Of a stretch of 64,000 bases of DNA, positions 1 to 64,000 are shown in pieces. Numbering within the stretch: position 1 is the first letter of the stretch; each line of letters starts with the position of its first letter. A model generated the notes under the pieces. That model was not told the origin of the DNA. It did not search any database and worked only from the letters and a program-made list of their open reading frames with translations. Source of the stretch: Candidatus Bathyarchaeota archaeon (GTDB taxonomy: Archaea > Thermoproteota > Bathyarchaeia > Bathyarchaeales > Bathycorpusculaceae). Position numbers and translations under genes: made by a program. The stretch is taken from assembly GCA_963772455.1 (NCBI GenBank), contig CAVYXJ010000013.1, positions 83,163 through 147,162 of the forward strand, in the 5' to 3' direction.

Positions 1-2
1 TC

Positions 3-196
3 GGAAGCCGCATGCTCCACAAAAGGCTCAGACAGCTCGTTTTCCGGATGCGCGTACGTAAACGGAATTTTCCGCAAAGCAGGGCTTAATCTTTGCCCTT
101 GATTCCCCTAACGCGCGGGGCTCCTGCTTGGAGGTTTTATGTCATCGCTGTCGGGCTCTGCGGAAAAGCATGTGGCTTTCAAACGAAGTTGCGTTT
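3..196 (+). ncRNA. Unassigned structured RNA/ssDNA element with pseudoknot potential
   Basis: 14-bp helix 3-16/167-180 (2 G-U), helix 26-36/147-156 crossing helix 68-76/159-167, hairpins 42-46/63-67, 81-85/95-99, 105-108/117-120, 121-124/130-133, 181-185/192-196; followed by T-rich tract. Confidence 0.45.
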
Positions 197-245
197 CATC
201 AATCCCCTTTTTCATTTTTTATTATTATTAACGGAGGTGAATTAC

Positions 246-902
246 ATGAATAACAAAGTAGGAAAACTCATAAAGACAATATCAATCGATAACAAGCCAG
301 AACTTGTTCAGCATATTGAGAAACAATCGAATTTCAGCAACTACGTTCAAACACTCTTAGAGCAAGACCTTGCAAGACTTCACGCAACACAGCAACAAAA
401 ACAGACTGAAGCGAAAATAGAGCTAACAAAAGATGAATACCTCACATTCGAGCATTGTAAAAAATATTTCAGAGAATATGGCGGTATGACCTATGCAAAG
501 TACTTCCATTACTTCCCTGTGCAAATAAGCTCCGACCATCTGAATTGTTTATTGTTAGATGTTTATGATATTTGTAAAACGTATGCTCCAACAACCGCCG
601 AATACATTAAGCATATTAGAGAAAACGATGAAGACTTTGATATCTTCTACGATAAAATAAGTCGTTATTGGCAACAAGAAAATCCAATACCTGAAGACTG
701 GAAGAAAGAAATCATACCTGGAATGACATTGCATGAAGCACTTTCAAAGATTATACCTGAAGCTATCAAGCTAAAAGACAAAGATATTCCATTAACAATC
801 AAACGAATCAGCGAGATAGTGGGGTTAACCTATCAGCAAACATACACACAACTAATGCCACATATCAGACCTATTCTAAAAGAGCTACAGGTTGAAGTTT
901 AA
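246..902 (+). CDS. Hypothetical DNA-binding protein, N-terminal ribbon-helix-helix-like and C-terminal HTH-like segments
   Basis: GGAGGTGA RBS at 234-241 favours ATG 246; KTISID..PELVQHIEK..FSNYVQTLLEQDL RHH pattern; LTIKRISEIVGLTYQQTY HTH pattern. Confidence 0.6.
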   Translation: MNNKVGKLIKTISIDNKPELVQHIEKQSNFSNYVQTLLEQDLARLHATQQQKQTEAKIELTKDEYLTFEHCKKYFREYGGMTYAKYFHYFPVQISSDHLNCLLLDVYDICKTYAPTTAEYIKHIRENDEDFDIFYDKISRYWQQENPIPEDWKKEIIPGMTLHEALSKIIPEAIKLKDKDIPLTIKRISEIVGLTYQQTYTQLMPHIRPILKELQVEV

Positions 903-1720
903 TAATAATAAAAAAAAATAAACCCTTTCTTTTTTGTTAAACTAATCGAGGCAATCTTAACCTGATGTTTCCTTAACGTTAACATGAATAGTGAAGTCAG
1001 CGTTACCGCAGTAAACAGCGTTATAATTGCTAACAATGAAAACTCTGGAACAGTGGGAGTTGGCGTTGGATTGGGAGTGGGAGAAGCAGATGAAGTTTCA
1101 CCGATGGTTATTGTTTGTGTATCGCTCCAATCGCTTGTTTCACCGATAAAAGTCCATCCGCTTGGACTTGATTCAGAGTTATAGCTAATGTAGCCTATGA
1201 ATGCTTTAACTTGAAAATCAATTTGGGAGTCAGGTGGTAACGTTGGACCGAACCCATTCCATCCAGCCGATGAATAGTCTCCTTTATACGAAAAAACCGA
1301 ATACTCTGTTTTTAATTGGGCATCTTCTACCGTCAACATAGCATATTCATCATAGGGGTAATACTTCTGATGCCAGTCTTTTTCAAAATGTCCCTTCCAA
1401 TGAATCTCATAGTGAAGATAAACAGTCCTGTCCCCAATCTGTTCCTTGATTGTAAAAGGGGTGAATGGCTGATTCTTTACCGAAAGTTGAATGGTTCTTG
1501 ATTCAACATGCCGTCCAGCCTCGTTTATAACCTGTCCGTTGAAAGGGTTTACCGTTGAAGAAGGTGGAATATCATAAGAGGAGTCGATAAGGGTAACATT
1601 AAACTCAGGCACAGAGGGTTTAGGTATTGACTGAGCATATGCAGATTCAATCATTATCAGACTTGAAACTGCTAAGACAATAACAAGAAGTAACGAGAAC
1701 CCTTTGCCGATACTGCCCAT
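899..1720 (-). CDS. Secreted PEF-CTERM-type membrane-anchored surface protein (family A paralogue 1)
   Basis: Signal peptide ..AYAQSIPKPSVPEF; Pro/Thr linker PTPTVPEF + TM helix + basic tail RKH. Confidence 0.8.
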   Translation of the reverse strand: MGSIGKGFSLLLVIVLAVSSLIMIESAYAQSIPKPSVPEFNVTLIDSSYDIPPSSTVNPFNGQVINEAGRHVESRTIQLSVKNQPFTPFTIKEQIGDRTVYLHYEIHWKGHFEKDWHQKYYPYDEYAMLTVEDAQLKTEYSVFSYKGDYSSAGWNGFGPTLPPDSQIDFQVKAFIGYISYNSESSPSGWTFIGETSDWSDTQTITIGETSSASPTPNPTPTPTVPEFSLLAIITLFTAVTLTSLFMLTLRKHQVKIASISLTKKKGFIFFYYY

Positions 1721-1744
1721 ATCAAGTACTAAGAGAATAGAAGC

Positions 1745-1753
1745 GATAAAAGG
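1745..1753 (-). promoter_or_regulatory. TATA box of leaderless promoter
   Basis: CCTTTTATC on minus strand, 26 nt from ATG 1720, same spacing as other array genes. Confidence 0.55.
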
Positions 1754-2225
1754 TTTATTCCAAAAAACTATACTATTTCAATTCTCCTAATTTGATTCGC
1801 TTTGAGAGTTGTTGTACTTTTCGAGGTTGCTTCGTTGTTGGTATCGTAAATGTTGAGAAAGCTAAAAGCTGCAAATTCCATTAGAAATAGGTTTAAGATG
1901 GAAAAACTCCATTCTTTTGCTAATGTTCACCGCGTGGGTATCGTGGCAGATGAATGCTGTTTCATTGAACATGTTTGCAATTATCGAAGCTAAAATTTGA
2001 AGTAAACATTGAAACAAGGTAAAATATGCCTTAATTTTCAATTTTACAGAGAATTTTTACTCGATTTTCAACGAAAAAACATATTAAAAAGTCTGAAAAT
2101 TTAGGCAATTATACTTTTTTATACATAGATGAAAATGCAATTCGATAACATACTTTACTTATCGCAAACCTTCTTTGAAAACGACCGATCAACCACCCTC
2201 TGATCGCAACACAAAAAAAACTTAC

Positions 2226-2249
2226 TTTGTTAAAGTTAAGTTTATCAAG
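2226..2249. repeat. Imperfect palindrome, 9-bp arms with 6-bp spacer
   Basis: TTTGTTAAA-GTTAAG-TTTATCAAG (7/9 arm match); identical left arm at 933-941. Confidence 0.35.
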
Positions 2250-2281
2250 CTTTTCATTATAAATTTAGTTTATGCTTTTTC

Positions 2282-3226
2282 CTAAACGTTTGGTTTGTTT
2301 TGAGAGATGGTTTTTCGATGAGTTCTGTAAAACAGAAGATAGATAATAACTATAACTAATACGACAAATACGAATGGAACTATTAAGACAAAATTGTTGT
2401 CAGATACTTGAGAAGGCGTTGGCGTAGGGGTTTGCATCGGAGTTGGTAAAGGTTTTACTGAGGGCAAAGGCAAAAACGGTTCTGTCTTAATCAAATAAAT
2501 CCTTCCTGTTCGTGGATTATCGAATAAATTATATCCAACACCCAAAACAGCGAGTGCACCATTAGATGTTTCAATTATCGAAGAAATCTCAAGAGGAGCA
2601 GTGCCATCACCACCAGTGTAGGTCAGGTTTATTATCCATTGAGTGTTGTTATTTGAATCAGTTTTAATAAGGCTGCCTTGTTCTCCATAAACAAACCCGC
2701 TATCACTTGTTTGAACGAGAGTTGGAGCACTGCCTAAGTCTGGTACACTTGAATAATTTTGAATCCATTGGATGTTTCCTTGAGAATCTGTTTTAATTAA
2801 AGTAGGAGTGAATTCACGTGCCCCTCCGCCAATTAAAGCGGAAAACCAGCTTCCTGATAATTCATATCCTTCATCGCTTGTTTGGATAAATGTTGTTGCT
2901 CTAAAGTAACTGATGGTTTTATTCCATTGTAAATTGCCTGATGAATCAACTTTGTATAGGGTTGATGGTCTAATAGTGTACTGGTATGACCAACCCAAAT
3001 TCACGAAAACGTACCCTCCATCACTTGTTTGAATTAGGTTTGAAGTTGATTCAACATTAGTGTCGCCATAAGGACCAGAATCACCGTAATCTTTTTGCCA
3101 TTGTATAGTGGGAGCAGAAGTAAATGTGGTTGATTGGGCTTTCACGGTTGCAGGTTCAAGTGTAATTAAAGAAGTTAGGAACAACGCAACAAGAACCAAT
3201 GCAAAACTCTTGCTTTTCTTACCCAT
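2282..3226 (-). CDS. Secreted, C-terminally anchored protein with beta-propeller-like repeats
   Basis: Signal peptide; repeated IQTSDGGY / LxKxDSxGNxQW motifs; Pro/Thr linker, TM, basic tail. Confidence 0.75.
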   Translation of the reverse strand: MGKKSKSFALVLVALFLTSLITLEPATVKAQSTTFTSAPTIQWQKDYGDSGPYGDTNVESTSNLIQTSDGGYVFVNLGWSYQYTIRPSTLYKVDSSGNLQWNKTISYFRATTFIQTSDEGYELSGSWFSALIGGGAREFTPTLIKTDSQGNIQWIQNYSSVPDLGSAPTLVQTSDSGFVYGEQGSLIKTDSNNNTQWIINLTYTGGDGTAPLEISSIIETSNGALAVLGVGYNLFDNPRTGRIYLIKTEPFLPLPSVKPLPTPMQTPTPTPSQVSDNNFVLIVPFVFVVLVIVIIYLLFYRTHRKTISQNKPNV

Positions 3227-3248
3227 AGTAAGCTGATAGAACCATTTC

Positions 3249-3284
3249 AGATAAAAGACTTCTCGTTCAAGACTCTTGACTAAG
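3249..3284 (-). promoter_or_regulatory. Array promoter plus half junction motif
   Basis: CTTAGTCAAGAGTCTTGAACGAGAAGTCTTTTATCT (minus strand); 35/36 identical to 4992-5027; TATA 25 nt from ATG 3226. Confidence 0.7.
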
Positions 3285-3348
3285 CACTATTTGCGTTTTC
3301 TGTATGTATTATTTAGGCGAAGATGTCAGAGCATTCAGTAGATAAGTA

Positions 3349-4062
3349 TTAGGAATAGAAAATAACTTTGAGATATTTTTGCTCACTTTTTTTGTTCTTC
3401 AATTGCGATATAAGTGTAACAGTAATTATTGCTGCAGCAATTAGAAAAGCAACACCTATGTATAGATACAAATTATCCTTCTCCATTTGGGCAGTATAAG
3501 TTACCAAATACTCTTTAAAGTCAAAAACTTGTACGAATCCTCCATGTAGAAAAATTGCAGTATAGTAATTGCCTGATTCTGTAGCCCTAAAAGCTACTGC
3601 TCCATTCTTCCTTGCTACATTTGATGCCTCAAAATTAGTTCCATTTTTACTTGCCCATGCCGAGAAGTCAAAACTGTTATTGTTTAACTGAATAACAACT
3701 GATTTAAAGTTGGTAAATTGTTGCTCAGAAAAAATGAAGCCAGTTACGTAAATATCTGTGTCCCACTTAGCTTCTATGCCTTGTCCTGCGTGGAGAGATA
3801 TTGGTGGTAGATTGAGAAAATCAGTATTAGGTGGCTGAAATGGAGGATAATAATAGTTCCCATTTAGGTATGTGTTATTTACTGATGCTACTGGATTTGG
3901 GTAGTTTATGTTTGGAGTATCAGTTTGATAAGAACTCCTTATTGGAGCAGTATGTGGAGAAGCAAAGTTGAGAGAGATAAAAAATGCGCCCGTTAGAAGC
4001 AATATTAAGATAACTATTTTTACTATATTTCTAAGTCTGAATCTCTCTACCTTTGGCTTCAT
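3349..4062 (-). CDS. Membrane protein with two terminal TM helices and a glycosylated extracellular domain
   Basis: N- and C-terminal hydrophobic helices, several NxS/T sequons; start set at ATG 4062 by promoter spacing. Confidence 0.7.
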   Translation of the reverse strand: MKPKVERFRLRNIVKIVILILLLTGAFFISLNFASPHTAPIRSSYQTDTPNINYPNPVASVNNTYLNGNYYYPPFQPPNTDFLNLPPISLHAGQGIEAKWDTDIYVTGFIFSEQQFTNFKSVVIQLNNNSFDFSAWASKNGTNFEASNVARKNGAVAFRATESGNYYTAIFLHGGFVQVFDFKEYLVTYTAQMEKDNLYLYIGVAFLIAAAIITVTLISQLKNKKSEQKYLKVIFYS

Positions 4063-4088
4063 ATCCATATTCTGTAAGATGTTAGTCC

Positions 4089-4146
4089 ATAAAAGCCTTG
4101 CAGTAAACAATTCTTGACTGAGATTCGTAAAATTTCCTTTACTAAG
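4089..4146 (-). repeat. Full junction motif (4112-4146) plus TATA (4089-4095)
   Basis: Minus strand CTT-AGTAAAG-GAAA-TTTTACG-AATCTC-AGTCAAG-A, ungapped alignment to 5017-5051 and 7071-7105. Confidence 0.7.
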
Positions 4147-4968
4147 TTAAGTTTGTGTTTTTTGTGGTAGACCAACAAACCAGCAGATGACACCATAATA
4201 GTTCAGTAGCAGAGGAATTGTCCATAAGGGAAACTCTGGAACTGTCGGGGTGGGTGTCGATGATGTTATGGTTGGAGTTGGTGTTAAATTTGGTGAGGGT
4301 GAGGTTGAAGTGGAAGTTGGAAGAGGTTCAGGATAAATCAATGTTGGATATGGGGAATTATCAATACTGCTTGCAAAAACGTTTGCAGTATCACTTTGGT
4401 TAATTGTCACAGTAAGCGTATTGCTCCATCCACTATCTTGACCATTAATCACGGGATAGGGAAAAAGTGGTTGTATAACCCAGCTTTGGTAGCCAATCAT
4501 AGATATTACTTGAACATCAATCACTGAACCTTTAGAAAAATCTTGGTGGATAGTGAAATAGGTAAAAACAGAACTATAGTTTCTATTTAGGAAGCCCTCG
4601 TCTTCTCCGCCATAAAGATATTGCCAATATTCACCAAAGTGTCCCTTATAGCGGACATTGTAGAAGAAGTTAAGGTCACGTCTTGTACCATTGGGGTTTG
4701 TTAGTACAAACTGGTTGAAGGGTTGATTTTTGATTTTCCCTTCAATTTTTATATCGGTAATATGTCTGCTGGGAATAGTCGTTTGTTGCCCAGTATAGGG
4801 GTCTGTTTGGATTGTTGCAGTAGTATCATATGAATTATCAACCACTTGGATAGAAAACTGCGGAACAGATGGTTTAGGAATAGTTTGAGCATTGACGGAT
4901 TCTGTCAAAAATACAGAGAAGGCTAAGATAACTACAATTAGTACTGAGAAACCCTTGATACATTCCAT
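4147..4968 (-). CDS. PEF-CTERM-type surface protein (family A paralogue 2); +1 frameshift in TM anchor at ~4202
   Basis: MECIKGF..AQTIPKPSVPQF; PTPTVPEF; removing one A restores LLLTIMVSSAGLLVYHKKHKLNLVK matching its neighbour. Confidence 0.75.
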   Translation of the reverse strand: MECIKGFSVLIVVILAFSVFLTESVNAQTIPKPSVPQFSIQVVDNSYDTTATIQTDPYTGQQTTIPSRHITDIKIEGKIKNQPFNQFVLTNPNGTRRDLNFFYNVRYKGHFGEYWQYLYGGEDEGFLNRNYSSVFTYFTIHQDFSKGSVIDVQVISMIGYQSWVIQPLFPYPVINGQDSGWSNTLTVTINQSDTANVFASSIDNSPYPTLIYPEPLPTSTSTSPSPNLTPTPTITSSTPTPTVPEFPLWTIPLLLNYYGVICWFVGLPQKTQT

Positions 4969-5785
4969 GTTTAAGGTTAGGGTTGGTTTGTAGATAAAAG
5001 ACTTCTCGTACAAGACTCTTGACTAAGAGCAGTAAAACTTTCTTGACTAAGTTGTGTTTGTGTTTTTTGTGGTAGACCAACAAACCAGCTAACACCAGCG
5101 TTATTGTTAGTAGTAGCGGAATTGTCAATGAGGAAAACTCTGGAACGGTAGGAGTTGGCGTTGAATTAGGTGAGGGTGAAGTTGAAGTGGAAGTCTCAGG
5201 TATGGTTATTGTTTGTGTTTTACTCCAACCACTTGCTTCACCTGTAAAAACCCAAGGAGCCAAAGGTAGTTGCTGGTCTCTGAAGGAATTGCCTATCAAC
5301 GCTTCAACTTGAAAATCTGCTTGACTGCCTGAAGGAATACTCAAAATTCTTAGACTCGAATGCAAAGACTCTGCTCCCGACAAAGCGAATGAAATGATGG
5401 TACTTTGATTTCCTGAATCTTGACTTGGATATGCATCAGGACTAAAAAGCTCCTGCCAATCGGTTGAAGAATGTTCCTTCCAGCGAACATTATAGAAAAA
5501 TCCAATTCCAAAGGTATCATCAACATAAGGTTGATTCTTAATAATTATCTTTACGGCACTATATTCCATATGATATCCATTATCATTAGCTTCAAACAGT
5601 CCAGTGCTGGGATTAAGAGAGTAAGTTGGTGGTTTGTCAAAAGATGGACCTATTAACTCTAAGGTGAATTGCGGAACAGATGGTTTTGGTATTGTTTGAG
5701 CATTTACAGATTCAACCATCAGTAGACTTAGACTTGAGATAGCCATTGTTAAAATCAGAACTATTGCTAAATTCTTGCTATTCAT
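4874..5785 (-). CDS. PEF-CTERM-type surface protein (family A paralogue 3); reads through junction motif into the next gene
   Basis: AQTIPKPSVPQF..GEASGWSKTQTITIPE..PTPTVPEF, TM, HKKHKHNLVKKV; no stop until 4874. Confidence 0.75.
   Translation of the reverse strand: MNSKNLAIVLILTMAISSLSLLMVESVNAQTIPKPSVPQFTLELIGPSFDKPPTYSLNPSTGLFEANDNGYHMEYSAVKIIIKNQPYVDDTFGIGFFYNVRWKEHSSTDWQELFSPDAYPSQDSGNQSTIISFALSGAESLHSSLRILSIPSGSQADFQVEALIGNSFRDQQLPLAPWVFTGEASGWSKTQTITIPETSTSTSPSPNSTPTPTVPEFSSLTIPLLLTITLVLAGLLVYHKKHKHNLVKKVLLLLVKSLVREVFYLQTNPNLKHGMYQGFLSTNCSYLSLLCIFDRIRQCSNYS
4992..5051 (-). repeat. Full junction motif (5017-5051) plus BRE/TATA promoter
   Basis: Minus strand CTT-AGTCAAG-AAAG-TTTTACT-GCTCTT-AGTCAAG-A then GTCTTGTACGAGAAGTCTTTTATCT; TATA 26 nt from ATG 4968. 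Confidence 0.75.
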
Positions 5786-7022
5786 TGGTGGTCCTTCTAT
5801 GCTTGAGGTAAACTGCAGCTAAGAGTACAGGCACAAAGAATGTTAAAATTGCCAATACTGGAAACTCTGGAACGGTAGGTGTAGCTGTTGGTGACAAGGT
5901 AGGTGTTGGTTTAGGGGTTGTTGTAGGGGTTGAGGTGGGAATCGTTGGTGCTTCAGGGTTTGGTGCAGTTAAAAAGGGTGTGAAATTGACTGTACCTAAA
6001 TTGAAATCATTCTTTTTATCATGGATTGTTTGGCTTATCATTGCTGAATTGGTTGTTCCCCACCAATTATTAGTAGCATCCACATTTTCATTAGCTTCTG
6101 GAGCTAAGTGTATGTTTTCAGAGTTTCCGTAGATATTGTTGTTATTAATGCGTGGAGTAGGGTAGGCGATTATGCCAACTGTATTGTTAACTATTGTATT
6201 CTTTAGAATAATGCTATGGCTTGCCACTATTCCTTGATAGTTATTGATGACTATGTTTTCTTCAACCCTGCAAGAAGGACCTGATTTGATCCCAACTTTG
6301 CACCCATAGACTGTATTATTAGATAGAACATAGATGTCATGAAAACTGTTGTAAATAATGCCTATTTCTCCACCAATAACCGTGTTGTTTGAAATCGTGG
6401 AGGCATCATCGTCTGTATAAATTCCCCAATTAATGTTATGAACTACATTGCCTGAAATCGTTGCTGAAGACTTAAAAATTGACATCGTATCCCATTCGCC
6501 AAATATTTCATTGTTCGTAATTATAGTTGAACTATATTGACAGCTTATGTATCCTGTTATTGTGTTGTCGTTTATTTTTGGGGATGTGCCATTAATTTTT
6601 ATCCAGATTGATTTTAATATGGAGTTTTCTATTATGGAGCCTAATTGTGTGTTTTTGTTCCAGCTTGGGCTTGGATTCATAAATTCGATATATGATGCTC
6701 TATTATCGCCACCGTTGAAATTTACTTTTTCAGTGTTGCTGCCTTTTGCATTTATTGTGCCATTTACTAATAGGTAATGGTTGTTAAGGTTTACAGTGGC
6801 TCCAGAATCAATTGTTAATGTTGCTCCTTGACTTATGGCTACAGGACCTGCAAGATTGTATGGGCTGTTTGCTTTGGTCCAAGTTGTATCTGAGTTTATT
6901 ATCATACTGTTGATGGTAGTACCGTTTTGAGCTAATCCAAAAGGTGTAGTTCCAACAATTATTAAACTCGATACAGCCATAATTAGAACAAGGAATACTG
7001 CAAAACTCTTACTTACACCCAT
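5778..7022 (-). CDS. Right-handed beta-helix (NosD/PbH1-like) PEF-CTERM surface protein
   Basis: Repeated TISNNTV/IxNN motifs, NVDATNNWWG signature, PTVPEF + TM + KHRR. Confidence 0.8.
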   Translation of the reverse strand: MGVSKSFAVFLVLIMAVSSLIIVGTTPFGLAQNGTTINSMIINSDTTWTKANSPYNLAGPVAISQGATLTIDSGATVNLNNHYLLVNGTINAKGSNTEKVNFNGGDNRASYIEFMNPSPSWNKNTQLGSIIENSILKSIWIKINGTSPKINDNTITGYISCQYSSTIITNNEIFGEWDTMSIFKSSATISGNVVHNINWGIYTDDDASTISNNTVIGGEIGIIYNSFHDIYVLSNNTVYGCKVGIKSGPSCRVEENIVINNYQGIVASHSIILKNTIVNNTVGIIAYPTPRINNNNIYGNSENIHLAPEANENVDATNNWWGTTNSAMISQTIHDKKNDFNLGTVNFTPFLTAPNPEAPTIPTSTPTTTPKPTPTLSPTATPTVPEFPVLAILTFFVPVLLAAVYLKHRRTTNE

Positions 7023-7045
7023 AGTCAACTTATAGAACTCATTTT

Positions 7046-7105
7046 AGATAAAAGACTTCTCGTAAACGTCTATTGACTAAGCCAAGTCAAGGTTTCTTAA
7101 CTAAC
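7046..7105 (-). repeat. Leading junction motif (7071-7105) plus BRE/TATA promoter
   Basis: Minus strand GTT-AGTTAAG-AAAC-CTTGACT-TGGCTT-AGTCAAT-A; perfect TTGACT-N6-AGTCAA inverted repeat; TATA 26 nt from ATG 7022. Confidence 0.75.
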
Positions 7106-7189
7106 AAAAGGTAGACCTTCCACCTCGCCGCCATTCCTATAAAGGTGCATCCGGACAACAGACACGTGTAAAACGTGGAGGTCAACAAA

Positions 7190-7471
7190 ATGATAACACA
7201 AGTTAGTTCAACAATCGAGTTAAACCCTGAATTAGCGAATTTAGCCTATGAAATGGGTTTAAATGCGTCAAAAATCTGTGAAAACGCCCTTAAATCGGCA
7301 ATAAGGTGCCTTCAAGGCGTGAACTTGAATAAGTGTTTGGTGGACGAGCCGGGATTTGAACCCGCGACCTCCACGATGCCAACGTGGCGATCATGCCAGA
7401 CTGATCTACTCGCCCAAATTTATCTGGCTTCTGAAAGTTACCCCGCCTCATTTAATAAGCGTTTCTTATAG
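7190..7471 (+). CDS. CcdA-antitoxin-like RHH ORF reading antisense through tRNA-Ala; probable int(N) fragment of an SSV-type split integrase
   Basis: TATA ~7137, GGAGGT RBS 7177-7182; ELANLAYEMGLNASKICENALKSAI; continues in frame as LVDEPGFEPATS (antisense tRNA). Confidence 0.55.
   Translation: MITQVSSTIELNPELANLAYEMGLNASKICENALKSAIRCLQGVNLNKCLVDEPGFEPATSTMPTWRSCQTDLLAQIYLASESYPASFNKRFL
7338..7415 (-). tRNA. tRNA-Ala: tRNA-Ala(GGC), CCA encoded
   Basis: Acceptor GGGCGAG/CTCGTCC with G3:U70, anticodon arm CCACG-TTGGCAT-CGTGG, GTTCAAATC T-loop. Confidence 0.95.
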
Positions 7472-7671
7472 AGCCAAGGAAACCATCAAAAAACATTGTT
7501 GGAAAAACTTAGATGTTGTATCGACTGAAAGAAGTTAACTCTAAGCAATGAATTTTATTATTGCTTTTTTTTAGGGCTTTTTCGACATTAATTCCGGTTC
7601 CAAAGGTTTATGCGGCGTAGCTTTTTATAAGGCAAACGCAAATAGAAAAGCCAAGCAAGGTGCAAAAAGTA

Positions 7672-8724
7672 ATGCCTAAAGTTAAAGTTGCATTAATCGG
7701 CGTTGGAAACTGCGCCTCATCATTCGTTCAAGGCATCCAATACTATGGAAAACTTGAGAAACCACAAGACTGTTTTGGATTACGTAACCCAGTTCTAGCA
7801 GGTTTAAGTCCCAAAGACATCCAAGTAGTCGCGGCGTTTGATGTGGATGATCGCAAAGTCGGCAAAGATCTCTCTGAAGCGATTTTCGCCACCCCAAATA
7901 ATGCACCCAAAGTTTGTGATATCGCTCCAACAGGTGTTAAAGTCAGTAAAGGTCCATTGCTCGACGGTGTTGGAGATCAAACTAAAAAAATCGTTCAAGT
8001 CAGCAAGTTACCAGATGCAGACGCTGTTAAAGTTCTTAAAGCAGCAAGCGCAGAAATCCTGATTAATTTGCTTCCAAGTGGAGCCACAAAAGCATCCCAA
8101 TGGTACGCAGAACAAGCACTTGCTGCCGGCTGCGCTTTTGTTAATGCTACACCAAACTTTATAGCAAGCGACCTTACATGGGCTAAAAAGTTTGAGGCAG
8201 CAAAGCTTCCGCTTGTAGGCGACGACTTAGTTGATCAAGTCGGATCAACTGCCCTCCACAAGACGTTGCTTAAATTGCTCTCAGATAGTGGTGTTCGAAT
8301 TGACGAAACCTATCAGCTTGATGTGGGTGGAGGAACTGAATCCGTTGATACCATGGATCGATCACGCGATGCAAAACGTACAATAAAAACTGAATCAGTG
8401 GCAGCATCAATACCTTACAAAGCCGAAATAGTCGCAGGCTCAACCGACTATGTAGATTTCCTACAGAACAAACGTGATAGTTACTTTTGGATAAGCGGTG
8501 CCTACTTCTGCAATGCACCCATGAAAATCGACCTTAAATTCCAAACTGTGGACGCACCTAACGCTGGAAGCGTTCTCTTTGATGTAGTGCGAGCAGTAAA
8601 ATTGGCCTTGAACAAGAAACTCAACGGAGCAGTAGAGTCAGTTTGCGCTTACGGATTTAAGCGTCCACCGAAAATGGTGTCGCTTGAAGTTGCAGAAAAA
8701 GAATTCGCAAAATTCATAGCTTAG
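7672..8724 (+). CDS. ino1: myo-inositol-1-phosphate synthase
   Basis: VALIGVGNCASSFVQG, VAAFDVD..KVGKDLSEAI, GDDLVDQVG, DAPNAG. Confidence 0.9.
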   Translation: MPKVKVALIGVGNCASSFVQGIQYYGKLEKPQDCFGLRNPVLAGLSPKDIQVVAAFDVDDRKVGKDLSEAIFATPNNAPKVCDIAPTGVKVSKGPLLDGVGDQTKKIVQVSKLPDADAVKVLKAASAEILINLLPSGATKASQWYAEQALAAGCAFVNATPNFIASDLTWAKKFEAAKLPLVGDDLVDQVGSTALHKTLLKLLSDSGVRIDETYQLDVGGGTESVDTMDRSRDAKRTIKTESVAASIPYKAEIVAGSTDYVDFLQNKRDSYFWISGAYFCNAPMKIDLKFQTVDAPNAGSVLFDVVRAVKLALNKKLNGAVESVCAYGFKRPPKMVSLEVAEKEFAKFIA

Positions 8725-8727
8725 ACG

Positions 8728-9849
8728 CTAAAGCTTTTCCAACGCGTCAACTATTTTCTCTTTTATCCCATTCTGTTTTAGCGTATCTTTTAGTATGTTT
8801 ATAGTCTTTACAGGTGTTGGGTCAACTCCGCGCACCACGGCTAAGTAGACGCTTATAAAATCACCGACAAGTATGGTTGAGAGCATCTTTGCCAAAGAGC
8901 TTTTGCCCTGCACTTCCAAGTCAAACATTATAAAACCCGCTTTTTCCATGATTTGCTTAGTGATTTCAATTCGACTCTCAATTTCCACCGGTTCATCGGC
9001 ATCACGGATGAATATTACTGAGAACCATTTGCACTGTTCACCCCTGCCTTCCCAACCAACAATCTCATTATGATCCAGTTCTGGGAAATATTCCCATTTG
9101 GCTGCAGATTTGCTGTTCTCGTTAAACTGCTGCTTAAACCGCTGGGCAACACCGCGGTAGAACCCAAACCCGTAAACTACGGGCGTAGATTCATCGATGT
9201 ATTGGGCAACGTTTTTTGCAAAGTTCTCATTCGTTGGCTTTTGAGGCGAGTTGTCATCACTGATTTTTTCAAGAAGACTAAACGCTTCGTTTAGCTCTTG
9301 AGTCACGCCTTTAACTAACCTTGCTTTCTCCATGTAAACCAGAAGCGGCACAAGCATATACGGCAAGGCTGCACGCGGAGGCATTCCAGCGGGAACCTGC
9401 AGGTGGGGCACTTTGTGCTTCTGAGCGTACTTGATGAGTGCGCCGCCACTGCTAATGCAGTAAATCATGCATTTGCGTTTGAGGGCATCGAGAAAGCTGC
9501 TCAGAGTTTCTTCGGTGTCGCCCGAATAACTCGTGATGAAAACCAGCGTTTTCTTGTTCGCGTACGCTGGCAACTTGTATTCTCTGCTAATCTCGATAGG
9601 TACGGTTAACTGGGTTTTTGCCCAGTCTTTAAGTAAGTCGCCGCCGATGGCTGAACCGCCCAAACCTGCCACTACAATATTGCTGGGCTTGGGGTAATCC
9701 ACAATAATTCTGTCGGCGATTTTTGCGGCTTCGCGGTAATGTTTAGAAGCGTTAACAGAAAAATTCAGCATACCGCTTTTATCGACTGCATTTATTCTTT
9801 CAACGTTATCTAAAAGCGCTGTTGGCAACTTGGGTCCTCCAAATAACAC
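8728..9849 (-). CDS. pgi: Bifunctional phosphoglucose/phosphomannose isomerase
   Basis: SIS domain GLGGSAIGGD, SYSGDTEETL, QFNENSK, PELDHNEIVG. Confidence 0.9.
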   Translation of the reverse strand: MLFGGPKLPTALLDNVERINAVDKSGMLNFSVNASKHYREAAKIADRIIVDYPKPSNIVVAGLGGSAIGGDLLKDWAKTQLTVPIEISREYKLPAYANKKTLVFITSYSGDTEETLSSFLDALKRKCMIYCISSGGALIKYAQKHKVPHLQVPAGMPPRAALPYMLVPLLVYMEKARLVKGVTQELNEAFSLLEKISDDNSPQKPTNENFAKNVAQYIDESTPVVYGFGFYRGVAQRFKQQFNENSKSAAKWEYFPELDHNEIVGWEGRGEQCKWFSVIFIRDADEPVEIESRIEITKQIMEKAGFIMFDLEVQGKSSLAKMLSTILVGDFISVYLAVVRGVDPTPVKTINILKDTLKQNGIKEKIVDALEKL

Positions 9850-9918
9850 GCAGTTTTATATCTCATCCCTGCCTTTTAAGCACACCGCAGACAAGTAAGC
9901 GTTGAGGGAAAGGGCAGC

Positions 9919-10770
9919 ATGAATAGAAAGAAACTTTCGATCGCAATTCCGGCATCTACAATATCTGACACTCCGCATCCAAGGGAGAAAACAGCTAAAA
10001 TCGGGTTGATTGGGCGGGCAGCGGCGATTTTTCGAGTGGATGAAATAATAGTTTACCCCGACAACAACGAGGTGGACCAGCGTAGGCACCTAGATTATAT
10101 TGCTCTTATACTCAACTACTTGGAAACCCCTCAGTACCTTCGAAAGGCGCTCTTCAAACTTGATCCGGATTTGGAGTTTGCGGGAATTCTGCCTCCATTA
10201 CGTACTCCGCATCATCCTTTGAGCGGTAAAACTAAGCATTTGCAAGTTGGCGAGTATCGTGAAGGCTTGATTTTGTCTGAGGTTAAAGAGGGGTTAGTTG
10301 TGGATATTGGTGTTCAGCAACCAGCTCTTTTGAGACAAAAACAGTTTGCCGTTGGCAACCGCTTAACCCTGCAAATTGTTAATGTTGGCAAACAGATTGA
10401 AGTTCAAGCTGCAAACCGCGAGGATGTTCCACAATATTGGGGTTATAACGTTCGCGTTGAGAAGCGTTCTTTTGGTCAATTAATGTTTGATAGGGATTTT
10501 GATTTGAAAATTGCTACGGCAAAGATAGGTGACAATTTCATTGATGTTGCCAACAAAATAAATGCGAAATGGCGGAGCAGCCAAAATGTCTTAGTAGCGT
10601 TTGGTGCGCCAACCCGAGGATTACATGAAATCGCCGAAGATGAAGGCTTAAAACTGGGAAGCATCGCAGATTTTGTGGTTAACATGGTGCCTAATCAAGG
10701 AACTTTGACCGTTCGCACAGAAGAGGCGCTTTTTGCTTCCTTAGCCATTCTAAACATACATTTCAACTGA
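9919..10770 (+). CDS. SPOUT-family RNA methyltransferase (DUF171/C9orf114-like)
   Basis: IARAAAIFRVDEI-like motif, YLETPQYLRK, PPLRTPHH, NQGTLTVRTEEA. Confidence 0.85.
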   Translation: MNRKKLSIAIPASTISDTPHPREKTAKIGLIGRAAAIFRVDEIIVYPDNNEVDQRRHLDYIALILNYLETPQYLRKALFKLDPDLEFAGILPPLRTPHHPLSGKTKHLQVGEYREGLILSEVKEGLVVDIGVQQPALLRQKQFAVGNRLTLQIVNVGKQIEVQAANREDVPQYWGYNVRVEKRSFGQLMFDRDFDLKIATAKIGDNFIDVANKINAKWRSSQNVLVAFGAPTRGLHEIAEDEGLKLGSIADFVVNMVPNQGTLTVRTEEALFASLAILNIHFN

Positions 10771-10842
10771 CGTTTTTTACTCTAAGTTTTTTAGATGTTT
10801 TGGCTAAAGGCATAAAAGCCTCTTTTGTTTATTGTGGAGTCT

Positions 10843-11962
10843 ATGCCCTCTCTTGACCTTGCCATGCCAACTGCGCTTTTGATTGTAGTGATCGTTGCCA
10901 TGTTCTTAAATAAGCGAGCTGAAGGTAAATTGGCGGCGACAGTCGAGCAGAAAGAATTCAAGACCCGAGACATCATTCTTCTAGTTATCTTCATAGCAAT
11001 TGCAATTTCAGTGATCGCTGTCACTTCAATGCTAAACCTAGGAGAAATCTTCCCAAACATCCTCATGATAGTTTTCCTATCCTCCTACACTATGCTCCTA
11101 TTTACCTTTGCACTCGTTTTCTCCAACCTGACCAGAATTCGGGTGCAATTACTCTCAACAGGATTCGGAATCATAAGCTTGATTGCAGGGGTAGCTAGCC
11201 TTCTTGGTCAGCTGGCTGATGCCTATACAATCTATAGAGCAATTGCGTTTTTTGTGCTCACAGCATTATGCTTCGGAGTAGTAGTTTATGAACAAAAAAA
11301 TGTTATCTCAAAGACACGGTGGTATTTGGCTGCTCAACCACCAGCAATATTTGTCTTACTTGTTCGCATTCTTCAATGTTGCATATGGAGGGACTGTCAG
11401 CGTTTGGTTCCCAATCCTAATGGATGTATTCGGATTCACATTCGCTATTTTAATCATAATGTATCTTTCATCCATGTTTAACTGGAAAACAGTGGGAATT
11501 TTTGCAGTGCTACTAACTATACTAGATGTCATACTGGTCTTTAGTGGACCAATGGTGACAGCGGCACGCACATTCACTGGACTGGGTCTTCCAGTTCTGG
11601 TTTACCTGCCAAACTTCCCAGTTATACTAAACCAAGCAGGCGAAATTGGACTCCGCGGGCTAGGCCTTGGCGACTTCTTCTTTGCGGGGATTCTCGCCGT
11701 CCAAACATTCAAGCAGTTCGGCAAAAGAACCGGAATCATAACGGCTGTTGCAATGGCTTTAGCTTTTGGAATTTGGGAAGCCTTTTTACCTGAAATAACA
11801 AAGTATTTCAATATAGGAGGTTTCCCTGCGACTGTGTGCATCATTACCGGTTGGTTACCAATCGTCGCATGGAAACTGCTAACTACAAGAAACCAACCTA
11901 AATCCATTCCACTTGTTGAACAAACCGGGCAACCAGTCGAGCCGCCACCAAATTCCCAATAA
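10843..11962 (+). CDS. Presenilin/signal-peptide-peptidase family GxGD intramembrane aspartyl protease; +1 frameshift at ~11360
   Basis: Multi-TM; TILDVILV and GLGLGDFF catalytic motifs, FPAT (PAL-like); CTTG->CTG restores one ORF. Confidence 0.7.
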
Positions 11963-12056
11963 ATTTATCACATCACAATTAAAAAAAACGCTAATTTTAA
12001 TATAAAGTAAAATATTTTTGGGAAAAAATAAAATATAAAATAAAGTAAGGCTTATT

Positions 12057-12374
12057 TTACCCGAATAGGGCGCCTAATCCTTCTAGTGCTGCATCTTCCT
12101 TGGCTTTCTCTTCTTCAGCTTTCTTCTTCTTGTCTTCTGGTGCGGCTGCTGCTGGTTTTGCTTCTCCTGCTGGAGCGATTGGAGCTGCTGCCATCATAGC
12201 TGGTGCGGCTTTGATTGCTTCTTCAATGTTTACTTCACTGAGTGATGCAACGAGTGCCTTTACTTGTATAGGGTCAACGGTGACGCCTGCTGCTGTGAGA
12301 ACTTTTGTTACTGATTCTTCGTTAATTTCTTTTCCTGCCTTGTGAAGGAGCATTGCTGCGTAAATATTTTCCAT
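12057..12374 (-). CDS. rpl12: Ribosomal stalk protein P1/L12p
   Basis: [24 protein letters not shown], Ala-rich hinge, GLGALFG end. Confidence 0.95.
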
Positions 12375-12649
12375 ACTTTTTCACCTCTCAATTGCACTAT
12401 TTTTAACTTTTTTATTGGTCTGATCCGCTTCGAATTTGAAGCTGATCGTTACCTGAAATGGCAGTTTTATCCGCCGTTTTCTTGCCGTTTAACAGAATAC
12501 CCGATGCCTTATGAACCTTTCGTACATGCATTATACAAGTCTAAAGTCATATTTTTCGTTATAGATTCAAAATAAAATATTGTGAGTCACCAATAACATT
12601 ATCTTGAAGAACAAACCACAAATGCGCATAGCTTGCAGGTCATGAGACA

Positions 12650-13621
12650 ATGGGAAACATTACAGTAGCCATCCTAGGACCAGTAGATTACGGCAGTAAC
12701 CTTGCCAAAAAAGGAACATCAACAGATATAACTCTCTATAACCTAAAAAAAGGCGAAGACACCGTAACCTTCATCGAACCCACAAGATACCCTGAACGAT
12801 TGGCGCCATTGTTCTATGCTTGTGCCTTGGCAAAAAAAGCCATAGTTGTCGTAGATGAGATAAACGCCACTTTTGGCGAGCAACTTGTAATGCTTCAATG
12901 CAGCGACATAAAAACTGGTTATATAATCCTGAGGAACTATGTTCCGAAAGAAAAAATTGAAGCGCTCATAAAAGGAACAAACTTGGAAAAATTTGAAATC
13001 ATAGCGGATGACCCAAACGTTCTACGTGAAAAACTGTTGGTGGAAGCTTCCCAACACAAACCAGTTGAACTTCAAGCTGGACAGCAAGCAATCGGATCGG
13101 TGCCGGTAGATCATGCTTTCAACGTTAAAGGCGTTGGAGTAGTAATTCTCGGAATCGTGGTTTACGGTGTAGTTCAGAAGCATGCAACACTCAATGTTCT
13201 TCCAGCCATCAAAACCGCCCAGGTCCGTTCCATCCAAAAACACGACGAAGAATTCGACCTTGCATGGGAAGGCGACCGCGTTGGATTAGCTTTAAAAAAT
13301 GTTGAAGTGGAAAACTTGGATCGCGGAACCGTCTTAACAAATGACCCTGCAATCAAAACTTCAACTACATTAAACACGCAGGCAACGCTTGTCAAATATT
13401 GGCAAACACCCATCAAGCCAGGCATGGTTATGCATGTTGGTCACTGGACGCAGTTCATAACCGCAAAAGTAGACACTGTATCTGACGCAGGCGACTGGAA
13501 AAAACCGACCCTAACCTTAACGCTTGATAAACCACTCGTCCACCGCCCAAACGATAAAGCTGTACTGATGTATTTGGAAGGAGCTAAACTTCGTATAGCT
13601 GGAACCATAGATCTGCTATAG
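12650..13621 (+). CDS. SelB-II / EF-Tu domain II-III protein with degenerate G domain
   Basis: KKGTSTDIT, VDHAFNVKGVGVVILG, VRSIQKHD, GDRVGLALK; no GxxxxGKT. Confidence 0.8.
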   Translation: MGNITVAILGPVDYGSNLAKKGTSTDITLYNLKKGEDTVTFIEPTRYPERLAPLFYACALAKKAIVVVDEINATFGEQLVMLQCSDIKTGYIILRNYVPKEKIEALIKGTNLEKFEIIADDPNVLREKLLVEASQHKPVELQAGQQAIGSVPVDHAFNVKGVGVVILGIVVYGVVQKHATLNVLPAIKTAQVRSIQKHDEEFDLAWEGDRVGLALKNVEVENLDRGTVLTNDPAIKTSTTLNTQATLVKYWQTPIKPGMVMHVGHWTQFITAKVDTVSDAGDWKKPTLTLTLDKPLVHRPNDKAVLMYLEGAKLRIAGTIDLL

Positions 13622-13715
13622 GTCCTATTCAAGTCTCCAAAGCAGCAAGACAAAAAGTCGTTTGGATAAACCTATTTATCTACTTTTTTAGTATTTTTCT
13701 AAGAGGTATCTTATT

Positions 13716-14234
13716 TTGGCGCTACGTGTTTTCGAAATTGTCGATAAGTTAAGAATACGAGTTACGCGTTTGTTGAGGCGAAGAAGACGAGAAATCAACA
13801 TAGACGTCTTTGCAAATCCTGAGAAATACCTGATTTGCTTGCCGATTGAAAAACTCGTAGCCGACACAAAAGTCGACCCGGAAGCTATAGAGATGTATAA
13901 GAAGAAGATTCAAAACGGAGAGAAAATTGCGCCTTTAATCGTAATTAAACATCCAAAATTTGAGGAATACGCAGTTCTGGACGGTCACCATCGATACTAT
14001 GCTCTTTTAGAAACAGGCACGAAAATGGTCAATTGCGCCCTCGCAGGAGATTTCTCAAGCGTAATTTTTTATATGACTGAACACGGTTATTTTCAACCAA
14101 AACCAGAAACCAAAGAAGAAAATCAAAAGAAGATTATACACTTGCATGAAAATGTCCAAGATTTTCTTCAAAATTTCCTAAAAGACCCAAATAAACTAAA
14201 AACGCCAAAGAGAGAAAACAAACCTGACACTTAA
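13716..14234 (+). CDS. ParB/sulfiredoxin N-terminal-fold protein
   Basis: PLIVIKH..YAVLDGHHRYYAL. Confidence 0.7.
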   Translation: MALRVFEIVDKLRIRVTRLLRRRRREINIDVFANPEKYLICLPIEKLVADTKVDPEAIEMYKKKIQNGEKIAPLIVIKHPKFEEYAVLDGHHRYYALLETGTKMVNCALAGDFSSVIFYMTEHGYFQPKPETKEENQKKIIHLHENVQDFLQNFLKDPNKLKTPKRENKPDT

Positions 14235-14464
14235 TTAACGAATTTACCTATGAATTAATATTTTTTGTTAGCACCTTTAGCGGAAAAGAAGACGTGCCTT
14301 TTTCGCCGATTGCAAAAGTATGGATGAATTCATGGAAATTCTCAGAAAAACAGTGGAAGAAACGAAAACGGCGAAAAAGAAAAACTGGAATCGCTACAGA
14401 GACTTCAGCGGTTTGTTCCAGTAGACACAAATTCTTAAAGCAAGCTGTCACAAATAGGTTTACT

Positions 14465-15067
14465 ATGTCTGAGATACGAAATTTTGTTTACCAGAGGATA
14501 GGGGCAGCCTCCGGAATAATATCGCCTATAGTTGCATTCGTCTGCATCCTGACCGCGATTGCATCCTACCCTACATTCAGTTGGACAAACAACGCCTTAA
14601 GCGATTTAGGTGTAGTTTCAGGCATAACTTCTTCTCTTTTCAACTTTGGGCTCCTTGCCAGTGGAATTTTAGCCTTCAACTTTTCAATATTCGGCTTATT
14701 CACTTACTCAGGGAGAAGTGGTGTTGGAAAAATAGGTTCAGCAGTCTTTGCAGCTGCAACCCTAGCACTAATTGGCATCAGTGTCTTTAACGAGAATTTT
14801 TCTCCAGTACACTATATTGTTTCCGTAGCGTTCTTCACATTGGCGCCGATTGCTCTTTTCATCTTAACTTTTGGTTTTTGGCTCAATCACCAACGCGAAA
14901 CAGCGGTTTTCACTGTCGCGGTTGGGGTTGCGGCAGCATTGCCATGGCTTCTGTTATTCGCATTTAATTATGTACCTAACGTAGCAATTCCCGAGTTCTT
15001 ATCTGCTCTTGCTATTTCAGTCTGGGCAATGTTGCTCGGCAAAAAGATGTTAAGCCCTAAAGTTTGA
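14465..15067 (+). CDS. DUF998-like membrane protein
   Basis: FSWTNNALSDLG, FNFGLL, HYIVSVAFF; six TM segments. Confidence 0.75.
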   Translation: MSEIRNFVYQRIGAASGIISPIVAFVCILTAIASYPTFSWTNNALSDLGVVSGITSSLFNFGLLASGILAFNFSIFGLFTYSGRSGVGKIGSAVFAAATLALIGISVFNENFSPVHYIVSVAFFTLAPIALFILTFGFWLNHQRETAVFTVAVGVAAALPWLLLFAFNYVPNVAIPEFLSALAISVWAMLLGKKMLSPKV

Positions 15068-16058
15068 TGGCGTCAACGTACATTTGTGCACAGCAAAAAG
15101 ACGAAAAATCCGTATTGTAACCCCTTCTTTTTGCGTATTCAACTCCTTCTTCACTTGGGAACGCAATGGCGTCAACTCCCGCTTTCAATGCTAAAACGTC
15201 AGCTTCTGCTCGGCTTCTACCTTTAGGACGCATGCATCCTAAAATAAGGGGGGTTTCCGGAAACATTAGCCTTGCCAACGCAGCAACTTTAGATATATCG
15301 ACTGGTTTGGGGGGCGGTGTTTTTGCCATAGCTGTTCCAAGGATAGGCATGAACGCAATTATCACAAGCGCAGATGGCTTAATCTTCTGTATCATTTGGA
15401 GCGCCTGAATTTCCCCGTCGAGTTTGCCATCGTTTAACCCAACGATAACGTGGGGAACGATGTTTAATTTTGCTTCTTGAAGCACCTTGAGTGAATTGGC
15501 GTAATCTTTGATTGTTACTTTGAGGTTGTATATTTTCTCTACTGTTTCAGCTGAGCCAATAACATCGATTAAAGCGGCGTCAATGCAAGCTTTCTTGAGT
15601 GCGACAGCAGTTTCCTGCTTGACTATGCCTGTGTGAACAAAGACTGTTAAGCTGAGTTCCTGCTTAAGTCGCCCAAGTACAGGTACAAAATCGTTTAAAG
15701 GCACTGAGCCGTCCGGTAAGCATCCGCCACTGACAAGGCACCCTTTAGCGCCGTTTTTCTTCAATTTCAACCCTAAATCAAATAGCCCATCGGGGGTCAT
15801 TGCCGACTGCATTGTTTCAAGGACTTTGCCTCCGCAATGTTTGCAATTCAACGCGCAGGCGTTGCCAGTTATTGATATTGTCGGGAATGAGTTTGTTGAA
15901 GAGCAATAATGTTTGGTTTTGTAGTAGGTGAAGCTGGGAGCGTAAAAACGAATAGTGTTTTGCCTTGGTTTGAGGCTTTCTGAATCCAGTAGAGCGCGAA
16001 ATTCAGTTTCGTTTAGGCTCCAAAGAGCTCCTGGAGAAAGATTTTGCATATTTTTCAA
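15057..16058 (-). CDS. Radical SAM protein (biotin-synthase-related, COG1856-like)
   Basis: ISITGNACALNCKHCGG (CxxxCxxC), GCLVSGG, VPHVIVGL. Confidence 0.85.
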   Translation of the reverse strand: MKNMQNLSPGALWSLNETEFRALLDSESLKPRQNTIRFYAPSFTYYKTKHYCSSTNSFPTISITGNACALNCKHCGGKVLETMQSAMTPDGLFDLGLKLKKNGAKGCLVSGGCLPDGSVPLNDFVPVLGRLKQELSLTVFVHTGIVKQETAVALKKACIDAALIDVIGSAETVEKIYNLKVTIKDYANSLKVLQEAKLNIVPHVIVGLNDGKLDGEIQALQMIQKIKPSALVIIAFMPILGTAMAKTPPPKPVDISKVAALARLMFPETPLILGCMRPKGRSRAEADVLALKAGVDAIAFPSEEGVEYAKRRGYNTDFSSFCCAQMYVDAIKL

Positions 16059-16176
16059 ACGTAAGAATTCTTTGTCTAGCTTAATAGGTTATTCAAATTT
16101 CAAAGTGATACATAACTACTCGAAAAAGTTCTGAATCAGTTAAAAAAAAGAAAAGTTCAAGGCCGCTTTGGAACGC

Positions 16177-18972
16177 TTAAGTGTGATCGTGTTTGCTTAG
16201 GTCTTCAGCTTTTTTGCCGAATCGTCTTGAGATAAACTTACGAATTTCTTCTGCAAAGACAACTATCAATGCCAGTGAGATTAGGTATATCCAATCTGTG
16301 AAGCCAAGCGCGGTTGTTCCAAAGACATGTTGCATTACCGGTACGTATATCAGGACTGCTAGAATTGAGATTTGTGACACTATGCCTGCGATTATCCATT
16401 TGTTGGTTTTGAGGCTGGTTCTAAAAATGGATTGTTTGCTGGTTCGACAGGCTAAGACGTTTCCTGCTTGCGCCACTACTATACCCGCGAACATCATAGT
16501 GACACCTTTGAGGTAGAGTGGGTTTGGTGTTATTCCTTTTACTCCAAATTGCCAGTCGCTGGGTACAGGCATTCCAATTTGCCATCCGCCTGCGGCCCAA
16601 GCGTTTAGGCATCCAATCATTGCGCCTACAGCAATGATTACTCCGATGAACACTGAGCGGATAAGGACTCTGCGCGTAAACAACCTTTCTTTGATGCTTC
16701 GTGGCGGTTCCTGCATGATTCCTGCTTCTGGGGGTTCACGGCTCAACGCTAAGCTGGGAATAACTTCTATTGCTAAATCGATGGCTAACACTTGGACGAC
16801 GAGTAGCGGCAGAGGAATACCCAATGCTGCATAGAGAACGAACGGAATGAGTTCTGCCCAGTTATGGCTGAACACGTAGACAATGAATTTGCGTATATTC
16901 TCGTAAATTGCCCTGCCGGACTCAACTGCTTTAACGATTGATGCAAAACTGTCATTGAGTAGCACAATGTCTGCGGCTTCCCTTGCAACATCCGTGCCGG
17001 AAGCACCCATGGCTACACCGATGTTGGCTTCCTTAAGTGAAGGCGCATCGTTTGCTCCATCCCCAGTAACTGCAACTATTTCGCCACTTCCCTTGAGAAC
17101 TTTAACTATCCGAAGCTTCTGTTCAGGGGCAACCCGAGCGAAAATCACATTACCTTTCTTGACTTCGTCAACTATGGCTTTGTCACTTAAGTCATCAAGG
17201 TCAACGCCCCGTATAACTTGCGCAAAGTCCTTTTCAACTATGCCGACTTCTTGAGCTATGGCTTGTGCGGTTGGACCATAATCACCTGTGATGATGACAG
17301 TTTTTATTCCGGCTTGTTTAGCTTTTTGAACAGCGTTTTTCACTTCTTTTCTCGGTGGGTCGCGCATTCCTGCTAAACCGACAAAAATAAGGTCTTTTTC
17401 GGTTTCTTCATCCTTCTTATAATCGCCTTTTGGAATTTGTTTGTACGCAACCGCTATAACACGTAGACCTTCATTGGCAAATTCATGGATTCTTGTCTCT
17501 ATCCAATCCATATTTTCTTGAGTTAAATCTTCTACTTTACCATCCACAAAAATTTTGTTGCATAAATCCAAAATGTTTCTTGGGGCACCTTTGGTATAAA
17601 TCAAAACATTGCCATTTAATGAGTGGACCGTGCTCATTCGTTTTCGCTCAAAACTGAATGGCAAAATGTCAATAGTAGGTTTCTCAGCGATTAGTTCTTC
17701 AATGCTTTGACCATATTTCAAAGCTGCAACCAGAAGTGCTCCATCGGTTGGGTCACCAATGACGCTCCAATTTTTGTTGCGGTCAGTGGGCGGATCAATT
17801 TTAGCGCCATTGCAAAGGGCAGCAATTTCAAGAAGTTTATCTAGAGATTTTGTTTCTCCTTCTTTGAGAGGTTGGCCGTTTATTGAGAAGTCGCCTGCTG
17901 GCATATAGCCCAAGCCTGAAACTTCGATAATTCTGTCTTTTACCCAGAGTTTGTTAACGGTCATTTCGCCCTTGGTGATTGTGCCTGTTTTGTCTGTGCA
18001 AATTACGGTGACGCTGCCCAACGTTTGCACTGCTGACAAGCGTTTGACAAGAACGTGTTGTTTAACCATCTTCAGTACGTTGATGGCTAATGCGCTTGAA
18101 ACTGTAACCTGCAAACCTTCAGGCACACAGCAAACCATGACACCGATCATGAAAAGAATACTATTTGCAGGAGGAACATTCAAGAAAATAAGACTAACAA
18201 TAAAGAAGGCTGTCCCAACAACTACAGCGATAATAAAGTCATACTTGGCGGTCAAGGCAATTTCTTTTTGCAGAGGGCTATCTTCTTCTTTAATCGTCTG
18301 AGTTAAACTGGCGATTTTCCCAAACTGCGTTTCCATGCCTGTAGCGTAAACAACAGCTTTTCCCTGACCCTTAGCCACGCTTGTGCTCATAAAAACAAGG
18401 TCAGGTGCATACAAGTATGCCTTCTCAACTATTTTTACTGGTTCAGCAACCCGCGGTTGTGGCTCAGATTCCCCAGTTAAAGGTACGTTATTTGTCCATA
18501 AATCAAAAACTTCTAGCAAACGTGCATCTGCGGGTACACGGTCGCCTTCTTCCAATTGAACGATATCTCCAGGAACAATCTCTCTTACAGAGATTTTCTT
18601 AAGTTCGCCATCTCGGAAAACTTTGGCGTATTCGGGCATCCAGCTCTTGAGGGTTTCCATGGCTTTTTCTGCACGCGCTTCCTGGAAGATGCTAACAAAA
18701 ATGTTGACGAAAACAACTGCAAGAATGATTAAAGCTAGTTCTGGGCTTCCACTAAAATATGATAAGCCAGCTGCAACAATTAGTAAGATTCCGAACAAAT
18801 CCTTAAGGTTGCGGATAAACTTGTAAATGAATGGAACTTGCCTTTTTTCGGATAACTTGTTGTAACCGTATTTTTTGAGCCGTAGCTTAGCTTCTTGACT
18901 GGTTAATCCGTTTTCTGATGTGTTTAAGTCGTTAAAAACCTCGTTAATCGGCAAAGAAGCAGCTTTTTCCAA
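16177..18972 (-). CDS. Type II cation-transporting P-type ATPase
   Basis: TGES, CVPEGL, ICTDKTGT, KGAP, DPPR, TGDGANDAPSL. Confidence 0.95.
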   Translation of the reverse strand: MEKAASLPINEVFNDLNTSENGLTSQEAKLRLKKYGYNKLSEKRQVPFIYKFIRNLKDLFGILLIVAAGLSYFSGSPELALIILAVVFVNIFVSIFQEARAEKAMETLKSWMPEYAKVFRDGELKKISVREIVPGDIVQLEEGDRVPADARLLEVFDLWTNNVPLTGESEPQPRVAEPVKIVEKAYLYAPDLVFMSTSVAKGQGKAVVYATGMETQFGKIASLTQTIKEEDSPLQKEIALTAKYDFIIAVVVGTAFFIVSLIFLNVPPANSILFMIGVMVCCVPEGLQVTVSSALAINVLKMVKQHVLVKRLSAVQTLGSVTVICTDKTGTITKGEMTVNKLWVKDRIIEVSGLGYMPAGDFSINGQPLKEGETKSLDKLLEIAALCNGAKIDPPTDRNKNWSVIGDPTDGALLVAALKYGQSIEELIAEKPTIDILPFSFERKRMSTVHSLNGNVLIYTKGAPRNILDLCNKIFVDGKVEDLTQENMDWIETRIHEFANEGLRVIAVAYKQIPKGDYKKDEETEKDLIFVGLAGMRDPPRKEVKNAVQKAKQAGIKTVIITGDYGPTAQAIAQEVGIVEKDFAQVIRGVDLDDLSDKAIVDEVKKGNVIFARVAPEQKLRIVKVLKGSGEIVAVTGDGANDAPSLKEANIGVAMGASGTDVAREAADIVLLNDSFASIVKAVESGRAIYENIRKFIVYVFSHNWAELIPFVLYAALGIPLPLLVVQVLAIDLAIEVIPSLALSREPPEAGIMQEPPRSIKERLFTRRVLIRSVFIGVIIAVGAMIGCLNAWAAGGWQIGMPVPSDWQFGVKGITPNPLYLKGVTMMFAGIVVAQAGNVLACRTSKQSIFRTSLKTNKWIIAGIVSQISILAVLIYVPVMQHVFGTTALGFTDWIYLISLALIVVFAEEIRKFISRRFGKKAEDLSKHDHT

Positions 18973-19326
18973 TTTTATTCCGCCAAAACCCCAAGAATAT
19001 TGCTAGTTAATAACAACCTCGACAATAAGTGAAGATGAAAGGTGCTAAGGACTCTTTATGTAATATGTTATTTTCCTGAGCATCATTTGGATGATACATT
19101 CATATCCTCATCGTTTTAAACTTCATCGTCAATTTTGATGGTTTAATTTTAGGTAATTTGTTGGTTGTTGCTTTTAAACTAATCGTAGTTGAAATAGTTT
19201 TCAACCAAAAAGAAATCAAAGATAATGGTGTATTGTATGCAGAGCGTTTCTTGGTCAATTAATATTTTCTTCTCCTTTAACTTCGAATTATTTGTCCAAT
19301 AGGAAATAAAATAGATTTATTCTTTT

Positions 19327-19365
19327 TTGCGAATTAGCCTTAACCAACTTGCGAATTAACCTAAA
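19327..19365. repeat. Tandem direct repeat with 22-bp period in divergent intergenic region
   Basis: TTGCGAATTAGCCTTAA / TTGCGAATTAACCTAAA. Confidence 0.5.
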
Positions 19366-19610
19366 GACAGACAATAGAACAATATTCGATAAAAATTAAT
19401 GCATAATTTTGGGAAAAACCAAGACAAAATTTACTCGATACAGCATTTTTAGTATTAATATTTTCAGAAAAATCATTCCATAAAGTTAATAGGCTACAAA
19501 CTCACTTTCCATGTAGTTTACCATTTCATGAGAGAGTAAATAATGCTTCAAATACCTAAAATACAGATCTTTCAAGTGAAAAATTCAAATAAATTGGAGA
19601 TAGATTAATT

Positions 19611-21827
19611 ATGGCGCGTTATAGGCAAACAGACGAAATTGTAAAACTGATGGAAACCCCCATTTTCGTACGCAACACCAGCATCATCGCTCACGTTGAC
19701 CATGGAAAAACAACCCTGGCTGACAGCCTTCTGGCAGCTGCAGGTATCATCAGTACCCAAACAGCAGGACAGAAACTGTTCCTAGACTCATGGGACCTTG
19801 AGCAGAAACGTCAAATGACTGTCTTTGCTTCAAACGTCAGCTTAGTCCACACTTATCAAGAAAAAGATTACTTAATCAACCTAATCGACACACCTGGTCA
19901 CATCGACTTTTCAGGAGCTGTGACAAGAAGTCTGCGAGCAGTTGATGGGGCACTCGTAGTTGTTGATGCAGTTGAAGGACCAATGACCCAGACCGAAACC
20001 GTTCTAATGCAGGCCCTAAGAGAACGCGTAAAGCCAATTCTATTTATCAACAAAGTTGACCGTTTGATTAAAGAAATTAAACTAACCCCTCAAGAAATCC
20101 AAAAGAAATTTGCAAAAATTCTCCTAAGAGTTAACACTTTAATAGAGAAATATGCACCTGCCGAGCACAAGAAAGACTGGCAAGTAACCATTGAAGATAG
20201 TCGTGTAGCCTTTGGATCAGCTCTTCACAAATGGGGTTTAAATCTTGATCATATGCGAATGAAGAAAGTTACCTTCCAAGACATCATCGACGCTTACACA
20301 GGCGACCCAATTGAAGTCGGTAGAAAAGTGGATGAACTCAGTAAACGAGCTCCCTTGCCAGAACCAATCTTGGACATGTTCGTTAAACATCTTCCAAACC
20401 CGTATGAAGCACAGCCCTATCGGCAACCTCAGATTTGGCCAGGAGATGTTTCCAGCAAAACAGGTCAAGGAATGGCAAAAGTTGATCCTAAGGCACCGTT
20501 GCTCATGTGTATCTCAACAATTGAAGTAGATCCACACAGCGGAACAGTTGCAATCGGCAGAATATTCAGCGGTGCAATCGAAAGAGGCAAAACCGTTCAG
20601 CTTTTAAGCAGCAATCAAAAAGGCACCATTCAACAAGTATTCATGAGTATGGCGACTGATCGTGTTCTCATTGACCGGGTTCCAGCAGGTAACATCGGAG
20701 CAATTTCCGGATTACCATCTATCCATGTAGGTGAAACCATCGCTGAAGAAGGCGAAGAAGTACATTCTTTCGAAGGCTTAAACTACGTTTCTGACCCAGT
20801 CGTTACCGTAGCCGTTGAACCAGAAGACGTCAAAGACTTACCCTTATTCGATAAAGTCATGCACAAACTGACTACAGAAGACCCCAACTTACACTTCATC
20901 ATGAACAAAGAAAGCGGAGAATTTCTCTTATCAGGAATGGGTGAGCTCCACCTTGAAATTACTGCTTACCGAATGCAGGAAGCTGGATTAAAAGTTAAAC
21001 TCAGCAAGCCAATTGTCATTTTCAGGGAAACTATCAGCCACGATTACAGGGGACCAGCAATCATGGGTAAAAGCCCCAATAAACACAACAAACTCTGGAT
21101 TACCATAGACAAATTGTCTGACGAAGTTATCGAGGCAATTAAGTCCGAAAAAATCACTGACATGCAAAGCAGGGACGAACGAACTAAAACTTTGCGCGCA
21201 CTTGGTTGGGCACCAGACGAAGCCAAAGGAGCAGTAGCAGTTGAAGAAAACTGCATACTCTGCAACCGAATCCGTGGACGCCAATACGTAGAAGAAATCA
21301 TCGACCACATAAAAACAGGATTCCGCGAAGCAGTACACACTTCACCACTCGCCAAGGAACCAGCTTACGGATTAAAAATTAACCTTGAAGACATCGTTCT
21401 ACATGAAGACCCAGTTCACAGAGGTCCCGCACAAGCTATACCAATGACTTGGAGACCAATCTACTGCGCTATACTCCTGAGCGATCCAAAACTACTTGAA
21501 CCATTAATGAGTTTCGAATGCAAAGTTCCAAGCGAATACGTCAGCGCCGTCATCACAATGCTAAACAAACGCCGCGGAAAAATCCTAGACATGCCCTCAG
21601 AAGATGACATAATCACCGTTAAAGCAGAAATGCCAGTTTCAGAAAGCTTCGGCATAGCTGACGAATTGCGCGGTTCAACTTCAGGCAGAGCATTTTGGGC
21701 AACACAGTTCAGTCGTTGGGCATATGTTCCAGAACAAATGCAAGCTGATACCATCAAGAAGATCCGTGAACGCAGAGGACTACCATTAGTTCCGCCAAAG
21801 CCAGAAGAATACTTCGAGAAAGAATAA
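19611..21827 (+). CDS. fusA: Elongation factor 2 (divergent, probably the aEF-2 paralogue)
   Basis: AHVDHGKTT, DTPGH, NKVD, HEDPVHRGPAQ; switch I RQMTV instead of RGITI; no rpS12/rpS7 neighbours. Confidence 0.85.
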   Translation: MARYRQTDEIVKLMETPIFVRNTSIIAHVDHGKTTLADSLLAAAGIISTQTAGQKLFLDSWDLEQKRQMTVFASNVSLVHTYQEKDYLINLIDTPGHIDFSGAVTRSLRAVDGALVVVDAVEGPMTQTETVLMQALRERVKPILFINKVDRLIKEIKLTPQEIQKKFAKILLRVNTLIEKYAPAEHKKDWQVTIEDSRVAFGSALHKWGLNLDHMRMKKVTFQDIIDAYTGDPIEVGRKVDELSKRAPLPEPILDMFVKHLPNPYEAQPYRQPQIWPGDVSSKTGQGMAKVDPKAPLLMCISTIEVDPHSGTVAIGRIFSGAIERGKTVQLLSSNQKGTIQQVFMSMATDRVLIDRVPAGNIGAISGLPSIHVGETIAEEGEEVHSFEGLNYVSDPVVTVAVEPEDVKDLPLFDKVMHKLTTEDPNLHFIMNKESGEFLLSGMGELHLEITAYRMQEAGLKVKLSKPIVIFRETISHDYRGPAIMGKSPNKHNKLWITIDKLSDEVIEAIKSEKITDMQSRDERTKTLRALGWAPDEAKGAVAVEENCILCNRIRGRQYVEEIIDHIKTGFREAVHTSPLAKEPAYGLKINLEDIVLHEDPVHRGPAQAIPMTWRPIYCAILLSDPKLLEPLMSFECKVPSEYVSAVITMLNKRRGKILDMPSEDDIITVKAEMPVSESFGIADELRGSTSGRAFWATQFSRWAYVPEQMQADTIKKIRERRGLPLVPPKPEEYFEKE

Positions 21828-21946
21828 TCTTCTTTCTAAAATTTTTATTTTTTTATTTTTATAAAAAAAAGTTTTTCTTTCTAAATCTATAAAATTGCTT
21901 GTTTTTTTGGAGTAAGGCTTTAATCCACATTTTGAATTAAGGTTCA

Positions 21947-22543
21947 GTGAAGAATATGATTATTGGAATTTGCGGGAGCCCACGTAAACAAGCAACAGAA
22001 TATGTTCTTGAACAAGCCCTTGCAATGTTGCAGGAAAAGGGGTTAGAAACTAAATTATGGTCAGTTCATGGAAAATGGGTTGACTACTGCGCACACTGCG
22101 ATTATTGTCTAAAAAACAAGGAATGCATAGTCCAAGATGATGTGCAGGAACTCTACGCCCTTCTCACAGGAGCCCAAGGAATCATTTTTGCATCCCCCGT
22201 CTACAACGGCGGAGTAAGCGCCCAAACAAAAGCAGTTATGGATAGAATGCGGGCGGCGGTTGCTTCGGACAAGAATTTTTTCAAAGGCAAAATAGGCATG
22301 GGCATCGTAACAGGTGGCGACAGGAATGGCGGCCAAGAATTTGCGCTCATGCAGATTCACAATTTCTTCATTATAAATGGGATGATCCCTGTTGGCGGCG
22401 GATTTTTTGGCGCTAACTTAGGCGCAACATTTTGGAGCAAAGACACACTGGAAGGTGTCAAGCTGGATGAGGAAGGGTTTAGAAGCCTAAAAAAAACCAC
22501 TAAACGCTTCGCAGAATATGTTGACATTTACATTAAAAAGTAA
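21947..22543 (+). CDS. Iron-sulfur flavoprotein / NADPH-dependent FMN reductase family
   Basis: GSPRK, CAHCDYC..C (Cx2Cx2Cx5C), ASPVYNG, GGDRNGGQE. Confidence 0.85.
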   Translation: MKNMIIGICGSPRKQATEYVLEQALAMLQEKGLETKLWSVHGKWVDYCAHCDYCLKNKECIVQDDVQELYALLTGAQGIIFASPVYNGGVSAQTKAVMDRMRAAVASDKNFFKGKIGMGIVTGGDRNGGQEFALMQIHNFFIINGMIPVGGGFFGANLGATFWSKDTLEGVKLDEEGFRSLKKTTKRFAEYVDIYIKK

Positions 22544-22554
22544 GGTGAATTATT

Positions 22555-23139
22555 ATGGCCGAAGTTAAAGTTAAGAAACGTAAGGTTGCTTGGGGTATCA
22601 CTGGTGCAGGAGATAAAATCCAAGAAATCATCGAAACCATGAAGGACTTAAAAAAGCAGTCAGAAGACATTTTGGAGATTGACGTTTTCATCTCGAAGGC
22701 AGGAGAAACTATGCTCAAATTCTACCGTTTAGACGAGGAGTTAAAGAACAACTTTACCAAAGTTACGGTTGAAATGAACTCAAACTCGCCTTTCTTGGCA
22801 GGTATGGTGCAAAGTGGCAAGTACGAATTTCTTTTGATTATGCCAGCTTCCTCAAACACTGTAGCAAAACTGGTTAACGGCATAGGAGATACATTGCTTA
22901 CAAACTCGGCGTTAATGAGTCTCAAAGCATTCGTGCCTGTTTGGGTTATGCCAGTAGATTTCAAAGAAAGCATCGTTTATACCAAACTGCCCAATGGCAA
23001 AGAAATGAAACTGCGAGTACGCAAAGAAGAGGCAGACCAAGTACGCAAACTGGAACAAACTGAGGATGTTCGTGTGTTCGAGAACCCAGCGAAGGTACAT
23101 GAAGGTTTTTTGGAGTGGCTAAAAACTATTAAGGCGTAA
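22555..23139 (+). CDS. afpA: Archaeoflavoprotein AfpA
   Basis: KRKVAWGITGAGD, PASSNTVAKLVNGIGDTL, TKLPNGK. Confidence 0.8.
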   Translation: MAEVKVKKRKVAWGITGAGDKIQEIIETMKDLKKQSEDILEIDVFISKAGETMLKFYRLDEELKNNFTKVTVEMNSNSPFLAGMVQSGKYEFLLIMPASSNTVAKLVNGIGDTLLTNSALMSLKAFVPVWVMPVDFKESIVYTKLPNGKEMKLRVRKEEADQVRKLEQTEDVRVFENPAKVHEGFLEWLKTIKA

Positions 23140-23174
23140 GGAACAGCCTATCAACTTTCAATTAAATCCTTAAA

Positions 23175-23927
23175 TTAAGTAGGATTTGGGAGACTGCTTT
23201 TTTTATTGAATTTATTTGATACAATTTGATAGATAACAATTGCAGAGTAAAACCCATATGAAAGCAAAAGAACTGGGCGATATATTGCGTACTTAAGGTC
23301 ACTGACCACAAATCCAACATTGTTATTTAGTGACCAAACTGTGTTTGGTCGAAAATGAAAGCAGTAAGGTTCATAGACGCCAATCACTTTGAGGCCTTTT
23401 TTCTCTATCCATGATTTGATAAATCCATCTTCATAAGTGTGAAGATGAGCTGGGATTTTTATATCATCAACGGTCTTTCGGCGAATCAAAAGGTCGTGAG
23501 TTCCGCCTCGTTGTTCAAATATTTTTAGTGTCATTCTTTCGAAAAGTCTTAATATTTTTGCTCCTTTTAGAACCGACCATATTTCAATTCCCCAGATTGC
23601 GCCGACATCTTCTTTAACAAATTTTTGTGCTTTAGCAAACCAGTTCTTTGACAATATAACGTCGCTGTCTACAAACATGAACCATTCAGTACTTACTAGT
23701 TGAATTGCTGTCTGTCTGGCTTTGCCTCTGGTCCCTTTTTCTTGAACAAATTTTACGTTTCCGTATCTTTCTTGAAATTCGTTTAATATTTTCTCCGTCG
23801 CATCGGTGGAGAATCCGTCAACAACAATTAGGTTTTTGACAGGCACGTTGTTATAAACTGAGTTTATGCATTCTTTTAGCATTCTTGCGCTATTCTTTGT
23901 AAGAATTGCAACGTCAATAGCTTCCAT
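23175..23927 (-). CDS. Glycosyltransferase family 2
   Basis: VVDGFSTDAT, RGKARQ, FMFVDSD (DxD). Confidence 0.85.
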   Translation of the reverse strand: MEAIDVAILTKNSARMLKECINSVYNNVPVKNLIVVDGFSTDATEKILNEFQERYGNVKFVQEKGTRGKARQTAIQLVSTEWFMFVDSDVILSKNWFAKAQKFVKEDVGAIWGIEIWSVLKGAKILRLFERMTLKIFEQRGGTHDLLIRRKTVDDIKIPAHLHTYEDGFIKSWIEKKGLKVIGVYEPYCFHFRPNTVWSLNNNVGFVVSDLKYAIYRPVLLLSYGFYSAIVIYQIVSNKFNKKSSLPNPT

Positions 23928-24354
23928 GTTATTGGAGACTCCTTCGATATTTGTGAAGGGTTCCTTCAGCGAGAAGCATAAAAAATTCAGGGTTTTCAAG
24001 ATCTGAAACAAATAATTGAACCGGAATGCCTCTCATTAATTCAACCCTTTCGCTGAAGTGTTCCCAAATTGTAAGAGCTATATTTAAACAAACAGTATAA
24101 CCCCTTGAGATTAACTTGAAATGTTTCTTTTTCTTTTGATAACTGCTTAGAAACAGCCTTGTAAAATCAAAAAATTATTCCTTAATGGTTTCAATGTGCT
24201 ACAATTTCGCAAAAGACTTTGAAATGAACTAATGAAATTCCATGTAGTCGTTATACTTGCACCAAATGGAACAATTATTAAATTATTTGTAACGTGAAAG
24301 TCGCAAAATATAAAAATCATGCGCAAATAGAAAATGCTCCTCAGGGTGACCTCA

Positions 24355-24690
24355 ATGAACTTCTGTCCAGAATGCGGAGGAATACTTCAAGTCATCAAAA
24401 AAGGTGCTCCTTCACTCAGATGTCCAAAATGTAAATATCAAAAACAACTAAAACCAGAAGAAAGAAAACAGAAAATTAGCATACAATGCGGTAAATCTGC
24501 AGAAATTGCGGTCATCGACAAAAAAGCAGCATCCCTAAGGCAAATGCCCATAGTTAATATTGTTTGCTTAACATGCGGCCACACCCAAAGCGAAACTTGG
24601 AACGTGGAAGCTGCAGACGAAACCATACACTCGACTATTACCTTCTTTAGGTGCACAAAATGTGGAGCAACAAGAAGAGAGTCAGGATGA
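24355..24690 (+). CDS. TFS/RpoM-like transcription factor paralogue
   Basis: Two Zn ribbons (CPECG..CPKC; CLTCG..CTKCG) with acidic ADE hairpin. Confidence 0.8.
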   Translation: MNFCPECGGILQVIKKGAPSLRCPKCKYQKQLKPEERKQKISIQCGKSAEIAVIDKKAASLRQMPIVNIVCLTCGHTQSETWNVEAADETIHSTITFFRCTKCGATRRESG

Positions 24691-25006
24691 TTCAACAATG
24701 AAAGACTATTGCAACTAAATGTGAGAAATTTCTTCCTTTTAGTGATGGAAAATTATAACTAAAAGTTACCTTGGAAGTTTTTTTAAATTCCATTAATTTA
24801 ATCGATTTTTTTAATTTTTGGTGAGAAAGCTGGATTTAAACCGACTACCTTTACCAAGAGGGAACAAAGTGTCACGAGCATTGGTTCAGTTTCTGTCTTT
24901 TCATTGGGGTTGGACCCTGAATTCCATGATGAATTTAAGAAGATTCCTACATTAATCCAATGTCTTTTTATAATTCTGTAATGTATGTTTTTAAAAGAAA
25001 ATGTTT

Positions 25007-25146
25007 GGGGTTGTAGTATAGCCAGGTAGTACGGCGGGCTCCAGAAAGCATTGATTGCTTGACCCGTATGGGGATGACGAAATTCTGGAGCGGTCTACTT
25101 TGGGGAAACCCGTTGGTCATCGGTTCAAATCCGATCAGCCCCACCA
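25007..25146 (+). tRNA. tRNA-Trp: tRNA-Trp(CCA) with 63-nt canonical (37/38) intron at 25045-25107
   Basis: GGGGTTG/CAGCCCC acceptor, CTCCAG|intron|ACCCGT, BHB with central CTCC/GGGG helix, encoded CCA. Confidence 0.92.
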
Positions 25147-25368
25147 TCTTTTATTTCAAGTATTAAAAAGAAAACAAAAACAGTATTATTTGATAATGTG
25201 AGTAAAGAGAGAAAGTGAACTCATTTTTAACTAAAGTTTCAAACTGTAGCTTTCTTTGCCTTATCGTAATGTATGCATAAACTATTGAATAACTCTGAGA
25301 ACCTTTGCCCTCTCGCTTTTTTGCTGCATAAATACTCCAAATTTTTTTCTTTCTTTTTGTTAATTCAG

Positions 25369-25788
25369 TTATCGGAACAACTTCCATTCTGTTCGCAATA
25401 AGATACTCAGAATAACGATACTTGCACAATTAACTATTATGCCAAATGTCAAAATTCCAACAACCATGCTGGTTATGAATGCAGCAATGGCGGTTAGGCA
25501 TATTGCGTAAAATCCCACTTTTCTCCACATGAGAAGTGCTATGATTGAGCATATGCTAATTATTGTGTAAATTATAAAAAGAGGTATTGACCAAAGCGGA
25601 GAACCACCAAAGAAGCCATCAAAAAATGAGAAAAGAATTGCTCCCAAGGGGAAGAAAAGTAAACGTATACTAGGTACTTGTGAGAGCAGAAATATCATAT
25701 TTCCAAGCAGAATTATTACAAGCCAAAAAGTTAACCCTCCGTCACGTTTTTTGGGCTGGTTTGGCTGGTTTTCTGACATACTTTTCAA
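25369..25788 (-). CDS. Hypothetical four-TM membrane protein
   Basis: 139-aa ORF, four hydrophobic segments, LxxWRKxGFY pattern. Confidence 0.65.
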   Translation of the reverse strand: MKSMSENQPNQPKKRDGGLTFWLVIILLGNMIFLLSQVPSIRLLFFPLGAILFSFFDGFFGGSPLWSIPLFIIYTIISICSIIALLMWRKVGFYAICLTAIAAFITSMVVGILTFGIIVNCASIVILSILLRTEWKLFR

Positions 25789-26298
25789 TTTGTTTGGTTT
25801 TAGCTTTAAGTTTTGCCTTTTGACCTTGATTTTCTGCCTTTCCTAGTGAATTCAACCGATTCCATAACTCGAAAAGTTCCCATTTAATCGGTAGTATGTG
25901 TGCCCATCATTTAACTTATTCTTGGGTGTTGTCCTGACTCTGTTTTTGCTTAGAGAACTGTTCTGAACGGCTCCTCTATAATTAGCAATAAAAGCGCAGC
26001 GGAATTTCTTTATCATAGGTTGCAAAACAGCCTTTCTTTCCAAATGGGTGTTTCCATTTTTTGTAGATTGCCGTTGTTTCGTTTATGCTTCTTACGAGGT
26101 ATCCTGTGCTTTTCCTTAAGTGGCTTTTCCAGAAAAATTTTGTGGCGAGTAAACATTTTTTTCTGGCGCTTAGTCAATATTTGTCTAGACTACGACCCAC
26201 CCTGCTATTCAGTGTGCAAATAAGTAACCTGCAACAACAAAATATTTCATTAACGTATCCGTACTTTGGAATAAGGCAAGACAAAAAACCGTGGGCAA

Positions 26299-26640
26299 CT
26301 ATTTGATTGCTATTAACTCGAATTTCTTGAATTGAGATCCTGATTGCTTCATAACTTGTAAGCTATGACGAAGTTTAGTGTCCTTCAACGATAGTTCAGT
26401 TAGCTCTCTTTCAAGATCTCCGCTAAGATCGGCAGTATATACTTTGATGGTGGCAAGGTAAATCTTCGCTTTCTTTATTTTATCCAAATCCAGATCGCTT
26501 TGTGCATCAAGACAAAATGGAACCCCTTCATCGATGTTTTGGGCATCAAGGTGGTGTTCTTGTTTGTTTACTTTCATGACGCGAATTCTCCTCTGAACAG
26601 TTTCAGCAAACTTCCAATCCGGACTTGACATACTTATCAC
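26299..26640 (-). CDS. Hypothetical protein
   Basis: 113-aa ORF preceded by GGGGTGA RBS-like sequence. Confidence 0.6.
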   Translation of the reverse strand: MISMSSPDWKFAETVQRRIRVMKVNKQEHHLDAQNIDEGVPFCLDAQSDLDLDKIKKAKIYLATIKVYTADLSGDLERELTELSLKDTKLRHSLQVMKQSGSQFKKFELIAIK

Positions 26641-26872
26641 CCCTTTTAGCTACATCCTTACATTTTACCTTAACTACATATTTTATTAAGAAAACAACAA
26701 TAATTAAAAATAAGCAACTTGTTCCATAAAATACGTTGAAGAGAATTCAATTCTACTGTTAAAAGTGATGGTTTCAGATCAACAAAACAAAGATCTTTAA
26801 AAAGCTGTGAATCTTCCTTTTTTCAATAAAAAAAACAGAAGGTATATATGGGATAATTGAACATTAGGGTTG

Positions 26873-26995
26873 GGTTTGCCGGTCAAAGGACTCGGGTTCC
26901 ACCTGATCCCATTCCGAACTCAGAAGTTAAACCGTGTTCCGTTTCCAGCTGTAGTGTGGTCTTAGGCCACGTGAACCTGGGAAAGCTGGCAACCT
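26873..26995 (+). rRNA. rrf: 5S rRNA (unlinked)
   Basis: GATCCCATTCCGAACTCAGAAGTTAA core, terminal helix GCCGG/CTGGC, TATA (TATATAT) ~25 nt upstream. Confidence 0.92.
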
Positions 26996-27065
26996 ACTTC
27001 TTATTAATTTCAATATAGAATTCAACGTGATTTGGCATAGCTTTATAACTTACTTTTAATAGTTT

Positions 27066-28196
27066 TTGGAGAAGTGGTGTCTTAAAGTGAGTCTTATTCC
27101 CGGAAGCGATTCAATTACACAGATTATTAGTTTGCTATCATACGTGTTCTTCATAGTTTTAATTTTCTATGGTCAACGTATTCAAATGTATGTAATGATC
27201 CGCGAGGTTGAAAACAGTCTCCATAAACTGCGGCACATAAAAGAAGAAGGCAGAAAAACCGCTATAGAAACATTAAAAGAAATAGGCAAACCTACAGCCG
27301 ATCCCTCAGCCCGTGTAGACCGCTACCTAGAATACTTTACAATCGGACCCCAAAACATGGATCCTGCCGGGATAGTGAACAAGCTTGATCATATCCTAGA
27401 CGTACGCGACGAACGACTAAAAGAAGAAGTCAGACTAATGGCACCTGCCGCCCAGAACGACGAAGTGCAAATCAACAACCTTGAAAACACCCTCGAAGCG
27501 GCAATGGCGCTTAACTTCATCTACAAAGTCGTGCGCCATTACTATATACAAGGCAAAAAAACCCTAAGCCTATACGTAATAATGCAACTTCAAATGATCT
27601 TGCCCATGGTTATGAAAGAGGCTGAAGCATATTCAAGCGCTCTCAAAGCATTCGCATATGGGCAACCAATAGGAGATGGTGCTGGACCTTTGGTGGCAGG
27701 AAAACTCATGCATGGTTACGAAATTCGTAAACTACCCAAAGACTGTGTAATGGCAACAGTCCCAATAGAAGGACGAACTGCCCTGGTTATCAAAGCAGAA
27801 GGCCCCGGCGGAAACGTAGGCAAACCTGGCGAGGCAGTTGAAGCAGTAATCGAAGAAAACGAAGGCAAAATCGGTCTTCTAATCATGATCGACGCAGGCT
27901 TAAAACTTGAAGGAGAACTCGTAGGCGAAGTCTCAGAAGGCATTGGTGCAGCAATCGGCGGACCAGGCGTAGATGCATACAAAATTGAAGAAAAACTAAC
28001 AAAATACAAGATCCGCAACTACGCAGTAATAGTCAAAGAAGATATCGGCGACGCAGTATCTCCAATGCGCAAAGAAATACACGATGCAACCGACAAAGTC
28101 ATCGAACGAGTTAAAGGCGTTATCTTGGAACGAACCAAAGAAGGTGACAAAGTCATAATCGTTGGCGTCGGCAACTCAATCGGAGTTGGACAATAA
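27066..28196 (+). CDS. DUF1512 family protein
   Basis: DPAGIVNKLDHILD, QPIGDGAGPLVA, KAEGPGGNVG, IVGVGNSIGVGQ. Confidence 0.8.
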   Translation: MEKWCLKVSLIPGSDSITQIISLLSYVFFIVLIFYGQRIQMYVMIREVENSLHKLRHIKEEGRKTAIETLKEIGKPTADPSARVDRYLEYFTIGPQNMDPAGIVNKLDHILDVRDERLKEEVRLMAPAAQNDEVQINNLENTLEAAMALNFIYKVVRHYYIQGKKTLSLYVIMQLQMILPMVMKEAEAYSSALKAFAYGQPIGDGAGPLVAGKLMHGYEIRKLPKDCVMATVPIEGRTALVIKAEGPGGNVGKPGEAVEAVIEENEGKIGLLIMIDAGLKLEGELVGEVSEGIGAAIGGPGVDAYKIEEKLTKYKIRNYAVIVKEDIGDAVSPMRKEIHDATDKVIERVKGVILERTKEGDKVIIVGVGNSIGVGQ

Positions 28197-28636
28197 TGAG
28201 GATGAAAAACATGACACAAAACCAAACACAAGCAACAGCGCCAGCAAGCAAAAAAATCTCCACCTACCTCACCATGATTGTTCTAATAGTCATGGCATTA
28301 GCTGTAACAGCACTTTTCATTGCATTCGAAACATACGTGGCAGGCGATCAGATAGCTGCAGGCGTCTTAGCAGGCATAGGAATAATCGCATTGGTACTTT
28401 CATTGTTCTTACTCTACCAATCAAAGCTGCAATCAGCACAAGTAAAAATCGAAGTTCCCAAAGTAATGACAACAATCGAATGCAAATGCGGCAGCAAAAC
28501 AGTGCGAGAATTCCAGCGAGGCGACTACGTATACAAAGAACTTGACATTCCATGCCAAAAATGCCCTACAACAAAACAAATGATAACCGGAATCTACAAA
28601 GAAGTCAAAGAAAAAGAAAAAACCTTCAACGTCTAA
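28196..28636 (+). CDS. Two-TM protein with C-terminal Zn-ribbon
   Basis: Two TM helices; TIECKCG..REFQRGDYV..CQKC..ITGIY. Confidence 0.7.
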   Translation: MRMKNMTQNQTQATAPASKKISTYLTMIVLIVMALAVTALFIAFETYVAGDQIAAGVLAGIGIIALVLSLFLLYQSKLQSAQVKIEVPKVMTTIECKCGSKTVREFQRGDYVYKELDIPCQKCPTTKQMITGIYKEVKEKEKTFNV

Positions 28637-28669
28637 TTTTCCTTTTTTAATTTTAATTAACTCTATTTT

Positions 28670-29572
28670 CTAAGTTAAAACTTCGCAACCATCATCTTTT
28701 ATTAATATTGTATGCTCAGCTTGAGCAACAGGTTTCTCGCTTGCTTCAACAAAAACTGGGTACCCCATGATTGCTTTTGAATCGAATAATTCTTTGAAAG
28801 CTGCTTTATGTTGTTCTTGAGGGATTACGCCTATGAGCCAGCGTTCGGCAAATGGTAGCGTTCTAAAATTAGTTTCGATGTGTTTTAACATTTTTTTTGC
28901 TGAGTCAGTTTTCACTGATTTAGATTTTAATAAGCGGTAAATGGTCTTTTGTGGGCCATCATCGACTCTGCCAATTGCATCTGGAACAGTAACGAATGGT
29001 TCAATTGCATAGACTTCACCCGATTTTACTTTGTATGGTGAAAATCCAGCAACATTAGGAATTGAAGTTCCAGCATGAATGAGGTATCGTCCAACCGAGT
29101 GACCCGTTAAGTTGCTAATGGGTTTAAATCCGCGGTTTTTTATGGTTGTCTCGATCAACGCCCCAATTTTACTAAGCATCATGTCACCATGAATGTTGTC
29201 GATAGCCGTTTTCAAAGCAAGTTCGGCAGTGTTTGCCAAACTTCTACCCTCTGAACTAAAACAAGCTGTAAATGCTGTGTCAGTAACGTAACCATCTACT
29301 TGGACACCTAAATCTACCTTAACTGTGGAGCCTTCAGGAATCAACGACTTATCTCCGGGAGGTGAAGTGTAATGTGCAGCAACTTCATTTATACTCACAT
29401 TGCAAGGAAAAGCAGGTTTTCCACCCTTAGCGCGAATTAGTCCTTCAACTTTCTCGCAGACATCAATGATTGGCATATTCTCTTTTACTTGGCTTCGCAT
29501 TTCCTCGCGAGTTTCGCGCAGAATTTTGCCTGATTTGCGAAATGTTTCAAGTTCTTCCTTGTCGTACGGCAT
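28670..29572 (-). CDS. map: Methionine aminopeptidase type II
   Basis: AFPCNVSINEVAAHYT, DLGVQVDGYVTD, LTGHS, AIEPF, AEHT. Confidence 0.95.
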   Translation of the reverse strand: MPYDKEELETFRKSGKILRETREEMRSQVKENMPIIDVCEKVEGLIRAKGGKPAFPCNVSINEVAAHYTSPPGDKSLIPEGSTVKVDLGVQVDGYVTDTAFTACFSSEGRSLANTAELALKTAIDNIHGDMMLSKIGALIETTIKNRGFKPISNLTGHSVGRYLIHAGTSIPNVAGFSPYKVKSGEVYAIEPFVTVPDAIGRVDDGPQKTIYRLLKSKSVKTDSAKKMLKHIETNFRTLPFAERWLIGVIPQEQHKAAFKELFDSKAIMGYPVFVEASEKPVAQAEHTILIKDDGCEVLT

Positions 29573-29831
29573 TGAATTTCACTTGATTCTGAATTTGGTT
29601 AATGCACTGCATGCTTAAATGGGTAACCACTCTTTGCAAACGAATGGTTTTGTTTTCTTAAGAAATTAAGATTGAATCAACTTTTGTAAAATGTTACTTA
29701 TTCTTTTACTTCTTTGAATGTAACAGTTGTTTCTTTCGGTATTGTTTTCTGTGTTATTGTGTATTTTTTGTTTTTTTTGTTTGTCATGAGCAAGTAAACA
29801 TTGGATCGTGCTTTATAAGTTGTGTTTTATA

Positions 29832-30386
29832 TCAGGATTTGTAAAGTTTAGGATCCAATAGAGCGAAATTGTTTCCACCCGTGTGGTAGATTATTCGGGT
29901 TTTTTTTAGGTCATAGCCGCTTTCAGTGAATGCGCCCATATCAGCGTATGCTTCGAGGATTTTGCCCACAAATATTGTATGATCGCCTGTTGTCGTTTGG
30001 CTATCTACTTCACATTCGAGGTGGGCTATGCATTCGCGGATGGCTGGTGCTTTGACTTGTTTTGCTGGCATCTGTGTTAAACTAGTTTTTTTGAATTTGT
30101 CGAAGCTTCTGCCTGTTAGCGAGCCACAAGCGTAGACTGCCTGCAGGATTTCGAGAGTTGGGATGTTAACGATAAATTCTCCCGATTCTTCGATTAAAGA
30201 GTGGCTGTGGCGGGTTGGTGCGAGGCTTATAGCTAGGAGCGGCGGTTTAAGTGAGGTTGGCATTGCCCATGCAACAGTTGTAATGTTTGGTTTGTTAGTT
30301 TTTCCAACACATGAAATCAACACTGTGTGCATAGGATGAAGAAGCCTGAAAGCCGATGCTATGTTAACTTGAGTTTTAGCCGACAC
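29832..30386 (-). CDS. Flavin reductase-like (flavoredoxin) protein
   Basis: NITTVAW, GEFIVNIP, GRSFDKF, GDHTIFVGKI. Confidence 0.88.
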   Translation of the reverse strand: MSAKTQVNIASAFRLLHPMHTVLISCVGKTNKPNITTVAWAMPTSLKPPLLAISLAPTRHSHSLIEESGEFIVNIPTLEILQAVYACGSLTGRSFDKFKKTSLTQMPAKQVKAPAIRECIAHLECEVDSQTTTGDHTIFVGKILEAYADMGAFTESGYDLKKTRIIYHTGGNNFALLDPKLYKS

Positions 30387-30640
30387 CTAAACCACCTTTA
30401 CAATCTTCAGTTATTATGTTTGCCAAACTTATACTTTCTTTCTTTAATATGAAGAAATGTCTATTTTGGGATTATTGTTAAACGTCACGTTAAAAACCAT
30501 TATCTATCTGAAGATAGCAACAATGAACCACAGTGCCTTAAGAGTTTGAGACTAAATTTGCTTTTTTTAAAAAAAAATATTAACTTCAGAACCCATAAGA
30601 AAAATAAATTTAAAGTTCTTATTCCAATCTTCTGGCGTTA

Positions 30641-31261
30641 TCAAACCAATAGTTGCTGCAGGACAGTTAAAGTTCCATATCTTCCCAAACTTAAGAGATT
30701 GTCGCCTTTGAAAGTTCGCACTGATGCACCCTTAATCTGAACCAAATCACCAACAGAGGGTAAGCTTGCCTGTTCACCCCAAAGACAAATCTTAACTTTC
30801 CCAGTTTCATCAGTCACCCACAAATTAGTCACCTTTACTCTGCTTCCATACTGGGTATTTACTATTTTTGGTTCTTCTATCTCAAAAACTTCTGCTTTTA
30901 AATTGATCTTTTTCATTCCACGCCGCAGGTTTTGGATAAAAATTAAGTCGACTCCAAGATTTTGCTTAGACATTTGACGACGTATTTTGTCAGTGTCCAA
31001 CCAACTTTCGAAACTTATGTTTTTCCTAAGGAGAAACGTTTCTTCAACTCGGAACTGCATTATAACTTTGTTAACTTTTGTAATTAGAAAAACTGCTTGA
31101 TGATTTATGATGCCGCGGTATTCGATTGTTAGGTCTCCACATGTGGATTTTCGAAGTGCCCTGGCTGAAATTAATGCTTGGTAGAGTTCTGATAGGTACA
31201 GATTATATTTTACGGATAGAAATGCTAGGTGCTCGATTATTATTGGTTCTTTATAGTTCAT
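30641..31261 (-). CDS. OB-fold (SSB/RPA-like) protein with unknown N-terminal domain
   Basis: C-terminal DETGKVKICLWGEQ..GDLVQIKGA..FKG..LSLGRYG. Confidence 0.75.
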   Translation of the reverse strand: MNYKEPIIIEHLAFLSVKYNLYLSELYQALISARALRKSTCGDLTIEYRGIINHQAVFLITKVNKVIMQFRVEETFLLRKNISFESWLDTDKIRRQMSKQNLGVDLIFIQNLRRGMKKINLKAEVFEIEEPKIVNTQYGSRVKVTNLWVTDETGKVKICLWGEQASLPSVGDLVQIKGASVRTFKGDNLLSLGRYGTLTVLQQLLV

Positions 31262-31435
31262 TGTTTTTGCTCCATGGATTTTGCCAGAACGTCTTGAAAA
31301 AGCGGTAAGGTTAGCGCCAGTGATTCTTCTTCTTGAAAAATTTCCGACAAATCAACTATAAAGGCTTGTGGAGTATATAGGGATAATAAAATATTGGGAG
31401 GTTTTTTCCATGCTTTTCTAAATTTTATAGGTTTA

Positions 31436-32542
31436 TTACCTTTTTACGTGGTATTGCTGGATTACGTCTTTAGCTTTTTCTCGTCGCTGTTGGTGTTGCC
31501 CGAGGAATATGTTGAGTTTTTCAGCTATGTCTTTTTTGCATTCACCGCAGAGCATTTCCCCACCTCTACATTTACGTTCGCGTTCAACAAGTTTTACTAT
31601 GTCTTCTTCAAAAAGGAAAAAGTAGTATTGGAAAATGCTGCAGACACCCGGATCAGCGCCTTCTTTACGCTGTTCCGCCGCCGTACCTTTGCCACCTGTG
31701 AATGCATTCCAGATCTTCTTTTTGACTACGTCAGGCTGATCCATGGTAAATATGCTAGTTTCTGGCTGAGAAGCGCTCATTTTTCCCCCTGCACCAAGAC
31801 CTGGTAGGAAGCGGCAATGAATTTGTGCGGGTTTGTAGTAGCCAAGTTTTTGAGCAACGTCCCGGGTTACTCTCCAATAGGGGTCTTGGTCGATGGCGGC
31901 CGGAATCAGTGCTGGTACGTTTTCGCCTGTGAGTTTTTTGTGGAGAAAACAAGGTGCAGCTTGGATGGCTGGCCAGAAAACCCAGCCGATGTTAGTGCTA
32001 TCTTGGAAGCCGAAACTGCTGCGGGCAGTGCTGTAGGTTATGCGTTTGGCTATTTCGAGTGTTATATCATATAGTAAGTCGATATCTTCTGAATCATAAA
32101 TGATGAAAGTATCTTCAGGTTTAAATCCTAACGCGATAAGGTCCAAGGCATTTTCGTACGCCCATTTGCGGGTTTGCTTAAGGTTTGCGTTATCACTGAT
32201 TAAGAATTTTTCATCGTCTGTTAATTGAAAATAGAGCCGTGTTTTGAATTTTTGTTGAATATGAAGGCTGAATATCCAAGGAACCAAATGTCCAATGTGG
32301 ACGGGTCCAGATGGTCCTCTGCCAGTGTACAAAACAAATTTTATGCCTTTATCGTAGAGGTCAAGAACAGTGTCGAGATCTCGATGACTGAAAAAAATTT
32401 TTCGTTCAAGCTGAAGGTGGAGCTTACCAGTTTTGTTTTCCACTCGCTTGAGAAGTTCTGGAGATAAAGGTTGGGTACCGAATTCTTTTACGAGACGTTC
32501 GTAGTCTACTTTGCCCTTTACTTCCCAGGGAGTAACTACCAT
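31436..32542 (-). CDS. trpS: Tryptophanyl-tRNA synthetase
   Basis: VTPWEV, YTGRGPSG..HIGH, AIDQDPYWR, KMSAS. Confidence 0.95.
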   Translation of the reverse strand: MVVTPWEVKGKVDYERLVKEFGTQPLSPELLKRVENKTGKLHLQLERKIFFSHRDLDTVLDLYDKGIKFVLYTGRGPSGPVHIGHLVPWIFSLHIQQKFKTRLYFQLTDDEKFLISDNANLKQTRKWAYENALDLIALGFKPEDTFIIYDSEDIDLLYDITLEIAKRITYSTARSSFGFQDSTNIGWVFWPAIQAAPCFLHKKLTGENVPALIPAAIDQDPYWRVTRDVAQKLGYYKPAQIHCRFLPGLGAGGKMSASQPETSIFTMDQPDVVKKKIWNAFTGGKGTAAEQRKEGADPGVCSIFQYYFFLFEEDIVKLVERERKCRGGEMLCGECKKDIAEKLNIFLGQHQQRREKAKDVIQQYHVKR

Positions 32543-32825
32543 TTCTCCATTGTTTTCTTCAGCATTCGCCGTTTATGTTCACCAGTGCTTTTAATGAGAA
32601 ACGGTGTTTTGACATATATGCTTTTTTCGGTAGAAAACTTTAGTCAAAAACATTGCTGAAAACTCTAAAGTGGGTCAAAGGTCGTATTGACGAATGACCC
32701 ACTAAGCATTGAAAAACAAAAATGCGAACCTTGGTCAAGAAAGATGAAGTTATCTTGTTTGCTTGTTTTTTACAAAATGGTCGAAGGCAAAAATCTAACA
32801 AAAGAAAAACAAAGTGAAAAAGGAT

Positions 32826-33791
32826 TTAGGCAGATTCGCATTTCTGCAAAAGTCGTTGCCAACGTAGATCAGTAGTACTTTGGATTTCATCGATTATGTG
32901 CTGGTTCTGAGGCGTGAATAGGTGTCTGAACCTGCCTTGTCCTTCAAGGTACGCTTTCACTGGTTTCTTTTTCTGCGGTGCTAGAGCAATTAATTTGCTG
33001 GGTATTGAAAGTTGTCGTTTGCCGTTTACTGCTTCCCAGATTGGAAAAACACATGACTCAACGGAAAGCTTGGAGTACTCCATGGTTTTTGCTGGTTCGC
33101 TTCTCCAGCCTCTTGGGCAAGGAGCAAAAATATGTAGAAATGCTGGACCTTCAACTTCCAAGCCTTTACGGACTTTAGTTAGCATGTCTTTCCAATAGTA
33201 AGGTGTCGCGGTAGCAACATACTCCATTTCATGAGCTAACATTATTTCGGTGATAGGTTTTTTCTTTTCTAACTTGCCAGGATTGACTGAACCAGCTGGG
33301 GTTGTGGTTGTTGCTGCGCCAACAGGTGTTGAACTGCTTCTTTGGATACCAGTATTCATGTATCCTTCGTTGTCATAGAGGATAAAGAGGAAGTCATGTC
33401 CACGTTCCACAGCGCCAGACAATGCTTGCAAGCCAATGTCGTAGGTTCCGCCGTCGCCAGCTAAAGCAATTATATCTATGTGCTCTTGTTTGATTTTGCC
33501 TTTTTTACGCATTGCTTTTATGGCTGCGTCAATGCCTGAAGCGTTTGCAGCGGCATTTTCAAAAGCGGTATGAAGCCAAGGTATTGCCCAAGACGAGTAT
33601 GGGTAAATGGAGCCAACTATTTCCATACAACCTGTTGCTTGAGTCACAATTGTTGGTCCACGTGTTGCTTTCATGACCATTCTAAGCATTGCTGCTGGAC
33701 CGCAGCCTGCACATGCTCTGTGGCCTGACAAGAAAAGGTCTGGTTTGAGTGCAATATCTTTAGATGTAAATTTCCATTCTTGTGTTGTCAT
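32826..33791 (-). CDS. porB: Pyruvate:ferredoxin oxidoreductase beta subunit
   Basis: GHRACAGCG, GDGGTYDIG..YDNEGYMNTG, APCPRGW. Confidence 0.92.
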   Translation of the reverse strand: MTTQEWKFTSKDIALKPDLFLSGHRACAGCGPAAMLRMVMKATRGPTIVTQATGCMEIVGSIYPYSSWAIPWLHTAFENAAANASGIDAAIKAMRKKGKIKQEHIDIIALAGDGGTYDIGLQALSGAVERGHDFLFILYDNEGYMNTGIQRSSSTPVGAATTTTPAGSVNPGKLEKKKPITEIMLAHEMEYVATATPYYWKDMLTKVRKGLEVEGPAFLHIFAPCPRGWRSEPAKTMEYSKLSVESCVFPIWEAVNGKRQLSIPSKLIALAPQKKKPVKAYLEGQGRFRHLFTPQNQHIIDEIQSTTDLRWQRLLQKCESA

Positions 33792-33804
33792 TTTTTTTCC
33801 TCCT

Positions 33805-35038
33805 TTACTCTCTTAATCCTAAATAATGCACTTGGTTTTCCACTTGACCGGTTTTAGCTATTTTTGTTAAATCTTCGAAGACGCGTCTTAGGTCTTTTGG
33901 ACTATAATCTCTGCCGCCTAATCCAAAAATGTAATTTACTATTATTGGGCGTTGTTTTATATCGTAGAGTGCATTTCTGACTTCGTTGAAAACTGCAGCG
34001 CCCAAACCACCTGGACTCATGCTTTTATCCATAACTGCAACAGCTTTAATGTTTTTCAGTGCATTTCTGTAGGTCTTCTGTCGGTAGCGGCCTAAAGGTG
34101 CGCAAACGTAGAACTCCAGCTTTCACACCTTCTTCTCTCAACTGGTCAACTATTACCTTTAGTGTTCCAGCGGTTGAACCTATGCAGACAATTGCGATTT
34201 CTGCGTCTTCAAGCTTGTATTCATCGATAAGTCCGTTTCCGTAGCTTCTGCCGCTGATTTTAGCATATTCAATATTGACCTCTTGTATCTTTTTTAATGC
34301 GTTACGCATGCCTTCTTCTTGTTGACGCTTAAACTCGAAATAGTAGTTCTGTAAAGCGTTGGGACCCATCGTCATGGGGTTTTCAGGGTCAAGTTTGAAA
34401 GGAACGGTTTTTCCTTCGTGGGTAAGTACCATTGGAAATTGACGTTCGCCAACGAACTTTTTGATTTCGTCTTCTGAGAGCACATCTACTCTTTCAAGAG
34501 TGTGACTGATTGTAAAGCCATCTAAACCCACGATTATCGGCAATGATACGCCAACATCTTCAGCTATTTTGAAGGCTTGAACAATTGAGTCGTAGGCTTC
34601 TTGTGCATTTTCAACATAAATGTGAATCCATCCACTGTCTCGTTCGGCCATACTGTCGGAGTGGTCACCGTGAATGTTTAGCGGTGCAGAAAGCGCACGA
34701 TTAGCTACTGCCATTACTACTGGTGCTCGTGAACCCGATGTCACAAAAAGCATTTCATGCATTAACGCTAATCCTGCTGAGGCGCTTGCAGTAAAAGTTC
34801 TTGCTCCTGTTGCAGATGCTGCAAGGCAAGCTGTCATAGCACTGTGTTCTGATTCAGTGCAGACAAATTCAGTTAGCACTTCCCCGTTGGCGACGTATTC
34901 ACTGAATTTTTCAACAATAATTGTTTGGGGAGTGATTGGGTAAGCTGCAACCACGTCAACGTCGCATTGTTTAACCGCGAAGGCAACTGCTTCGTCACCA
35001 TTCATTGCCATTGTTTCTTGTTTTGGTTTTTGCGTCAT
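33805..35038 (-). CDS. porA: Pyruvate:ferredoxin oxidoreductase alpha subunit; +1 frameshift at ~34065
   Basis: AYPITPQT, ESEHSAM, NRALSAP; C-terminal MDKS..GLGGRD in adjacent frame. Confidence 0.9.
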
Positions 35039-35041
35039 TTC

Positions 35042-35326
35042 TTATTCCTCGGGCATTTTCATTGTTATCGCTTTTGCTTGGCATTCGTTAGCGCATATTC
35101 CGCAGCCTTTGCAGTAATTGTAGTCAATCTCAACTTTGCCCATTTCGGGACGCCATTTTATTGCACCCTCAGGGCAAACCATTACACATGTCAGGCAGAT
35201 AGTGCATTTCTCTAGGTCGCGAATAGGCATGTAAGTTTTCCAGTCTCCAGTCATGAATCCTATGCTGGATTTCGGGGGAACGCCGGCTATGGATATTTCT
35301 TTCCAAGTTTTTTCTTTACTACTCAT
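35042..35326 (-). CDS. porD: Pyruvate:ferredoxin oxidoreductase delta subunit
   Basis: TGDWKT, two CxxCxxCxxxC(P) motifs. Confidence 0.9.
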   Translation of the reverse strand: MSSKEKTWKEISIAGVPPKSSIGFMTGDWKTYMPIRDLEKCTICLTCVMVCPEGAIKWRPEMGKVEIDYNYCKGCGICANECQAKAITMKMPEE

Positions 35327-35886
35327 TCAACTTTTGCCTCCTTGTAAGCTTCCTTAATAACTGCAAAGTTTTTCTCAGCCAAATCAGGTCGGAAACGACC
35401 CTTCAGGGTTTTCTCAATACCTTCCAAAGTAACTATGCCAGTGGCTTTAGCAACAACACCCAAAAGTGCGGTGTTTGTTATTGGAGCACCCAAAATTCTA
35501 AGAGCAATTTCGGTTGCTGGGACCGTCCAAACTTTGCCTTTAGTAACCCCGAGGTTTTTCTTTAAAACTGCAGGTTCTTCACTGGAGTTAATAATTAGAG
35601 AATCGTCATCTCGGTTTAATCCAGAAGTAACATGGACGGATTTAAGTAAGGTGTTGTCTAAAACAATGACAACGTCTGGGTTATAGATCGCACAATGTAA
35701 TCTTATTGGTTCAGTGCTTATTCTTGTAAAAGCAGTTACTGGGGCACCCATTCGTTCAGGCCCAAATTCTGGGAAAGATTGAATGTATTTGCCTTCGTCA
35801 AGGGCTGTTCGAGCCAAAAGTTCGCTGGCTGTCCAAGCGCCTTGCCCGCCTCTACCATGCCACCTAAACTCCATCATAGTTTTCAA
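35323..35886 (-). CDS. porC: Pyruvate:ferredoxin oxidoreductase gamma subunit
   Basis: WHGRGGQGAWT, FPEFGPERMGAP. Confidence 0.92.
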   Translation of the reverse strand: MKTMMEFRWHGRGGQGAWTASELLARTALDEGKYIQSFPEFGPERMGAPVTAFTRISTEPIRLHCAIYNPDVVIVLDNTLLKSVHVTSGLNRDDDSLIINSSEEPAVLKKNLGVTKGKVWTVPATEIALRILGAPITNTALLGVVAKATGIVTLEGIEKTLKGRFRPDLAEKNFAVIKEAYKEAKVE

Positions 35887-36164
35887 AACTTATTCCCCTC
35901 GCTAAGTCTTTTCTAGCTAAATTGACGCATACCTTGATATACATTTTTGTGTCGAAACGCAAAAACACTTCAATTTAATGTAAAAATAACAAGAGGTTAA
36001 ATTGACATAAAAACCGTCAACACCACCGCTTAAAGGGTCAAAAAGTTTATCGATTTGAACATTTTCCTTTTTCATTTGAGCAATAAAGTTATATTTTACT
36101 ATTGACTGACTAGATTTTTGGTTCAAGAGGCTGTTTTTGATATGACTAAAATGGGGAACAGCAA

Positions 36165-37628
36165 GTGCCAGATGTGATTTTAACCGCAGACAGAACATTA
36201 ATGAGCAATTATCATAGCAACGAATTTCTAGGATTCGGAACCTGCGCTCCCCCAAACTTTCTTCCAGAATGGCTCTACAGCTACCTTTTCTTTCCACCAA
36301 TAAAAACAACCAAGGGTCAACCCTTAACTGCCCCGTATGGTTTGAGAAAGACTGAAGCTCAACTTCTAAAAGAAGGTTTTACAGTTGAAACAATAAGCCC
36401 AAACCACATAGGAAACAGCCTGAAAGAAACAAAGGTGCTGGGCATTCATGCTATGGACCCTTTTGGTTTAGGTCCAGCTTCAACAACCCTCGCATTTATA
36501 TTCAAAAAAGAACCCTACCTTGCAAAACATTTTCAAGCATTACTAAAAAGCCCAGCTATTAAGAAGGCTAAACAAAACGGATTAAAAATCATTGTTGGTG
36601 GACCTGGCGCCTGGCAGTTTCAATATCGAGAGAACGCTACTAATGAGTTAGGTATTGACTGCATCGTTGAAGGGGAAGCAGAAAACATATTGGGAAAACT
36701 ATTCAGGTCAGCTATTGAAGGGCAAGAACTTCCCAGTCACTACGAAGTCGGCGTTGGTGAGGTTCCATGTTTGGAAGAAATCCCAGACATCGTTTCACCA
36801 TCTATTAACGGTTTAATTGAGATTGGAAGAGGCTGTTGTCGAGGATGCCAATTCTGCAACGTTACTCAAAGACCCTTAAGGTGGTACCCAATTGAAAAAA
36901 TAGATCGCGAATTAAACGTTAATCTTAATTCAGGAAAAGTATCTGCTGTTTGCCTCCATTCAGAAGATGTTATGCTTTATGGATCAAACAATACAACATC
37001 TAATTATGATAAACTTGTAGAATTGCACGAATTAGTTATGAAGAAAGTAGATAGCTTAAGCTGGAGCCATTGCTCGCTTGCAGCTGTTGCATCTTCACCT
37101 AAGCTTTTTTCGAAGTTATCAGAAATTATTTTGGAGAAACAGACTTGGTGGGGCGCCGAGGTAGGTATAGAAACTGGTTCTCCTGAAGTGGCTAAAAAAA
37201 TTATGCCTGCAAAGGCTCATCCATTTAAGGCTGAAGATTGGCATGACGTGGTCGTTAATGGAATGGGTTTAATGCATGATAACAAGTTGGTTCCTGCTTG
37301 TACCTTGATTGTCGGATTACCTGATGAACAAGAAGAAGATGTTATAAAAACAATGGATTTAGTTGCCGACTTAAAAGATATGCGAAGCCTTATTGTTCCC
37401 TTATTTTTCGTGCCTCTTGGAAAATTGAAGAGCGAAGACTGGTTTACAAATACTCAACTAAACAAGTTACACAAACAGCTTCTGTTACAATGTGTTGAAC
37501 ACGACTTTCACTGGGTTGATAACTTGCTTGACTGGACTTTTTCTGGCAAATGGTATTCTCGAATAATGAAGGATTTCTACAAGGGTTTCTCAGCTATTGC
37601 AAAGCATAAAGTTAGGCAAATAGAATAA
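36165..37628 (+). CDS. B12-binding-type radical SAM protein
   Basis: APYGLRK, IIVGGPGAWQ, EIGRGCCRGCQFC, GIETGS. Confidence 0.85.
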   Translation: MPDVILTADRTLMSNYHSNEFLGFGTCAPPNFLPEWLYSYLFFPPIKTTKGQPLTAPYGLRKTEAQLLKEGFTVETISPNHIGNSLKETKVLGIHAMDPFGLGPASTTLAFIFKKEPYLAKHFQALLKSPAIKKAKQNGLKIIVGGPGAWQFQYRENATNELGIDCIVEGEAENILGKLFRSAIEGQELPSHYEVGVGEVPCLEEIPDIVSPSINGLIEIGRGCCRGCQFCNVTQRPLRWYPIEKIDRELNVNLNSGKVSAVCLHSEDVMLYGSNNTTSNYDKLVELHELVMKKVDSLSWSHCSLAAVASSPKLFSKLSEIILEKQTWWGAEVGIETGSPEVAKKIMPAKAHPFKAEDWHDVVVNGMGLMHDNKLVPACTLIVGLPDEQEEDVIKTMDLVADLKDMRSLIVPLFFVPLGKLKSEDWFTNTQLNKLHKQLLLQCVEHDFHWVDNLLDWTFSGKWYSRIMKDFYKGFSAIAKHKVRQIE

Positions 37629-37695
37629 ACATTTTTAAAACAACTAAATTTAAATACTCTTGTTGAACTGAAAGAGGAAGAAGAACCAGTGGGTT

Positions 37696-37772
37696 GCCGC
37701 TGTTGCATAGCCCGGTAGTGCGACTGACTGTTAATCAGTAGGTCAAAGGTTCGAGTCCTTTCAGCGGCGCCA
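37696..37772 (+). tRNA. tRNA-Asn: tRNA-Asn(GTT), CCA encoded
   Basis: GCCGCTG/CAGCGGC acceptor, ACTGA-CTGTTAA-TCAGT anticodon arm, GTTCGAGTC. Confidence 0.95.
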
Positions 37773-38105
37773 ATCTCCATCTACTTTCATACTGAATTTA
37801 CCGCTTTTTTCCTTTTTATTTCAGATGTTTCAAAATATTTGCTACTAAAGCATTTTGTGGTGCAAGGTTAAAAATGGTTGTAGTCTAGTTTGGTCTAGGC
37901 TTCGATGGCGTTAACTCCATTTCACTTCTGACTTTCTTCAAAAACTTTGTTTTCTTTTGAAATTAGGTGTGAATAAGGTTGTTTTTTTTTAAATGGTCTG
38001 TTGCTTGTTGTAGTGGCGAGGCTACAGCACGACTTTATATCTTCAATCGTCACTCTTAATATTGATTAGATTCAGTTTTGAACTGTTCTAAAGAGGTGAA
38101 ATATT

Positions 38106-38420
38106 TTGAACAGAAAAATCTTCCATGGAGCCATTCTCGAAAGTATCCTACTCGACCTCATAAGCGAAACATCCGAACGCGGCCTACACGGCTACGCCAT
38201 CTTGAAGGCAGTGGATAAAAAATTCGGAATACACTTGGGCGCATCAACTATATACCCTGAACTTAAGCGTTTGGAGAAACATGGGCTTATTGGTTCAAGT
38301 TGGGAGTTCGTTCTGGGAAAAGCTCGAAGGCAATATCGAATTACGAGGAAAGGGAGGAGTCTGCTTATGGCATATTTTGTGGAGTTAAAAGCTGTTATCC
38401 CAGTTTTTGTTACCTGCTAA
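38106..38420 (+). CDS. PadR-family transcriptional regulator
   Basis: LHGYAIL..STIYPELKRLEKHGLI..W..RRQYRITRKG. Confidence 0.85.
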   Translation: MNRKIFHGAILESILLDLISETSERGLHGYAILKAVDKKFGIHLGASTIYPELKRLEKHGLIGSSWEFVLGKARRQYRITRKGRSLLMAYFVELKAVIPVFVTC

Positions 38421-38818
38421 ACTGAAGGCTGTTTAGTTGCATTGAATGAATAAGATTATCTGTTTCTAAATTTTGAAGATTTGCAGAAACATACTGTATG
38501 GAAACAGTTATGCGTTTTCGGCTAAAGATGCTTCTTATTTCGTTGTTTATTTTTGAATCGTTTATGCCTTTACTTGCATGCACAAAACGATGCTGATCAG
38601 GCGAAGAGTGACTGTTTGGTGTTAGGGTCATACATTCTGATGTTATGCTGTTTTATGAGGTCTGCTTTGACGATCAAGTTTTGGACTAGTTTGCGTAGAT
38701 GTTTTGCGGTTATGGATTTTGTTTTGCGTCTCATTTCGTCTCGGATTAGGGTGATTCGCCAATTAGTTCTTCGAGCGGCATTTTGAGTGTTCCTTTTCCT
38801 CTGCGCTATATGGAACAA
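38410..38818 (-). CDS. Hypothetical basic protein split by a +1 frameshift at ~38604
   Basis: Two overlapping short ORFs joinable by removing one T; no recognisable family. Confidence 0.35.
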
Positions 38819-38859
38819 AAAAGTTAAATTCTAAAAACACCTTGGTTGCATGATTTCAC

Positions 38860-39483
38860 ATGCCTTATTGCGAAAACTGTGGACACCAATTAAATCCAAA
38901 CGCTAATTTCTGCGGAAACTGCGGAAACCAACAAAAACAGCAAGTCCAACATTTTCCACCTCCCCCTCCACCACCTACATTTATGCCTCAAATTGAACAA
39001 GTCAAGACATTAAACTCAATTAGTCAAGTTGGCACTGAACAAATTTTAAGCTTTATTATTGCTCAAAAATCAAAGAGATTCGGAAATGCAGACTATTACA
39101 CGGGCATTCTAACTAATCAACAGCTAATTTTTGTTCCAATTACTAAAGAGATACTCAAAGAAATCTCTGAAATATCAAAGCAGCAGGCGAAAAGAAAACA
39201 AGGTCCAGAACCGATAACATATCCCTATCAACAAAGATACCTCTCAATGTCGCCTTCGGCAATATTGGCTAGTATTCCAGGTTGCATCGTAATTCAACAT
39301 AGTTCTATCCAGGAAGTCAACTTGGCAGTAGTTGGCTCGATTGGCGATGGATATTCAGATACCAATGAGTATGAATTGAAAATTACTTCTAGTTTGGGAA
39401 ATTATGTTTTTCAAATGACTAAAAGAGACGAATATGCTAGCAGGCTAAAGCAAATCTACCAAAATAAGTTAAGATTGCGGTAA
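38860..39483 (+). CDS. Zinc-ribbon domain protein with poly-Pro linker
   Basis: YCENCGHQLNPNANFCGNCG; PPPPPPP; C-terminal PH-like beta domain. Confidence 0.75.
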   Translation: MPYCENCGHQLNPNANFCGNCGNQQKQQVQHFPPPPPPPTFMPQIEQVKTLNSISQVGTEQILSFIIAQKSKRFGNADYYTGILTNQQLIFVPITKEILKEISEISKQQAKRKQGPEPITYPYQQRYLSMSPSAILASIPGCIVIQHSSIQEVNLAVVGSIGDGYSDTNEYELKITSSLGNYVFQMTKRDEYASRLKQIYQNKLRLR

Positions 39484-39633
39484 GTCAAAAAAATTCTCGT
39501 TTGAGCCTTTAGATCTTAACCCGCAAAGTCCAGCTGCTATTCAAGAGGTTCAAAAATTTTTCTTAATTTTAGAACGAAATTTCTGCAATACGGTTATATA
39601 ATTGCGCAAGTTAGCTTCTTTGAGGTTGTTGTT

Positions 39634-40005
39634 TTGTCTGAAGTTACTTGGAATAAACCTGTCTTATGCATTTTTAAAGAACGTGACGTTAACCCTGAAG
39701 TTGATCCCTTCGTTGTTGTCAAAGCAAAAAAGCTAACGATAAATAAAAGCGCAGAAGCAAAGTATTCTGGCAGCATAACGGATTTTTTCACTCTAATGGG
39801 CGACGCTGACTACTTAACAACAAAAGAAGGTTTAGCTGATCACTATGTTATATGCTGGTTTGACGATACCGAGCCCGATACAACTAAAGATTTGAGGCGA
39901 ATGAGGGGTGTCTCGTTCAAAGCCAAAGCCACCTGCGTAATAAATGAAAGCGGAAAAAGAACATATAATGCTACTTTTAACGCTGTGCATGCTAAACTTA
40001 AATGA
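39634..40005 (+). CDS. Hypothetical protein
   Basis: 123-aa ORF with normal composition; start uncertain. Confidence 0.6.
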   Translation: MSEVTWNKPVLCIFKERDVNPEVDPFVVVKAKKLTINKSAEAKYSGSITDFFTLMGDADYLTTKEGLADHYVICWFDDTEPDTTKDLRRMRGVSFKAKATCVINESGKRTYNATFNAVHAKLK

Positions 40006-40165
40006 CTAATTTTTATTCACCTAACTTTATTAGGTAACCAATTACCGTTCTTTTACAATTACAATTTAACATCCTAACTGATGAGTTAATGGTGAATTTT
40101 ACAAAGTTTTTTAACCTACTCTTAAATATAACAGGATAAATTTCTATTGGGTAAGGTTGTAGGCC

Positions 40166-40567
40166 ATGGTGGAGCAAATATTAAGTGCTACTCTAATCAC
40201 TGGTAGAACGATAGATCAAGGCGTAGGAAAAGAGATGGGGAAAGGCTCCAAAGAATACTTTGATAGTAGTTCAGTTTGCTTCATAGATAAATCTGACATG
40301 CTAAAACTTGGTATAAAAAGCGGAACAAATGTTCAAGTGACCTCTAAGTACGGTTCTGTCATCGTTAAAGCAGTAAAATTTCCAAGCGGAATCACACCTG
40401 GAATGGTTTTTATACCATGCGGTTTGTGGGCAAATGCAATATGTGGCGACGAAACTTTCGGAATGGGCATGCCTATTTTTAAGGGGTTTCCAGTTGAAGT
40501 CAAAGCTGCCCCAAATGAAGCTGTCTTAACCCTTGATGAGCTTCTAATGAAAGAATATGGACGGTAA
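40166..40567 (+). CDS. fwdD: Formylmethanofuran dehydrogenase subunit D
   Basis: LITGRTIDQG, GMVFIPCGLWAN, GMPIFKG. Confidence 0.9.
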   Translation: MVEQILSATLITGRTIDQGVGKEMGKGSKEYFDSSSVCFIDKSDMLKLGIKSGTNVQVTSKYGSVIVKAVKFPSGITPGMVFIPCGLWANAICGDETFGMGMPIFKGFPVEVKAAPNEAVLTLDELLMKEYGR

Positions 40568-40572
40568 TTATT

Positions 40573-42132
40573 ATGAAAGAAATAAAATCCGTTGTTTGTC
40601 CAATATGCGGCTGCTTATGTGATGATTTGGAAGTTACTGTGGAAAATAACGAAATTGTAAAAATGAAAAATGGCTGTGCTCAATGTGAAGCCAAAATGGT
40701 TCACGGGTACAAAAGCGATGAAAGAATTCTAAAACCAATGATAAGAAAAGACGGCAAGTTAGTTCCTGTTTCCATGGATGAAGCCGTTCACAAAGCAGCT
40801 CAAATTCTCACCGACGCAAAGTATCCACTTCTATTCGGCTGGAGCAGCTCAACTAGCGAAGCGCAGCGAGTGGGTGTAGAATTAGCTGAAGAATTAGGCT
40901 CAGCATTAGATAACTGCTGCAGCGTTTGTCATGGACCATCAGTTATGGCTGAACAAGAAATCGGTATCCCTTCATGTACTCTTGGACAAATTAGACACCG
41001 TGCAGACCTAGTAATTTACTGGGCATGCGACCCATGGGCTTCACACCCAAGACACCTTGAAAGATACACCAGTTTTACTGAAGGTCGCTTTGAAGGTAGC
41101 CAATGGAAAAATTACATGCAAAAGTTGAAGGGTGAGGCAAGCATGAAAAAGGTGGACGCTGCTTCAAAACTAATAACGGGCAGCACTATTCCTACTTTTC
41201 GTTCAAAGGCATGTGCTATCGATTCTCCCAACGCTCCACCTCAAACAATGCAGAAAGATGGACGTAAATTAATTGTTGTTGACGTAAGAAAAACAATAAC
41301 AGCAGAAGCAGCTGATTATTTCCTTCAGGTAGAACCAAACAAAGATTATGAAATACTAGACTCCATGAGATGTTTAATAGCTGACCAAGAACTGGATGTT
41401 GACAAGGTTGGTGGTGTTCCAGTTGAATATCTTAAAGAAGTTACAGACGCAATGGTAAATTGCGATTTTGGCGTCATTTTCTTTGGTCTAGGCTTAACTC
41501 AAAGCGCAGGCAGATTCAGAAACATTGAAATAGCAATCGCAATGACACGTGACCTTAACAGAAAAACCAAGTTCGTTATTTCACCCATGCGTGGACATTT
41601 CAACGTGACTGGTGCAAACATAGTTTTCGCTTGGCAAACAGGCTATCCATATGCACTTGATTTCTCACAAGGATATCCACAATACAACCCTGGAGAATTC
41701 ACAGCAATTGATTTACTCAATCGCGGCGACAACGATGCGACCCTAGTTATTTCCTCAGATCCAGGTGCAAACTTCCCAAAGGGAGCAATGCAAAAAATGA
41801 TGCAGCACCCGATAATCACAATCAACCCAGACATGAACGCAATCTCAAGACTTGGCGATGTAGTGTTTCCAACTCAGTGGTGCGGAATAGAATACGAGGG
41901 AACCGCTTACCGCATGGATCTAGTACCAATAATGCTCCATAAAGTTGTTGAGCCACCAAAAGGCATTCTAAACGACGAAGAACTATTAAAGAAAATACTA
42001 GACGAAGTTCGAGCAATCAAAGCTAAAAATCCAGAAACAGAAACTAAAGCCGAACTCAAAGCACGCAACAAACTAGCACCCAGGATCGAAATTAAACAAA
42101 GAAAGAAAACAAAAAAAGCAGAGGTTGCTTAA
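40573..42132 (+). CDS. fwdB: Formylmethanofuran dehydrogenase subunit B
   Basis: CPICGCLCDD, SVCHGPS (Cys ligand), RHRADLVIYW, PMRGHFNV. Confidence 0.92.
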   Translation: MKEIKSVVCPICGCLCDDLEVTVENNEIVKMKNGCAQCEAKMVHGYKSDERILKPMIRKDGKLVPVSMDEAVHKAAQILTDAKYPLLFGWSSSTSEAQRVGVELAEELGSALDNCCSVCHGPSVMAEQEIGIPSCTLGQIRHRADLVIYWACDPWASHPRHLERYTSFTEGRFEGSQWKNYMQKLKGEASMKKVDAASKLITGSTIPTFRSKACAIDSPNAPPQTMQKDGRKLIVVDVRKTITAEAADYFLQVEPNKDYEILDSMRCLIADQELDVDKVGGVPVEYLKEVTDAMVNCDFGVIFFGLGLTQSAGRFRNIEIAIAMTRDLNRKTKFVISPMRGHFNVTGANIVFAWQTGYPYALDFSQGYPQYNPGEFTAIDLLNRGDNDATLVISSDPGANFPKGAMQKMMQHPIITINPDMNAISRLGDVVFPTQWCGIEYEGTAYRMDLVPIMLHKVVEPPKGILNDEELLKKILDEVRAIKAKNPETETKAELKARNKLAPRIEIKQRKKTKKAEVA

Positions 42133-43830
42133 ATGACTGAACTACTAATAAAAAACGGCTTCGTCTTTGACCCTATTAACAAGATTAACGGGGAAAAAAT
42201 GGACATAGCCATCAAAGACGGCAAAATCGTCCAAAAAGTCAAAAGCAAAGCCCAAGTAATTGATGCCTCAGGCTTGACTGTCATGCCGGGCGGCGTTGAC
42301 ATTCATACCCACATTGCAGGTGGGGAAGTTAACACCGGCAGAATAATTCGCCCAGATGACCATATAAAAGACGTGGAGCGCAAAACAGTCATGACTCGCA
42401 GCGGCACAGGCTACTCAATTCCCTCCACTTTTACAACTGGTTACCGTTATTCTCGTATGGGATATACAACCGTTATGAATCCATCAATGGCTCCACTCCA
42501 AGCTAAACATACCCATGAAGAATTAAATGACATACCATTGCTAGACAAAGCTACTTACCCGCTTCTTGGCGACTGGTGGTTTGTTTTAGAAAACCTAGCA
42601 AAAGGCAAAATTGAAGAATGCGCTAAACATGTCGCTTGGATGCTAGATATAACCAAAGGGTACGCAATAAAAATAGTTAATCCCGGAGGCTTGGAATCTT
42701 GGGGTTTTGGACACAACGTCCACAGCATCGACGATCAAGTGCCTAACTTCTGCATTACCCCACGCGAAATCATAACAGGCTTAGCCAGAGTTAACGCTAT
42801 GCTCAACCTGCCTCATTCTATACATCTTCACACCAACAACCTTGGATTACCAGGCAACTACACAACTACCCTAGAATCAATGAAGGCACTAGAAAGTGTA
42901 CCTTACAACGGTAAACCAGTTGGCCATATTACCCACTTGCAATTCGCTAGTTTTGCTGGCGATGGCTGGGCACACTTCCAATCAGCCTCAGAAGAAATCT
43001 CAAGTTACATCAACGCCCACAACCACTTGACTTTTGACATGGGACAAATAATATTCACAGACACAACAACTATGACTGCTGATGGACCCTTCGAATTTTC
43101 ACTCTACGAGTTAGGCGGCCATAACAAATGGGTTAACAGCGACATTGAAACCGAAACCAGTGGAGGAATAATACCCTTCACATACAAGAAAAAAAGCCCA
43201 GTTAACGCTTTACAATGGTCCATCGGGTTAGAATTAGCCTTACTCATAAAAGACCCATGGAAAATGTTCATGTCGACCGACCACCCCAACGCTGGACCTT
43301 TCTTTGCCTACCCAAGAGTACTCGCTTGGCTCTACAGCAAGAAAGCACGCGAAATAACTCTGAAACACTGTCACAAGAAAGCTCAGAAAAAGAGTTTGCT
43401 TCCATCAATCGATCGTGAAATGTCACTATATGAAATAGCAATTATGACCCGTGCAGGACAAGCCAAAGCCTTGGGACTCACCAACAAGGGTCAACTCGGC
43501 GTAGGTGCAGACGCAGATGTTGCGATCTATAACATTAACCCCGAAAAACTCGACATAGCTCAACAGTTCAAGGTTGCACGCAAAGCCTTCAAACACGCAA
43601 CTTACACAATTAAAGATGGCACAATCGTCGTTAAAGACGGCGAAGTAGTAAACAACCAAACGCCGGGTAGAACCATGTGGCTTGATGTGCAAACAAAGGA
43701 TCCATGTGTGATTGACGATGAAATGAAACGCAAATTCAAACAATACTGGACAGTTGAATATGACAATTACCCAGTGTTCGAGCATTACCTCCATGTTCCA
43801 CAGAAACTAACCGTAAAGGCAAGTGTCTAA
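42133..43830 (+). CDS. fwdA: Formylmethanofuran dehydrogenase subunit A
   Basis: GGVDIHTHIAG, IHLHTNNLG, STDHPNAGPF. Confidence 0.95.
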   Translation: MTELLIKNGFVFDPINKINGEKMDIAIKDGKIVQKVKSKAQVIDASGLTVMPGGVDIHTHIAGGEVNTGRIIRPDDHIKDVERKTVMTRSGTGYSIPSTFTTGYRYSRMGYTTVMNPSMAPLQAKHTHEELNDIPLLDKATYPLLGDWWFVLENLAKGKIEECAKHVAWMLDITKGYAIKIVNPGGLESWGFGHNVHSIDDQVPNFCITPREIITGLARVNAMLNLPHSIHLHTNNLGLPGNYTTTLESMKALESVPYNGKPVGHITHLQFASFAGDGWAHFQSASEEISSYINAHNHLTFDMGQIIFTDTTTMTADGPFEFSLYELGGHNKWVNSDIETETSGGIIPFTYKKKSPVNALQWSIGLELALLIKDPWKMFMSTDHPNAGPFFAYPRVLAWLYSKKAREITLKHCHKKAQKKSLLPSIDREMSLYEIAIMTRAGQAKALGLTNKGQLGVGADADVAIYNINPEKLDIAQQFKVARKAFKHATYTIKDGTIVVKDGEVVNNQTPGRTMWLDVQTKDPCVIDDEMKRKFKQYWTVEYDNYPVFEHYLHVPQKLTVKASV

Positions 43831-43831
43831 A

Positions 43832-44644
43832 ATGATAATTCTAATACCAAAACGAAAATTTGAGGTTCCCGTTCAAGCAGCTTGCATTAGCCCAGATGTA
43901 TTCAGGGGTAAAGATATTGCTGAAATAGCAAACATGCCTATAACCGAAGGAAATCGTAACTTAAAACTTGGCGACCTCTTCGAAATCCAAGAAGACAAAC
44001 TTGAAACACCATTCATCACCATTAATGGCGATGTTAGCAAAGTCAAACGAATCGGTTCAGCAATGAAAACTGGTGAAATTCTCGTCAACGGTGATGTAGG
44101 AATGCATACAGGGGAAAAAATGTCTGGAGGCAAAATCATAGTAAACGGTAACATTGGCGGTTGGTCGGGCAATGACATGAAAGGTGGTCTAATCGAAGTG
44201 CATGGAGATGCAGGCGACTACTTAGCTTCCCCATACCGTGGCACTAGTACAGGTATGAAAGGAGGCGTAATAATTGTTGACGGCAAAGTTGGAAGCGACT
44301 CAGGATGCTACTTGCACGGTGGCGTTCTCAAAATCAAGGGTGGAGCAGGTAGGTTCTTGGGTTACCATATGAGTGACGGGGTAATCTTGGTTGATAAGGC
44401 AGTTGATATTCGTCCTGGTGCATGTATGACTGGTGGCAAAATCGTTATCACAGGCACAGTTGACGAAGTAATGCCAACTTTCACGATCGACAGCGTTAAA
44501 CCTAAAGTCAAAATTGACGATACAACATCAGCGGCGGGACCATTCTATGTGTTCCTAGGTGACTTAGCTGAACATGGCACAGGCAAAATATTCGTTTCAA
44601 AAGCCAACAATCCACAAATGAAATTCTACGAAAAATACCTTTGA
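43832..44644 (+). CDS. fwdC: Formylmethanofuran dehydrogenase subunit C
   Basis: GxGxxMxGG beta-helix repeats, ASPYRG..GMKGG, GDLAEHGTG. Confidence 0.92.
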   Translation: MIILIPKRKFEVPVQAACISPDVFRGKDIAEIANMPITEGNRNLKLGDLFEIQEDKLETPFITINGDVSKVKRIGSAMKTGEILVNGDVGMHTGEKMSGGKIIVNGNIGGWSGNDMKGGLIEVHGDAGDYLASPYRGTSTGMKGGVIIVDGKVGSDSGCYLHGGVLKIKGGAGRFLGYHMSDGVILVDKAVDIRPGACMTGGKIVITGTVDEVMPTFTIDSVKPKVKIDDTTSAAGPFYVFLGDLAEHGTGKIFVSKANNPQMKFYEKYL

Positions 44645-44734
44645 ATAGGCTACTAAAGAATTAGCCTTTTCTTTTATTTTACTTCATTTTCAAAGCCCAA
44701 TTATCCCGATGAATTGATCAGTCAAGTGCTAACT

Positions 44735-44761
44735 TAGCCGAATGCCTTATGAAGTCGGCTA
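44735..44761. repeat. Inverted repeat (7-bp stem, 13-nt loop) between fwdC and fdhD
   Basis: TAGCCGA..TCGGCTA. Confidence 0.4.
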
Positions 44762-44783
44762 GATTCAAAACTCACTAAGCAGA

Positions 44784-45578
44784 GTGAATGTTATGCGCCA
44801 AGTTGACATGACTAGGCTTGACTTATCCACGGGAAAAGCAGAAAAAACAACTGATTACGTGGCTGAAGAGGTTCCCCTACAAATCACCATAAACTCAGCC
44901 TATGCTTTTGTCATTTGGTGTTCTCCCTCACAATTCAAAGAACTCGCAGTCGGCTACTTGCTATCTGAGGATATTCTTAGTTCTGTTGATGAAATCCAAG
45001 AGTTAATCTCTAACGAAGCAAAGAATAGTTGCCAAATTACGATAAAGGCATGTGTGGATTTGGATGAACGAATGAAAAATATGCGGCAAAGTACACGCAT
45101 AATTCCCCTTATAAAAGCAAGCACATCACCCTATCAACATGACCAGAAAATTCCCACGGTAAAATCCAAACTCACAATTAAAGCACAAACCATACTTGAC
45201 GCAATCGACCAAATCAACAACTTAGCAAAGGGATTCAAAGAAACAGGTGGACTACACGACTCAGCCATCTTCCAAGCAGACGGCAAAATGGTGGCTTTCT
45301 CAGAAGATGTCGGCAGACATAACACTGTTGACAAAGTCATAGGTGCGGCTTCGCTATCAAAAGCTGATTTTAACCAAAGCTTCATGATAATCACAGGGCG
45401 AGTACCGGGCGATATGATTTATAAAGCTGCAAAAGTTGGTTTACCCATAGTTGCTTCAGTAGCAGCGGTTCTCAACTCAGGAATTTCTTCGGCCAAAAAA
45501 GCCAATATCACTTTGATTGGATTTGTACGTGGAAAACGAATGAATATTTACACTTGCGCAGAAAGGATTACTTGGTAG
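44784..45578 (+). CDS. fdhD: Formate dehydrogenase accessory sulfurtransferase
   Basis: VAEEVPL, TGGLHDSA, EDVGRHNTVDK, TGRVPGDM. Confidence 0.9.
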   Translation: MNVMRQVDMTRLDLSTGKAEKTTDYVAEEVPLQITINSAYAFVIWCSPSQFKELAVGYLLSEDILSSVDEIQELISNEAKNSCQITIKACVDLDERMKNMRQSTRIIPLIKASTSPYQHDQKIPTVKSKLTIKAQTILDAIDQINNLAKGFKETGGLHDSAIFQADGKMVAFSEDVGRHNTVDKVIGAASLSKADFNQSFMIITGRVPGDMIYKAAKVGLPIVASVAAVLNSGISSAKKANITLIGFVRGKRMNIYTCAERITW

Positions 45579-46856
45579 GTGCCTGCAGTGAATAGACCTG
45601 ACATTAAAAGATTGCCAAAACGCTCAAACCCAATGGATGCACAAAAGCAACTTCTTGACGCCGTCCACTCAAACTTAAATCCGAGCGAAATGGTGCAGTT
45701 GCAGAAAGCTTTAGGCAGAGTTTTAGCTCAAGATGCTATTTCAACTGTTAACATTCCTAACTACGACAAAACTTTCATTGACGGCTACGCAATCAACTCG
45801 CAAGATACTAAGGCAGCCTCAACTACAAAACCTGCAGCCTTCAAAGTTGTCGGAAAATTATTTCCAGCAGATTACCCAACCGCATTTGAAGCTGCTCATG
45901 GTGAAGCAGTTTATGTTGCATGTGGAGCTCCAATACCCAAAGGTGCGGATTCAACAGTAAAAGTTGAGGAAACAAGGTTAAACGGCGACAAAATCGAAGT
46001 TATTCGCGAAATCACTTCAGGCGAAGGCATAATACCGCTTGGAGACGACATGAAAAAAGGCGATTTAATTCTCAAGAAGGGGCAGGTCCTAAGACCGCAG
46101 GATATTGGGGTATTAGCTTCACTGGGGATGATCATTGCTGAAGTTGCTAAAAAGCCAAAAATCGCCATTATTTCGGGCGGAGACGAACTGATCAAGCAAG
46201 CCAGCAAAGACCCAGCCAAAATCGCCAATAATTATGCCCTTGTTGTTGCTGGTTTGGCTTCCGAATTAGGGGCTGAAGCGGAAATGGTTGGGATAATGGC
46301 CGATGATTTTGAAAAAGTTACTGCAAAAATCGCTGAAGAGATTGCGGATTCAGATATCGTGGTTACAATAGGCGGGACATCAGTTGGGGTGAAAGATTTT
46401 GTTCCTGATGCTGTCAATGCGCTTGGCGATCCTGGAGTGGTTGTTCAAGGTGTTTCGTTAAGGCCAGGTGCAGTTTCAGGCTTCGGAATAGTCTGTGGCA
46501 AGCCGGTGATTATGTTGCCCGGGCATATTGGTTCTTGTATAGCTGGGTTCTACCTTTTTGTCGCGCCCTTAATTAGCCACTACCTCGGGGATAACGGCGA
46601 TGGTGTGCTTCCAAAACTGAGCGCTGAGTTAGCTGAAGATCTGGAGACTGGTCCACAATTTCGATTCCAACTCACCCACCTAAAACAGTTTGAGGGCAAA
46701 CTGTTAGCTGAACAAGTTGAAGGCGGATCAAGCGCATTAACAACTATCGTCAAATCAAACGGTTATACTATAGTGCCGCCGCATACGAGACTCGCGAAAG
46801 GGAGTCGCGTAGAAGTTTACTTATTTGGCAAACTGGAACTTACTCAAATCATTTAA
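45579..46856 (+). CDS. moeA: Molybdopterin molybdenumtransferase
   Basis: ALGRVLAQD, IDGYAI, GGTSVG..DFV, LRPG, LPGH. Confidence 0.88.
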   Translation: MPAVNRPDIKRLPKRSNPMDAQKQLLDAVHSNLNPSEMVQLQKALGRVLAQDAISTVNIPNYDKTFIDGYAINSQDTKAASTTKPAAFKVVGKLFPADYPTAFEAAHGEAVYVACGAPIPKGADSTVKVEETRLNGDKIEVIREITSGEGIIPLGDDMKKGDLILKKGQVLRPQDIGVLASLGMIIAEVAKKPKIAIISGGDELIKQASKDPAKIANNYALVVAGLASELGAEAEMVGIMADDFEKVTAKIAEEIADSDIVVTIGGTSVGVKDFVPDAVNALGDPGVVVQGVSLRPGAVSGFGIVCGKPVIMLPGHIGSCIAGFYLFVAPLISHYLGDNGDGVLPKLSAELAEDLETGPQFRFQLTHLKQFEGKLLAEQVEGGSSALTTIVKSNGYTIVPPHTRLAKGSRVEVYLFGKLELTQII

Positions 46857-47942
46857 GAAACCTTGGGTGGATACCTGTGAACGTGACCGTCTTTTCCCAT
46901 AACCCACGATTCACACCATGCCTTATCAGCGAATGCACGTTCAGCCAGAAGCAGACAACGGTTGCTTTCGAAAATTTTTGACTCGACACGGTAGTTATTT
47001 GCAGCTCGTAGATAAGCTTCTTTTCCTGCAAAATCTAACGTCGCAGCCAGTTCCGATTCCGTTTGTTTTTGTGATAGAGTAAACAAAGCTTCTCCTTGGT
47101 TTTCTTCAGCTACCCCGCTCCAAAAAAACGAATCACAAGCTTCCAAGTCGCTGGCACATTTAGCAAAGGTTTTTTGCGCTTCCAAAAGGTTGTTTTCTTG
47201 GAGCAATTTGGCTCCTTTTCTGAGAAGCTGCAAATCAGAAACCGAAAATACGCCCATGTTTAGGTGTACATTTTCTTTTACTGGTCCATATGAACGGCGG
47301 GTTTGCAGACGAGTTAGGTCTTCTTTTGAGTTTATGTTAATGAAGCTCTTTAGTTCCGGGTCGAGTGCTTTTATTTCGTTTACTGGAGAAATCAGCAAGG
47401 TTTTGCTGGCTCCTCGTGGAATATCATCTGAGCGAGGCCGTTTCAGTTGGCATAGTGTATCCGTGATTTCTAAACTACTTTGGCGTTCCAAGAACCATTA
47501 TAAGGGTTTCAAGTCTGCCGTTAGGCCACATTGGAACAACCACATCAGACTCTTCCGCTTCATTAAACATATATTCAGCAACTTTGGGCTGCAAAAAAGG
47601 CATATCGCAAGGCAAAGTTAAGCAATAATCCGCTTGAACAGCTCTTAAACCTGACATGATTGCCACGTTTGGGCCACTTATGTGGCTAATTTTTTCGTCA
47701 ATAACAATCCTGACGTTTTTAATGGCATATTGTTCTAAAGTTTTAGTATATTTCGCTTTTCGTTCCTCATCGTTTACACACACAACGATTTCATCGACAA
47801 TGTCCTTGACGTTTTCCATAGCGTGGATTAAAAGAGGTTTACCGTTGAGTTCAGCTAGGGCTTTATCTCGCCAGATTGCATCTATTGTTTGGAATCTGCG
47901 AGCTTTTCCCCCTGCCAAAATGAGTGCAGCCCGTTTAGCCAT
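46853..47942 (-). CDS. mobA: Molybdenum cofactor guanylyltransferase with C-terminal extension; +1 frameshift at ~47490
   Basis: ILAGGKARRF..DKAL, PCDMPF; FININSKEDL in the next frame. Confidence 0.8.
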
Positions 47943-47951
47943 CACGTTTCC

Positions 47952-48611
47952 TCAGTTAACGGTTTTTGTGCTTGCTTTACCTAATTGTTCTTTTATAAGC
48001 GTGATTAGTTTTTGGCCCTCTTCAGGAATCTTGATTATCGGTATATTTCCATAAGATGTATTGGTTGCGTTTGTGGCTGCAATACCTGTAATCGCAATGA
48101 TTGGCTCAACTGTTCCCTGCAACGTTTCTTCGAGTCCTTCTCTGTTTTTCGCTGTAATAATTTTGGGCACATCAACTCTTTTAGCTATTAAGCTGTGGAA
48201 GCCTTCAATGAATACGATATCGAGTTTCTCTTGTTCCAAAAGAGCGATTATTTGGTTTAAATCGTTGAGTGCCATCTCGGTTTTTTTGATGATGTCTATT
48301 TCTTCAGGTGAAATGGCAACAATGACTTTGGAGCCTGCCTTTGCATAACGCCAAGTGTTGGTTCCTTCTTTATCCATCGTGAAGCCTTTGTGGTGGACAT
48401 GCTTTATTGAGCCGATTTGGTAGCCTTCAGCTGACAGATGAGAAATAAGGTACTCTAAAGTAACTGTTTTTCCTGAACCGCTAACGCCAACAGCGGCTAT
48501 AACTAAAACCGTAAAGTCGCACACTCCGCATGGAATCAAGTTGCTTGGCTTTTTATAAATAATGCTCAAGCTGTTTGCTTTCTGCGGTAGTTTTCTTAAA
48601 GATAGCGCCAA
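47952..48611 (-). CDS. mobB: Molybdopterin-guanine dinucleotide biosynthesis protein B (copy 1; true start likely near 48510)
   Basis: VGVSGSGKT, IKHVHH, GTNTWRY..AG, IEGFH. Confidence 0.85.
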   Translation of the reverse strand: MALSLRKLPQKANSLSIIYKKPSNLIPCGVCDFTVLVIAAVGVSGSGKTVTLEYLISHLSAEGYQIGSIKHVHHKGFTMDKEGTNTWRYAKAGSKVIVAISPEEIDIIKKTEMALNDLNQIIALLEQEKLDIVFIEGFHSLIAKRVDVPKIITAKNREGLEETLQGTVEPIIAITGIAATNATNTSYGNIPIIKIPEEGQKLITLIKEQLGKASTKTVN

Positions 48612-48673
48612 CCGCTGGTTGTCATTAAACCATATATGGCTGTTTTAAGATAAAAACAGTTCAGGTGTAGTTA

Positions 48674-49184
48674 GTGCCAAAGCTTGTAGCGGTTGTCGGT
48701 GGGAAGCATTCTGGAAAAACCACTGTGATTGAGCATTTGATAGTTGAGCTCAAGCGTCGTGGGTACCGAGTGGGAGCTGTTAAGGAGATGGTTCGGATTC
48801 CAACGTTGGATACGCCAGCAACCGAAACCGACAGGTACAGCATTGCAGGAGCAGAAACGATAGTTGCCGTTCCAAGAGACGAAACTGTGGTTTTCATCAA
48901 AAGAAGATTGAACATAGAAGAAATCGTGCCTTTCCTAGAAGGGTTAGATTATGTTGTTTTAGAAGGCTTTGAGTCAGAAAAAATGCTTCCTAAAATAATC
49001 GCAGCAAAAACCGCTGATGAAGCAAAAAGCTATTATGATCCTCTCTACCATCGCCGTTTCAGGAATAATAACTGAATCAGACATCGAAACCAAAAAAGCG
49101 GCTGCCATAAAAGTTCCAATATTCAATTTGACTGAAACTGAAGCCTTGACTGATTTGATTGAGAAAAAAGCTATTGAAATGTAG
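48674..49184 (+). CDS. mobB: MobB copy 2; +1 frameshift at ~49046
   Basis: GGKHSGKTT, ETDRYSIAGA, VLEGF; corrected C-terminus TIAVSGII..LIEKKAIEM. Confidence 0.8.
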
Positions 49185-49185
49185 C

Positions 49186-49690
49186 TTAACGGACTTCGAT
49201 TGCTACTACGCCTCTGACCCATCTTTGTGCAAATTGATCGCTGCCTATTATGAGTCGCAGTGGTCCTTCACCATCATCTTTTAGCGCTGTCAAGGGTGAG
49301 CCGTTTCTTTGGTAGGCTATGATAGTGTTTTGGTTCATTGCATCTTGGATACTTATGGTCGTTCCGTAGCCGTCTGAAGCTTGAATGTATACGGAGGTGG
49401 CACTTGTCAAGGATGATGGCTTGGGCAAGTAATTCTGGAAGTTGAACGCCGGTGTAATTGTAAACACCGTTGTCTGATGGTCTGCTGCTAGACGACAATG
49501 TAACTTGTACAGTTGTTGATGGTTGTGTTTTGAGTTGGCTAAGTGTCAGTGTTGTTGGGTTGTTTACTTTTCCCTTAATCTGTAAGACATCAGTTTGCGT
49601 TGTTTCTGGACGCGTATAATAATATAGCGGCACTGCTGCGATAATCAAAAAAATAAAGAAGACAAAAACAATTTTTGAGGCTTTCTTCAA
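49186..49690 (-). CDS. Membrane-anchored sulfite-oxidase-fold (molybdopterin-binding-like) protein without Cys; +1 frameshift at ~49409
   Basis: N-terminal TM; LQIKGKV..LTLSQL, YTGVQL, ASDGY, IIAYQRNG, GPLRLI, RWVRGV. Confidence 0.7.
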
Positions 49691-49701
49691 GCAAAAACGC
49701 C

Positions 49702-50628
49702 TTAGGTTACTGTAACTCCTGAAACCCACCTAACCCAATATTGACCCCACTTAAAATCTTCCGTTGGAACAACAAGGCGGTAAGGTTGACCGTTAACAGG
49801 TGTTAGGTAAGCGCCGTTTTCTTGGTATCCAATCAAGATACCAAGGTCTTTGGCTTGCTGGATCGTGTATTCTCGGCTGTAACCGTCAATTGCTAACACA
49901 GTGACTTTGCTGGCGCCTTCTGAGACACCGCTGGCTTGCAGAATACTCCAAAGACTCACACCAGTCCACTCAGAAGTTCTTTGGGGTTCTCCACCTGGAG
50001 CAAGCGCTGCCTGCACAGTTATGGGTTCATAATTTGCTAAGTTGTTGCCTGTTAATACAAGTGGGTTAGAGACTGCCCCTGTAAAGTTGATTGTCCACGG
50101 TTGCAAACGGATTTCACTTACGCTTTTAACATTAAAGTTTGATGCTAACCCTGGAGTTATTAGTTTTAGTGGTCCTTCAGAAATATCAGTTATCCAGTTT
50201 CCATTCTTGGCAAACGCCAAAATTATTTCTTCACCTGAATACTGTGTGCTGTTGTAGGCTTGATAGGTGTTTATTGTTTTGTTGAAGCCATCAGATGCAA
50301 TTACGTTGATAAAGCCTGCATCCCATGAGGCACCGATGTGGTTGAGAAGCTGGAGCATTGTTACTCCGATGTAATTGGCTGTTTCGCCTTTAATTGTGCT
50401 TGTTACGTTTGTCAAGGGCATCTGGGTAAGGTCATCTATAGTCACGGTTTTTTCTGATGCAATGTCACCTGTGATTTTGAGTTGAACCTGCGGTGGATTA
50501 CCACTAGGTAAACCTAAATTGCTTTTTTGAGCTGGACCGCCTGTTAAATAATAAATGGATGCTGTTAATGCAATAATAACTACAGCTAATGTTGAAACCG
50601 CTAAAACGATTTTTCTGGTTTTATTCAA
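49702..50628 (-). CDS. Membrane-anchored protein with two tandem sulfite-oxidase-fold domains, no Cys
   Basis: N-terminal TM; two copies of xTGV.L / A.DG[FY] / NG..GP[LY][KR]L; NxS/T sequons. Confidence 0.75.
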   Translation of the reverse strand: MNKTRKIVLAVSTLAVVIIALTASIYYLTGGPAQKSNLGLPSGNPPQVQLKITGDIASEKTVTIDDLTQMPLTNVTSTIKGETANYIGVTMLQLLNHIGASWDAGFINVIASDGFNKTINTYQAYNSTQYSGEEIILAFAKNGNWITDISEGPLKLITPGLASNFNVKSVSEIRLQPWTINFTGAVSNPLVLTGNNLANYEPITVQAALAPGGEPQRTSEWTGVSLWSILQASGVSEGASKVTVLAIDGYSREYTIQQAKDLGILIGYQENGAYLTPVNGQPYRLVVPTEDFKWGQYWVRWVSGVTVT

Positions 50629-51259
50629 TTTTTTTTCCTCCGAAACCGATTTTTCCTACTCTAAATAGAAGCATGTTAGCGATGAATCCTCCAATGCAAC
50701 CGCTTATTGCTGCAACAACACTCAAAAATGAGAGCACCCCCAAAGGCAAAAACAGAACTAATGCTCCCACTGAAATGGTTCCGACAACATTAGCTATTGC
50801 TGCGGCACCGATGCAACAGGCTGAACAGCAGGCTTTATGCTTTGAAATCAAAAAGAAAGCGTCGATTGCTAAGCCAGGGGCAAGATAGATGACAAATGAG
50901 AGGAGACCGAAGTTGCCGAATGGAAGCAGCAGACTAATGAAGGCTTGTGTTAAGGAGACCATTGAGGCAGCCCCGATTTTACGTACAAGACCAAACGCCA
51001 TTACTGGCCACATCATGTATAATCCTCCGGCTACAGCACCAGTTGGGACGTACAGTGGTCCTGTTATAGCGGCGACGAGTGGGTGGATAACATTTTTTGT
51101 TGCTAAGCCAAGGCTTGCGAAGAGTGCCATTAGGACTAAGTCTGTGGTAGCGATTTTTAGGGTGCCTTTTGCCAAGTTTTGGTGTGGTTGATTCATGCAA
51201 AACTCCGATGTTATCACTTTGTAACATCGATAAAATAAACCTATCGTTAAAAAAAACAA
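50621..51259 (-). CDS. ECF transporter S-component (YkoE/MptD-like)
   Basis: TTDLVLMALFASL (AxxxA-like), ~6 TM, RKIGAASMV, LAPGLAID. Confidence 0.65.
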   Translation of the reverse strand: MFFLTIGLFYRCYKVITSEFCMNQPHQNLAKGTLKIATTDLVLMALFASLGLATKNVIHPLVAAITGPLYVPTGAVAGGLYMMWPVMAFGLVRKIGAASMVSLTQAFISLLLPFGNFGLLSFVIYLAPGLAIDAFFLISKHKACCSACCIGAAAIANVVGTISVGALVLFLPLGVLSFLSVVAAISGCIGGFIANMLLFRVGKIGFGGKKIE

Positions 51260-51270
51260 ACAAAACCAAA

Positions 51271-51600
51271 TTATGAAAGTTCCATTACAACGCCATCAAG
51301 TTTTAACTGAGCGTTCCGGTATCTTTTCACCAAATCTTTGCCAAAATCCGTAACCTCCGAAGAACCACCACCCTTTGCCCCACCGCGAACCCGAGTAACC
51401 AAAGACTCACCTAACCTCTCCTCAGCCAAAGTTAGTCTATGCAAAGCATACCGATAAGACATCTTCAACTCATTAGCAGCCTCTAAAACAGAATGCCGTT
51501 TATCAATTTCTTCGAGCAATTCAGCTAAACCATTTCCAAAAACTGCTTCGCCTTTATCGTTAACCATCCAAAGCTTAATCGCAAAACCTAAAGCGCACAA
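51271..51600 (-). CDS. modE: ModE-type winged-helix regulator (DNA-binding domain only)
   Basis: VFGNGLAELLEEI..SVLEAANELKMSYRYA..RGGAKGGGSSEVT. Confidence 0.8.
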   Translation of the reverse strand: MCALGFAIKLWMVNDKGEAVFGNGLAELLEEIDKRHSVLEAANELKMSYRYALHRLTLAEERLGESLVTRVRGGAKGGGSSEVTDFGKDLVKRYRNAQLKLDGVVMELS

Positions 51601-51746
51601 TTGTTGCTCACCGCTTGTAGTTAGGGGAGTTGAAGGGAATTAAGCTTAATGCCTGTTTTGTGAGATTGATGGTTTCTATTATCTATTTTTTATTGCAGGT
51701 TGTTGGAGCGTTGTGTTTAGTAAATCATAACGCTTTTATAAATGTG

Positions 51747-51770
51747 ATATATACAATATATACTGTATAT
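51747..51770. promoter_or_regulatory. Candidate operator between divergent modE and nfnAB operons
   Basis: ATATATAC-A-ATATATAC direct repeat overlapping palindrome ATATAC-T-GTATAT. Confidence 0.4.
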
Positions 51771-51810
51771 TTTTAACATATTTTGTACAGGTTAAGTGGA
51801 GAAGCGGAAA

Positions 51811-52698
51811 ATGGAAAGCAACAAACAAAACCAAGAAAATGCAAATACCTACAAAATCCTCCAAAAACAGCAACTAAACCCACAAGTAAAACTTTTAAAA
51901 ATCCATGCGCCAAACATAGCCCAAAAAGCCCAACCCGGACAATTCGTTATCCTGAAAGCACACCAAAACAGCGAACGTATTCCCCTAACCTTAGCCTGCT
52001 GGGATAAACACGCCGGCACAATTACCCTCATTTTCCAAGAAGTGGGATACTCAACAATCGAACTGGGCAAACTCGAAATTGGCAACAGAATAGAAAACCT
52101 CGCCGGTCCCCTGGGAAAACCCAGTGACATCCAAAGATACGGCAAAGTCGCAGTTGTATGCGGAGGAGTCGGAACTGCCGTTGCGTATCCAATCGCTAAA
52201 GCCCTCAAAGAGGCCAAAAACTGCGTTGTAACCATCATGGGCGCAAGAAACCAAGACCTCTTCATATTAACTCCCGAAATGATATCCGTGTCAAATGAAT
52301 TCTACTTCACCACCGACGACGGCGCAAAAGGAACAAAAGGCTTCGTCACAGACGTTCTCAAAACCCTGCTCGGAGAAGGCTACAAATTTGACGTTGTCTT
52401 CGCGGTCGGTCCTCCAATAATGATGAGTGCAGTCGCCGAAGTCACACGACCTTTTGGCATAAAAACAATCGTAAGTTTAAACCCCATTATGGTTGACGGC
52501 ATGGGCATGTGCGGAGCTTGCCGAGTATCAGTCGGCGAAACGATCCAATTTGCATGTGTAGATGGTCCAGAATTCGACGCCCACAAAGTTAATTTCAGAG
52601 AACTCGTTCAGCGGCTCAAGAGTTACTCAACAGAAGAAAAAGTCACCACTCAATGTAACGTTTTGGAAGGAGGCAATTGTAAATGTCACAACCAATGA
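51811..52698 (+). CDS. nfnA: Electron-bifurcating transhydrogenase small subunit (NfnA/SudB)
   Basis: ERIPLT, GGVGTA, DGMGMCGACRV..CVDGPEF. Confidence 0.88.
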   Translation: MESNKQNQENANTYKILQKQQLNPQVKLLKIHAPNIAQKAQPGQFVILKAHQNSERIPLTLACWDKHAGTITLIFQEVGYSTIELGKLEIGNRIENLAGPLGKPSDIQRYGKVAVVCGGVGTAVAYPIAKALKEAKNCVVTIMGARNQDLFILTPEMISVSNEFYFTTDDGAKGTKGFVTDVLKTLLGEGYKFDVVFAVGPPIMMSAVAEVTRPFGIKTIVSLNPIMVDGMGMCGACRVSVGETIQFACVDGPEFDAHKVNFRELVQRLKSYSTEEKVTTQCNVLEGGNCKCHNQ

Positions 52699-54143
52699 AC
52701 ACCTCTAGAAATCGTTGGCAAGCTGTTGATGCAGCAAAACAAGACCCCAGGGCACGGGCGAAAAATTTTGGAGAAGTCCTACTGGGGTATTCCGAGAAAC
52801 AAGCCTTGGTTGAAGCTTCGCGGTGTTTAACATGCTCCACAGCCCAATGCGTTTTGGGTTGTCCAGTTGGCGTTGACATTCCCGCCTTTATTAAATCCAT
52901 AAAAGAAAGAAAATACAGCGAAGCCATTGCGAAAATAAGAGAAAAAAACAGTTTACCCGCAATTTGCGGTAGAGTTTGCCCGCAAGAAGAACAATGCCAA
53001 AAAAACTGCATTATGGGCAGAAAAGGCGACTCCGTTTCGATTGGTCGACTTGAACGATTTGCTGCAGATTTAGAGCTGGAAAAAGGCCAACGGTCCCATG
53101 GTAAAGTGCCTTTGAACGGCAAAAAAGTAGCAGTAGTCGGGGCAGGTCCTGCTGGCTTAACTGTTGCGGCGAATTTAGCTAAACTTGGGTATAAAGTTGT
53201 GATTTACGAAGCACTGCATGTTGCGGGCGGCGTTTTGGTCTATGGTATCCCAGAGTTTCGGTTGCCTAAACACGTTGTTCAAGCAGAAGTGAACTACGTT
53301 AGGAGTTTAGGCGTTGAATTGCAGACTGACGCGTTAATCGGCAGATTATTCACCGTGAAGGAACTGCTGGCAAACGGGTTCGAAGCGGTTTTCATAGGCA
53401 CAGGCGCAGGTCTACCAAAATTCATGGGAATACCCGGAGAAAACCTCTGCGGAATCTACTCCGCCAACGAATTCTTAATCCGCGTTAACCTAATGAAATC
53501 CTACCAGTTCCCAGAATATAAAACACCAATCCACATAGGTAAAAAAGTAGCAGTCATCGGTGGTGGGAACGTCGCTTTAGATTCAGCCCGTTGCGCGTTG
53601 CGATTGGGCGCTGAAAGAGTCGTCATTGTTTATAGACGGTCAAGGGACGAAATGCCAGCACGTGAAGAGGAAATCAGCAACGCTGAAGAAGAAGGTATAA
53701 TCTTCAAGTATCTTGCTTGCCCCACCCAGTTCATTGCAGACGACAAAGGCCAAATTAAAGGCATGGAATACGTCACTATGAAACTCAGTGAACCCGACGC
53801 GTCAGGCAGAAGTAAACCCCTACCCATCAAAGGCTCTGAAGCAATTTTGGACGTTGACACTGTAATCGTCGCAATAGGACGTACCCCAAACCCCATAATC
53901 CAATCCACAACCGAAGGCCTAAAAACCCTAATTGGCGGCATCATAGAAATCAACCGAAAAACTGGGCAAACTAGCCTTGAAGCAGTCTACGCAGGCGGCG
54001 ACATAGCCACGGGAGAAGCAACCGTTATCAGCGCGATGGGTTCAGGAACAATAGCAGCCAAAAGCATCGACGACCACTTAAAGAATAAACCTCAAAAAGA
54101 AAGAGAAATAGAACGCGAAATGCCTAAAAGCAAAGTGATTTGA
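52683..54143 (+). CDS. nfnB: Electron-bifurcating transhydrogenase large subunit (NfnB/SudA, GltD-like)
   Basis: RCLTC..CVLGCP, CGRVCPQEEQC, GAGPAG, GGGNVALD, GGDIATG. Confidence 0.88.
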   Translation: MSQPMNTSRNRWQAVDAAKQDPRARAKNFGEVLLGYSEKQALVEASRCLTCSTAQCVLGCPVGVDIPAFIKSIKERKYSEAIAKIREKNSLPAICGRVCPQEEQCQKNCIMGRKGDSVSIGRLERFAADLELEKGQRSHGKVPLNGKKVAVVGAGPAGLTVAANLAKLGYKVVIYEALHVAGGVLVYGIPEFRLPKHVVQAEVNYVRSLGVELQTDALIGRLFTVKELLANGFEAVFIGTGAGLPKFMGIPGENLCGIYSANEFLIRVNLMKSYQFPEYKTPIHIGKKVAVIGGGNVALDSARCALRLGAERVVIVYRRSRDEMPAREEEISNAEEEGIIFKYLACPTQFIADDKGQIKGMEYVTMKLSEPDASGRSKPLPIKGSEAILDVDTVIVAIGRTPNPIIQSTTEGLKTLIGGIIEINRKTGQTSLEAVYAGGDIATGEATVISAMGSGTIAAKSIDDHLKNKPQKEREIEREMPKSKVI

Positions 54144-54147
54144 AGTT

Positions 54148-55206
54148 TTATTTTTCTTTTTTTGTTTCTTCATGCTCAATGCCCGATTCAGGGTTGGGCG
54201 TTTTAAAGGCGCGGTTCACTGTCATTTCAGCCATGCTAAATGCGCAATGACAGATTCTTTTTATGTCATCACGGGTTGAGCATATGCCGCACACTAAGTC
54301 AGAGCTTTTTGGGGGACCAGTGAAGGATTTTGTGGCTATTTCTACTTCGGCTTTGTCCATTTTTTGGCGGTACTTCATTATTTCAACTGCGGCGTCTATG
54401 TCTTTGGCGAAGAAGGCGGCGATTCCTTTATTGAAAAGATCCAGGACTTCTCTTCCTGTAGTAATCATAATCGCCAACACATTGTCGGGAATCTTTTGTT
54501 TTGCGCCGTTTAGCATAATGATGTGGCGGGAGATGTCGGCTGCATAGTCAGCTGCATATTCCATCCGGTAAACTAGAATTTGATGATCCATACAATCGAG
54601 CGGATCAACATGTAACTCTTTGGCCAGAGTCGGATTTTGGGCTGCGTCGCGCAGGATTCGCAGGATGAAGAATGCAAAATGATCCACGTCTTCGTCGAGA
54701 GTCATGACCGACTTAGCCAGTTCTATATCTCCGGTTTGCAACGCGTTAATAGCGCTTTCAACCATCGACGAGGCGATGAGGTGCATACGTTGTACGGCCT
54801 GCTCTAGGGAAGCCTTCGACTCGTCCATGAGGCTTTGGATGTAAACGCATTTTGAATCTGCTTCCATGACTCTCATGTAGAGCCTTCCAGCCATATGCCG
54901 AATTGCTTTCGTTTGATTTACTGTAAAAATTTTTCCTGAGGTAAGTATTATGCCTGAGTAGCCATTGAGGAAGGCACCCAAGATTTTCTGTTTTATGAGA
55001 AGGTCTTCTTCGTTTTGTCCTATGCTCAAAGTTATTTCTTTGGGCTCGGCTTTTTTGAAGGCTCCGGGGTAAATCACGAGTGAGCGGTCCCGTTGAATGG
55101 TGAATGAGACGGAGTCGCCTTTTTCCAAGTCGTTTAATTGCATCCATTCTGGGGGAAGAGAAATAACTGAAGAGGATTTCCCTAAGGACATGATTTTTCG
55201 TTCCAT
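54148..55206 (-). CDS. AbrB/SpoVT-PhoU phosphate-uptake-regulator-type protein
   Basis: MERKIMSLGKSS..ISLPPEW; LDEDVD, EYAADYAADI PhoU repeats. Confidence 0.85.
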   Translation of the reverse strand: MERKIMSLGKSSSVISLPPEWMQLNDLEKGDSVSFTIQRDRSLVIYPGAFKKAEPKEITLSIGQNEEDLLIKQKILGAFLNGYSGIILTSGKIFTVNQTKAIRHMAGRLYMRVMEADSKCVYIQSLMDESKASLEQAVQRMHLIASSMVESAINALQTGDIELAKSVMTLDEDVDHFAFFILRILRDAAQNPTLAKELHVDPLDCMDHQILVYRMEYAADYAADISRHIIMLNGAKQKIPDNVLAIMITTGREVLDLFNKGIAAFFAKDIDAAVEIMKYRQKMDKAEVEIATKSFTGPPKSSDLVCGICSTRDDIKRICHCAFSMAEMTVNRAFKTPNPESGIEHEETKKEK

Positions 55207-55360
55207 ATGTTTTCCCTGCTTGGCAGTATTAACAGTACATACTCTATTTACTAAATATATATTATACTTGTGAAACCTGTTTGTCAAAGGTATCTTTAAC
55301 AACTGTTTTTCAGCAAATCAATTGCAAGAAAATGCCAGTACCGACTTTCCTCTTAAGGAT

Positions 55361-56380
55361 TTATACCTCGATAACCTTCGCGTTACTAAGCACGTTAACG
55401 TTACCATTGCCCTTTGTGATGTAGCCAACTTCGAAATGCCTGACTTTCCGCTTGTCCAATTCGCTCAATAAATCATCGGCGTCCTCTTTGGCTATGGCTA
55501 TTAGCATTCCACCTGCCGTTTCCTTAGCTTCACCTTGCAACAAGGGGTAACCAAAAATTTCAGTTAAAACGGGCGTGCCACGAATTACCGCCAACTGGTC
55601 AATAACGACGTCCACTTTCCCAAGTCCTGCCATATTGGCAGCGTGCCCTTTCAACCCAAAACCAGTCACGTCTGTCGCGGCGTGAACGGGAACTTTCTGC
55701 ATAGCTTCAGCGACCGGTTTGTTTGAGGTAATCATTACTTCAATAGCTTCAGCGACAGCCTCTTCAATTAACACTTCAGAAACTTCTTTTAGTACTTCTC
55801 TGCCCTCTTCTTCCTTACGCAAACGATAAGCAGCCATCGCAGGCGCAATCCCAAGAGGTTTAGTCAAAAACAAACGGTCACCAACCTGAGCCCCTTTTGT
55901 ATAGACAATTTTCTCAATTTCGCTAACAGCAGTTGCCGCCCCTCCAATAATAGGCCAGGGATTCCTGATTGTATGTCCACCAACAACAGGTGCACCCATT
56001 TCGCGGCAGAAATCTCCAAACCCCTTTAGCATTCCTACTGCCAATTCGTCTGGCATGTTTTCGGGAAACGCCATAATAGACAGAACACTGACAATGTTTG
56101 TGACTGCCAAAGCGTAGATGTCACTTGTCACGTTGCTACCTGCGATTCTACCTTGGATTTCAGGTTCGTCAACCATGGGCGTGAAAAAATCAAGCGTATT
56201 TAGTACGGCAAGGTTGTCTGTGATTTTAACGACGCTGGAGTTTTCCCATGGACCAGCCAATACATCTGAATTAAAACTCTCTGTTAAACCTGCGTTATCG
56301 AGCAATCCGCCGAGTTGATACTGTGGAAGTTTGCAACTGCAACCGTGAACTGGAACAACTTTTGTTAATCTGTAAGTCAA
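55361..56380 (-). CDS. selD: Selenophosphate synthetase (SelD/SelD-like), Cys form
   Basis: HGCSCKL, DFFTPMVD, GGHT, LTKPLG, ATDVTGFGL, ETAGGMLI. Confidence 0.88.
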   Translation of the reverse strand: MTYRLTKVVPVHGCSCKLPQYQLGGLLDNAGLTESFNSDVLAGPWENSSVVKITDNLAVLNTLDFFTPMVDEPEIQGRIAGSNVTSDIYALAVTNIVSVLSIMAFPENMPDELAVGMLKGFGDFCREMGAPVVGGHTIRNPWPIIGGAATAVSEIEKIVYTKGAQVGDRLFLTKPLGIAPAMAAYRLRKEEEGREVLKEVSEVLIEEAVAEAIEVMITSNKPVAEAMQKVPVHAATDVTGFGLKGHAANMAGLGKVDVVIDQLAVIRGTPVLTEIFGYPLLQGEAKETAGGMLIAIAKEDADDLLSELDKRKVRHFEVGYITKGNGNVNVLSNAKVIEV

Positions 56381-56479
56381 ATTTCATTTGCTCCAATTGT
56401 CGATATTATTCCAAATAGCACAGGGATTTATAGGTATAAAAATATTCAAACCAAAAAAAATGGAAAAGAAGAGTTTTGG

Positions 56480-57770
56480 TTACTTTCTTTTTTCTTGGAT
56501 TATTTCAAGGAATGCTTCAATTCTGGTTTTTATCTGCTCGGAATCACCCATTGCATAGTCAGTTTCAATCTTTAGCATCGGCAAACTTATCGCCTTTAAT
56601 GCACGGTCTACTTTGACGCCTTCAACGTTGTAGTCGTGGCAGTTCTGCAACGTGTAATAGATTACGCCTTCTGCTTTGAATTGCTTAGCCAGCTCTATTA
56701 CACTTTTTATGCGTGCATCGTTGGGTGTGAAGCATGCACAGGGTATCTGGCTGTATTTTTCAACCATAGCCCAGAGCAAATCGTTTAAGCTGTCACCTTT
56801 CGGTTCAACCAAGTTAGTAAAGTAACGTGTGCCTACGCAACTCTCCTCAACAATCACTGAAGCACCAGCCGCTTGAGCGATGCTGTGGACTTTCCAATTG
56901 GGAATCGCCATAGGGCAGCCAGAAATCATAACTCTTGGCGCATCTTTCGCTGTGACACCTATGCCTTTGTGTACCCGTTCGTCAAGTTCGTCGCAGAGTT
57001 CGTTGACTTTTGTGGTGAAGCGTTTTACGTCGTCGTTGAAGCTGATTTGGAAAATCAGTAACGCATCTAATCCGCTGATGGGCGATGGGTTGTTGGCGCG
57101 CAAGTCGGATAAACGTTTGAGGGCTTTTCGTTTGTTGTTGATTAATTCGATGGATTCTTTTAGTTTTTCGGCGGTTATTTTGTTGCCTGTAACTTCTTCA
57201 AGTTTGGTTTTGAATGCTTCAAGTTCTTTGTACCAGAATTCTTTGCCTTGTCGTGTATCTGGTTTATGAGGAACCTCTAAAACATAGGTTGGAATAAGTT
57301 CGTTTAGTAGTTCGTAAACTTTCTTTTTGCCATCGCAGGTTGTTTCTCCAACCACAAGGTCGCTTGACTGAAAGTAGGGGCAAGTTTTGTTTAGTCTAAA
57401 GCCGTAGAACGATTTTATCAAGGGGCAGAGGTTTCTTGGCAAAATTGCTTCTGCGTCTGGAACTGAGAAGTCTGCTCCACCGCACAACCCAACCATGGTT
57501 GCGTCTGCCGCGTAAGCTAGTCTCTTCTGGCGCGTAAATGCAGAATGCACCAATGACTTTTTTGCCTTTTGCTCTGAGGTCGTTGAGTTCTTTGATTCGT
57601 AACCCGTGGATTTCTGAGACGACAAAGTCGAAGTAACCCATTCCTTTAGGTCGGTTCTTCTGTGTTAGGTATAAGGCTCCGTAGTATTGTCCTAAGATGC
57701 CAAGGAGTTGGTTATGTTTTTCAATATCCATTCCGAGAGATTTCCACATTTCTACATATTTTTCTGCCAT
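56480..57770 (-). CDS. Double-cubane-cluster protein (DCCP, 2-hydroxyacyl-CoA dehydratase superfamily); +1 frameshift at ~57521
   Basis: EIHGLRIKEL, FCIYAPEE, GLCGG, NLCPLIKS, ETTCDGKKK, SGCP, EESCVG, PCACF, QNCH. Confidence 0.8.
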
Positions 57771-57854
57771 AGCAATCACATGCCAATGATGAGCGTATTG
57801 AAAATTCTAATTATTAAAATTATTGATAAATATTATTAGAAATATTGATTGAGG

Positions 57855-58089
57855 CTAGCGTTTTTTAACTAAAACCTTAAACTCAGCGGCAGACTTCGAA
57901 TGCTTCAACCACTTCATGACCATTATTCTTAACCCAACGCTGAATGTTATCAAACTCCAACTCACCCTCACCAACAACCTCCAACAACTGTCCAGCAACC
58001 ATCGTCTCAAGCTTACGCTTCGTAAACACCACTGGCATGGGACACATTTTGCCCTTAACATCCAACTTTTCAATTTCCAAAAACGTCAC
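57855..58089 (-). CDS. tusA: TusA/SirA-family sulfur carrier; +1 frameshift at ~57900
   Basis: LDVKGKMCPMPVV (CPxP), DNIQRWVKNNGH. Confidence 0.85.
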
Positions 58090-58439
58090 TAGAACACTAT
58101 TACTTTGTCACTATTAACTGTCCATTCAACGAGTTCATGAACAGTCGCGATTTTTACCCCGTCGAAGAGGTCGGCTTGATTTAAGCCACGTGCTTCAACG
58201 CAGACCACGCAGGCTTTAACTTCGACACCGCCTTGAATGAGATTTTCAAGATTTTGGCCGTAGTTGATTAAGCCTTGAGCGGGTTTTTGACCTTTTTTTG
58301 CGAGGTAGACACCGTTTTCGAACAGCCAGATTTTTACTTTGTGGCCTTCTATGTCGCAGGTTGCGGCGAATCGTAGAGCTGACATTGCGCGTTCTTTTGC
58401 GTATGGGGCTTCGTTTATTATTATTGTGAAGGTGACCAT
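58089..58439 (-). CDS. DsrE-family sulfur relay protein
   Basis: NEAPY..ALRFA, LFENGVY, ACVVCVEARG, SDKVIVF. Confidence 0.85.
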   Translation of the reverse strand: MVTFTIIINEAPYAKERAMSALRFAATCDIEGHKVKIWLFENGVYLAKKGQKPAQGLINYGQNLENLIQGGVEVKACVVCVEARGLNQADLFDGVKIATVHELVEWTVNSDKVIVF

Positions 58440-58559
58440 ATCATCCAACCTTAATTTTCCTGATAGAGAATTATTAAAAAAACTAATATAAGCATTTTCT
58501 AAAACAAAAAGCAAATATCACAACAACCTCTAAGAAGCTTACACAGAGGCACAAAATTC

Positions 58560-59494
58560 GTGGACACCATAAGGTTCGATTACCTCAACACCTTCCTCAC
58601 AGTTGCCAGAACACGCAGCTTCTCAGTGGCAGCTAAAGAACTTAAAACCAGCCAAGGCACAGTAAGCCACCATGTAGCCGCATTAGAAGAGTATTTTGAC
58701 GCTGAACTCTTCAAACGCACAGCAAATGGCGTAGAAGTTACCGAAGCCGGAGCCACCCTAAAAGAAACCGCGGAAAAAATACTTCAGCAAGCCCAAGATG
58801 CAAAAACCAAAATCTCCATGGCAAAACATAATTTGTCAGGTACTATAAGAATTGCTGCAAGCACCATCCCAGAAGAACATATAATCCCAAGTTTAACCGC
58901 TGAATTCCAAAAAAAATATCCAGACGTAAAATTCAGGATAAAAGCAGAAGATAGCCTAAACAGCCTAAGAAGCCTACAAGCTAACGACGCTGATTTTGCG
59001 GCTGTGGGTACAATTTGGGGTTTTGAAGAAAAATTCAGTTATCTCCAGATTGGTGAAGAGCAATTGGTTCTCATTGTGCCTTGTAACCACCAGTTAGCCA
59101 AACATAAAATTGTCAATCTAAACACGATCTTAACTTTCCCATTCGTAAGTCGTGAAGAAACTTCTGGAACAAGACTGGAAATCGAGCAGTTTACTGGAAC
59201 AAAACAATCTCCATTCCCAGCAGTTGCGGGTGACGTTGGAGCTTGGAAGCACAGAATCAGTAATAACAGCTGTTTCAGAAGGCAGAGGCATAAGCATAAT
59301 CTCCTCAATCGCCGCAACAAAAGCCCAAGCAGCAGGTTTGGCTGAAAATAGTTGCAATTGAAGAAGCAAAAAACTGTCGAAAACTCTACATCGTCAGACC
59401 AAAAAAGTCTCTTCTAAAGACATCTGAGGCTTTCTGGGAATTCTGCAAAAAATACAAATTCAAAAACGAAGCAATTACCTGCTCTTCAACTTAA
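58560..59494 (+). CDS. LysR-family regulator; +1 frameshifts at ~59191 and ~59340
   Basis: SFSVAAKEL..SQGTVSHHV..LEEYF..LFKR; AASTIP; REETSGTR; GSTESV..AVSEG. Confidence 0.85.
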
Positions 59495-59501
59495 AACTAT
59501 T

Positions 59502-59825
59502 TTACTCTTCGTCAAGTTTAACCCAGATTTTTCCCGATTCAACCTTCCACTTAAACATGACTAGCTTCATTGACGGTGCGTCTTCGTACTCTCCAGTTTC
59601 CAAGCTGAAGCGCCAATCATGGCAAGGACAAATAATTACCAATCCATCAAGAGATCCGCCTAAAAAGCCACATGCCATATGGGGACAACGGTTATCGATA
59701 ACAAAAATTTTTCCTTGTTGCTTAATGAACAAAAGTGGTATACCCTCAAAAGGTACAAGCTTCATTTTACCTTCTTCCAATTCATTTTCATCTAAAACAG
59801 GTACAAATTCTTCTTGATTATCCAT
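59502..59825 (-). CDS. Rieske [2Fe-2S] ferredoxin
   Basis: RCPHMAC..ICPCHDWRF. Confidence 0.9.
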   Translation of the reverse strand: MDNQEEFVPVLDENELEEGKMKLVPFEGIPLLFIKQQGKIFVIDNRCPHMACGFLGGSLDGLVIICPCHDWRFSLETGEYEDAPSMKLVMFKWKVESGKIWVKLDEE

Positions 59826-60031
59826 TTCTATTTTCTCCTAAACGATGCCTAATTTCCAATATGTATTTGGCGTTGGTATTATTTTAGGAGAACTGCTAAG
59901 TTACTGATAATTGGAAAGCAAGAATATAGCTCTCCAACAACCACAACAACCAAACAAAAATAGCTAAACTCAAAAACCAAAAAATATACATAAACAAACT
60001 TAATTGGTTGAACACTCTACATTTTAAAACA

Positions 60032-60873
60032 ATGTTCCAAATCAAATTAATGCGCCCTAAAGATTTCGTTTTTGCTGCAGAATTAGCGAATACTATGAAT
60101 TGGAATATGGCAATCGAAGATTTTCAATTCTTGACTTATCTTGAACCAGGCGGCTGTTTTGTCCTTTTTGATGATTCGCAACCCATTGGCATTGCCACAT
60201 GCAATAGTTATGGCAAAGTCGGTTGGTTTGGGAATCTCATAGTCAAAGAAGAATATCGAAGCAAAGGCGCTGGAAGCCAACTTGTGAAACACGCAATCGA
60301 CTATTTACATGGCAAAGGTGTTGAAACCATCGGATTATACGCTTACCCAAACCTCGTTCAATTCTACAGTAACTTGGGCTTTCGATATGATGAAGATTTT
60401 TCTGTACTACATGCACCAGCTCTCAAAGTCAATGTCCGCTGAAGCTCTGTCCAGCGATAGGAGCTAAAAATATCCAGCAAATAGCGCGGTTTGACTGTAG
60501 ATGCTTCGGTGGTGATAGAAGAAAACTTCTTGAATCAATCATCCTTGAACAAGGCAACTTGAGCTATTACGTTTCTAAGGATGCCGAGATAACTGGATAC
60601 GTGGCCGCTACAGTTTACGGGACAATGGCTTGGGTTGGACCCTTGGTGTGCCAAGAAGGCAGCGTTGACGCCGTTATTACGCTGATTAAAGCGGTTCTAA
60701 GCAAGTTAACTGGTTTGAGTGTTTACGTAGCATTGCCTAAAAAAGAGATTACTATCATATCCACTCTTTCTTTGGCAGGCTTTAAAGAAGATTTTTCTGT
60801 TGCAAGAATGTTTTTAGGACCAAGTATCGCAAAAAATTGTATATACTTGGCTGAATCTCTAGAACGAGGATAA
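60032..60873 (+). CDS. GNAT acetyltransferase with second degenerate GNAT-like domain; +1 frameshifts at ~60426 and ~60450
   Basis: GWFGNLIVKEEYRSKGAG..YSNLGF; DCRCFGGDRRKLL; WVGPLV. Confidence 0.8.
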
Positions 60874-60875
60874 TT

Positions 60876-62237
60876 ATGGAAGATTATTGCAGACTTTTAC
60901 TTGAGGATTTTTTGAAAACTTCCTTTCCAACCGTCAAGGTTCTAGTTGATGGCGCCATTGCCTCAAAGGGACAGAATAGCAATCGGAAAGTTACTTTGTT
61001 TCGATATGTTAATGGAAAAAAAATTTCATTTACTTTCTCAGATAGCCGATTCTATTTACGAGGTTCAGTTGAATATACTAACCCGCAATTAACGGTGGAG
61101 GAAGTTCAAGGAATTATAGGAACACGACTGCTTGAAACCTGCGCTAATTACTTCTACGAACACGGTTTGCGTGAGCCAAATGACAGTGACATAGTTACTC
61201 TTTCAGAGTTGCTTAAGAAACCAACGCAAGGATTCATCGTACCTTTTCTACTAAACACTGATGATGTAGAAGCTGACCGATACTCGATGAATCCACTCAA
61301 ACAATCAATCGTTGACAGCGGGCAGAGTGCTTTTCCAGCGGCAAATGTTAAAACAAGCGAACTAAAAATTGACGAAGCTTACTGTAAAAAGTACGATGGA
61401 AGCTTAATTTCCCAAAAAGAAGCAGAGCTAATCAAAGAAAGCCTGACAGAAAGTAATGGTTCGTACCTTGACTTAGTAGATTCCGTCAAATATAGTCAAC
61501 TGAAAGATTTGTCAGTATTCTTCGGAATGGATCTCTCACTTTTCACTTTGCGAATGCCGATATCACCTCTGAAAACAGAAACTAAAGATGGATTGTTACA
61601 TTACATAATCAAAGAAAGCAATCACGACTACTCGTCTATAGAAGAGGCATACACGTGTATGGGTCGCAGTTTAAAAAACCGCACAACTCTTCTGACGATA
61701 CCGCATTCTCCTAAAGGATTCGGTTCCAAACGTGCAGCTCGCGGAAAATTACACTTTGAAAACGGCAGATTACTTGATGCAACCATAAAATACAAAACTA
61801 CTCAACTCTACCCAAACGCCATGGATCCTCAAGACATAGCAGTTGCAGTATGTGAAGACAGCTTCTCAGTACCCGGTGAAAAACTTTCAGATTACAGTTA
61901 TTCTGAAACACCTTCTTCACCACAGTTCTTCTTGTATTCGATAGGTTCCCCCGAGGATGCAACATTATGGCATGGAATTGGTGCATTTGCTGCTCCTCAA
62001 TTACTTCAGAGTTATCGCTCTGGACGAATAGCCTGCAGAGAAGGAAAATTAATTAAAAATTTGACTGAAAAATACAATATCAAAATAGATGTTCCCCTAC
62101 AATTTAACCTTGCACCCGAAGGCATATGGAGCCATCCAATACACCGCAACATTGACGCAAGCATTGGCAGCGTACAAGACCTTCCAGATTTGGCGCATCG
62201 AGGAATGAGACTTGAATATCTTCCAACGTTTAAGTAG
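60876..62237 (+). CDS. Hypothetical 453-aa protein
   Basis: Long intact ORF co-oriented with GNAT gene; no family recognised. Confidence 0.75.
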   Translation: MEDYCRLLLEDFLKTSFPTVKVLVDGAIASKGQNSNRKVTLFRYVNGKKISFTFSDSRFYLRGSVEYTNPQLTVEEVQGIIGTRLLETCANYFYEHGLREPNDSDIVTLSELLKKPTQGFIVPFLLNTDDVEADRYSMNPLKQSIVDSGQSAFPAANVKTSELKIDEAYCKKYDGSLISQKEAELIKESLTESNGSYLDLVDSVKYSQLKDLSVFFGMDLSLFTLRMPISPLKTETKDGLLHYIIKESNHDYSSIEEAYTCMGRSLKNRTTLLTIPHSPKGFGSKRAARGKLHFENGRLLDATIKYKTTQLYPNAMDPQDIAVAVCEDSFSVPGEKLSDYSYSETPSSPQFFLYSIGSPEDATLWHGIGAFAAPQLLQSYRSGRIACREGKLIKNLTEKYNIKIDVPLQFNLAPEGIWSHPIHRNIDASIGSVQDLPDLAHRGMRLEYLPTFK

Positions 62238-62252
62238 GAGCAGATTTGCAAT

Positions 62253-62780
62253 TTGACAGCAATAGAATATGCTTTTTTTAAAATCTTGCGGTTGTTTAGA
62301 AAACTCCCTTTTAACATAATAAGTATAGGAAGCCGTAAAGTAATTTTTTCTGAGTACTTCAAAGATTTTGAAAATGTTGAGGCGGTAAAGGGCATTTTTG
62401 GAGATAAGACTCATGAAGTTTTAAGTCATCTTACAGTCGAGATTAGTTGGATTATGGGTTACATGTTCGTAGATGGTTCAGACGGGCATTTGGTTATAAG
62501 CAAAGGTTATCTTAACGAGGGTGACAAAACCGACATTTACCTTGATTTAATTCATGAATTGTGCCATGTTAAACAGTTTATGGAAGGGCGTGAACTTTTC
62601 GACCCACGCTATGATTATGTGGAACGCCCAACGGAAATTGAAGCTTACCGCTACTGTATTCAAGAAGCAAGAAGAATCGGACTTAGCGAAGAGAGAATTT
62701 GTTGCTATCTGAAGACTGAATGGATGAATGACCCCGATTTCAAACGGTTGGCAAAATCTGTAGGCGTCTCATGTTTTTAA
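62253..62780 (+). CDS. Hypothetical HExxH (zincin-like) protein
   Basis: LIHELCHVKQ..PTEIEAY. Confidence 0.7.
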   Translation: MTAIEYAFFKILRLFRKLPFNIISIGSRKVIFSEYFKDFENVEAVKGIFGDKTHEVLSHLTVEISWIMGYMFVDGSDGHLVISKGYLNEGDKTDIYLDLIHELCHVKQFMEGRELFDPRYDYVERPTEIEAYRYCIQEARRIGLSEERICCYLKTEWMNDPDFKRLAKSVGVSCF

Positions 62781-63956
62781 TGCTTCAAGATAAACTTTGA
62801 GCATTTTTTGACTGCAGATCTCCCAAGTAAAGTTTTTGGAGACGAACAATTGTCCATTAGAACCCATTTTTTCTCTAAGCGCCTTATCGGTGAGAAGTTT
62901 TAGTAAAGCATCTGCCAATTCATCAGTGTTTCCCTGATTAACAAGTAAACCTGTTTCTTTATTCAGCACGGTTTCATTGACTCCGCCAATATCAAAAGCA
63001 ACCACGGGTTTAGCTGAAGCCTGTGCTTCCAGAAGAACAATTCCTTGTCCCTCCTGAATAGATGGCAAAACAAAAACATCTGCGCAATTGTAAACTTTTG
63101 GGAGCATGTCGTCTTTGAGGTTACCTATGAACCTGAAATTACCTGAAATGTTGGCGGATTTTACTGAATCATTCAATTGGTTTTTTAGTGGTCCTTCTCC
63201 AACAATCAAAAACTTTGTGTCAGATTGGACTTTGACTACTTTTTTAGCTGCTTCAACCAGAAAAGGGAGACCCTTCCGCGGAATCAGACTACCCACGAAT
63301 AATACGCATGGTTCATTGCCTAAACCAAATTGTTGCCTTACCGTTTTATTATCCATAGGCTTGAATTTTTCTATGTCAACACCGTTTGGAACAATCCGAA
63401 CCTTACTCTGCTCAATCCCATAATATTTCTGAATTTTTTCAAGGGAATAAGTGCTGATTGTAACAACTATTGTAGCGTCTTTGGCTGTTTCCTCTTCCAG
63501 TTTTGAGAGCTTTTCCATAAAATAGTTTGCAGCCCAGCCTCTAATCGAAGGATAGCCGTTTTTCTTTGCTTGCTCATATTCATCGGCCAGAACGCCATGA
63601 ATTGTATGGATGAATGGCTTCTTTATTCTCTGTTTCTTAAGTGATTTAGGAAATCCATATCCACTTACAGCGTGAGCTTCGTAGACATCCGCATTGATTG
63701 CGTTGGCTTTCTTGTTGAGGCTTCGGTTGAAAAACCAATTATCTACAGGGAAAAGAATATCTGTAGAATAACAAGGAACAAATTTCACTCCATTCATGCT
63801 GGTGGGATTTTTAAAACTAGCTTTAGTACCGCTATAAACCGTAATATCTGATTGGTTTTGTATCCGCTTGGTAGTTTCCATTATGCGTCGCTCAACACCC
63901 CCAAAATACAGATGAGGTGGTTGGGTATTGAAGACGGCTAGCGAAAACTTCTCCAT
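62769..63956 (-). CDS. Glycosyltransferase family 4
   Basis: GGVERR, VPNGVD, FVGSLIPRKG, EGQGIVLLEAQASAKPVV. Confidence 0.9.
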   Translation of the reverse strand: MEKFSLAVFNTQPPHLYFGGVERRIMETTKRIQNQSDITVYSGTKASFKNPTSMNGVKFVPCYSTDILFPVDNWFFNRSLNKKANAINADVYEAHAVSGYGFPKSLKKQRIKKPFIHTIHGVLADEYEQAKKNGYPSIRGWAANYFMEKLSKLEEETAKDATIVVTISTYSLEKIQKYYGIEQSKVRIVPNGVDIEKFKPMDNKTVRQQFGLGNEPCVLFVGSLIPRKGLPFLVEAAKKVVKVQSDTKFLIVGEGPLKNQLNDSVKSANISGNFRFIGNLKDDMLPKVYNCADVFVLPSIQEGQGIVLLEAQASAKPVVAFDIGGVNETVLNKETGLLVNQGNTDELADALLKLLTDKALREKMGSNGQLFVSKNFTWEICSQKMLKVYLEALKT

Positions 63957-64000
63957 GCGTTACATCTCGATTTACTGATAAGTGTGGTTTCAGATATAAG

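Follow-up and report, generated by a model that had tools for sequence, protein, structure and literature searches.

An archaeal operon combining a YkoE-related ECF S-component with cysteine-less sulfite-oxidase-fold proteins predicted to lie at the cell surface: a candidate uptake system for molybdopterin-type cofactors

Organization of the Locus

The window (the whole stretch of DNA analyzed, 64,000 nucleotides) contains on its minus strand an operon with genes for a ModE-type wHTH protein, an ECF S-component, and a two-domain and a one-domain protein of sulfite-oxidase fold. The features of the locus are as follows.

51271..51600, minus strand: ModE-type winged-helix regulator, N-terminal domain only, 109 aa (TIGR00637 and PF00126 matches)
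51206..51229, no strand: operator-like palindrome CGATGTTA-N8-TAACATCG, 10 nt upstream of the S-component ATG
50621..51196, minus strand: ECF S-component of a YkoE-related subfamily, 191 aa (PF09819 match)
49702..50628, minus strand: two-domain cysteine-less sulfite-oxidase-fold protein, membrane-anchored, 308 aa (PF00174, AF2, Foldseek)
~49186..49689, minus strand: dom1, one-domain cysteine-less sulfite-oxidase-fold gene (two PF00174 fragments in different frames)
48674..49184, plus strand: mobB, convergent with the operon (TIGR00176 at 84 bits)
47952..48611, minus strand: second mobB (NCBIfam/Pfam matches)
46853..47945, minus strand: mobA fusion (NCBIfam/Pfam matches)
45579..46856, plus strand: moeA (NCBIfam/Pfam matches)
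44784..45578, plus strand: fdhD (NCBIfam/Pfam matches)

The original prediction described four co-oriented genes with tight junctions, which was borne out: the S-component and two-domain genes overlap by 8 nt. The neighbors that it named (fwdDBAC, fdhD, moeA, mobA and mobB) were all found, mobB in two copies. The Moco maturation block (fdhD, moeA, mobA, mobB) is also present in L042–L045, L054–L056, L064 and L067, and in most archaeal loci MobB or MobB-FeS is encoded at the flank of the cluster.

The dom1 gene is split into two frames, 49729–49274 and 49467–49186. DNA alignment with the two closest relatives, L042 and L043, revealed one extra base near 49406; the frameshift site reads GACAAGTGCC in the window, GACAG-CGC in L042 and GGCAA-CGC in L043. 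Against the same two loci, +1 insertions in this assembly were seen in mobB (48674–49184) near 49045 and in mobA (47945–46853) near 47487. The frameshifts in the three genes are probably assembly errors. In the other 19 of the 20 Bathyarchaeia genomes, dom1 is unbroken and directly follows the S-component gene. An intact orthologue lies at 7505–8011 of L003. The one-domain PF00174 gene originally described is thus present, but the +1 frameshift splitting it into two frames had been missed.

The S-Component

The likely true start of the S-component gene is the ATG at 51196, which gives a protein of 191 aa, the same length as in its relatives. It matches PF09819 with 50.2 bits (cut-off 25.2). 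A PDB search with the family profile returned YkoE (5edl) as the only match (E 8.5e-6, 28 bits), and a search with the single sequence found no relative at E ≤ 1. The AF2 model contains six helices, with a low mean pLDDT of 65. Residues 120–128 form an invariant H-K-A-C-C-x-x-C-C motif; CCxxCC is invariant across 44 archaeal S-component sequences, and CCxxC(C) was found in 41 of the 45 bacterial homologues. Judging from these comparisons, the protein appears to be only a distant relative of YkoE.

YkoE belongs to YkoEDC, the group I thiamine/HMP ECF transporter of Bacillus subtilis, with which the system shares PF09819, a length of ~190 aa, probably six helices, dependence on EcfAA′T and a small-xxx-small motif in helix 1; the bacterial relatives, like YkoEDC, form dedicated operons under riboswitch control. 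In contrast, the invariant HxxCCxxCC is absent from YkoE, extracytoplasmic partner proteins are obligatory here and sometimes fused, and expression is probably controlled through a Moco/Tuco riboswitch or a ModE-type box instead of TPP. In addition, the S-component of this archaeon is solitary and must share a single EcfAA′T in group II style. This module, which the original prediction had left to be located, was found in the same genome: it is the only one, lies on contig C10 and consists of one CbiQ/EcfT gene and two ABC ATPase genes.

Neither the 25 scanned loci nor the window gave a match to a TPP riboswitch, and no vitamin riboswitch was found upstream of the S-component in those 25 loci. 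The one FMN riboswitch, in L098, lies in front of another S-component gene, of the riboflavin type, which is located downstream of the operon. The expectation that the S-component does not import a known vitamin was upheld, as far as its distant kinship to YkoE, the ModE-type box or Moco riboswitch control and the lack of an upstream vitamin riboswitch can indicate.

Cysteine-Less, Predicted Surface Proteins

The two-domain protein has two stretches that match PF00174 (112 bits), and in Foldseek searches its AF2 model (pLDDT 88.6) matched SorA, YedY and sulfite oxidase (2blf, 1xdq and 1sox at probability 1.00). It also matched PruR, with a TMt of 0.81 for 7kom and 0.71–0.75 for 7kos and 7rkb. 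Roughly half of the archaeal loci encode this protein, and dom1 (~168 aa in relatives) is the invariable partner of the S-component. Each of the two PF00174 proteins contains one hydrophobic helix after Lys/Arg residues, in agreement with the N-terminal TM anchors ascribed to them, and the several sequons noted in the larger protein amount to five N-x-S/T sites. The two-domain protein is predicted to face outward. The twin-arginine (RR) motif is absent from all 90 family N-termini, each of which is a plain signal-anchor helix.

The reported lack of Cys was confirmed for both window proteins; at the window Cys usage of 1.3%, about four would be expected in the two-domain protein. Family members free of Cys include 42 of the 54 two-domain and 32 of the 36 one-domain proteins, and no conserved Cys column was found among the 90 family members or 92 bacterial domains. 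The SorA Mo-ligand Cys column aligns to Ser in dom1. Unlike the catalytic enzymes of the same fold (SO, SorA, YedY/MsrP), these proteins possess neither the Mo-ligand Cys nor a twin-arginine signal. The genome also encodes about nine further TM-anchored PF00174 proteins in which Cys is retained.

The dom1 profile matches PruR (7kos) at E 2.4e-5. In the alignment, D107 and Y109 of dom1 correspond to residues N83 and Y85 in the 7kos chain, that is, to Asn102 and Tyr104 of PruR (A. tumefaciens numbering), which contact the pterin (PMC13259868). The triplet D107-G-Y109 is invariant in dom1, and D-G-Y occurs in 92/92 bacterial domains and in A3. Also invariant is W158 of dom1; the dom1–PruR alignment ends short of PruR Trp160. 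The retention of residues aligning to the PruR pterin contacts would suit the pterin-binding role originally proposed for these domains.

PruR (Agrobacterium, Vibrio, Klebsiella; 7kos, 7kom, 7rkb) likewise is an exported, minimal fold of ~140 aa that lacks the Mo-ligand Cys and is non-catalytic, and its Asn/Asp-x-Tyr contacts align with the invariant D-G-Y. The partners differ: PruR acts in signalling with a DcpA/DTB sensor, which has a WX7E periplasmic domain, or with a sensor kinase, whereas the partner here is the S-component in all loci, and no PruR-type partner (GGDEF, EAL or kinase) was found in the operon. Furthermore, PruR has Trp at the Cys position, where the column is Ser-rich here; the present proteins are TM-anchored, one being a two-domain tandem; and their regulatory context points to pterins of the MPT type, not the monapterin type.

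Regulatory Elements

The wHTH protein scores 55 bits with TIGR00637 (ModE_repress), below the cut-off of 98.5, and 25.3 bits with PF00126 (cut-off 26.6). At 109 aa it ends after the wHTH, and no C-terminal Mop/TOBE domain was found. What had been called ModE resembles only the DNA-binding half of such regulators, and the Mo/W-sensor role had been over-read. Most archaeal loci have an orthologue of the regulator upstream of the S-component; in L050 this regulator stands at the head of modA-modB-modC-S-dom1.

The palindrome CGATGTTA-N8-TAACATCG is the sole perfect copy in the 2.45-Mb genome, which suggests that the regulator is local. The general form CGATRTTA-N8-TAAYATCG occurs in the 140 nt before the S-component in 31 of 37 archaeal loci and in none of 43 bacterial loci. 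It is also found upstream of modA in L050, L051 and L076, where the S-component/dom1 pair lies directly behind modABC. The arms are conserved and the spacer is variable. An RNA hairpin or terminator was considered less likely, because the arm sequence is conserved and not covarying and the box recurs before modA. The validated ModE box of M. acetivorans is RTTATGT-N8-RCATAAY (PMC12327845). The palindrome has a similar layout, with arms of 7–8 bp and an 8-bp spacer, but a different arm, CGATRTTA. As in the ModE systems of E. coli and M. acetivorans, the wHTH appears to be homologous and the box precedes modABC in relatives too; the regulator here is devoid of any Mop molybdate-binding domain.

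In the bacterial loci, twelve RF01055 aptamers were detected on the same strand, upstream in 11 of the 25 scanned loci. All twelve are without P3, the absence of which marks the Tuco (tungsten-cofactor) class of the Moco riboswitch (PMC2408646).

Linkage and Bacterial Relatives

The S-component adjoins dom1 in all 20 Bathyarchaeia genomes that have the S-component (401 searched) and in 37 of 45 bacterial loci. Moreover, in P0363, P0365, P0373 and P0429 the S-component, a TM helix and a PF00174 domain are joined in one protein as Rosetta-stone fusions. The linkage that the original prediction named as a test is thus conserved in both groups and extends to gene fusions.

Homologous operons occur in Clostridia and other anaerobes and contain their own EcfAA′T, MobB-FeS, a surface phosphodiesterase and a kinase. 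Alkaliphilus peptidifermentans and Anaerovirgula multivorans are among the carriers that can be cultivated. A dedicated EcfA-EcfA′-EcfT follows in 29–34 bacterial loci and in the archaeal L073, and a MobB/MobB-FeS gene comes after EcfT in 27 of the 45 bacterial loci. AlkP-type phosphodiesterases occur as neighbors or as fusions, EcfT carries fused purple-acid-phosphatase domains, and there is also a cytoplasmic kinase of the APH/RIO type. Such phosphoester-processing partners fit an organic phosphorylated substrate. The bacterial operons also include FMN-binding (FMN_bind) and NapH-like polyferredoxin proteins, a hint at extracellular redox chemistry, and some loci contain DUF364/DUF4213 'heavy-metal chelation' and FecCD-type genes.

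Cofactor Biosynthesis Genes in Carrier Genomes

MoaC is absent from 14 of 44 bacterial carriers; 13 of these 14 are without MoaA, 11 are without MoeA, and 9 still encode one to eight tungsten AORs. One of these bacterial genomes, G402, is assembled as a single 1.9-Mb contig; it is also without MoaE, ModA, TupA and WtpA, and it retains an AOR, XdhC, a MocA-like gene and an XDH-family enzyme adjoining the operon. Among the archaeal carriers, 9 of 19 have no MoaC, a one-contig genome among them. Matches to PF00994 in the apparent auxotrophs were rejected as MoaB/MogA (the one in G402 is CinA), as were binding-protein (PBP) matches as TupA/ModA (the one in G402 is PstS inside a pstSCAB operon). 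It should be kept in mind that gene absences in MAGs can be artefacts.

The genome studied here encodes MoaA, MoaC, MoaE, MoeA and TupABC-like genes. For this reason, a substitute for missing Mo/W uptake or missing Moco synthesis was rejected for this organism, in which the system would be auxiliary.

Proposed Function

Our preferred explanation, which we regard as reasonably probable, is that the operon represents the archaeal form of an undescribed ECF-type system for uptake of a molybdopterin-type cofactor, the likeliest substrate being preformed W/Mo-MPT or a pterin precursor (MPT, cPMP). No publication describing such an uptake system was found. Within this module, the present system is the ModE-box-controlled archaeal variant with a shared EcfAA′T.

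We propose the following mechanism. Anchored surface proteins exported by a Sec-type route (dom1 always, the two-domain protein often) would capture the pterin cofactor outside the cell non-catalytically, like PruR, and hand it to the YkoE-related S-component, with import powered by the single shared EcfAA′T module encoded on contig C10. The invariant CCxxCC motif at the cytoplasmic face, where helix 5 begins, may be a holding site for the thiophilic W/Mo-dithiolene centre, which could then be taken over by MobB, MobA or MoeA-type factors. The ModE-type wHTH probably governs expression by acting on the palindrome before the S-component. In this organism, the system would serve as a salvage route beside TupABC and the genes for de novo Moco synthesis.

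The import of pterin or Moco through an ECF transporter, as put forward in the original prediction, is supported at the sequence level by the ECF identity of the S-component with an EcfAA′T module at hand, Moco-type regulation, the fold of a pterin binder with the PruR-contact residues, and the linkage. Support also comes from MoaC-less carriers that are without MPT synthesis and metal insertion and yet keep W/Mo enzymes. Several points count against uptake. Environmental supply is uncertain, given the great lability of free Moco and MPT. The truncated pocket of PruR has been reported as too small for Moco, and the present domains, being of PruR size, may instead bind a smaller pterin. The core partner gene dom1 is frameshifted in the window, and nothing in this genome, which has MoaA, MoaC, MoaE, MoeA and TupABC, requires salvage. 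The FMN-binding and polyferredoxin proteins of the bacterial operons fall outside the uptake model. What was observed is the gene order and its conservation, the fusions, the regulatory elements and which biosynthesis genes the carriers have or lack; the substrate, be it the whole cofactor, MPT, cPMP, another pterin or an oxyanion, is what we infer.

The strongest competitor, which we nevertheless consider unlikely, is import of a metal and not of a pterin: tungstate, molybdate or their thio-forms, which dominate in sulfidic sediments, would be captured as oxyanions by the surface domains and the metal bound by CCxxCC. The analogy here is with the ECF metal importers CbiMNQO/NikMNQO and their accessory surface components NikK and NikL. 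These resemble the present system in having extra extracytoplasmic or membrane proteins for substrate capture, but they differ in the CbiM/NikM family of the S-component, in their cation substrates and in having no partner of sulfite-oxidase fold. The ModE-type box and, in relatives, the Moco/Tuco riboswitch fit metal import equally well, and the Cys4 motif would suit a thiophilic metal species as well. The 'heavy-metal chelation' and FecCD-type genes of some bacterial loci lean the same way. The position directly behind modABC in L050, L051 and L076 can be read in both directions, as association with metal uptake or, since modABC shares the operon, as a sign of another substrate. However, 11 of the 14 MoaC-less carriers have no MoeA and 13 have no MoaA, so that they would have no way to join an imported metal to a pterin. 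The surface fold has no known ligands other than pterins, and the only characterized PF09819 member binds an organic heterocycle. Phosphodiesterase and kinase partners would also make no sense for an oxyanion.

It appears improbable that the locus has no part in cofactor supply and that the surface domains are pterin or redox sensors or extracellular enzymes, with the S-like protein as an anchor or signal partner (cf. PruR-DcpA, MsrPQ). PruR, the closest structural analogue of the same size, is indeed a signalling protein, FMN_bind and NapH-like polyferredoxin genes are found in the bacterial operons, and the roughly nine other TM-anchored PF00174 proteins of the genome keep Cys. Against this, a dedicated EcfAA′T belongs to the same operons in 29–34 bacterial loci and L073, the membrane protein lies above the PF09819 cut-off with a profile matching YkoE, no signalling output domain is linked, and riboswitch or ModE-box control together with the auxotrophy pattern points to supply. 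An ordinary YkoE-type thiamine/HMP S-component merely lying beside unrelated exported proteins is very improbable: the PF09819 match and the JGI name 'thiamin/hydroxymethylpyrimidine transport' on homologues are outweighed by a similarity to YkoE that only the profile detects (28 bits; nothing in the PDB at E ≤ 1 for the single sequence), by CCxxCC being absent from YkoE, by dom1 adjacency in 20/20 genomes plus the S-component/PF00174 fusions, and by Moco/Tuco instead of TPP riboswitches in the 25 scanned loci.

Implications of the Proposed Cofactor Uptake

In the textbook view, Moco and Wco are too unstable for exchange and are made by every cell that uses them. To our knowledge, nematodes are the only organisms known to take up Moco. 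C. elegans acquires preformed Moco from its diet, the bioavailable form being reported as protein-bound (PMC7849362, PMC9793310). As in the uptake proposed here, an external preformed cofactor is used instead of synthesis; the nematode case differs in being eukaryotic and in having no known transporter. The operon and its bacterial relatives are the best candidate for microbes importing the ready-made Mo/W cofactor.

A broader scenario can be offered more tentatively, as one that we would not call probable. Anoxic prokaryotes may trade finished W/Mo-pterin cofactor, importing it through ECF transporters with Cys-less capture proteins and a CCxxCC hand-over, so that whole lineages of bacteria and archaea could retain many tungsten enzymes although MPT synthesis, metal insertion and oxyanion uptake have been lost; in archaea, a Mop-less ModE-type repressor would replace the Tuco riboswitch. 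If the uptake reading is true, ECF transporters would gain a new substrate class, and genomes with up to eight tungsten enzymes and no cofactor pathway would be explained. Moco/Wco would then be a traded 'vitamin' of anoxic communities, which is relevant to the poorly culturable Bathyarchaeia, and a handle for cofactor delivery to deficient cells would be available. The archaeal variant, with its wHTH protein without a sensor domain and its unique operator, also provides a simple test case for Mo/W regulation.

Organization of the Operon in the Window

As originally predicted, four co-oriented genes were found on the minus strand (51600-49186), and fwdDBAC, fdhD, moeA and two mobB genes adjoin the operon. 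Its features are as follows:

51600-51271, minus strand: first gene, a ModE-type winged-helix protein of 109 aa (PF00126; TIGR00637 ModE_repress, 55 bits, short of the 98.5-bit cut-off), with no Mop domain
51206-51229: perfect operator-like palindrome CGATGTTA-N8-TAACATCG, 10 nt before the S-component ATG
51196, minus strand: likely ATG start, set by comparison with relatives, of a 191-aa membrane protein, a YkoE-type ECF S-component (PF09819, 50 bits vs. a cut-off of 25.2)
Minus strand: two-domain protein of 308 aa, a single N-terminal helix and two PF00174 (Oxidored_molyb) domains
49729-49274 and 49467-49186, minus strand: two halves, in different frames, of the one-domain PF00174 gene (dom1)

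The two-domain protein is cysteine-free, as had been claimed (0 Cys vs. about 4 expected). The one-domain Mo-fold gene is also present, but it is broken across two frames in this assembly. DNA alignment with the two closest relatives, L042 and L043, revealed one surplus base in dom1 near 49406, and single-base insertions relative to both loci in the convergent mobB (48674-49184, plus strand) and in the mobA fusion (46853-47945, minus strand; about 365 aa in relatives). These three frameshifts lie inside 2.6 kb and the flanking genes are intact. Since other genes are interrupted in L042, a sister assembly (selD is split into five pieces and fdhD into three), the frameshifts are probably long-read assembly errors. 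Another frameshift of the window's assembly splits a further PF00174 gene over two adjacent frames (C9:118898-119492).

The window is part of contig C13 of a Bathyarchaeia MAG (2.45 Mb, 92% complete). This genome encodes MoaA, MoaC and MoaE, a TupABC-like tungstate transporter and PstSC. The ecfAAT genes, which had remained to be located, were found as one EcfAA'T module on contig C10.

Conservation and Regulation in Archaea

Of 401 Bathyarchaeia genomes searched, 20 have a close S-component orthologue; within the window's own genus the figure is 12 of 40. The S-component is therefore an accessory trait. The gene-neighbourhood survey upheld the linkage: dom1 directly follows the S-component or the two-domain gene in 20/20 genomes (the window copy being frameshifted), about half of which carry the two-domain gene in between, and a ModE-type gene is upstream of the S-component in most. 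The same arrangement was found in 37 further archaeal-type loci (species representatives), most of them with MobB and often with mobA-moeA-fdhD. In L073, dom1 is followed by EcfA-EcfA'-EcfT, and L050 has the order ModE-type gene, modA, modB, modC, S-component, dom1. A SelD-DsrE-TusA-HGD-D cluster whose LysR regulator has a PBP_like domain (55361-59494) adjoins the operon in the window, a linkage itself conserved in many Bathyarchaeia loci (L002-L005, L042-L058).

The palindrome is the only perfect copy in the whole genome. In 31 of the 37 archaeal loci, and in none of the 43 from bacteria, a box CGATRTTA-N8-TAAYATCG was found at most 140 nt ahead of the S-component; its arms are kept and its spacer varies freely, a pattern typical of sites for dimeric DNA-binding proteins. 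Its layout equals that of the experimentally validated ModE box of M. acetivorans, RTTATGT-N8-RCATAAY (PMC12327845). The same box precedes modA in L050, L051 and L076, and judging from these sites, Mo/W uptake genes would belong to the regulon of the ModE-type regulator in relatives. The proposed role of this gene as a Mo/W sensor was not supported, because the regulator has no sensing domain. An archaeal ModE is reported to have given no molybdate response in vitro (PMC12327845). Some loci (L050, 7387-10203; L005, 7243-9916; L074) additionally encode a metallophosphoesterase and a protein, about 520-530 aa long, that weakly resembles PF00174/GEGP, and in some Bathyarchaeia loci further copies of the box precede or flank these genes.

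Bacterial Operons and the Wider Family

Among 1.84 billion representatives searched, 205 S-component relatives were found. They include several natural fusions in which the S-component is joined to one TM helix and a PF00174 domain; in others (P0374, P0387, P0390) the fusion partner is an alkaline-phosphatase-type phosphodiesterase. In three bacterial loci (L105, 8387-10243; L079; L084), EcfT carries a fused purple-acid-phosphatase domain; the transporter has recruited phosphoesterases from two unrelated families. In bacteria, represented by 45 loci from Clostridia, Peptococcaceae, Thermoleophilia and others (38-48% identity), the genes make up an operon of their own.

Gene content of the 45 bacterial loci
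S-component: 40/45
dom1-like gene: 37/45
EcfA, usually two genes (A and A'): 34/45
EcfT: 29/45
MobB with Fe-S domain: 27/45
500-aa surface phosphodiesterase: 22/45
APH/RIO-type small kinase: 18/45
Larger PF00174 proteins: 17/45
FMN_bind proteins: 10/45

A motif H-x-x-C-C-x-x-C-C, which YkoE lacks, is shared by all the archaeal S-components and by 41 of the 45 from bacteria. By the positive-inside rule, CCxxCC is predicted to face the cytoplasm, where helix 5 begins. In five to six Clostridia loci, the gene string of the ECF operon also contains a FecCD/Peripla_BP_2 type II ABC importer and a TiaS_TCKD-like gene (about 2-5 kb upstream of the S-component in L086, L092, L096, L108 and L109), and DUF364/DUF4213 'heavy-metal chelation' genes are nearby in eight.

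Carriers Apparently without Cofactor Synthesis

MoaC is missing from 14 of 44 bacterial carrier genomes; MoaA is also missing from 13 of these and MoeA from 11, while nine still encode one to eight tungsten-type AORs. The carriers are mostly MAGs, and related genomes are non-independent samples. In G402, a single contig of 1.90 Mb, no MoaA, MoaC, MoaE or MoeA was found, and an AOR, an XDH-family enzyme, a PF00384 protein, XdhC and a MocA-like transferase are still present. Its sole PBP match was rejected as a Mo/W-binding protein (PstS), and its sole PF00994 match as a Moco gene (CinA). The ECF operon of this apparent auxotroph (L098, 731-5930) starts with a MobB-methyltransferase fusion, and a 984-aa xanthine-dehydrogenase-family enzyme is divergent from it. 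Among archaeal carriers, scored on MoaC, the gene is missing from 9 of 19, among them one genome assembled as a single contig (97% complete) and two others with 99% completeness.

Of the explanations considered, an ECF uptake system for a molybdopterin-type cofactor, which surface capture proteins would serve, has the best support; in the window's organism it may be used for salvage. The system is very likely a transporter that belongs to W/Mo-cofactor homeostasis, and its substrate is probably a pterin or cofactor. Uptake of the metal, as oxyanion or thio-form, is unlikely: imported metal alone is useless to cells without molybdopterin synthesis and MoeA, and uptake of the cofactor or a late pterin precursor is therefore favoured over that of the oxyanion.

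Surface Domains

Cys is absent from 42 of 54 two-domain and 32 of 36 one-domain family proteins, and neither a conserved Cys column nor a twin-arginine motif was found in these two sets. The Mo-ligand column is mostly Ser in archaeal and bacterial domains, and D-G-Y, G82, P144 and W158 are (near-)invariant across both. In the confident AF2 model of the two-domain protein (pLDDT 88.6), Foldseek matched the Moco domains of SorA, YedY, sulfite oxidase and nitrate reductase, and the model spans 71-81% of the small pterin binders of the PruR type (7kom, 7kos and 7rkb). PruR, a SUOX fold that is exported, non-catalytic and free of cysteine, binds pterins via Asn102, Tyr104 and Trp160 (PMC13259868); in a profile alignment, D107 and Y109 of dom1 align with Asn102 and Tyr104. 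The surface domains are not catalytic SUOX enzymes, since they lack a defining feature of these enzymes, and they plausibly bind a pterin. We consider a sensor or enzyme function improbable. About nine other TM-anchored PF00174 proteins of the window's genome retain the Mo-ligand Cys (e.g., the YedY-like motif CVEGWS; C15:11999-12670, C5:43025-43696, C2:1739-2710, C12:202262-203338, C11:64340-65179, C21:29512-30342), with plain TM-helix anchors and no twin-arginine signal.

Riboswitches and Comparison with Known Systems

RF01055 (Moco RNA motif) was found upstream, on the operon strand, in 11 of 25 scanned bacterial loci. The P3 hairpin is missing from all twelve aptamers; such variants have been linked to tungsten-cofactor (Tuco) metabolism (Regulski et al. 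2008, PMC2408646). An ordinary thiamine/HMP S-component, as the YkoE-type annotation might suggest, is very improbable, and no TPP riboswitch was matched in the 25 loci. The riboswitch scan of the window gave no match.

In a full-text literature search, no paper connected Moco, Wco or the Moco riboswitch with ECF transporters or described Moco uptake by prokaryotes; only a dietary route in C. elegans turned up. Unlike the bacterial operon, which has its own EcfA and EcfT in many loci, the archaeal variant has a solitary S-component that would share the genome's EcfAA'T, a ModE-type box instead of the riboswitch, and a putative binder built of two domains in tandem. This variant, the CCxxCC hallmark and the auxotrophy counts are what the window newly contributes.

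Two P3-less Moco/Tuco aptamers stand in tandem before one operon (L085, 2922-3202). In L098, one FMN riboswitch stands ahead of a riboflavin-type S-component gene that is separate from the operon and lies downstream of it; L117 has one T-box, on the opposite strand.

Follow-up and report, generated by a model that had tools for sequence, protein, structure and literature searches.

A DsrE-TusA-DCCP-SelD cluster in a Bathyarchaeia archaeon, proposed to be a pared-down selenium island around an orphan SelD

The window analysed here is a stretch of 64,000 nucleotides from a Bathyarchaeia archaeon, represented by a soil/peat MAG that is 92% complete. At one point in it a lysR gene on the plus strand stands opposite dsrE, tusA, DCCP and selD on the minus strand, and our analysis confirmed all five genes at the coordinates and in the orientations assigned to them by the initial annotation of this DNA. 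The features of the locus are:

55361..56380, minus strand: selD, selenide, water dikinase, Cys type, 339 aa
56480..57770, minus strand: DCCP-A, canonical double-cubane-cluster protein, about 429 aa; frame broken at 57522
57855..58089, minus strand: tusA-like (YedF-like) carrier, about 75 aa, with a CPMP cysteine motif
58089..58439, minus strand: dsrE-family gene of the YchN type, 116 aa, with a CxxC motif
58440..58559, between the divergent genes: divergent promoter region (putative), with blocks conserved across 22 aligned intergenic regions
58560..59494, plus strand: lysR, probably of the LysR_Se/HrsM type, about 310 aa; split at 59188 and 59342
59502..59825, minus strand: small soluble Rieske [2Fe-2S] protein, 107 aa (PF00355, E = 4e-18)

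The stop codon of dsrE and the start codon of tusA overlap by one nucleotide. The initial annotation had made its proposal depend on the conservation of the cluster, and the same gene order was found again on about 45 independent Bathyarchaeia contigs, a recurrence far above chance. Across the genus, dN/dS values of 0.06-0.12 for SelD, DsrE, TusA, DCCP and LysR indicate purifying selection. Our sample of the genus comprised 46 genomes, 32 with SelD and 14 without. The Rieske protein, a conserved neighbour, may or may not belong to the module; at most loci of the genus its gene adjoins the cluster, and in the two genomes G013 and G019, which lack lysR, it is co-directional with dsrE and lies directly upstream of it. 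The PhoU/AbrB gene downstream of selD was considered as a further part of the module and rejected, since it is present in 4 of the 14 genomes without SelD and missing from many of those with it.

Comparison with four relatives revealed single-base insertions, not mentioned in the initial annotation, in the DCCP gene (57522), in tusA (about 57900) and in lysR (59188 and 59342). Across the genome, splits affect 19 of the 130 orthologous ORFs, and 19 of the 21 shifts are +1, a bias typical of a consensus artefact and not of decay; these four insertions are therefore almost certainly assembly errors. Two further genes in the window are split likewise, and the orthologues in sibling species are intact. 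The systematic +1 insertion errors of this MAG call for caution on the part of annotators. Three of the insertions lie before Leu CTN codons. Programmed frameshifting or quadruplet decoding at "N-CTN" was rejected as an explanation, since the relatives lack the extra base and the +1 bias is assembly-wide.

The SelD protein exceeds the cut-offs of NF010705 (332 bits against 291) and TIGR00476 (238 bits against 125), contains both the N-terminal and the C-terminal AIRS domains (PF00586 and PF02769) and aligns over its full length with human SPS1 (3FD5/9HJT). As the initial annotation had it, this SelD is a Cys form: the first Cys of its N-terminal motif HGCSCK falls at the Sec/Cys/Thr position, and the Lys is retained. 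The SelD orthologues of the sister genus have a TGA codon at the position of that Cys. The genome encodes only one true SelD, which is 90% identical to the orthologue in genome G002. The best family for the LysR protein is NF040786, "selenium metabolism-associated LysR" (cut-off 250), for which the first window fragment scores 178 bits and the intact G002 orthologue 254.4 bits, barely above the cut-off. In an alignment of 22 orthologous intergenic regions, blocks are conserved and the remainder is variable; a TATA-like box (58485-58490, minus strand) and a LysR-type TTA-N7-TAA dyad (58474-58486) are both conserved upstream of the dsrE ATG and may function as promoter elements.

The TusA-like protein, whose true C-terminus is revealed by the intact 75-aa orthologue in G002, matches PF01206 (E = 2e-16), and its best NCBIfam matches are the YedF models TIGR03527 and PRK11018, both below cut-off (46.7 bits where 79 are required, and 36 bits where 110 are required). 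The DsrE-like protein matches PF02635 with 79.6 bits without reaching the TusD equivalog cut-off. Among solved structures it comes nearest to E. coli YchN (1JX7, E = 7e-17) and retains the CxxC motif, whose first Cys falls in the Cys78 column of DsrE/TusD (2HY5, 2D1P). Assignment of this protein as a YedF C-terminal domain was rejected, since it has no TIGR03527 match and its nearest structure is YchN. Bacterial YedF is a fusion of TusA and DsrE; the two genes here would encode a functional analogue of it that lies outside the YedF family. Both proteins stay below the YedF and TusD equivalog cut-offs, and their putative selenium role is deduced from the gene context.

The double-cubane protein, DCCP-A, scores 457 bits (C-terminal fragment in the window) and 500.3 bits (intact G002 orthologue) against NF040772, where the cut-off is 350, and matches PF06050 with E = 9e-119. 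As with the DCCP of C. hydrogenoformans (6ENO/7YYL), which it matches over its full length (E = 4e-152), it has an intact seven-Cys cluster-binding motif, located by regex between C77 and C377 and aligned with the Cys residues of 7YYL. The motif Cys residues are invariant across 36 orthologues of the genus. Unlike the DCCP/DCCP-R pair of C. hydrogenoformans, DCCP-A has no adjacent ATP-dependent reductase, and its gene lies inside an operon, between tusA and selD.

The uses of SelD established in prokaryotes are selenocysteine, selenouridine and the YqeB/C-linked cofactor, to which selenoneine was added recently. In the 92%-complete genome we found no tRNA-Sec above the gathering score (the best match, at 40.8 bits, is a tRNA-Ser), no SepSecS or SelA, no match to SelU, YqeB or YqeC at E <= 0.001, and no YedE. 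Setting SelD against SelA, SelU, YqeB and YqeC, as the initial annotation had suggested, gave a genome that holds SelD and in which none of the four was found. tRNA-Sec occurs in just 1 of the 46 genomes of the genus. The suggestion of a non-Sec selenium trait in an archaeon has therefore held up, on a conserved cluster under purifying selection with no Sec, selenouridine or YqeB/C machinery found. A literature search on Bathyarchaeia and SelD returned nothing relevant.

Loci outside the genus show where the cluster came from. In the sister genus (G247 and G259), a split YedE, TusA, DUF3343, DsrE, TusA, DCCP, an activase and UGA-SelD occur together, LysR lies beside SepSecS, and both genomes have tRNA-Sec. 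SelD(U), DCCP and an activase also stand together, in a different order, in a distant Bathyarchaeia family. One bacterial locus (L107) contains a Carb_kinase-like gene, SelD, YedF (the TusA+DsrE fusion), YedE, TusA and DCCP, and another (L132) contains DCCP, SelD and YedF; on the DCCP tree, SelD adjacency requires at least five independent changes. Judged from these comparisons, the genus has lost Sec, changed its SelD from Sec to Cys, and kept SelD, the two carriers and the regulator under strong constraint.

DCCP-A is present in 18 of the 46 genomes of the genus, in 18 of the 32 with SelD and in none of the 14 without it, and all 18 copies are adjacent to SelD. The other 14 genomes with SelD carry DsrE-TusA-SelD without DCCP-A (such loci include those of G012, G023, G004, G009, G217, G013, G019 and G006), so the core of the module is DsrE-TusA-SelD and the DCCP is an accessory. 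This speaks against the initial annotation's concept of the cluster as a pathway for DCCP maturation, because DsrE, TusA and SelD are retained where there is no DCCP-A and cannot serve solely to mature it.

The earlier statement that an activator is absent holds for the window, in which no BcrAD_BadFG activase was found, but not for the genome, whose only two lie on contig C11. There, at 60576-63620, a second DCCP-like gene (DCCP-B) is followed by two activase genes, ActA and ActB. This DCCP-B-ActA-ActB operon was seen in 21 of 21 DCCP-B loci examined, ActA/ActB-like genes occur in 43 of the 46 genomes, and DCCP-B is also present in genomes without SelD. In the sister genus and most outgroups an activase lies directly downstream of DCCP, and no orthologue of the sister-genus activase was found across the 46 genomes. 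Because the sister genus has its activase between DCCP and SelD, the lack of a local activase here is a derived loss. ActB was rejected as the relocated cognate activase of DCCP-A, since DCCP-B-ActA-ActB is present irrespective of DCCP-A or SelD; ActA and ActB, which share only 37-46% identity with the lost cognate activase, resemble a heterodimer of the BzdQ/BcrD type that serves DCCP-B exclusively.

The reading that we favour, with a probability of about 0.5, is that the cluster is a cut-down selenium island derived from a Sec-decoding ancestor, with selenium carriers, SelD and a DCCP-A that acts on the supply side and is activated in trans. The LysR_Se/HrsM-type regulator would control the divergent operon. 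The YchN-type DsrE and the YedF-like TusA, as the split counterpart of bacterial YedF, could bind selenium as a cysteine perselenide and pass it on to the catalytic Cys of SelD, which would then make selenophosphate. DCCP-A, an optional addition to the core and presumably a low-potential reductase of the canonical ATP-dependent kind, would most likely reduce a poorly accessible form of selenium and so provide SelD with selenide or perselenide. With its own neighbouring activase lost, it may be energised in trans by the ActA/ActB encoded with DCCP-B. Since the genus has no Sec, selenouridine or YqeB/C machinery, selenophosphate must serve some other use.

The occurrence of DCCP-A only where SelD is present would be explained just as well if the DCCP consumed selenophosphate. 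DCCP-A could use selenophosphate, with DsrE and TusA as the carriers, to assemble a counterpart of the [8Fe-9S] double cubane that has a selenium bridge, which would be the missing Sec-independent trait. We consider this unlikely, although not without arguments in its favour: DCCP-A is never found apart from SelD, DCCP adjoins SelD in several unrelated lineages, and SelD is kept and constrained in a genus without Sec. The solved DCCP of C. hydrogenoformans (6ENO), however, has a sulfur bridge. No Cys or other residue signature that separates SelD-linked DCCPs from other DCCPs was found, and DCCP-B occurs in genomes without SelD. Moreover, 14 of the 32 genomes retain SelD, DsrE and TusA intact without DCCP-A, so another consumer would be required anyway. 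The remaining island genes (YedE, YedF, DUF3343) look as if they serve uptake and delivery, so that a DCCP on the supply side is the more economical reading. A broader form of the idea, in which this widespread genus, having lost Sec, keeps SelD because selenophosphate feeds a fourth selenium trait, in its most specific version a double cubane of DCCP-A (and optionally of DCCP-B) that contains selenium, or else another metallo-cofactor, for example in Mo/W enzymes, is likewise rather doubtful. The initial annotation had proposed an S or Se bridge in the double cubane, or a use of DCCP in S/Se reduction; the module does not centre on DCCP, and the Se-bridge idea had been published before. Haft & Gwadz (bioRxiv 10.1101/2022.07.06.499078, section 24) made the DCCP-SelD correlation explicit, with 955 of 970 bacterial DCCPs in assemblies that contain SelD, and named a Se-bridged double cubane as a "formal possibility".

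It is less probable still that the cluster is a decaying relic of the lost Sec system, with real frameshifts and with DCCP, tusA and lysR as pseudogenes. The four insertions in about 4.1 kb exceed the approximately 0.74 expected from the genome-wide rate (Poisson probability 0.04 for at least three, 0.007 for at least four), broken copies occur in G016 and G011 as well, and the Sec machinery is gone from the genome. Against this, the same error type, with its +1 bias, runs through the whole assembly and through two more genes in the window, neither stop codons nor deletions have built up in the cluster genes, DCCP is 88-96% and SelD 90% identical to the G002 orthologues, and the genus-wide dN/dS values are low. 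A module that handles sulfur would use DsrE and TusA as a persulfide relay, the SelD homologue for sulfide activation and DCCP as the reductase of a sulfur compound. This would suit two classical sulfur-relay families and a genome in which no known selenium consumer was found, and an archaeal SelD-like family for sulfur metabolism is known (PMC4210487), but such a module is very improbable: SelD lies above the SelD equivalog cut-off and reaches just 38 bits against the 250 required by the sulfur-type model NF038049, its sister-genus orthologues are selenoproteins beside SepSecS in genomes with tRNA-Sec, the best family for the regulator is the selenium-associated LysR, and homologous bacterial loci contain YedE and YedF.

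Lin et al. 2015 (PMC5322559) linked YedE, YedF, DUF3343 and LysR_Se to selenium, with an HgdB-like protein and an activase as STRING neighbours. The cluster described here resembles that neighbourhood in having a LysR whose best NCBIfam family is the same, SelD, an HgdB-family protein (here DCCP), and a TusA and a DsrE that correspond to the two domains of YedF; the full set, with split YedE and DUF3343, is found in the sister genus and also at one deltaproteobacterial locus. In contrast to that neighbourhood, YedF, which Lin et al. reported as absent from archaea, is here two genes in reversed order (DsrE then TusA) with a YchN-like and not a YedF-C-like DsrE part, the cluster lacks YedE, DUF3343 and an activase, and the host lacks the Sec, SeU and YqeB/C traits. 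Like Methanococcus HrsM, the LysR would be an archaeal LysR-type selenium regulator, although HrsM switches Sec/Cys isoenzymes in a Sec-decoding methanogen and there is no Sec system here. In M. maripaludis, TusA/TusD transcripts rise 4.5 log2-fold on selenium depletion (PMC11097638), so a TusA/DsrE-family pair is tied to selenium status there too, a likeness at the level of the family. SelD without Sec or SeU machinery is shared with the orphan SelD organisms (Haft & Self 2008; Zhang 2008; Peng 2016). The classical cases, however, were accounted for by YqeB/YqeC together with Se-dependent molybdenum hydroxylases, none of which was found here, and the listed neighbours of SelD in 26 bacterial orphan SelD organisms differ from DsrE, TusA and DCCP.

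On our reading, then, the cluster is a selenium island in reduced form whose SelD is an orphan, the link between DCCP and selenium being itself already published. A DCCP-A in a SelD-containing genome agrees with the prediction of Haft & Gwadz; their archaeal DCCP examples are methanogens without SelD, whereas the host here is an archaeon with SelD and without Sec. The retention of DCCP-A only in genomes that keep SelD, and each time beside it, provides independent archaeal support for a link that they drew from bacterial data. The sister genus, with Sec and a full island that includes DCCP and its activase, set against a genus that keeps SelD without Sec, offers a clean natural experiment. The minimal set of four genes (DsrE, TusA, DCCP and SelD) is suited to reconstitution, which makes the question of DCCP and selenium directly testable.

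ORF listing and HMM scans of the window bore out the five-gene cluster, its orientations and the divergent lysR described in the initial annotation:

55361-56380, minus strand: selD (NF010705, 332 bits, cut-off 291)
56480-57770, minus strand: double-cubane cluster protein (DCCP) gene (NF040772, 457 bits; PF06050, 9e-119)
57855-58089, minus strand: tusA-like gene (PF01206, 2e-16; the top NCBIfam matches are YedF models, under cut-off)
58089-58439, minus strand: dsrE-family gene (PF02635, 79.6 bits)
58560-59494, plus strand: divergent lysR (top family NF040786, "selenium metabolism-associated LysR")

SelD is of the Cys type, as first described, and the first Cys of its HGCSCK motif falls where solved selenophosphate synthetases have Sec, Cys or Thr. 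The DCCP of the cluster, here called DCCP-A, matches the solved C. hydrogenoformans DCCP (6ENO/7YYL) over its full length (4e-152) and has the seven-Cys motif. The DsrE protein is nearest to E. coli YchN (1JX7, 7e-17) and retains the CxxC, its first Cys aligning with Cys78 of DsrE/TusD. On NF040786 (cut-off 250) the intact LysR of the closest sibling genome reaches 254.4 bits, and a TATA-like box and a TTA-N7-TAA dyad, putative regulatory elements, are conserved in the divergent intergenic region just upstream of dsrE. A gene for a small Rieske [2Fe-2S] protein (59502-59825, minus strand) lies beside the module at nearly every locus; in G013 and G019, two genomes without the lysR, it lies co-directionally just upstream of dsrE and may be part of the dsrE operon. 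An AbrB/MazE-PhoU regulator gene (54148-55302, minus strand) follows selD by 58 bp in the same direction and keeps this synteny at many loci, but its presence in the genus does not track that of SelD.

The frames of DCCP, tusA and lysR (the last twice) are interrupted in the assembly, and DNA alignment against four relatives placed one extra base at each break (57522, ~57900, 59188 and 59342). When 130 orthologous ORFs from 400 kb of the sibling genome were compared with the window's genome, frame changes were found in 19 of the 130, at about 0.18 events per kb, and 19 of 21 frame-shift events were +1 insertions. The cluster is somewhat in excess, with 3-4 events versus 0.74 expected; the same type of split occurs in two other window genes (46853-47945, minus strand; 60008-60873, plus strand). 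Since the +1 signature is uniform, the cluster genes contain no stop codons or deletions and many orthologues are intact, the breaks point to consensus error of a long-read MAG and not to decay. Systematic insertions of this kind mean that gene calls are fragmented throughout this MAG. Damaged copies of the cluster were also seen in G011 (C3:58807-61050, locus L023; 13-14 stop codons each in DCCP and SelD) and in G016 (C7, locus L022; frameshifts in DsrE, DCCP and SelD). The damage is genuine decay or else stems from very noisy contigs.

The cluster is conserved: the arrangement, with the Rieske gene and lysR divergent from dsrE-tusA-DCCP-selD, was found on ~45 independent contigs with DCCP identities of 76-100%. 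The nearest contigs in public data belong to Bathyarchaeia MAGs, many of which come from one long-read soil survey. Rough estimates of dN/dS across the genus, with dS near saturation, are low (SelD 0.057, DCCP 0.072, DsrE 0.079, LysR 0.102, TusA 0.118). Of two contigs with the Bathyarchaeia type of cluster (L068 and L075, DCCP identity 82-84%), one is deposited as Methanocella sp. and the other as a Limnocylindrales bacterium; these are probably binning or labelling errors. The initial placement of DCCP at the centre of the module did not hold. Loci without DCCP have the form lysR divergent from dsrE-tusA-selD (G012, G023, G004, G009, G217), Rieske-dsrE-tusA-selD (G013, G019) or dsrE-tusA-selD (G006). 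The counts that follow come from 46 sampled genomes of the genus and, as these share ancestry, are purely descriptive. SelD occurs in 32 of them and DCCP-A (orthologues at 70% identity or more) in 18, all 18 having SelD and every copy directly abutting selD; no DCCP-A was found in the 14 genomes lacking SelD. The DCCP-less loci and this 18/32 pattern make DsrE-TusA-SelD the invariant unit and DCCP-A a SelD-dependent add-on.

The reported absence of an activator stands for the window, in which no BcrAD_BadFG activase was found, but not for the genome. Another contig (C11:60576-63620; L056:5589-8620) carries a paralogue, DCCP-B, followed by two different activase genes, the BcrD-like ActA and the BzdQ-like ActB (360 bits). 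At 38% identity to DCCP-A, DCCP-B falls just short of the NF040772 cut-off (340.8 bits) and has no second motif Cys; the three-gene operon was present in 21 of 21 DCCP-B loci examined in the genus, regardless of SelD or DCCP-A. In nearly all of the closest outgroup DCCPs (Nitrososphaerota, Jordarchaeia, Thermodesulfobacteriota and Actinomycetota) a single activase gene follows DCCP, so the activator-less cluster is a derived state, reached by local loss.

Gene order and phylogeny clearly indicate that the window cluster derives from a Sec-decoding island. The sister-genus locus (G247, G259) runs split YedE, TusA, DUF3343 (PF11823), Carb_kinase-like, DsrE, TusA, DCCP, activase (TIGR00241, 289 bits; no orthologue in the 46 genus genomes), SelD, with a divergent LysR adjoining SepSecS and with a TGA precisely at the catalytic Cys of SelD (HG*SCK). 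tRNA-Sec scores above gathering in both genomes and in two other Bathyarchaeia with UGA-containing SelD, and SepSecS is present in five of five UGA-SelD genomes. A different order of SelD(U)-DCCP-activase is seen in G136, a member of a distant family, where these genes lie beside PSTK-aSelB, SepSecS and tRNA-Sec. DCCPs of the two Bathyarchaeia genera group together as a single clade in the DCCP tree (support 99/98), and the sister of this clade consists of Nitrososphaerota DCCPs that are linked to an activase; SelD adjacency requires at least five changes on this tree, in which row L088 is labelled SelD-adjacent from identity alone, with no SelD within 6 kb. The non-Sec setting first proposed for the cluster was upheld, as tRNA-Sec, SepSecS, SelA, SelU, YqeB, YqeC and YedE were not found in the window's genome (92% complete), which has a single SelD. 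Within the genus, tRNA-Sec exceeds the gathering score in G395 only (1/46; 65.8 bits), and this genome, with a Cys-type SelD adjoining DCCP-A despite its tRNA-Sec, may be midway through Sec loss. Separately, two ORFs, one of 729 aa (L159:8200-10389, G136) and one of 725 aa (L160:8735-10912, G075), each join a PSTK-like kinase domain (KTI12) to an archaeal selenocysteine elongation factor (GTP_EFTU + aSelB_III) beside SepSecS and tRNA-Sec, and look like PSTK-SelB fusions in Sec-decoding Bathyarchaeia.

Similar islands occur in bacteria. A deltaproteobacterial locus (L107) reads Carb_kinase-like, SelD, YedF (a TusA+DsrE fusion), YedE, TusA, DCCP, and contig L132, also outside archaea, has DCCP, SelD and YedF. 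The YedF fusion lends support to the view that DsrE and TusA, encoded separately in the window, are partners that interact. The Carb_kinase-like protein (PF01256, weak match; 319-339 aa) lies inside the island of an archaeon (L157:11173-12192, G247) and a bacterium (L107:1558-2517); the window's genome does not encode it. Lin et al. 2015 (PMC5322559) defined YedE, YedF, DUF3343 and LysR_Se as selenium-linked, with HgdB-like and activase genes among the neighbours in their STRING tables. In M. maripaludis, selenium depletion raised TusA/TusD transcripts 4.5 log2-fold, and the LysR-type selenium regulator is HrsM (PMC11097638).

We give a probability of about 0.5 to the cluster being a selenium acquisition and activation module in which DsrE and TusA would relay selenium to SelD, LysR_Se would regulate the operon, and DCCP-A would be an optional supply-side reductase, ATP-dependent and presumably activated in trans by ActA/ActB. 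A supply-side DCCP is more economical because the other genes of the ancestral island have uptake or carrier functions. That DCCP-A is instead a consumer with a selenium-bridged cluster appears unlikely: the phyletic pattern fits it equally well, but it leaves unexplained the 14 SelD-containing genomes without DCCP-A, DCCP-B is found without SelD, and no residue signature sets SelD-linked DCCPs apart from other DCCPs.

The initial proposal, that the genes install a sulfur or selenium bridge in DCCP or serve sulfur/selenium reduction by it, is thus retained as to a real, conserved cluster and not as to a DCCP core, and its central idea is already published: Haft & Gwadz (bioRxiv 10.1101/2022.07.06.499078) reported 955 of 970 DCCPs in SelD-containing assemblies and explicitly raised the possibility of a selenium-bridged cluster. 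What is new is the archaeal variant itself, which has no Sec, no activator and a YedF split in two, together with its clear derivation from a Sec-decoding island and the finding that DCCP-A depends strictly on having SelD next to it. Whether DCCP-A supplies or consumes selenium, this Sec-less genus still needs a selenophosphate consumer.
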